Source of the DNA: a virus
Virus record (IMG/VR): IMGVR_UViG_3300030397_000042
Coordinates: 1 to 5,601 of that record
Length of the DNA stretch: 5,601 nt
Reading direction: 5' to 3' (one strand)
The translations under genes and the position numbers were made by a program. Of the stretch, positions 1 through 5,601 are shown piece by piece. Each line of letters begins with the position of its first letter. Within the stretch, counting starts at the first letter, position 1. Under the pieces are notes generated by a model, which was not told the DNA's origin, did not search any database, and saw only the letters and a list, made by a program, of their open reading frames with translations.

Positions 1-123
1 TGGGTTTACGAAGTCCTTTGTGGAGCATGGTGTAGTTATTGGGCTTGTGAATGTTCGTGGTGACATTACTTATAGTCAAGGAATTGAGCGGTACTTTACG
101 AAGCAGACTAGGTATGATTTTTA
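1..123. repeat. Terminal direct redundancy, copy 1 (identical to 5479-5601). It marks a circular 5478-nt molecule.
   Basis: Base-by-base comparison shows 1-123 and 5479-5601 are identical (123/123). The offset is 5478, a multiple of 3, so the VP1 reading frame is continuous across the junction. Confidence 0.97.
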
Positions 124-511
124 CTATCCTGTTTTGGCTCAAATTGGTGAGCAGGCTGTTTTGAATCAGGAAATCTGGTACAATAATAGTCCGGGTACTG
201 GTGCGAGTAATGATCAAGGCGTGTTTGGTTATCAAGAGCGTTATGCTGAGTATCGGTATAAGCCGTCGCGGTTGACTAACCTGATGCGTGTTGATGCTGC
301 TGGTACATTGGCGAGTTGGCATTTGTCAGAGGATTTTGCTACGTTGCCTACTTTGGGTGCTACGTTCATTGAAAGTAATACTGGTGTTCCTTTGGATCGT
401 GCTTTACAGATTCCGAGTGAGCCGCATTTTATTTTCGATGCGTATTTTGATCTACAGTGTGCTCGGCCAATGCCGTTGTTTGGTGTTCCGGGTAATTTGG
501 ATCATTTCTAA
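1..511 (+). CDS. VP1: Major capsid protein VP1, 3' (C-terminal) part. It continues from 4391-5478 across the circular junction.
   Basis: The frame (codon starts 2, 5, 8...) is open from the window start to TAA 509-511, and it is the same frame as 4391-5601. The track ORF 20..511 is only the piece downstream of an internal GTG. The sequence ...[22 protein letters not shown]...[27 protein letters not shown] has the pattern of gokushovirus VP1 C-termini. Confidence 0.95.
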
Positions 512-1176
512 TGTCTGCGGGTGCGTGGGGACTGGCTGGTACTGCTCTAGGTGGTATTATGGGCTTTGCTGGTCAGAATGCTGCGAATCGTGCTAATGAA
601 AGATTGGCTCAGAAGCAGATGGATTTTCAGATGGCTATGTCTAATACTGCGGTGAGGCGTAGAATGGCTGATCTAAAAGCGGGTGGTATTAATCCGATTT
701 TGGCCGGTACATTCGATGCTAGTACTCCTGCGGGTGCTATGGCCGTCCATGGAAATGCTGGTGCTGCTGGAGTTACAGGTGCCCAGATGGGTGCTAGTAC
801 TGGTCGTGATGTCGTTACTTTGGGTGCTGACCTGAAGGCGATTGAAGAGCGTGCTAATCTTAGTAAGAAGCAGGCAGATGCGTTAGGTTTGATTGCGGAG
901 GCCAGTTCTAATGCTGCTGAGTTGCTTGGTTATTTATTGGATCGAGTTAAAGAAGGTCAAATGACTGAAATGGACGTTGATAATATGCTTGAATTTACGA
1001 GTGACAGTGTTAAAGGCTGGGCTCGTGGAATTCTGGATGATGTCCGTGAGAAGATAAATAATACTGGTGATGCTATTGCCGATTGGTATTCTGGCTCTGG
1101 CCGTGATCGACGTAATAATGGTCCTAATTGGTGGCGTGATAAAGACGGTACTATACATTTTGAGGTGCAGAAATGA
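511..1176 (+). CDS. VP2: Minor capsid / DNA pilot protein VP2 (phiX174 H analogue), 221 aa
   Basis: ATG 511 overlaps the VP1 stop (TAATG). The N-terminus is Gly/Ala-rich, followed by the block [33 protein letters not shown]. This resembles the conserved MxFQ..MSNTA.QR...DL..AG.NP.L motif of gokushovirus VP2. It occupies the canonical position right after VP1. Confidence 0.85.
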
Positions 1177-1715
1177 GTATGAAAGAAGTGGTGCGTGTTG
1201 TTGACGAAAAGGGTAAAAAGTCCCTTGCGTTTAAGCGCATTGTTAAAAAGAAAGACTATAGTGATGGTATGACCAAACAGGCTTTTGCTGATAGTTGTGA
1301 TATTAATAAGATGCTGAATAAAGCGCAACAGACTGGATCGTTGGCGCATTTGATGAAGTATCCGGAAGCCGTGTATGGTGAGTTCGATGGTGAGTTTTCG
1401 TTGTTAGATGCTCAACAGAGAATTCAGAGAGCTAATGAAATCTTTGCAGATGCCCCTTCTGAAATCAGAAGGGAGTTTGATAATGATGCATTGAAGTTCG
1501 TTAGGTTCGCTGGTGATCCCGCTAATAATGATAAGCTGCGGGATATTTTCCCAGCGTTGGCTGCTCCGGGGTCGTTTTTCCCGAATCCGGTGCAGCGGGG
1601 AGGCGTAGGAGCGGGTGCTGCTACTGCTCCTGCGGGTAGTGGTGAGCCGGGTAGTCCTCCACCGGCTCCTGCTGGTGACACCCCACCTGAGGGGGGTGTC
1701 AGTGCGCCAGACTGA
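1173..1715 (+). CDS. VP3: Internal scaffolding protein VP3, 180 aa, with an unusual Pro/Gly/Ala-rich C-terminal tail
   Basis: ATG 1173 overlaps the VP2 stop (ATGA). GAGG at 1162-1165 lies 7 nt upstream. The block [21 protein letters not shown] matches the conserved 'ECDIN' region of gokushovirus VP3. It occupies the canonical position after VP2. Stop is TGA 1713-1715. Confidence 0.8.
1298..1309 (+). other. Candidate (+)-strand rolling-circle origin core: TGATATTAATAA, identical to the phiX174 nick-site core
   Basis: 1298-1309 reads TGATATTAATAA. The phiX174-group 30-nt origin is CAACTTG/ATATTAATAACACTATAGACCAC, where the gene A protein nicks between G and A. The 12 nt spanning the nick are identical. 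Here they encode C-D-I-N-K within VP3. Confidence 0.3.
1677..1700 (+). other. GC-rich stem-loop (8-bp stem) inside the VP3 3' end
   Basis: gacacccc (1677-1684) pairs with ggggtgtc (1693-1700). The loop is acctgagg. Confidence 0.6.
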
Positions 1716-1736
1716 TATCAAGTAGACAGTCTGGCG
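1705..1736 (+). other. Stem-loop (10-bp GC-rich stem, 12-nt AT-rich loop) spanning the VP3 stop codon
   Basis: cgccagactg (1705-1714) pairs with cagtctggcg (1727-1736). The loop is atatcaagtaga. The VP3 TGA (1713-1715) sits at the stem/loop border. Confidence 0.65.
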
Positions 1737-1740
1737 GCGG

Positions 1741-1770
1741 AAAGGGGCACCTGATGGTGCCCCTTTTTTG
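1741..1770 (+). terminator. Rho-independent terminator closing the VP8-to-VP3 transcription unit
   Basis: aggggcacc (1743-1751) pairs perfectly with ggtgcccct (1756-1764) around loop tgat. A T run follows at 1764-1769 (tttttt, then g), and an aaa upstream can extend the stem. Confidence 0.75.
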
Positions 1771-1784
1771 TGTGATAGTTTCGC

Positions 1785-1804
1785 GGTCCCGCTTAGGCGG
1801 GACC
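1785..1804 (+). other. GC-rich stem-loop (8-bp stem, tetraloop)
   Basis: ggtcccgc (1785-1792) pairs with gcgggacc (1797-1804) around loop ttag. It is followed by aaaag, not a T tract. Confidence 0.6.
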
Positions 1805-1844
1805 AAAAGATTGCTTGGCATGAAAGTAAGCAAGGTTCGTGCCA

Positions 1845-1870
1845 ATTTAACATTCGGTATTATGCGAAAG
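1845..1870 (-). other. dif-like XerC/XerD recombination site candidate (possible attP for Xer-mediated lysogeny)
   Basis: The reverse complement of 1845-1870 is CTTTCGCATAA-TACC-GAATGTTAAAT. E. coli dif is GGTGCGCATAA-TGTATA-TTATGTTAAAT. The XerC arm shares T at position 3 plus the contiguous CGCATAA (8/11 overall). The XerD arm shares a contiguous ATGTTAAAT (9/11). The arms lie 2 nt closer than the canonical 11-6-11 layout. The site is in noncoding DNA. Confidence 0.5.
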
Positions 1871-1873
1871 TTC

Positions 1874-1901
1874 TTGCAATTGCTAATGATAAGCGTACAA
1901 T
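1874..1901 (+). promoter_or_regulatory. Sigma70-like promoter for the small-ORF cassette
   Basis: TTGCAA (1874-1879), a 16-nt spacer, then TACAAT (1896-1901). It lies about 14 nt upstream of the AGGAGG at 1915-1920. The -35 element overlaps the 8-bp palindrome gcaattgc (1876-1883). Confidence 0.4.
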
Positions 1902-1927
1902 GGGTGCTGTGTTTAGGAGGACTTGTA

Positions 1928-2095
1928 ATGATGCAGTTTCACGTTGAAGTAAGTGAAGATGGTGCCCAAGTTAATACCCGTGTTGAACTGCGGGGTACTG
2001 CTTGGGAAGTTATGGAGTTCCTGCAAACGGTGCGGGATACTCTGGATAATACAATTGATGACCTCGAACGAGGTGAAGGACGGGTAATACAATGA
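1928..2095 (+). CDS. Hypothetical small acidic protein, 55 aa
   Basis: A perfect SD (AGGAGG, 1915-1920) lies 7 nt before ATG 1928 (ATGATG). Product: MMQFHVEVSEDGAQVNTRVELRGTAWEVMEFLQTVRDTLDNTIDDLERGEGRVIQ, with 12 D/E against 5 K/R. The track's longer form from 1754 would run through the terminator, a hairpin and the dif-like site, so the short form is preferred. No family was recognised. Confidence 0.6.
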   Translation: MMQFHVEVSEDGAQVNTRVELRGTAWEVMEFLQTVRDTLDNTIDDLERGEGRVIQ

Positions 2096-2292
2096 GTAAT
2101 GAAGCTCTGATTAATGCTCTTGCGAAAGAGGAATCTAAGTTGGTTCGTCAGGAAGAGAACCATGAAGCGTCGAAGGCCGTGGTTGCCGTGATTGGTGATT
2201 CGGCTAAAGAAGCTAAGAAGCGTGATAAACAGCTAGAAGATATTGCGCAGACTAAGAAGAATATCGCTGCTCTTAAGAAAGCGATTAAATAG
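2092..2292 (+). CDS. Hypothetical lysine-rich helical (coiled-coil-like) protein, 66 aa
   Basis: ATG 2092 overlaps the upstream TGA (ATGA), which suggests translational coupling. The composition is A/K/E-rich with few helix breakers, 14 K/R against 11 D/E. It ends in three consecutive in-frame TAG codons (2290-2298). No family was recognised. Confidence 0.55.
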   Translation: MSNEALINALAKEESKLVRQEENHEASKAVVAVIGDSAKEAKKRDKQLEDIAQTKKNIAALKKAIK

Positions 2293-2321
2293 TAGTAGCG
2301 TCCTGCTGCTGCTGGCCTGAA

Positions 2322-2343
2322 CCGGGGGGAGATGTACCCCCGG
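2322..2343 (+). other. GC-only stem-loop (7-bp stem)
   Basis: ccggggg (2322-2328) pairs with cccccgg (2337-2343). The loop is gagatgta. Confidence 0.55.
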
Positions 2344-2361
2344 GGATGGCCTTGTGGCGCG

Positions 2362-2387
2362 CCAAAATCGCCGTGTGGCGATTTTGG
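2362..2387 (+). other. Perfect 11-bp stem-loop with tetraloop
   Basis: ccaaaatcgcc (2362-2372) pairs with ggcgattttgg (2377-2387) around loop gtgt. A G7 run follows rather than a T tract, so it is not a canonical terminator on either strand. Confidence 0.7.
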
Positions 2388-2397
2388 GGGGGAAGGA

Positions 2398-2446
2398 GTA
2401 CCATAGCCACCTGGAGTCGCTGCGCTCCTCTAGGCGGCTCTGGTAC
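2398..2446 (+). other. Long imperfect stem-loop (14-bp outer stem with 2 mismatches, 4-bp inner stem); weak terminator candidate
   Basis: gtaccatagccacc (2398-2411) pairs with ggcggctctggtac (2433-2446) at 12 of 14 positions. The inner pair is ggag (2413-2416) with ctcc (2425-2428). It is followed by a-tttt (2447-2451). Confidence 0.55.
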
Positions 2447-2472
2447 ATTTTAATGATGAAAGTCAAAAGACT

Positions 2473-2499
2473 CGCCCTACCCCTGATCGGGGTAGGGCG
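2473..2499 (+). other. Perfect 11-bp GC-rich stem-loop just upstream of the lipoprotein RBS
   Basis: cgccctacccc (2473-2483) pairs with ggggtagggcg (2489-2499) around loop tgatc. It ends 7 nt before GAGG 2507-2510. Confidence 0.7.
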
Positions 2500-2518
2500 T
2501 AAAAGCGAGGAAAGAGTT

Positions 2519-2710
2519 ATGAAGAAATTGGGAATAATATTAGTGACATTTTGTTTGTCCGGATGCGGTGCGATCAGTGCTACTAGTTTGCGTTGTGGTA
2601 CTGACGGTGATGATAGCTATGTAGAGTTGGTAAGCGCTCCACAAAATGTTGGTAGTAATGGGAGGGTAATTAGTGAAATCTGTGCGTTTGCGTATGATCG
2701 AGAAACTTGA
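2519..2710 (+). CDS. Small predicted lipoprotein, 63-aa precursor and 47-aa mature form
   Basis: GAGG (2507-2510) lies 8 nt before ATG 2519. The N-terminus MKKLGIILVTFCLSGC has a basic n-region, a hydrophobic core and the lipobox L-S-G-C (Cys16). Gly is at +2. The mature part is hydrophilic with two further Cys (C26, C55). The track's 118-aa form from 2354 would run through three hairpins and is rejected. Confidence 0.65.
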   Translation: MKKLGIILVTFCLSGCGAISATSLRCGTDGDDSYVELVSAPQNVGSNGRVISEICAFAYDRET

Positions 2711-2817
2711 GGACATGCTGGATTTGAATATTCGGCGTGAGTTTCGTATCCATGCTACTAAGTGGGATGCGATTAAGTGTATGGCTAGAAGTTTGTATTA
2801 TGAAGGAGTAAACAGAA

Positions 2818-2934
2818 ATGAAAAGGCGTAGTATGAGTGGTAGTGGTTCTCGTAGTTATTTTACGGCTACTGCTAGTAAGACTCATTATAAGAATATTAA
2901 GCCGCGTCCGATGCGTGGTGGTATTCGTTTGTAA
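2818..2934 (+). CDS. VP8: Small basic DNA-binding / packaging protein VP8 (phiX174 J analogue), 38 aa
   Basis: This ORF is too short to appear in the supplied track. AAGGAG (2803-2808) lies 9 nt before ATG 2818, and the stop is TAA 2932-2934. Product: MKRRSMSGSGSRSYFTATASKTHYKNIKPRPMRGGIRL, with 10 K/R and no D/E. The C-terminal KN...RPMRGG.R. signature is typical of gokushovirus ORF8/VP8. It sits directly upstream of VP4. Confidence 0.8.
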   Translation: MKRRSMSGSGSRSYFTATASKTHYKNIKPRPMRGGIRL

Positions 2935-2937
2935 GAA

Positions 2938-3954
2938 ATGGGCTGCGATAGTCCGTTGAAGGGATATAAGTGTCGTGAGACTGGTGGATTGGTTTTCAAA
3001 AAAGAGCAAAGTTTCGGAGAAAAAATGGATGTTGCGTGTGGTTCTTGTCTTGGCTGTAGGCTTGATTATAGTCGGATGTGGGCTATGCGAATTACTCACG
3101 AAGCGAGTCTGTATGAATTTGGTAGAGGCAATGCTTTTGTTACTTTAACGTATAGGGATAAGATGGAAGCTAGTCTTGAACAGTTGGAGAATCGTAAATA
3201 TATTCCTGATGATTGGAGTTTGCACCCTGAGCATATGACGTTGTTCCTGAAGCGTCTGCGGAAAGCGTATCCTGAAACTAATATTAGATTTTTTTATGCT
3301 GGGGAATACGGTCGTAGATGTAAGCATGGAATTGACGTTAAGCGTGTGGGGTGTCCTATCTGTAAGGTGGGGCGCCCCCATTTTCATGTGTGCTTGTTTA
3401 ATTTTGCTTGTGATGACTTGGAAGCGTATGCTAGTGACGGTGGAGTTATTAGAAAGACGTCTAAGAAGCTGGAAAAGATTTGGGGATATGGCTTTGTGGA
3501 TGTCGGTGAACTTAATTTTGCTAGTGCTAGTTATACTGCGGGTTATGTCTTGAAAAAGGTGCGTGGTCCTGTGGCTGATGATCATTATATGAACTTTGAT
3601 ATGGAGACGGGTGAAGTGATTTATTTGACTCCTGAGTTTGTGCGAATGTCGAGAGGCAATGCGAAGTATAAAGGTCAGAGGTGTGGGATTGGTGCCGGGT
3701 GGTATGAGAAGTACAAGGATGATGTTTTCCCTAGTGGTATGGTTCCGGTGCCGGGTAAAGGTGTAGTGCCGGGAGTGCCGCGTTATTATGATGAAATATT
3801 GAAGGAAGAGAACCCTGCGAGGTACGAAGAAATGCGTGAAGTGCGGGAGACTTATAGAAGGGAACATGCTGATGAATATACTGCTGAAAGATTGGAGACT
3901 AAACATAAGTGTAAAAAAGCGAGATTAAATATGTTTGAAAAGAGGTATTTATGA
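2938..3954 (+). CDS. VP4: Replication initiation protein VP4 (HUH rolling-circle endonuclease, phiX174 A analogue), 338 aa
   Basis: It carries an N-terminal CGSCLGCRLDYSRMWAMR block, motif 1 FVTLTY, the HUH motif GRPHFHVCLF (H-F-H at 3379-3387), and the double-Tyr motif SYTAGYVLKK (YxxxY..K). Confidence 0.95.
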   Translation: MGCDSPLKGYKCRETGGLVFKKEQSFGEKMDVACGSCLGCRLDYSRMWAMRITHEASLYEFGRGNAFVTLTYRDKMEASLEQLENRKYIPDDWSLHPEHMTLFLKRLRKAYPETNIRFFYAGEYGRRCKHGIDVKRVGCPICKVGRPHFHVCLFNFACDDLEAYASDGGVIRKTSKKLEKIWGYGFVDVGELNFASASYTAGYVLKKVRGPVADDHYMNFDMETGEVIYLTPEFVRMSRGNAKYKGQRCGIGAGWYEKYKDDVFPSGMVPVPGKGVVPGVPRYYDEILKEENPARYEEMREVRETYRREHADEYTAERLETKHKCKKARLNMFEKRYL

Positions 3955-4133
3955 ATGTATGGAGGGCGTACGAAAAAGAAGGAGATGGAATCTATGTCCC
4001 GAGATGTAGTAAGTGTGGGACGTTTAAGGAGCCTTTGCATGTGCATTGGTTTTTCACGGGTTTGTATTGTAGGAATTGCGTGCAATATAAACTTTATGAT
4101 GATTGTAGGACTTTGGAGGATATAAAGAAATGA
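3951..4133 (+). CDS. Hypothetical zinc-ribbon protein, 60 aa (CxxC-x17-CxxC)
   Basis: ATG 3951 overlaps the VP4 TGA (ATGA), and its own TGA overlaps the VP5 ATG (ATGA). AGAGG (3941-3945) lies 5 nt upstream. The four Cys are C19, C22, C40 and C43, in ...PRCSKCGTFKEPLHVHWFFTGLYCRNCVQ... Confidence 0.6.
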   Translation: MNVWRAYEKEGDGIYVPRCSKCGTFKEPLHVHWFFTGLYCRNCVQYKLYDDCRTLEDIKK

Positions 4134-4390
4134 AAGTTAAACTGTATGCTGTTTTAGATAGTGCTAGTGGGGTGTATGATGGTCCGGTTCCGGCTCAAGC
4201 TGATGGAGTCGCGATGCGTAATTTTCTGAATGTCGCTAAGAACCCTGATAGTCCTATTGGTAAGAATCCTGAGCATTTTAGTATTTGGCGTGTTGGGGAA
4301 TACAACGATGCTACTGGTGAAGTGACTCCTGAGACTAAGGAGTGTTTGGGACATGCGTTAGATTTGTTAACGCCTACTGAGGAAGAGTAA
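4130..4390 (+). CDS. VP5: Nonstructural protein VP5 (gokushovirus ORF5 family), 86 aa
   Basis: GGAGGA (4115-4120) lies 9 nt before ATG 4130. The pattern MKVKLYAVLDSASGVYDGP...AMRNF...KNPEHFSIWRVGEYNDATGEV matches the conserved VP5 layout (MK.F.V.D.K...F......A.R.F........HPEDF.L.E.G.FDD.TG). It occupies the canonical position between VP4 and VP1. Confidence 0.8.
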   Translation: MKVKLYAVLDSASGVYDGPVPAQADGVAMRNFLNVAKNPDSPIGKNPEHFSIWRVGEYNDATGEVTPETKECLGHALDLLTPTEEE

Positions 4391-5601
4391 ATGCGAAGTG
4401 TGATGAAGCATTCGTTTAGTGAGGTGCCGAGGGCGGATATTCCGCGTTCTAGTTTTAATCGGTCTCATGGTTATAAGACGACGTTCGATGCTGATGGGTT
4501 GGTTCCTGTATTTGTTGATGATATAGTGCCGGGTGATACTTTTAACTGTAATATGAATTTTTTTGCTAGGCTGGCTACGCCGTTGCATCCTATTATGGAT
4601 AATTTGTATCTTGAGAGTTTTTTCTTTTTTGTGCCGTATCGTTTGGTATGGGATAACTGGGAAAAGATGCATGGTGCGCAGGATAATCCTACCGATTCGA
4701 TTGATTTTACGGTGCCCGTTGCTACGTGGGGTGGGTCTCATAGTCTAGGTGGTACTTATGATTATATGGGTCTACCTACGGGTATTGCTAATGTTAGTAA
4801 TATTGTGCATCAGTTGCCTTTTAGGGCGTATAATCTGATTTGGAATGAGTGGTTTCGTGATGAGAATCTACAAAATAGTGAAGTCGTAGATACTGATGAC
4901 GGTCCTGATAGTCCGGCTGATTATGCTCCTTTGCTGAAGCGTGGTAAGAGACATGATTATTTTACGTCGTGCTTGCCGTGGCCTCAGAAGGGTGATGCTG
5001 TTTCGTTGCCGCTTGGTACTGTGGCTCCTGTCGAAGGTCTTACTGCTGATACTGGTCCTACGTTTGCTAGAGTGGGTTCTGCTGGTGTTGATAGTTATGG
5101 CCTTATGAATCAGACTGGTGTTGCCGATTTCGTGTGGCAGACTGATGATACTAATGGGGCGGCGGCGTGGCTTTCTACTGGTCTACAGGCTAATTTGGCT
5201 AGTGCTACTGCTGCTACTATTAATGATTTGAGGCTTGCGTTTCAGACTCAGAGGTTATTGGAGCGTGATGCCCGTTCGGGAACTAGGTATAATGAACTTA
5301 TCTTATCTCATTTTGGTGTTACTGTGCCTGATTTTCGTGTACAGCGCCCTGAGTTTCTTGGTGGTGGAAGTGAGAAGATTAATGTTAATCCCGTCGCACA
5401 GACTAGTGGTCAGCCTACTCCTGCGAGTGATGATATGCTTGGGCAGTTGGCTGCTTTTGGTACTGTATCGGGAAGTCATGGGTTTACGAAGTCCTTTGTG
5501 GAGCATGGTGTAGTTATTGGGCTTGTGAATGTTCGTGGTGACATTACTTATAGTCAAGGAATTGAGCGGTACTTTACGAAGCAGACTAGGTATGATTTTT
5601 A
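4391..5601 (+). CDS. VP1: Major capsid protein VP1, 5' part, open at the window end. The full CDS is 4391..5478 plus 1..511, 1599 nt and 532 aa.
   Basis: It is absent from the ORF track because it has no stop inside the window. ATG 4391 directly follows the VP5 TAA, and GAGGA (4379-4383) lies 7 nt upstream. Hand translation finds no stop before 5601. Sequence includes MRSVMKHSFSEVPRADIPRSSFNRSHGYKTTFDADGLVPVFVDDIVPGDTF...LPFRAYNLIWNEWFRDENLQ...RHDYFTSCLPWPQKG...INDLRLAFQTQRLLERDARSGTRYNELILSHFGV...RPEFLGGG, which are hallmark gokushovirus VP1 blocks. Confidence 0.95.
   Translation, partial: MRSVMKHSFSEVPRADIPRSSFNRSHGYKTTFDADGLVPVFVDDIVPGDTFNCNMNFFARLATPLHPIMDNLYLESFFFFVPYRLVWDNWEKMHGAQDNPTDSIDFTVPVATWGGSHSLGGTYDYMGLPTGIANVSNIVHQLPFRAYNLIWNEWFRDENLQNSEVVDTDDGPDSPADYAPLLKRGKRHDYFTSCLPWPQKGDAVSLPLGTVAPVEGLTADTGPTFARVGSAGVDSYGLMNQTGVADFVWQTDDTNGAAAWLSTGLQANLASATAATINDLRLAFQTQRLLERDARSGTRYNELILSHFGVTVPDFRVQRPEFLGGGSEKINVNPVAQTSGQPTPASDDMLGQLAAFGTVSGSHGFTKSFVEHGVVIGLVNVRGDITYSQGIERYFTKQTRYDF
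5479..5601. repeat. Terminal direct redundancy, copy 2 (identical to 1-123)
   Basis: See copy 1. This is an exact 123-nt duplicate, consistent with assembly or linearisation overlap of a circular genome. Confidence 0.97.

Follow-up and report, generated by a model that had tools for sequence, protein, structure and literature searches.

The only large gap between the core genes of this gokushovirus, nt 1716–2817, is, on the evidence of sequence comparison, a nested and vertically inherited region made of several layers, and not one accessory island. It is probably a regulatory and accessory region that one gokushovirus clade has inherited, built up layer by layer, and not recent cargo. In a comparison set of about 25 related genomes, the gap between VP3 and VP4 measured 395–773 nt where the lipoprotein gene orfC was present alone, versus 1041–1315 nt where orfA and orfB were also present. 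The circles of relatives with the full module ranged from 5281 to 5485 nt and those of relatives with the lipoprotein gene only from 4570 to 4977 nt, which bears out the proposal of a first-pass annotation that the extra genome length corresponds to this interval.

The window, i.e. the whole 5,601-nt stretch of viral DNA that was analysed, carries its first 123 nt again at its 3′ end, and the genome was therefore treated as a 5478-nt circle. The Gokushovirinae are characterised by VP1 (Phage_F), the VP2 pilot protein, the VP3 scaffold (Chlamy_scaf), the VP4 Rep protein, VP5 (Phage_ORF5) and a small basic VP8, with every gene encoded on the same strand and a circle size of about 4.5–5.5 kb. VP2, VP3, VP4, VP5 and VP8 were recognised in the window by family-library searches; the VP1 of the window and the annotated capsid protein of KP087936 share 72% identity, and the VP1 proteins of the relatives carry PF02305. 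The VP8-like protein, encoded by the first core gene 3′ of the gap, is 50–88% identical in relatives. As the first-pass annotation had stated, the seven core genes are tightly packed on the circle. No gap between them exceeds 3 nt except for 1716–2817, to which the remaining sequence is confined (1102 nt, 20% of the genome). This interval is not an assembly artefact: two independent assemblies (L022 and L023) carry the same island with 99.9–100% identity. A scan of the whole window detected no tRNA, and an Rfam scan (E ≤ 1) returned only two weak sRNA matches in the SL1–SL4 area, both clearly below threshold, and nothing in the second hairpin array (IG2). All features are listed in Table 1.

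Table 1. Core genes, small ORFs and cis elements of the 5478-nt circle.
Feature	Position (nt)	Strand	Junction with next gene	Description
VP1	4391–wrap–511		1-nt overlap	
VP2	511–1176		4-nt overlap	
VP3	1173–1715		the gap 1716–2817	
SL1	1676–1701	+		perfect 9-bp hairpin within VP3 3′ end
SL2	1705–1736	+		10-bp hairpin, loop ATATCAAGTAGA containing VP3 stop codon
SL3	1741–1772	+		intrinsic terminator of the VP1-VP2-VP3 unit, GC hairpin (1741–1766) and T6
SL4	1785–1804	+		hairpin heading the conserved non-coding block 1785–1844, which ends in GTTCGTGCCAA
dif-like element	1845–1870	-		minus-strand CTTTCGCATAA-TACC-GAATGTTAAAT
Promoter-like site	1874–1901	+		TTGCAA-16-TACAAT
Ribosome-binding site	1915–1920	+		AGGAGG, 7 nt before ATG at 1928
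orfA	1928–2095	+		55 aa, acidic, pI 4.3; variable slot
orfB	2092–2292	+		66 aa, basic; start overlaps orfA stop (ATGA)
SL5	2322–2343	+		IG2 hairpin array (2293–2518)
SL6	2362–2387	+		IG2 hairpin array
SL7	2398–2446	+		IG2 hairpin array
SL8	2473–2499	+		IG2 hairpin array
orfC	2519–2710	+		63-aa lipoprotein precursor; lipobox LSGC
orfD	2673–2831	+		52-aa basic ORF, GTG start, GGGAGGG ribosome-binding site
VP8-like	2818–2934	+	3-nt gap	38 aa, arginine-rich; phrog_10695, E = 1.4e-12
VP4	2938–3954		4-nt overlap	
60-aa ORF	3951–4133		4-nt overlap	
VP5	4130–4390		0-nt gap	

The layout of the interval had been likened to a moron or cargo module. If this were taken literally, the whole 1.1 kb would be a horizontally acquired, dispensable element with its own promoter and terminator, kept for a benefit to phage or host. 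We consider this unlikely. The arrangement does look moron-like, with a terminator, a promoter (a consensus match at 1874–1901) and ribosome-binding site, small genes and hairpins with T-rich tails after orfB in that order; L015 has a clear terminator, a hairpin with a T-run, after orfB; slot A, the orfA position, differs between near-identical relatives; and the extra length corresponds to the module. A single acquired island is nevertheless at odds with the conservation and synteny of orfC, orfB, IG2 and SL1–3 within a clade in which VP1 has diverged to 54–80% identity, and with the coupling of orfC to VP8 in relatives. No cellular or other-phage homolog usable as a donor was found for orfA, orfB or orfC. 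Composition, which the first-pass annotation proposed to compare, did not set the interval apart either: its GC content is 0.469 versus 0.449 in the core, and the codon usage of its ORFs is the same as that of core genes. Between close relatives, only slot A differs. A finding that relatives share this sequence as conserved core with known functions had been named as evidence against the island picture; the sequence is indeed conserved, but no function is known for it.

The eight hairpins in two arrays that had been noticed could all be mapped. No other part of the genome folds as strongly as this interval, with 200-nt windows in its hairpin regions at -50 to -60 kcal/mol versus a mean of -14.9 ± 4.5 kcal/mol outside the region. 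Folded as ssDNA, 1670–1930 reached z = -8.8 against dinucleotide shuffles, and strong folding starts already at about 1450–1500, within the GC-rich 3′ end of VP3. SL1 is found at the same place in relatives as GACTGAC...GTCAGTC, with GTCAGT invariant in 8 lineages. In SL2 conservation extends to the outer stem (CCAGA/TCTGG) and to TC(A/T)AGT(A/G)G, the core of the loop; the inner stem pairs covary. About 45 contigs of gokushovirus size, whose VP1 identity goes down to 33%, have SL2-like hairpins, in which the loop can take either orientation. By this conservation SL2 shows itself as a pan-gokushovirus cis element, and it is a candidate site for replication or packaging recognition; we found no description of such a hairpin after VP3 in the literature. 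The orientation of its loop was considered as a marker of the packaged strand via strand composition bias, which fitted 15 genomes and failed in a larger set. Direct reading of 1744–1769 gave GGGGCACC-TGAT-GGTGCCCC followed by TTTTTT, i.e. a GC-rich hairpin with a T-run directly 3′ on the transcribed strand. A hairpin and T-run, each with its own stem, occupy the same position in close relatives (8 lineages), so that the terminator annotated after VP3 is upheld both by direct reading and by positional conservation. An automatic terminator scan did not report SL3. Judged from their conservation, SL1, SL2 and the terminator are cis elements that close the capsid-gene unit. Further downstream, the block 1774–1845 shows 90% identity to L024; L014 and L018 have part of it conserved, and its end motif GTGCCAAT also occurs in L003.

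The dif-like element had been read as a dif-like site, and a lysogeny module would make it the attP for host XerCD, as in enterogokushoviruses, with the small genes acting in immunity or maintenance. XerCD-dependent gokushovirus integration is proven for EC6098, and in phage dif copies it is the XerD side that is degenerate (PMC7062461). The element compares with the enterogokushovirus phage dif motif (Kirchberger and Ochman 2020, PMC7062461) in being non-coding and intergenic and in that its XerC-type arm is good while its XerD side is degenerate. Of the 11 positions of the beta/gamma-proteobacterial dif arm ATTTCGCATAA (PMC2731167), its arm CTTTCGCATAA shares 10; ATGTTAAAT is identical to the outer XerD arm, and the element is conserved in three lineages, L024 departing from the window exactly at its outer edge. 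Against E. coli dif, 17 of 22 arm positions match, but only with a 4-nt spacer, whereas an XerCD attP has 11-nt arms and a 6–8-nt centre; this arm-based score was equalled by 8 of 200 shuffles. The element is 26 nt long versus 28 nt for dif, 2 nt too short, and its conserved cores are 6–7 nt apart versus 9 nt. With a 6-nt spacer in register, direct reading leaves the XerD arm with 3 of 11 matches. Its distribution is patchy: it was seen in these three lineages only, differs in length by 1 nt in L018, and is absent from L015, L024, L025, L026, L003 and all orfC-only genomes. A conserved peptide across the element was rejected because the L018 difference breaks the reading frame. In one genome each of 185,579 species we found no orfC-bearing locus and no VP1 above 58% identity, and hence no prophage of this clade and no integrated copy. 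In addition, the element lies directly upstream of the -35 box, which suits an UP element or an operator. We thus regard the lysogeny module as improbable, slightly more so than the acquired moron; the element is a degenerate Xer site or else the upstream portion of the promoter block of orfA.

Coming back to the layered region, its most variable layer is the orfA slot. The promoter with a perfect Shine-Dalgarno sequence described upstream of orfA is present as far as its motifs go, TTGCAA-16-TACAAT and AGGAGG; since promoter-like hits over the whole window were not above chance (12 found versus 9.7 expected), the promoter is given here as a consensus match only. The -35-like TTGC motif is common to the window, L014 and L018 within the same conserved block. 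Among 5.8 billion protein clusters, the only homolog of orfA was an identical copy. In relatives the slot is always filled by an acidic ORF of 54–84 aa whose stop overlaps the orfB start, and in 12 genomes these ORFs fall into 9 unrelated clusters, all acidic (pI 4.3–5.3). Both flanks of L024 are 84–90% identical to the window, yet it has a different promoter and a different orfA. The comparison thus points to a truly variable position, a swap site with alternative contents. The suggested recombination hotspot with alternative cargos accordingly applies to the orfA position and not to orfB, the second hairpin array or orfC, which are conserved.

orfB forms one family that was present in 11 of 11 large-island genomes, with a dN/dS of 0.08 against L024. 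AlphaFold2 predicted a helix over residues 3–65 (pLDDT 94), so that orfB is predicted to be a single long helix; searching its profile against PDB sequences gave nothing meaningful. IG2 folds as ssDNA with z = -7.4 against dinucleotide shuffles, and its architecture is conserved (z-scores of -4.9 to -8.8). L014 and L018 have the same order of hairpins with changed stems and conserved loops. The loop GAGATGTA is common to the window, L024 and L014, and the loop GCTGCGCT to the window, L014, L018 and L003; neither motif was found in relatives having orfC only. As the automatically aligned IG2 sequences were not sufficiently in register to build a covariance model, covariation was read from separate folds and by direct inspection. 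Together, these comparisons show orfB and the IG2 array to be, at the sequence level, a conserved layer of the 5.3–5.5-kb subclade, in which they form one block with a promoter region and slot A.

orfC begins with MKK, followed by LGIILVTFC and L-S-G-C16, i.e. the charged N-terminus, hydrophobic stretch and lipobox ([LVI][ASTVI][GAS]C) of a lipoprotein precursor, and by these criteria it is a predicted signal peptidase II substrate. The predicted mature protein has 48 residues, among them Cys26 and Cys55. Cys16 does not vary among 55 close homologs, and its conservation in 34 distant homologs is at least 90%; the mature part has 23 invariant columns in the 55 sequences while the signal peptide is free to vary. 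In all, 65 close homologs were collected and the family comprises at least 68 clusters at 50% identity; a metagenome scan with orfC added 3 loci only. With dN/dS values of 0.05–0.45, orfC shows the signature of purifying selection. Selection on the cargo, as claimed earlier, is in this way supported for at least orfB and orfC. The gene lies between VP3 and VP8/VP4 in 10 IMG/VR genomes and 12 further assemblies and is syntenic, immediately in front of VP8/VP4, in every lipoprotein-bearing relative examined, at VP1 identities down to about 54%; its genomic context was seen for about 25 family members out of 68 clusters. In relatives orfC is coupled to VP8 by a stop/start overlap or by a VP8 ribosome-binding site within the orfC end, and no promoter was detected directly upstream of orfC.

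None of orfA–orfD, nor the slot proteins of relatives, matched a family in Pfam, PHROGs, NCBIfam or PADLOC, and for this reason all functional statements on the island proteins are made by analogy. PF08139 gave weak hits in 6 of 34 orfC family members, and NCBIfam returned for orfC only a signal-peptide-level LptM hit (E = 0.17). A search covering 185,579 species, with one genome for each, gave no orfC homolog. The AlphaFold2 model (pLDDT 76) contains two strands and a helix and has no Foldseek neighbour in PDB or BFVD at E ≤ 0.001. Several candidate identities were rejected. The name YceK, given by JGI to some homologs, is backed by no Pfam or NCBIfam hit, and neither YceK nor a colicin-release/bacteriocin lysis lipoprotein was hit in Pfam (E ≤ 1) by the window protein and 34 family members. 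P0133 (1039 aa), a weak match of the orfC profile, is not a relative but a lectin/InlB-repeat protein in which a CGTDC repeat occurs by chance. A two-component spanin was dismissed as direct reading of the translations showed no annotated window protein with a transmembrane helix; orfB as spanin partner was discarded too, being a coiled-coil-like helix without hydrophobic segment and absent from orfC-only relatives. The GenBank microvirus records KP087952, MH572455 and MH572405 carry an orfC homolog that none of them annotates, and no description of a gokushovirus lipoprotein was found in the literature. What appears to be new here is a conserved exported-type lipoprotein gene at a fixed position beside the replication genes, unannotated in public microvirus records.

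Three small ORFs had been reported in the interval. orfA, orfB and orfC were recovered and a fourth, orfD, had been overlooked; because orfD overlaps the orfC end and the VP8 start, the truly non-coding sequence is smaller than first stated. orfD lies on an insertion of about 107 nt (~2699–2805) within the ancestral orfC end and VP8 ribosome-binding site. Relatives align to 2519–2704 and 2799–2949 and not to the stretch between, and among the genomes compared only this virus has the insertion, which by these alignments is what creates orfD. No orfD homologs were found; in L026 the same slot holds an unrelated ORF of 63 aa that includes a hydrophobic stretch. Since only copies of this same virus exist for orfA and orfD, both are without comparative coding support. 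That the interval is mainly a non-coding cis region (origin, terminator, promoter, packaging signals) with small ORFs as chance frames is very improbable: its strong folding, the conserved SL1–3, the lack of homologs of orfA and orfD and the frequency of alternative-frame ORFs in this T3/G1-biased genome would agree with it, but for orfB and orfC there are numerous homologs, dN/dS is low and the start contexts are conserved, core-like codon usage scores highest in the annotated frame for each of orfA–orfD, and slot A always holds an acidic ORF overlapping orfB.

For the layered, inherited region we propose the following scheme. The promoter at 1874–1901 would start an early transcript through orfA and orfB that continues past attenuating or stabilising hairpins into orfC, VP8 and VP4. 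The orfC product would be exported, lipid-modified at Cys16, disulfide-bonded between Cys26 and Cys55 and anchored in the outer membrane, where it would act on a conserved envelope component; outer-membrane anchoring is predicted because there is no Asp at +2, a sorting rule of Enterobacteria that may not be that of the host. The acidic slot-A proteins may be fast-turnover host-takeover or anti-defence factors working with the basic orfB, and the hairpin arrays may also serve the ssDNA genome as complementary-strand origin or packaging signal. Our best guess, by analogy, is that orfC is an outer-membrane effector acting in receptor masking or lysis. Masking of the phage receptor as by T5 Llp, which would spare progeny and block superinfection, is possible rather than probable; disruption of the envelope or lysis is a tentative suggestion. 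Of the two, receptor masking is favoured, with envelope disruption or lysis close behind.

A broader joint reading is offered with considerable doubt. In it, orfC would found a gokushovirus family of secreted, disulfide-stabilised outer-membrane lipoproteins, more conserved than the capsid and absent from cellular genomes, and would be the envelope effector of the clade, namely its missing lysis factor or else a receptor blocker of the Llp type. The upstream arms-race cassette, a hypervariable acidic slot with a conserved helical partner, would be the microvirus counterpart of an anti-defence locus. To our knowledge, no lysis or superinfection-exclusion gene has been identified in gokushoviruses, and we know of no anti-defence activity for any microvirus protein of the slot-A/orfB kind. 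The accessory gene repertoires of microviruses are reported to be very limited (PMC9239249). If the arms-race reading is true, a dedicated arms-race cassette is maintained even in ssDNA phages of 5 kb. orfC is a concrete, clonable candidate for the means by which abundant gokushoviruses affect the host envelope. The slot with its unrelated acidic proteins marks a place at which such small genomes accept and exchange cargo, and the conserved hairpin after VP3 is a candidate gokushovirus origin or packaging signal. Even without such roles for orfC and its neighbours, the picture of a unique island is corrected to that of an inherited, layered region.

Several known systems resemble parts of this region. 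T5 Llp and Cor of phi80, N15 and HK022 are small outer-membrane lipoproteins that inactivate the FhuA receptor. Like them, orfC is a small phage-encoded lipoprotein precursor with signal peptide, lipobox and conserved cysteines; the absence of Asp at +2 fits outer-membrane sorting, and its phage would gain from masking its own receptor. Unlike a homolog of Llp or Cor, orfC resembles them in the signal peptide only (phrog_1119, E = 0.067, residues 1–26), its model has no structural match by Foldseek in PDB or BFVD, and it comes from a Microviridae genome. The orfA–orfB pair recalls acr-aca loci, in which a hypervariable small acidic first gene and a conserved small second gene form one promoter-proximal unit with a start/stop overlap. 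It differs in that orfB is predicted to be a single long helix and not helix-turn-helix, and the island proteins match no Acr or Aca family and gave no PADLOC hit. Lambda-type morons are independent promoter-gene-terminator units inserted between core phage genes. The region shares with them a promoter-like site, ribosome-binding site, small genes and hairpins between two core operons, and a slot A with alternative forms in close relatives; unlike them, it belongs to an ssDNA phage of about 5.5 kb, has clade-conserved orfB, hairpins and orfC of core-like composition, and has no evident role in lysogenic conversion. In phiX174 the H-A intergenic region contains a terminator and the early promoter, and the F-G regions of phiX174 and G4 contain hairpin-based complementary-strand origins; we know of no origin mapped experimentally in any gokushovirus. 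Complementary-strand origins of the G4, phiX174 or M13 type are packaged-strand hairpins to which primase, PriA or RNA polymerase is recruited; what the present region shows is stable, conserved hairpins. The region studied here is likewise the single large intergenic region of a microvirus, with a terminator, a putative replication-gene promoter and stable ssDNA hairpins, and the complement of the SL2 loop (CTACTTGAT) resembles the phiX174 nick-site core, ACTTG/AT. In contrast to phiX174, the phiX-like motif of this clade is on the non-coding strand, and 1716–2817 also holds genes.

The first 123 nt of the window recur at its end, and the genome is therefore a circle of 5478 nt. It carries the complete gokushovirus gene set, with all genes on one strand. 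The core genes are tightly packed, neighbours either overlapping by 1-4 nt or lying 0-3 nt apart and, as the first-pass annotation had stated, all leftover sequence lies in one gap, the 1102-nt island at 1716-2817 between VP3 and VP8. Only part of its reading of this gap as one cargo island is borne out: what is inherited is a set of nested layers. The island was recovered at 99.9-100% identity in two independent assemblies and is therefore not an assembly artefact. The sole difference between two assemblies of the same virus is found at window position 2820 (1868 in the second contig, L022), where the VP8 start codon ATG reads ATA; this site lies about 115 nt from the L022 contig end and the change may be an assembly error.

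Features of the circular genome, in window coordinates
Feature	Position	Remarks
VP1	4391 through junction to 511	
VP2	511-1176	
VP3	1173-1715	Chlamy_scaf, E = 1e-26
Hairpin SL1	1676-1701	first array
Hairpin SL2	1705-1736	first array
Hairpin SL3	1741-1772	first array; intrinsic terminator
Hairpin SL4	1785-1804	first array
dif-like element	1845-1870	minus strand; CTTTCGCATAA-TACC-GAATGTTAAAT
orfA	1928-2095	
orfB	2092-2292	
IG2	2293-2518	second hairpin array, SL5-SL8
Hairpin SL7	2398-2446	within IG2
orfC	2519-2710	
orfD	2673-2831	GTG start, GGGAGGG ribosome-binding site
VP8-like protein	2818-2934	38 aa, arginine-rich; phrog_10695
VP4 Rep	2938-3954	phrog_942, E = 4e-90
60-aa ORF	3951-4133	between VP4 and VP5
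VP5	4130-4390	Phage_ORF5

All eight hairpins claimed for the gap were found. Folded as single-stranded DNA, the two areas gave z = -8.8 (1670-1930) and z = -7.4 (2293-2518) relative to dinucleotide shuffles, and in a sliding scan both reached -50 to -60 kcal/mol per 200 nt, the mean elsewhere being -14.9 +/- 4.5 kcal/mol. The announced terminator, a GC hairpin followed by T6 at 1744-1769, is a classic intrinsic terminator. The promoter and Shine-Dalgarno sequence were likewise recognized as consensus matches (TTGCAA-16-TACAAT at 1874-1901, and AGGAGG with 7 nt separating it from the start codon ATG at 1928); promoter-like matches are not enriched across the whole window. The three small ORFs are all present with the properties described, and a fourth, orfD, had been overlooked.

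Two observations concern the core genes. The 60-aa ORF between VP4 and VP5, for which Pfam and PHROG give no family, has a conserved CxxC…HWFFTGxYCxxC pattern that looks like a zinc ribbon and does not vary among five relatives, one of them GenBank MH572418. Alternative plus-strand frames (e.g. 2837-2959, 4941-5108 and 5235-5513) contain many long ORFs for Leu/Val/Arg-rich hydrophobic peptides, which are expected given that codon position 3 is strongly T-biased and position 1 is inferred to be G-biased; such overprinted ORFs should not by themselves be ground for calling lysis genes.

The nearest GenBank genome, KP087936, breaks in sequence exactly at the VP3-VP8 gap, and no nucleotide match to island DNA was found among 50,697 phage records. 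Related contigs form two grades. The orfC-only grade (e.g. L004-L012) has circles of 4570-4977 nt and a VP3-VP4 gap of 395-773 nt with orfC, VP8 and non-coding sequence. In the large-island grade (e.g. window, L003, L013-L021, L024-L027, L165-L167), the circle is 5281-5485 nt and the gap, measured in the window, L003, L014, L015, L018, L025 and L026 (gene layout only for the others), is 1041-1315 nt. The additional content consists of two overlapping small ORFs and the second hairpin array. L013 (7540 nt), a contig of this grade with a copy of VP1-VP2-VP3 at each end, is a concatemer longer than one unit of a ~5.4 kb genome and not a larger virus.

The order 3' of VP3 is common to all close relatives: SL1 (GACTGAC…GTCAGTC), SL2, then a hairpin with a T-run whose stem sequence is lineage-specific. 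In the close relatives the SL2 outer stem CCAGAG/CTCTGG is invariant, its inner pairs covary and the loop core TC(A/T)AGT(A/G)G is kept. SL1-SL3 are conserved cis elements. The first array is therefore cis-acting sequence rather than cargo, and it combines a candidate origin or packaging signal with the terminator of the capsid operon. When IMG/VR was scanned, SL2-like hairpins turned up in about 45 contigs of gokushovirus size, whose VP1 identity goes as low as 33% (window 1705-1736; L006-L011, L029-L039, L043-L152). On the coding strand the SL2 loop reads CTACTTGAT in most genomes, resembling the phiX174 nick-site core ACTTG/AT, and is inverted to ATCAAGTAG in the clade of the window plus about 8 further genomes. 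Loop orientation was compared with strand composition and shows no consistent relation to GC or AT skew. The 3' end of VP3 (1450-1715) encodes a low-complexity Gly/Ala/Pro-rich tail and has a GC content of 0.60-0.65; its folding energy, -44 to -54 kcal/mol per 200 nt, is comparable to that of the intergenic hairpins. The structured zone therefore begins inside the gene, and DNA-level constraints may shape the tail.

The swap hot-spot suspected in the gap does exist, limited to about 250 nt and not spanning the whole gap: L024 matches the window at 84-90% identity on either flank, but the promoter and orfA differ. The orfA product (55 aa, pI 4.3) has no homolog besides its own copy. The position that it holds, slot A, turns over, being occupied in 12 genomes by 9 unrelated clusters, all acidic (pI 4.3-5.3) and 54-84 aa long. 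Next to it, orfB belongs to a single family in 11/11 genomes; its 66-aa product is predicted to form one long helix (pLDDT 94), and comparison with the closest relative gives a dN/dS of 0.08.

The dif-like element lies directly upstream of the -35 box, in a 60-nt block 88% identical to L014, and seems more likely to be a promoter-associated element than an Xer site. In its XerC-type arm, 10/11 positions agree with ATTTCGCATAA, the arm of beta/gamma-proteobacteria (PMC2731167), its outer XerD arm is exact, and lysogeny that depends on XerCD is established in enterogokushoviruses (PMC7062461). A working Xer site is nevertheless improbable: the element is 2 nt shorter than dif, 8/200 shuffles equalled its score, it occurs in three lineages only with a length differing by 1 nt, and no integrated relative was found in one genome each of 185,579 bacterial and archaeal species.

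L014 and L018 have the IG2 hairpins in the window's order; the stems have changed and the loops are conserved. The loop GAGATGTA is shared by the window, L024 and L014, and GCTGCGCT by the window, L014, L018 and L003; neither motif was found in orfC-only relatives. The counterpart hairpin of L015 reads as a clear terminator (GTCGCCGC-TAAC-GCGGCGAC-GTTTTTGTTTT). The sole near-invariant IG2 sequence is (G/A)AAGG, mostly AAGGAGT, located at the 5' foot of SL7 (window 2389-2402 and the equivalent site in 7 relatives). It is probably not the ribosome-binding site of an ORF, because no conserved start codon follows.

Widespread and constant in position is orfC, which encodes a 63-aa protein with the lipobox LSGC. 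Searching IMG/VR with it returned 9 microvirus contigs, to which a VP3 search added the orfC-bearing L003; a protein search gave 65 proteins, every contig being 7.5 kb or shorter, and 1.84 billion representatives searched with a profile yielded 68 clusters at 50% identity, nearly all of small proteins. A motif-based scan of one genome from each of 185,579 bacterial and archaeal species detected no homolog. In all genomes inspected orfC lies between VP3 and VP8/VP4, mostly abutting VP8. Whereas the signal peptide is free to vary, the mature part (CGAISATSLRCGTDGxSSYLELVSAPQNVxxNTRAIGEMCAFAYE) has 23 invariant columns in 55 sequences, and Cys26 and Cys55 are invariant even in distant members. 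Pairwise dN/dS is 0.05-0.45. Purifying selection acts on both orfB and orfC, and both are genuine genes. The homolog is unannotated in all three carrier GenBank microvirus genomes, KP087952.1 (L169), MH572455.1 and MH572405.1. In the first of these, about 1.07 kb beyond the last annotated gene (L169 4239-5310) is without annotation, yet includes a VP8-like ORF.

Relatives align with the window at 2519-2704 and 2799-2949 and not in between. Their VP8 ribosome-binding site, GAAGGAG, sits within the orfC end (…FAYEG…), where about 107 nt, bordered by TATGA…TATGA, are inserted in the window. This insertion created a new orfC C-terminus (DRET) and orfD, which has core-like codon usage and for which no homolog was found. 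In L026 (3066-3257; also L027 2182-2373) the same slot between the lipoprotein gene and VP8 holds an unrelated ORF of 63 aa that includes a hydrophobic, transmembrane-like segment (YVLAGIFTVVLVLVIIG); insertions therefore have a second, minor site here.

If the region works like the phiX174 H-A intergenic region, the SL3 terminator would stop late transcripts. The promoter near 1874-1901 would begin the transcript supplying VP8, VP4 and VP5, and accessory genes inserted in its leader would be expressed early. The orfC product would be exported, acylated at Cys16 and disulfide-bonded, then presumably sorted to the outer membrane because it lacks Asp at +2. Its mature part is more conserved than the capsid, which points to a conserved host envelope partner.

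Established roles of small phage lipoproteins are three: o-spanin, receptor masking (Llp, Cor) and release/lysis; no support was found for homology of orfC to any of them. Receptor masking is tentatively favoured, since it fits early co-expression with replication genes and an apparently lytic lifestyle. Envelope disruption or lysis ranks only slightly below it; gokushoviruses are not known to have a lysis gene. For a spanin role, the window has no partner protein.

Not found described in the literature are a conserved lipoprotein family fixed beside gokushovirus replication genes, the variable acidic slot and the invertible pan-gokushovirus hairpin. Phage lipoproteins as such are already known, as are small accessory genes of microviruses. 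Slot A and orfB resemble anti-defence loci in layout alone, with fast-changing acidic proteins coupled to a conserved basic helix.

Follow-up and report, generated by a model that had tools for sequence, protein, structure and literature searches.

The dif-like 26-mer in the noncoding island of this gokushovirus genome is more likely the core of a conserved 48-nt control element, kept as duplex DNA, than a working crossover site for XerC and XerD. The motif is real and under constraint at the DNA level. Our leading, tentative explanation is that it belongs to a control element that binds a protein and is flanked by two divergent promoter-like sites; temperate status of the phage is unsupported. 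Such an element would bind a protein and regulate transcription, and the phage would not be temperate through the 26-nt site.

The dif-like motif and its setting

The window, that is, the whole stretch of 5601 bases that was analyzed, carries a 123-nt terminal repeat, so the genome is complete and circular, with a length of 5478 nt. It belongs to a gokushovirus that has all of its genes on the + strand (Table 1). Searches against Pfam and PHROGs returned VP1-VP5-type genes only, plus small ORFs, and no integrase. The earlier note on this DNA, which proposed a temperate, Xer-integrating phage, had described this context correctly (a noncoding gap of about 200 nt, a 5.5-kb genome, no integrase). 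Since the closest relative among 5.8 billion proteins has a VP1 that is only 76% identical, the lineage is sparsely sampled. The island reads the same in three independent assemblies, and assembly error is therefore rejected as the source of the 26-nt geometry. As a whole, the island folds far better than its shuffles (z -8.8).

An equivalent of the terminator behind VP3 is present in L303 and L001. The hairpin element at 1695-1736 is family-wide: of 191 gokushovirus loci in a per-sequence stem census, 75 have it, and their self-complementary stems differ widely in sequence. RNAalifold gave no structure for this element, as variation in loop length misaligns the 3' arm. Its orientation differs within the family, with CTTGAT on the gene strand in L097, which is the usual arrangement, and CTTGATA on the minus strand (1716-1722) in the window.

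Table 1. Features of the genome and of its noncoding island, with positions in the window
Feature	Position	Strand	Remarks
VP1 capsid	4391 across junction to 511	+	
VP2 pilot protein	511-1176	+	
VP3 scaffold	1173-1715	+	
Family-wide gokushovirus element GGTGTCAGT + 10-bp hairpin, loop ATATCAAGTAGA	1695-1736	+	inverted orientation here
Noncoding island	1716-1927		only large one in the genome
Intrinsic terminator after VP3	1741-1772	+	11-bp GC-rich hairpin, then T-run; inverted repeat I1 and fold
GC-rich 8-bp hairpin GGTCCCGC-TTAG-GCGGGACC	1785-1804	+	inverted repeat I3
Imperfect hairpin TTGGCATGAA / TTCGTGCCAA	1815-1845	+	DNA fold of island; -24 box in stem on packaged strand
Sigma-54-type -24/-12 box TGGCACGAACCTTGCT	1829-1844	-	points leftwards, antisense to all genes
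48-nt conserved block GCAAGGTTCGTGCCAATTTAACATTCGGTATTATGCGAAAGTTCTTGC	1830-1877		46/48 (96%) identical to L303 3794-3841
dif-like 26-mer CTTTCGCATAA-TACC-GAATGTTAAAT	1845-1870	-	read directly from the sequence
XerD-arm-like half-site GAATGTTAAAT	1845-1855	-	9/11 to TTATGTTAAAT
Short center	1855-1859		minus strand TACC 1856-1859, plus differing positions 1855-1856
XerC-arm-like half-site CTTTCGCATAA	1860-1870	-	+ strand reading TTATGCGAAAG
Sigma-70-like promoter TTGCAA-16-TACAAT	1874-1901	+	consensus scan; weak candidate
Two small ORFs	1928-2095, 2092-2292	+	ORF at 1928 is a 55-aa orphan
Lipoprotein, 63 aa	2519-2710	+	
VP4 Rep	2938-3954	+	
60-aa ORF		+	between VP4 and VP5 in the gene list
VP5	4130-4390	+	

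The sequence and coordinates of the 26-mer are exactly as first reported. So are its matches to E. coli dif (8/11 and 9/11 in the two arms), the distance of 6 nt between the CGCATAA and ATGTTAAAT blocks, and the placement of the arms 2 nt nearer to each other than in the 11-6-11 arrangement, with a center of 4 nt. The half-sites fit the XerC- and XerD-arm classes of beta/gamma-proteobacteria. The XerC-like half-site has the top XerC-arm matrix score of the genome (11.3 bits) and agrees at 10/11 positions with the XerC arm of H. influenzae (ATTTCGCATAA); read on the + strand, it agrees equally well (10/11) with the XerD arm of Xanthomonas campestris (TTATGCGAAAT). The XerD-like arm is canonical in its outer 9 nt, and its inner TT is replaced by GA in the window and by AA in the related genome L303. 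This inner part is the most conserved portion of real dif sites (PMC2731167). The centers of the two genomes, TACC and TACG, share at most TA with common dif centers. By eye, the motif contains no convincing site for IHF, LexA, CRP or ArgR.

How far this resemblance exceeds chance depends on the spacing that is allowed. A dif weight matrix built from the 48 proteobacterial sites tabulated by Carnoy and Roten (PMC2731167) gives 20.4 bits at the motif, the best score in the genome, only when two columns are deleted, and 5 of 500 shuffles equal this value under the same family of gapped models. With any gap from 3 to 9 the arms of E. coli dif match at 17/22 positions, as they do in 13 of 300 dinucleotide shuffles. 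Alignment with the 48 tabulated sites cuts both ways: the best arm match is 19/22 at 4-bp spacing (H. influenzae type; equalled by 5 of 200 shuffles), and at 6-8 bp spacing it is 17/22, which is the shuffle median. The ungapped 28-nt model reaches only 2.1 bits, compared with a training median of 31 and with 18-40 for real sites and controls, and a canonical dif is therefore absent from the window. In L013, L034 and L036 the part of VP4 that encodes the Rep catalytic motif likewise gives gapped matches of about 20 bits. The 26-nt "short" motif of these three genomes sits in VP4 and encodes the catalytic-tyrosine motif of Rep, and was rejected as a second example of the geometry; a 15-nt identity in L117 and L146 (TACCGAATGTTAAAT) was set aside because it lies within a tailed-phage coding region. 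The earlier note judged two such blocks very unlikely by chance. Taken from sequence alone, the match is only modestly above chance (about 1-4% of shuffles) and is suggestive rather than compelling; the strong evidence is conservation.

Conservation of a 48-nt block

The second lineage that carries the motif comprises L303, L304, L305, L311 and L312, strains that are 97-99% identical to one another and have a VP1 74% identical to that of the window. In the same island L303 reads CTTTCGCATAA TACG AAATGTTAAAT (3809-3834), identical to the window at 24/26 positions. The XerC-like half-site is unchanged, AAATGTTAAAT takes the place of the XerD-like half-site, and the only positions of the motif that differ are 1855-1856 (+ strand CG in the window, TC in L303). 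This agreement extends over the 48-nt block of Table 1, the best-conserved stretch between the two genomes, in which the same two adjacent positions at the motif center are the only differences. Outside the block the islands are unalignable, and DNA identity between the core genes is 67-74%. Absence of the motif from related microviruses had been named as a finding that would count against it; in the L303 lineage it is kept, with intact arms and changes only at the center. The earlier note, which considered the dif-like 26-mer alone, was right about the resemblance and missed both the 48-nt extent of conservation and the sigma-54-type half of the block.

The motif is carried by two lineages only, and the constraint on each base is poorly resolved. 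It is missing from 10 of the 12 lineages of the clade, with scores at background level in L001, L002, L003, L097, L098/L099 (both genomes), L302, L307, L308/309, L310 and L313-316. Scans of IMG/VR for the exact patterns of the motif and of its left flank found no carriers, and in phage and plasmid collections blastn gave nothing significant, with either the island or the block as query.

The nature of the constraint can be read from the codons. At identical residues, real genes of the two genomes use identical codons in 56% of cases; the two frames open across the block do so at 12/13 and 15/15. Because this codon identity far exceeds that of real genes, coding cannot explain the identity of the block, which is constrained as DNA. 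An ORF through the block has no homologue but itself among 5.8 billion proteins. Alone, the block has no significant fold (z -1.2 to -2.5), and a role as single-strand structure was rejected on this ground; since it folds no better than shuffles, the primary duplex sequence is what is kept. The form that is 2 nt short occurs in two lineages whose genes differ by about 30%. The 26-nt geometry is therefore the maintained form, contrary to the suggestion that the site could be a decayed relic.

Promoter-like flanks and the competing readings

The part of the block to the left of the dif-like motif matches a different kind of site. On the minus strand, TGGCACG-AACC-TTGCT is an exact match to the sigma-54 consensus TGGCACG-N4-TTGCW; with one mismatch allowed, any match at all occurs in 6 of 200 shuffles. 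When the islands of the four lineages of the subclade are aligned, TCGTGCCAA plus GCAnG is invariant in all of them and the dif-like part is present in the window and L303 only. The GG-N10-GC core is kept in L303 (TGGCACGAACCTTGCA), L302 (TGGCACGAAACCTGCA) and L310 (TGGCACGATTCCTGCA) with variation only in the spacer, and in the islands of L303-305, L302 and L310 it is always on the minus strand. Over 862 kb of gokushovirus sequence this pattern has 7 minus-strand matches, 6 of them in the island of the subclade, where about 1.85 would be expected on both strands of the whole set. The imperfect hairpin that includes the box is partly kept in L310 and L303. The minus strand of 1856-1741 also matches the Rfam family P11 with 25 bits, compared with a threshold of 70. 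Because the P11 consensus itself begins with a sigma-54 box, this subthreshold match reflects the same architecture; it is absent from relatives and is a low-grade lead only. No publications were found on a sigma-54-type promoter that faces against all genes of a microvirus.

To the right of the motif, the sigma-70-like site is followed by AGGAGG (1917-1922) and the ATG at 1928 of the 55-aa orphan ORF. Of this site, the conserved block includes only the -35 part, and the scan gave no equivalent in L303. Together with 3 nt, the dif-like 26-mer exactly fills the 28-nt gap (1846-1873) between the sigma-54-type box and this -35. Two sister lineages keep the box and hold something else in the same gap: L302 has the palindrome GCCAAC-TTAG-GTTGGC, and L310 has two tandem TTGTAACAA palindromes 10 bp (one helical turn) apart. 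Because such lineage-specific palindromes are typical of dimeric DNA-binding proteins, we surmise that the dif-like sequence is a protein-binding site as well. The element would then consist of two modules, the putative sigma-54-type -24/-12 box on the minus strand (1829-1844) and the dif-like 28 nt (1846-1873) between the box and the rightward -35. A host-encoded or conserved phage protein would bind the second module and may set the activity of the promoters on both sides.

This control element is favored by the conservation of the sequence, its composite make-up, the constraint at the DNA level, the noncanonical spacing and the lack of integrated relatives. Several observations weigh against it. 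The half-sites are not a generic palindrome: the outer sequence is specific to XerC in one and to XerD in the other, the hallmark of dif. The genome's top dif-like match coincides with the only conserved noncoding block; by our estimate, unrelated features would coincide in this way in about one of 10^4 genomes, before allowing for the number of genomes screened. Both substitutions are central, as expected for a Xer site. Finally, the rightward sigma-70-like promoter is weak and was not recovered in L303, and the sigma-54-type box is known from its letters only and would direct transcription antisense to every gene.

The first three of these observations make a noncanonical but functional Xer site, to which host XerC and/or XerD bind through both arms, the most serious competitor, although we consider it unlikely. 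Such a site could act in two ways. The phage could integrate beside dif by a single XerC-catalyzed exchange, as an attP of the IMEX type whose overlap is unusually short or whose XerD arm is shifted and degenerate, as it is in TLC-type elements; or the Xer proteins could be recruited without recombination. The arms fit their respective classes at 10/11 (XerC) and 9/11 (XerD) positions, only 5 of 500 shuffles equal the gapped score, the location is noncoding in a genome that lacks an integrase, and the second lineage keeps both arms and varies only at the center. Central sequences of viral dif-like sites vary widely, and phage-side XerD arms can be degenerate or shifted, as in site B of L177 and in the validated GGTGCGCATAATGTAAGGTTATGTCAAA. 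The patchy distribution also resembles that of the sporadic dif motifs of other gokushoviruses (PMC7062461).

What speaks most clearly against a Xer site is its geometry. The center measures 4 bp in both the window and L303, short of the 6 (to 8) bp of a Xer central region. Known Xer sites have centers of 6-8 bp, and we know of no tyrosine recombinase site with a center of 4 bp. Among the gokushovirus controls, integrated or dif-bearing, 11/11 have the 11-6-11 arrangement with a center of the form T(G/A)TA(T/C)A, quite unlike TACC or TACG. For example, a 4.5-kb gokushovirus in Phascolarctobacterium faecium DSM 14760 (L083), also found in two megabase metagenome contigs (L277, L278), is flanked by ACGTCCGATAA TATATA TTATGTAAAAT and by a second site that keeps TATATA TTATGTAAAGC. 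A 5.0-kb gokushovirus (L081, L279) lies between ACGTCGCATAA TATATA TTTGGTTAAGT and ATGTCGCATAA TATATA TTATGTTAAAT, and L177 combines the dif of E. coli with GGTGCGTATAA TGTACA GTTATGTTCAA. The free genomes L009, L018, L230, L237, L040/L051, L274 and L236 carry 28-mers with TGTATA, TATATA or TATACA as center. The validated phage dif of the enterogokushoviruses is likewise a 28-mer, and so are the putative motifs in other genomes (PMC7062461).

Larger collections give the same picture. Among 125 IMG/VR sites that have both CGCATAA and ATGTTAAAT within 4-10 nt, the center is 6 bp in 79 and 7 bp in 29 (together 108/125); the block spacing of the window occurs in 5/125, and the noncanonical cases that were examined are chance matches in coding DNA. 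A 4-bp center is found in 0/48 bacterial dif sites and in 0/11 gokushovirus controls. The putative site of the window departs from every working or candidate Xer site in both spacing and central sequence. Its XerD-like arm is also without the inner TT, which no other part of dif exceeds in conservation, and the conserved stretch runs 15 nt past that arm, where a different motif explains it.

Integrated copies, the second line of evidence, are missing as well. A megablast search of 5,426 E. coli genomes with the phage genome gave no match. In 185,579 species-representative genomes (one per species) the closest VP1 relative is 58% identical, and among the matches listed in a metagenome scan VP1 relatives are at most 60% identical. 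The best 120 VP1 and 65 lipoprotein relatives (about 185) all lie on contigs of at most 10.3 kb, none of them in bacterial DNA. The over-length contigs L098, L311 and L313 were considered as prophages and rejected as concatemers or chimeras. Contigs from three samples continue without a break across the site, in the arrangement of the circular phage genome, and the same searches readily recovered more distant gokushoviruses integrated beside dif. The prophage copies that the earlier note had proposed to look for were not found in the E. coli genomes, the species representatives or the roughly 185 relatives of this sparsely sampled lineage.

The note had also considered a CTX-style substrate, and a possible role of the neighboring hairpins should integration proceed through folded single-stranded DNA. 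No second copy of an arm with up to 2 mismatches lies nearby on the + strand, and no inverted repeat involves 1845-1870. As the packaged strand offers no inverted partner arms and the fold of the block is not significant, such a folded substrate is not possible. With the wrong spacing, no integrated relative, and 10/12 clade lineages without the motif, lysogeny through the 26-nt site is unsupported. It is conceivable, and in our judgment improbable, that XerC and XerD bind this 2-bp-short site in an undescribed way; it would then be a new class of Xer-exploiting attachment site, whose overlap measures 4 bp or whose XerD arm is shifted in register, or a nonrecombining landing pad that gates a sigma-54-driven antisense transcript.

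The remaining readings are less likely than either a control element or a Xer site. We find little to recommend the view that the resemblance to dif is a coincidence of screening many genomes and that the block is shared through a short, recent recombinational transfer or through an overlapping small ORF. A gapped match has a per-genome chance of about 1-4%, which is not rare over hundreds of genomes, and matches of about 20 bits do arise from unrelated constraint (the Rep motif in L013/L034/L036, coding DNA in L117/L146). Two frames are open across the block, which in L303 is preceded by an ATG that has a good ribosome-binding site, and a recombination breakpoint between L312 and L303 lies 18 nt to its right, in a region that exchanges modules. 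However, codon identity in the block far exceeds that of real genes, the window ORF lacks a ribosome-binding site, and the ORFs of the two genomes differ in length and end and have no homologue in 5.8 billion proteins. A patch of 48-60 nt between unalignable flanks is an improbable product of homologous exchange, and the sigma-54 half is kept independently in four lineages. The least probable reading makes the block a replication element, either a Rep (VP4) nicking or binding origin or a primer site for complementary-strand synthesis on the incoming single strand; the hairpin-rich surroundings, a sigma-54-like box whose strand is that of a complementary-strand primer and which lies partly in a packaged-strand stem, and the inversion of the usual origin-like hairpin in this subclade, which leaves the origin position open, speak for it, but an essential origin should occur in all relatives with a similar Rep (10/12 lineages lack the dif-like part and 8 the sigma-54-like box), the block has no phiX174/pC194-type CTTGATA nick motif and no significant structure of its own, and the family-wide hairpin with its CTTGAT loop is the better candidate.

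Relation to known systems

Gokushoviruses rank among the most abundant phages of metagenomes. Whether those outside the enterobacterial group can be lysogenic is a question for which only one sequence marker, the dif-like motif, is in use. The window demonstrates that a motif can be dif-like, noncoding and conserved and still be without the geometry of any working site; calls of temperate microviruses from motifs therefore need a check of the spacing and a check for prophages. Xer binding at the site, if it occurs, would widen the range of substrates known for this well-studied pair of recombinases. If the site is regulatory, it would be of interest for its sigma-54-type box, which was unexpected, and as a warning that dif-like motifs by themselves are no ground for inferring lysogeny. 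Two side observations would alter how the noncoding regions of microviruses are read: the conserved sigma-54-type box on the noncoding strand, and the family-wide hairpin with a phiX174-like nick motif that is inverted in the subclade of the window.

The phage dif motifs of gokushoviruses are already established (PMC7062461), and the precedent that had been invoked for this phage is accurate: enterogokushoviruses integrate by XerCD at such a motif, with 90-odd prophages flanked by dif (PMC7062461). The phage dif of these viruses (EC6098; Kirchberger and Ochman 2020, PMC7062461) resembles the window site in several respects. Both belong to gokushoviruses that lack an integrase, both lie in a short noncoding region, and both combine a XerC-type arm ending in CGCATAA with a less perfect XerD-type arm and occur sporadically among relatives. 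The EC6098-type site is, however, a 28-mer, GGTGCGCATAA TGTAAG GTTATGTCAAA, with a center of 6-7 bp that resembles host dif (PMC7062461). In the window the arms are 4 bp apart around TACC, and VP1 is about 53% identical to that of the enterogokushoviruses (L177).

The attP sites of filamentous phages with IMEX-type integration (CTX, VGJ and TLC types) likewise belong to elements that encode no integrase. IMEX elements use host XerCD; the center of their attP may be nonhomologous or the XerD arm degenerate, and a single pair of strand exchanges is possible. In the known types, attP has a center of 6-7 bp or is a folded hairpin of single-stranded DNA. The window has neither such a center nor inverted partner arms of the CTX type.

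With the dif sites of beta/gamma-proteobacteria (Carnoy and Roten 2009, PMC2731167) the motif shares 10/11 positions of the XerC arm ATTTCGCATAA and the outer 9 nt of the XerD arm TTATGTTAAAT. It is also AT-rich, noncoding and an imperfect palindrome, as bacterial dif is. All 48 of the tabulated bacterial sites are 28 nt long (PMC2731167), in contrast to the motif in the window, which lacks 2 nt including the conserved inner TT of the XerD arm.

Compared with known sigma-54 (RpoN) promoters, the window box is unusual in being antisense to every gene, and no upstream activator site was recognized for it. It shares with such promoters, for example the one at the start of the Rfam P11 model of a Pseudomonas sRNA, the exact TGGCACG-N4-TTGCT sequence, a GG-N10-GC core that is kept while the spacer is free, and a hairpin-rich stretch of about 80-100 nt that follows.

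A conserved hairpin downstream of VP3

Directly after VP3, gokushoviruses share a sequence element flanked by a short hairpin (see the table). We found it in the window, in L097, L083, L081 and L009 and at about 70 further loci. At 75 of 191 gokushovirus loci, the stem has remained self-complementary despite sequence change from genome to genome, and the loop reads ..ATCAAGTAG... In most genomes the gene-strand form of this loop is the complement, CTACTTGAT, which contains the CTTGAT nick motif of the phiX174/pC194 type. Judged by its sequence, the hairpin is a good candidate for a Rep origin.

In the subclade of the window the hairpin is inverted, with CTTGATA on the minus strand at 1716–1722. 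If the hairpin is the plus-strand origin, this inversion should render it inactive. One of the inverted copies lies in L001, an IMG/VR contig whose termini (1–18 and 5336–5353) consist of GTTTCCCAGTCACGATC and its reverse complement. This sequence resembles a random-amplification primer, so that the termini of the contig are probably artefactual.

Coordinates of features in the window and in compared sequences (L-numbers)
Feature	Location	Strand	Remarks
Family-wide element	window 1695–1736; L097 972–1012		directly after VP3; GGTGTCAGT beside a 7–12 bp hairpin
Inverted hairpin	window 1695–1736; L001 about 5157; L302 about 3992; L303 about 3631; L310 about 3755		
Sigma-54 (RpoN) −24/−12 box	window 1829–1844	minus, opposite all genes	TGGCACGAACCTTGCT; exact consensus match
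Sigma-54-type box, subclade counterparts	L303 3793–3808; L302 about 4179–4194; L310 about 3904–3919		GG-N10-GC
71-aa helix-turn-helix protein	L307 5001–5216		accessory region after VP3; clade member, VP1 73% identical
63-aa lipoprotein gene	window 2519–2710		signal MKKLGIILVTFCLSGC
Integrated gokushovirus	L083 7895–12455		Phascolarctobacterium faecium DSM 14760, NZ_QLTS01000001.1; Negativicute isolate
Further integrated gokushoviruses	L277; L278; L081 155–5219; L279		

A sigma-54-type box and the adjoining accessory region

The window carries a sigma-54-type box whose GG-N10-GC pattern is kept in four lineages of the subclade, with a variable spacer. By its sequence, a leftward antisense transcript across the hairpin region would be driven from the box in the window. 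Our literature search on Microviridae and sigma-54 promoters found no paper connecting the two. The subclade with this minus-strand box is the same one in which the hairpin is inverted, and the box lies upstream of the hairpin in the same sense.

L303 and L312, strains that are otherwise 97–99% identical, differ in their first small ORF, which has been swapped. The breakpoint (L303 3859/3860 versus L312 2944) falls within the promoter-like spacer, at a distance of 18 nt from the conserved block on its right-hand side. Because of this swap, we regard the accessory-gene slot 3' of the block as a recombination hot spot. The helix-turn-helix protein of L307 shows that some relatives encode their own DNA-binding regulator after VP3. 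As a separate observation, the rightward promoter-like site in the window has a spacer (1882–1898, GCTAATGATAAGCGTAC) that matches the 19-bp Fur-box consensus by eye at 12 of 19 positions; this likeness is not kept in L303.

A conserved lipoprotein gene

Between the window and L303, the lipoprotein gene is the most conserved of all genes (83% aa, 86% nt). All 65 relatives reside on microvirus-sized contigs, and some are labelled YceK-like by JGI; searches of the window protein against Pfam and PHROG gave no match. The protein could serve in lysis or superinfection exclusion, and its gene hints at a Gram-negative host.

Gokushovirus prophages at dif

Kirchberger and Ochman reported that they had at that time found no gokushovirus prophages outside Enterobacteria (PMC7062461). 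We found gokushovirus genomes of 4.5–5.0 kb integrated beside dif in non-enterobacterial genomes. These are the Negativicute isolate in the table and MAGs or contigs from the gut that reach 2.3 Mb. Every integrated copy is flanked by one canonical dif and another site of 11-6-11 geometry.

What the first reader, a model, noticed from the sequence alone, without database searches (positions are those of the whole stretch)
2519..2710. Small outer-membrane-type lipoprotein encoded by a microvirus: candidate lysis or superinfection-exclusion factor
The ORF begins MKKLGIILVTFCLSGC, a textbook signal peptidase II signal: a basic n-region, a hydrophobic core and the lipobox L-S-G-C. Gly at +2 gives no Lol-avoidance Asp. 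The mature part is hydrophilic, 47 aa long, and has two extra Cys (C26, C55) that could form a disulfide. It has its own SD (GAGG, 8-nt spacing).

Lipoproteins are not part of the canonical gokushovirus gene set (VP1-5, VP8), and no gokushovirus lysis gene is established. Two precedents fit:
- Small lipoproteins that cause release or lysis, such as colicin lysis/BRP proteins and the Rz1 o-spanins.
- Prophage or phage lipoproteins that block the phage's own receptor, such as T5 Llp and phi80/N15 Cor.

The second option would suit a temperate lifestyle suggested by the dif-like site.
Basis: partly seen in the sequence, partly recalled or inferred. Interest (0 to 1): 0.75.

Follow-up and report, generated by a model that had tools for sequence, protein, structure and literature searches.

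The report
Conserved small lipoprotein gene in microviruses
A tiny single-stranded DNA phage carries a real, strongly conserved gene for a 48-residue lipid-anchored envelope protein that belongs to a previously unannotated, microvirus-only family; its job is untested, and blocking the phage's own receptor is the best guess.

Summary
ORF 2519-2710 (+) encodes MKKLGIILVTFCLSGC..., with a GAGG Shine-Dalgarno 8 nt upstream and lipobox L-S-G-C.

It is a real gene. More than 130 non-redundant homologs exist, and every one whose genomic context was examined sits on a 4-5.6 kb microvirus contig. All lie just upstream of the 38-aa VP8-like gene and Rep.

The signal peptide drifts freely (pN 0.51) but stays hydrophobic. 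The mature part is under strong purifying selection (pN 0.19, pS 0.71) and is as conserved as the capsid protein or more. The three cysteines (lipobox C16, plus C26 and C55) are essentially invariant.

The family is absent from Pfam, PHROGs, NCBIfam and PDB. It is unannotated in the three GenBank records that carry it, and pattern scans of 185,579 reference genomes found none.

It marks one coherent gokushovirus clade. It is absent from the whole sister clade, was lost at least once, and was transferred to two distant microvirus lineages. It is therefore an add-on, not the universal gokushovirus lysis gene.

By architecture it resembles the ~6 kDa periplasmic exclusion lipoproteins Llp, Cor and Rtp45, but it shows no homology to them. 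Function is inferred only: receptor masking about 0.4, lysis about 0.2. The temperate/dif argument is not supported.

The parts
2507..2510 (+). Shine-Dalgarno GAGG, 8 nt before the ATG
   Evidence: Read directly. Close relatives carry GGAGG or AGGAG at the same place.
2519..2563 (+). Signal peptide, residues 1-15 (MKKLGIILVTFCLSG): basic n-region K2K3, uncharged core, lipobox L13-S14-G15 before C16
   Evidence: The sequence varies in homologs but stays hydrophobic (pN 0.51). AF2 predicts a helix at residues 2-13.
2564..2566 (+). Codon of Cys16, the predicted lipid-attachment and SPase II cleavage site (+1)
   Evidence: Invariant in alignments A1, A2 and A3. Present in all but one full-length member.
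2564..2710 (+). Mature lipoprotein, 48 aa plus stop: CGAISATSLRCGTDGDDSYVELVSAPQNVGSNGRVISEICAFAYDRET. Predicted beta-hairpin followed by a helix and an acidic tail.
   Evidence: Strong purifying selection (pN 0.19 against pS 0.71). Identity to relatives is equal to or above that of VP1. AF2 topology comes, at moderate to low confidence.
2594..2596 (+). Codon of Cys26 (mature position 11), inferred disulfide partner
   Evidence: Invariant in 104 sequences. Lies on predicted strand 1.
2681..2683 (+). Codon of Cys55 (mature position 40), inferred disulfide partner
   Evidence: Invariant in 104 sequences. Spacing from Cys26 is 29 +/- 1 residues in 120 of 121 members. Lies on the predicted C-terminal helix.
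2473..2499 (+). Perfect 11-bp hairpin (CGCCCTACCCC / GGGGTAGGGCG, 5-nt loop) 20 nt upstream of the ATG, within a highly structured non-coding stretch 2293-2518
   Evidence: z = -6.7. Comparable hairpins lie upstream of the gene in L001, L027 and L030. Role unknown.
2714..2739 (+). Terminator-like hairpin plus T-rich tail, 4 nt after the stop codon
   Evidence: Consensus scan only. Not evidence of function.
2818..2934 (+). Context: 38-aa basic VP8-like gene. The lipoprotein-VP8-Rep order is conserved.
   Evidence: The lipoprotein ends about 115-135 nt before Rep in nearly all 41 loci.
2938..3954 (+). Context: replication initiator VP4
   Evidence: Pfam REP_ORF2-G2P, E = 1e-15.

Best explanation
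**Shown.** ORF 2519-2710 is a real protein-coding gene of a complete 5,601-nt circular gokushovirus-like genome. It founds a microvirus-restricted family of small lipoproteins. Each member has a 14-22 aa SPase II signal peptide, a lipobox (mostly L-[SGA]-G-C), and a 39-58 aa mature domain with two further invariant cysteines.

**Inferred biogenesis** (from the established Sec/Lgt/LspA/Lnt and Lol pathways):
- The precursor is exported, diacylglyceryl-modified on Cys16 and cleaved before it.
- Lacking Asp at +2, it is delivered to the inner leaflet of the outer membrane. This holds if the host follows the enterobacterial sorting rule.
- In the periplasm, Cys26 and Cys55 form a disulfide that staples a beta-hairpin to a C-terminal helix.

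**Inferred function, the least certain step.** The roughly 5 kDa tethered domain binds a conserved host outer-membrane protein from the periplasmic side. Most likely this is the phage's own receptor or entry conduit, which it locks in a state that no longer supports adsorption or DNA delivery. That would exclude superinfection. It would also stop progeny from being wasted on infected cells and on envelope debris after lysis, as T5 Llp, Cor and Rtp45 do.

**Confidence.** About 0.95 that it is a real lipoprotein gene. About 0.4 for the receptor-masking mechanism, which is the figure given below.
For: **The gene is real.**
- 65 homologs and 68 clusters at 50% identity.
- Constant synteny on microvirus contigs.
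- Mature core pN 0.19 against pS 0.71; signal peptide pN 0.51.
- The saturated synonymous sites rule out DNA-level constraint or an overprinted gene.

**It is a lipoprotein.**
- Lipobox statistics over 121 members: Cys 100%, G/A at -1 in 97%, L at -3 in 74%, a K/R-flanked uncharged run of median 13 residues, and never D at +2.
- The only database echoes are weak hits to lipoprotein N-terminal models: LPAM_1, LptM, YceK/YidQ, and the Cor and Rz-like signal peptides.

**A disulfide is likely.** C11 and C40 (mature numbering) are the only invariant columns in 104 sequences.

**It is an accessory gene rather than an essential one.**
- Present throughout one VP1 clade, absent from about 70 sister-clade genomes that have only the core genes.
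- Absent from the complete genome L066.
- Transferred to lineages whose VP1 is only 33% identical.

**A conserved host target is implied.** The mature domain is 93% identical where VP1 is 69% (L001), and 54% where VP1 is 33% (L006).

**Architectural parallel with exclusion lipoproteins.**
- Llp, Cor and Rtp45 are roughly 6 kDa periplasmic OM lipoproteins of lytic and temperate phages.
- Llp has a Cys11-Cys58 disulfide tying its termini (PMC9586334; PMC12685063).
- Llp carries Cys at precursor positions 16 and 26, exactly as here.

**It is the only predicted envelope-targeted product.** No holin, endolysin or spanin partner is evident.
Against: - There is no sequence or fold homology to Llp, Cor or Rtp45. 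The family profile against PDB sequences, which include Llp 8a60_B, gave nothing at E <= 10. hhalign aligns only the signal peptide through Cys2. Foldseek found nothing.
- Known exclusion lipoproteins evolve fast and track the receptor-binding protein. This one is among the most conserved proteins of the genome, while the capsid, which is the receptor-binding structure, diverges widely.
- The gene is not next to a receptor-binding gene.
- The documented exclusion mechanism in gokushoviruses is a different one, the VP2 hypervariable region (Kirchberger 2021, as cited in PMC9239249 and PMC9512667).
- Host, receptor and expression timing are all unknown.
- The structure model is only moderately confident (pLDDT 76 and 63).
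Confidence: 0.4

Rival explanations
1. It is a lysis or release effector. Once it accumulates in the envelope, the lipoprotein causes lysis or outer-membrane permeabilisation. It could do so like colicin lysis proteins or entericidin B (activating phospholipase, damaging the membrane). Alternatively it could inhibit a periplasmic or outer-membrane step of envelope synthesis, such as Lpo-PBP activation, Lpt, Bam or Lol.
For: - To my knowledge no lysis gene is known for gokushoviruses.
- It is the only predicted exported protein in the genome, and no peptidase, endolysin or membrane ORF is seen in lipoprotein-positive genomes.
- Kirchberger 2022 places lysis-associated accessory genes between the structural genes and VP4 in other microvirus families (PMC9239249).
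- Extreme conservation of the mature domain fits a conserved essential host target.
- The gene is retained in almost every member of a deep clade.
Against: - About 70 sister-clade genomes of 4.2-4.7 kb, with the same core genes, lack any lipoprotein (4/64 regex hits against 2/64 in the control), yet they must lyse their hosts.
- L066, inside the clade, lacks it.
- There is no match to Lysis_col (BRP), entericidin or Rz1 models.
- The mature domain is longer than a BRP and is Cys-stapled.
- Known single-gene lysis proteins of small phages are, to my knowledge, inner-membrane proteins, not lipoproteins.
Confidence: 0.2
2. It modulates the host envelope in some other way. It would bind a conserved periplasmic or outer-membrane component for a purpose other than self-receptor masking or lysis. 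Examples are excluding competing phages that use another receptor, jamming a transporter or envelope-stress sensor to keep the infected cell productive, or countering an envelope-based defence.
For: - Same evidence as above for a conserved host target and for accessory status.
- Horizontal spread to unrelated microvirus lineages (L006/L026, KP087952). This shows the benefit does not depend on a particular capsid, and so possibly not on a particular receptor.
Against: There is no positive evidence for any specific target. A very small genome, where each gene is costly, argues for a function directly tied to phage yield.
Confidence: 0.3
3. It is a captured host gene of the YceK/YidQ lipoprotein family, as JGI's automatic name for some homologs suggests.
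For: - JGI names 5 homologs 'uncharacterized protein YceK'.
- NCBIfam NF007555 gives sub-threshold hits in 23 of 55 members, best E = 0.0047.
Against: - No member hits Pfam DUF1375/YceK at E <= 1.
- The sub-threshold NCBIfam hits seen across the family go to lipoprotein N-terminal models. For the window protein the only one listed, LptM, covers residues 1-17.
- No cellular homolog turned up in 185,579 genomes (pattern-limited).
- The exhaustive HMM search returned only short, microvirus-sized proteins.
Confidence: 0.03
4. It is a chance ORF that merely resembles a lipoprotein signal, in a T/G-rich strand that readily yields hydrophobic peptides.
For: - Lipobox-like ORFs occur by chance in about 3-13% of strands.
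- The + strand is 31% T, 30% G and 15% C.
Against: - More than 130 homologs in conserved synteny.
- pN/pS pattern of purifying selection.
- Invariant cysteines.
- A conserved SD in close relatives.
Confidence: 0.02

Closest known systems
T5 Llp (lytic conversion lipoprotein) and the Cor family (T1, phi80, N15)
   Same: - Phage-encoded and very small.
- SPase II signal of 15 residues, with the lipid-attachment Cys at precursor position 16.
- A second Cys at position 26 (mature position 11) and a third Cys near the C-terminus. In Llp these two form a disulfide tying the termini (PMC9586334; sequence check).
- Also encoded by strictly lytic phages.
- No Asp at +2.
   Different: - No detectable homology beyond the signal peptide.
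- Mature domain of 48 aa against 62 aa.
- Predicted hairpin-plus-helix fold. Neither Llp entry (8a60, 7qjf) appeared in the Foldseek list shown.
- Not adjacent to a receptor-binding gene.
- Far more conserved than its capsid.
- Target unknown.
Rtp45 and related LptD-targeting exclusion lipoproteins of small siphophages
   Same: A roughly 6 kDa periplasmic OM lipoprotein of a lytic phage. It binds the periplasmic rim of an essential, conserved OM machine (LptDE) and changes its extracellular loops (PMC12685063). Such a conserved target would explain the high conservation seen here.
   Different: - No sequence match. The profile search against PDB sequences gave nothing.
- Nothing shows that LptD is the receptor of these microviruses.
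Colicin lysis proteins (BRPs) and entericidin B
   Same: Small lipoproteins whose accumulation causes quasi-lysis or bacteriolysis (my own knowledge). Each is a single small gene with no enzymatic domain.
   Different: - No Pfam match among 40 members.
- BRPs are, to my knowledge, about 28-35 aa when mature and have no further Cys. Here the mature part is 48 aa with two invariant Cys.
- The signal peptide is not conserved here.
o-spanins (Rz1)
   Same: A phage-encoded outer-membrane lipoprotein with functionally important Cys.
   Different: - Only one Pro in 48 residues, whereas Rz1 is Pro-rich.
- No i-spanin partner ORF, no endolysin and no holin.
- PHROG Rz-like hits are weak (best E = 0.011) and found in only 3 of 40 members.
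Gokushovirus superinfection exclusion by the VP2 hypervariable region (Kirchberger et al. 2021, cited in PMC9239249)
   Same: It shows that exclusion is under selection in gokushoviruses.
   Different: A different protein and mechanism: a cytoplasmic or virion pilot protein of prophages, not an exported lipoprotein.

Membership tests
Bacterial-type lipoprotein (SPase II substrate) | N-terminal basic n-region followed by an uncharged hydrophobic core of about 7-22 residues | tested here: met
   K2 and K3, then L4-L13. Across 121 homologs the uncharged run has a median of 13 residues and is preceded by K/R in 117.
Bacterial-type lipoprotein (SPase II substrate) | Lipobox [LVI][ASTVI][GAS]-C, with the Cys within roughly the first 35 residues | tested here: met
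   L13-S14-G15-C16. Family-wide: L at -3 in 74%, S/G/A at -2 in 80%, G/A at -1 in 97%, Cys in 100%. From memory, the strict PROSITE PS51257 pattern may not allow the Cys at -4 of this particular sequence. Relatives carry L/T/S/A there.
Bacterial-type lipoprotein (SPase II substrate) | Actual lipid modification and globomycin-sensitive cleavage | not testable with these tools
   Needs labelling or mass spectrometry.
Outer-membrane sorting (Lol pathway, enterobacterial rule) | No Asp at +2 | tested here: met
   +2 is G, S or A in 118 of 121 members and never D. The rule may not apply in the unknown host.
Llp/Cor superinfection-exclusion lipoproteins | Sequence homology of the mature domain | tested here: not met
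   - The PHROG Cor hit for the window protein covers residues 1-26 only, at E = 0.067.
- 3 of 40 members hit Cor, best E = 1.3e-4.
- The profile against PDB sequences, which include Llp 8a60_B, gave no hit at E <= 10.
- hhalign aligns the signal peptide through Cys2 only.
Llp/Cor superinfection-exclusion lipoproteins | Intramolecular disulfide between an N-proximal and a C-proximal Cys | tested here: inconclusive
   Two invariant Cys at mature positions 11 and 40 match the Llp Cys11-Cys58 arrangement.
Llp/Cor superinfection-exclusion lipoproteins | Similar fold | tested here: not met
   Foldseek against PDB gave a best E of 0.67, and neither Llp entry (8a60, 7qjf) appeared among the 50 matches shown. 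The test has low power for a 48-aa domain modelled at pLDDT 63-76.
Llp/Cor superinfection-exclusion lipoproteins | Binds the phage's OM receptor and blocks adsorption | not testable with these tools
   Host and receptor are unknown.
Colicin lysis proteins (Pfam Lysis_col) | Match to the family model; short mature peptide without further Cys | tested here: not met
   No Pfam hit in 40 members at E <= 1. The mature part is 48 aa with two invariant Cys.
o-spanin (Rz1-like) | Pro-rich mature domain; cognate i-spanin gene overlapping or adjacent; holin-endolysin context | tested here: not met
   One Pro. No type II membrane ORF and no endolysin. Only weak PHROG hits, best E = 0.011 in 3 of 40 members.
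YceK/YidQ lipoproteins (DUF1375, NF007555) | Score above the curated cut-off over the mature domain | tested here: not met
   No Pfam hit. The best NCBIfam E-value is 0.0047, too weak to place the protein in the family.
Gokushovirus-like microvirus (context of the gene) | VP1 (Phage_F type), VP3 scaffold, VP4 Rep and ORF5 in one small circular genome | tested here: met
   - Pfam Chlamy_scaf, E = 1e-26; REP_ORF2-G2P, E = 1e-15; Phage_ORF5, E = 1.5e-20.
- VP1 reads across the window ends.
- DNA matches to gokushovirus VP1 genes.

The most novel reading that the evidence does not exclude
The lipoprotein is the lysis effector of this gokushovirus clade. It would be a single-gene lysis protein that acts from the periplasmic side of the outer membrane on a conserved envelope machine. 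That would be a new class beside the MraY, MurA and MurJ inhibitors of other small phages. The lipoprotein-free sister clade would then use a different, still unknown solution.
Probability: 0.15. Interest if true: 0.9.

Novelty: new variant of a known kind. Interest (0 to 1): 0.6.

Why it matters
**What is unusual.**
- Microviruses are thought to carry almost no accessory genes, and their small conserved ORFs are usually left unannotated. All three GenBank genomes that carry this gene leave it unannotated.
- Here a 5 kDa exported, lipid-anchored protein is kept under stronger constraint than the capsid across a deep clade.
- It has also moved between unrelated microvirus lineages.

**What that implies.** The protein probably makes a specific, conserved contact with the host envelope.

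**What it could lead to.**
- If the contact is the receptor, the protein is a handle for finding the unknown receptors and hosts of environmental gokushoviruses. It would also extend Llp/Rtp45-type exclusion from tailed phages to ssDNA phages.
- If the protein causes lysis, it would answer how gokushoviruses lyse cells and point to a new antibacterial target.

Either way, one small synthetic gene makes the question directly testable.

Tried and rejected
- **Family searches.** Pfam, PHROGs and NCBIfam were searched with the single protein and with 40-55 family members. All returned only sub-threshold hits to lipoprotein N-termini.
- **PDB sequence profile.** No hits.
- **Structure.** AF2 was run on the full length (pLDDT 76) and on the mature domain only (pLDDT 63). 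Foldseek against PDB and BFVD gave nothing below E = 0.5. The third Foldseek job was not spent on the low-confidence mature model.
- **hhalign against T5 Llp.** Only the signal peptide through Cys2 aligns.
- **Cellular homologs or prophages.** Two pattern scans of GTDB species representatives found none. These scans need near-exact motifs, so absence is not absolute.
- **Metagenome scan.** Only 3 loci.
- **dif-like site.** Best matches were 17-19 of 28 to four dif sequences, which I take to be chance level.
- **P0130.** This 1,039-aa hit from the exhaustive search is a repetitive surface protein with a 'CGTDC' repeat. I judge it spurious.
- **A second envelope or lysis gene.** No peptidase, endolysin or credible membrane ORF was found in lipoprotein-positive genomes.
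- **Literature.** Seven searches found no report of a microvirus lipoprotein. The library lacks most subscription journals.
- **Exact protein look-up.** The exact window protein is not on record in the contig index.

Full report
**1. The observation**

The window is a complete circular microvirus genome.
- The major capsid gene reads without interruption from 4391 through the window end into 1-511, giving 574 aa.
- The other core genes are all on the + strand: VP2 at 511-1176, the VP3 scaffold at 1173-1715 (Pfam Chlamy_scaf, E = 1e-26), VP4/Rep at 2938-3954, and ORF5 at 4130-4390.
- DNA similarity to known phages is limited to short stretches of gokushovirus VP1 genes.

- GAGG lies at 2507-2510, 8 nt before the ATG.
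- The n-region (K2, K3), the uncharged core (L4-L13), the lipobox (L-S-G-C16), Gly at +2, and the extra cysteines C26 and C55 are all as described.

**2. Is it more than chance?**

Taken alone, not convincingly. A lipobox-type regex finds an ORF of at least 40 aa on the non-coding strand of 5/39 and 2/64 related genomes. The + strand is T/G-rich, which favours hydrophobic peptides.

The comparative data settle it.
- A word-indexed search found 65 homologs at 54-89% identity, many on 5.0-5.6 kb contigs.
- An exhaustive profile search of 1.84 billion representatives found 68 clusters. All are short proteins except one spurious repeat protein.
- In the alignments the signal peptide changes freely, while the mature part is nearly frozen: CGAISATSLRCGTDGxSSYLELVSAPQNVxxNTRAIGEMCAFAYEG.
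- Across the broad family the only invariant residues are the three cysteines.
- Over 121 members the lipobox Cys is always present. Position -1 is G/A in 97%, -3 is L in 74%, and +2 is never Asp. The Cys26-Cys55 spacing is 29 +/- 1.
- Nei-Gojobori counts on 12 distinct genes give pS 0.71 and pN 0.19 for the mature core, against pS 0.65 and pN 0.51 for the signal peptide.

The constraint therefore acts on the protein. It does not act on the DNA or on an overlapping frame. Close relatives carry strong SD motifs at the same distance.

**3. Context and distribution**

Every contig examined is a microvirus with the order VP1-VP2-VP3-(small ORFs)-lipoprotein-38-aa VP8-like-Rep-small ORF-ORF5. In 41 loci the gene ends about 115-135 nt before Rep, which is the length of the VP8-like gene.

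The mature domain is as conserved as VP1 or more so. It is 93% identical against 69% for VP1 in L001, 78% against 67% in L024, and 54% against 33% in L006/L026.

I fetched 80 VP1 relatives without regard to the lipoprotein and scanned them with a family HMM. On a VP1 neighbour-joining tree of 109 genomes:
- The gene marks one coherent clade. The exceptions are L066 and the truncated L042.
- It is absent from the entire sister clade of about 70 smaller genomes (4.2-4.7 kb).
- It appears in two very distant lineages, L006/L026 and the Eel River basin pequenovirus KP087952. This indicates horizontal transfer between microviruses.

L066 is a complete 4,512-nt genome with only a 370-nt gap where the gene would be. 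The sister clade has no other lipoprotein.

Only three GenBank phage records contain a homolog, and each leaves the stretch unannotated. Two pattern scans of 185,579 species-representative bacterial and archaeal genomes found none.

**4. What it is not**

- Pfam, PHROGs and NCBIfam give only sub-threshold hits, nearly all to lipoprotein families or lipoprotein N-terminal models: LPAM_1, LptM, YceK/YidQ, Cor and Rz-like.
- These echoes support the lipoprotein signal but place the mature domain in no family. JGI's automatic 'YceK' label is not borne out.
- The family profile hits nothing among PDB sequences, although T5 Llp is there as 8a60_B.
- hhalign against Llp aligns only the signal peptide up to the second Cys.
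- AlphaFold2 predicts a signal-peptide helix, a beta-hairpin (residues 23-29 and 32-39) and a C-terminal helix (44-58). Confidence is pLDDT 76 for the full length and 63 for the mature domain alone.
- Foldseek finds no match in PDB or BFVD.
- There is no i-spanin, holin, endolysin or peptidase in this genome or in its lipoprotein-positive relatives.

**5. How it most likely works**

*Shown.* It is a conserved gene with an SPase II-type signal, two further invariant Cys, and restriction to microviruses.

*Inferred from the established lipoprotein pathway.* The precursor is exported through Sec, lipidated by Lgt on Cys16, cleaved by LspA and N-acylated. If the host follows the +2 rule, Lol delivers it to the inner leaflet of the outer membrane. 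Periplasmic oxidation then joins Cys26 (strand 1) to Cys55 (helix).

*Inferred function.* A roughly 5 kDa tethered, stapled domain in which almost every residue is constrained, and which works in capsids as different as 33% identity, must contact something conserved in the host envelope.

The closest known things by architecture are the small periplasmic exclusion lipoproteins.
- T5 Llp has its lipid-attachment Cys at precursor position 16, its second Cys at 26, and a Cys11-Cys58 disulfide tying the termini. [quoted passage not shown]
- The Cor family shares this layout.
- Rtp45 is about 6 kDa and binds the periplasmic rim of LptDE (PMC12685063).
- These proteins occur in strictly lytic phages. 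There they prevent wasteful adsorption to infected cells and debris.

The add-on distribution of the gene (a sister clade without it, and one loss) fits such a fitness-enhancing accessory function better than an essential lysis role.

I put receptor or entry masking at about 0.4, lysis or release at about 0.2, and another envelope-directed function at about 0.3. The remainder goes to a host-derived YceK relative or a chance ORF.

Against receptor masking:
- There is no homology to the known exclusion proteins.
- The conservation is unusually high for that class.
- The gene has no linkage to a receptor-binding gene.
- The known gokushovirus exclusion mechanism works through VP2.

**6.

The 'temperate lifestyle / dif-like site' support is not reproduced. 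The best matches to four dif sequences are 17-19 of 28, and no chromosomal copy of the gene was found. The exclusion hypothesis does not need temperance.

**7. Novelty and verdict**

Small phage lipoproteins are a known kind. However, this family is new by sequence, unannotated, and confined to Microviridae. I found no report of any lipoprotein in that group (Kirchberger 2022 mentions only unnamed roughly 65-aa accessory proteins).

I rate it a new variant of a known kind, with interest 0.6. The gene is certain, its function is open, and one synthetic gene would test it.

Noticed in passing
window 4391-5601 joined to 1-511: The VP1 reading frame continues across the window ends (574 aa). The window is therefore one complete circular genome of 5,601 nt, at the large end for gokushovirus-like phages. 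The lipoprotein-free sister clade is 4.2-4.7 kb.
   Followed up: yes
window 2293-2518 (also 1705-1766): The non-coding stretch upstream of the lipoprotein gene is very strongly structured (MFE -122.7 kcal/mol, z = -6.7). It has perfect 11-bp hairpins at 2362-2387 and 2473-2499. Further perfect hairpins lie at 1705-1736 and 1741-1766, after VP3. A similar 'CGAAATCGC' hairpin is present in L001 and L027. These could be a complementary-strand origin or transcription punctuation.
   Followed up: partly
window 2092-2292: A 66-aa coiled-coil-like ORF (MSNEALINALAKEESKL...GDSAKEAKK...). It has clear homologs (MSNAILDLI..REQxKL...LGDSAKLQNKLARQE...) at the same position in L001, L005, L030, L032, L034 and L037. 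It is a second conserved accessory gene of the subclade, of unknown function.
   Followed up: partly
window 3951-4133: A 60-aa ORF between Rep and ORF5 with two CxxC pairs (CSKC...CRNC), which looks like a zinc ribbon. It is conserved at 46-72% identity in the nearest subclade only.
   Followed up: partly
window 2673-2831: A 52-aa ORF that overlaps the last 38 nt of the lipoprotein gene and fills the extra 107 nt before the VP8-like gene. It has no homolog in any fetched locus. L032 has a different extra ORF at the same spot, so this junction appears to accept insertions.
   Followed up: partly
L006, L026 and L035 (GenBank KP087952, 4929-5063): The lipoprotein gene also occurs in microviruses whose VP1 is only about 33% identical to this one, including the Eel River basin pequenovirus. 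In each it lies again just upstream of Rep, in sequence left unannotated in GenBank. This is evidence for gene transfer between distant microvirus lineages, which is reported to be rare.
   Followed up: partly
L009, L010, L013, L039, L044 (upstream of the lipoprotein start): Several subclades have no Shine-Dalgarno motif and instead have A-rich leaders, whereas the window's subclade has GGAGG or AGGAG. This may mean that different subclades infect hosts with different translation-initiation habits.
   Followed up: no
whole window: Strong strand asymmetry of the coding (virion) strand: T 30.6%, G 29.9%, A 24.2%, C 15.4%, with GC at 45%. As a result, off-frame ORFs are rich in L, V, F, C and W and mimic membrane peptides.
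   Followed up: no
L001 (7,540 nt): This contig carries VP1, VP2 and VP3 twice. It is therefore a more-than-unit-length assembly of a circular genome, not a prophage or a larger virus.
   Followed up: partly
whole window: No convincing XerC/D dif-like site. The best matches to the E. coli, Vibrio, Bacillus and Bacteroides-like dif sequences are 17-19 of 28.
   Followed up: yes
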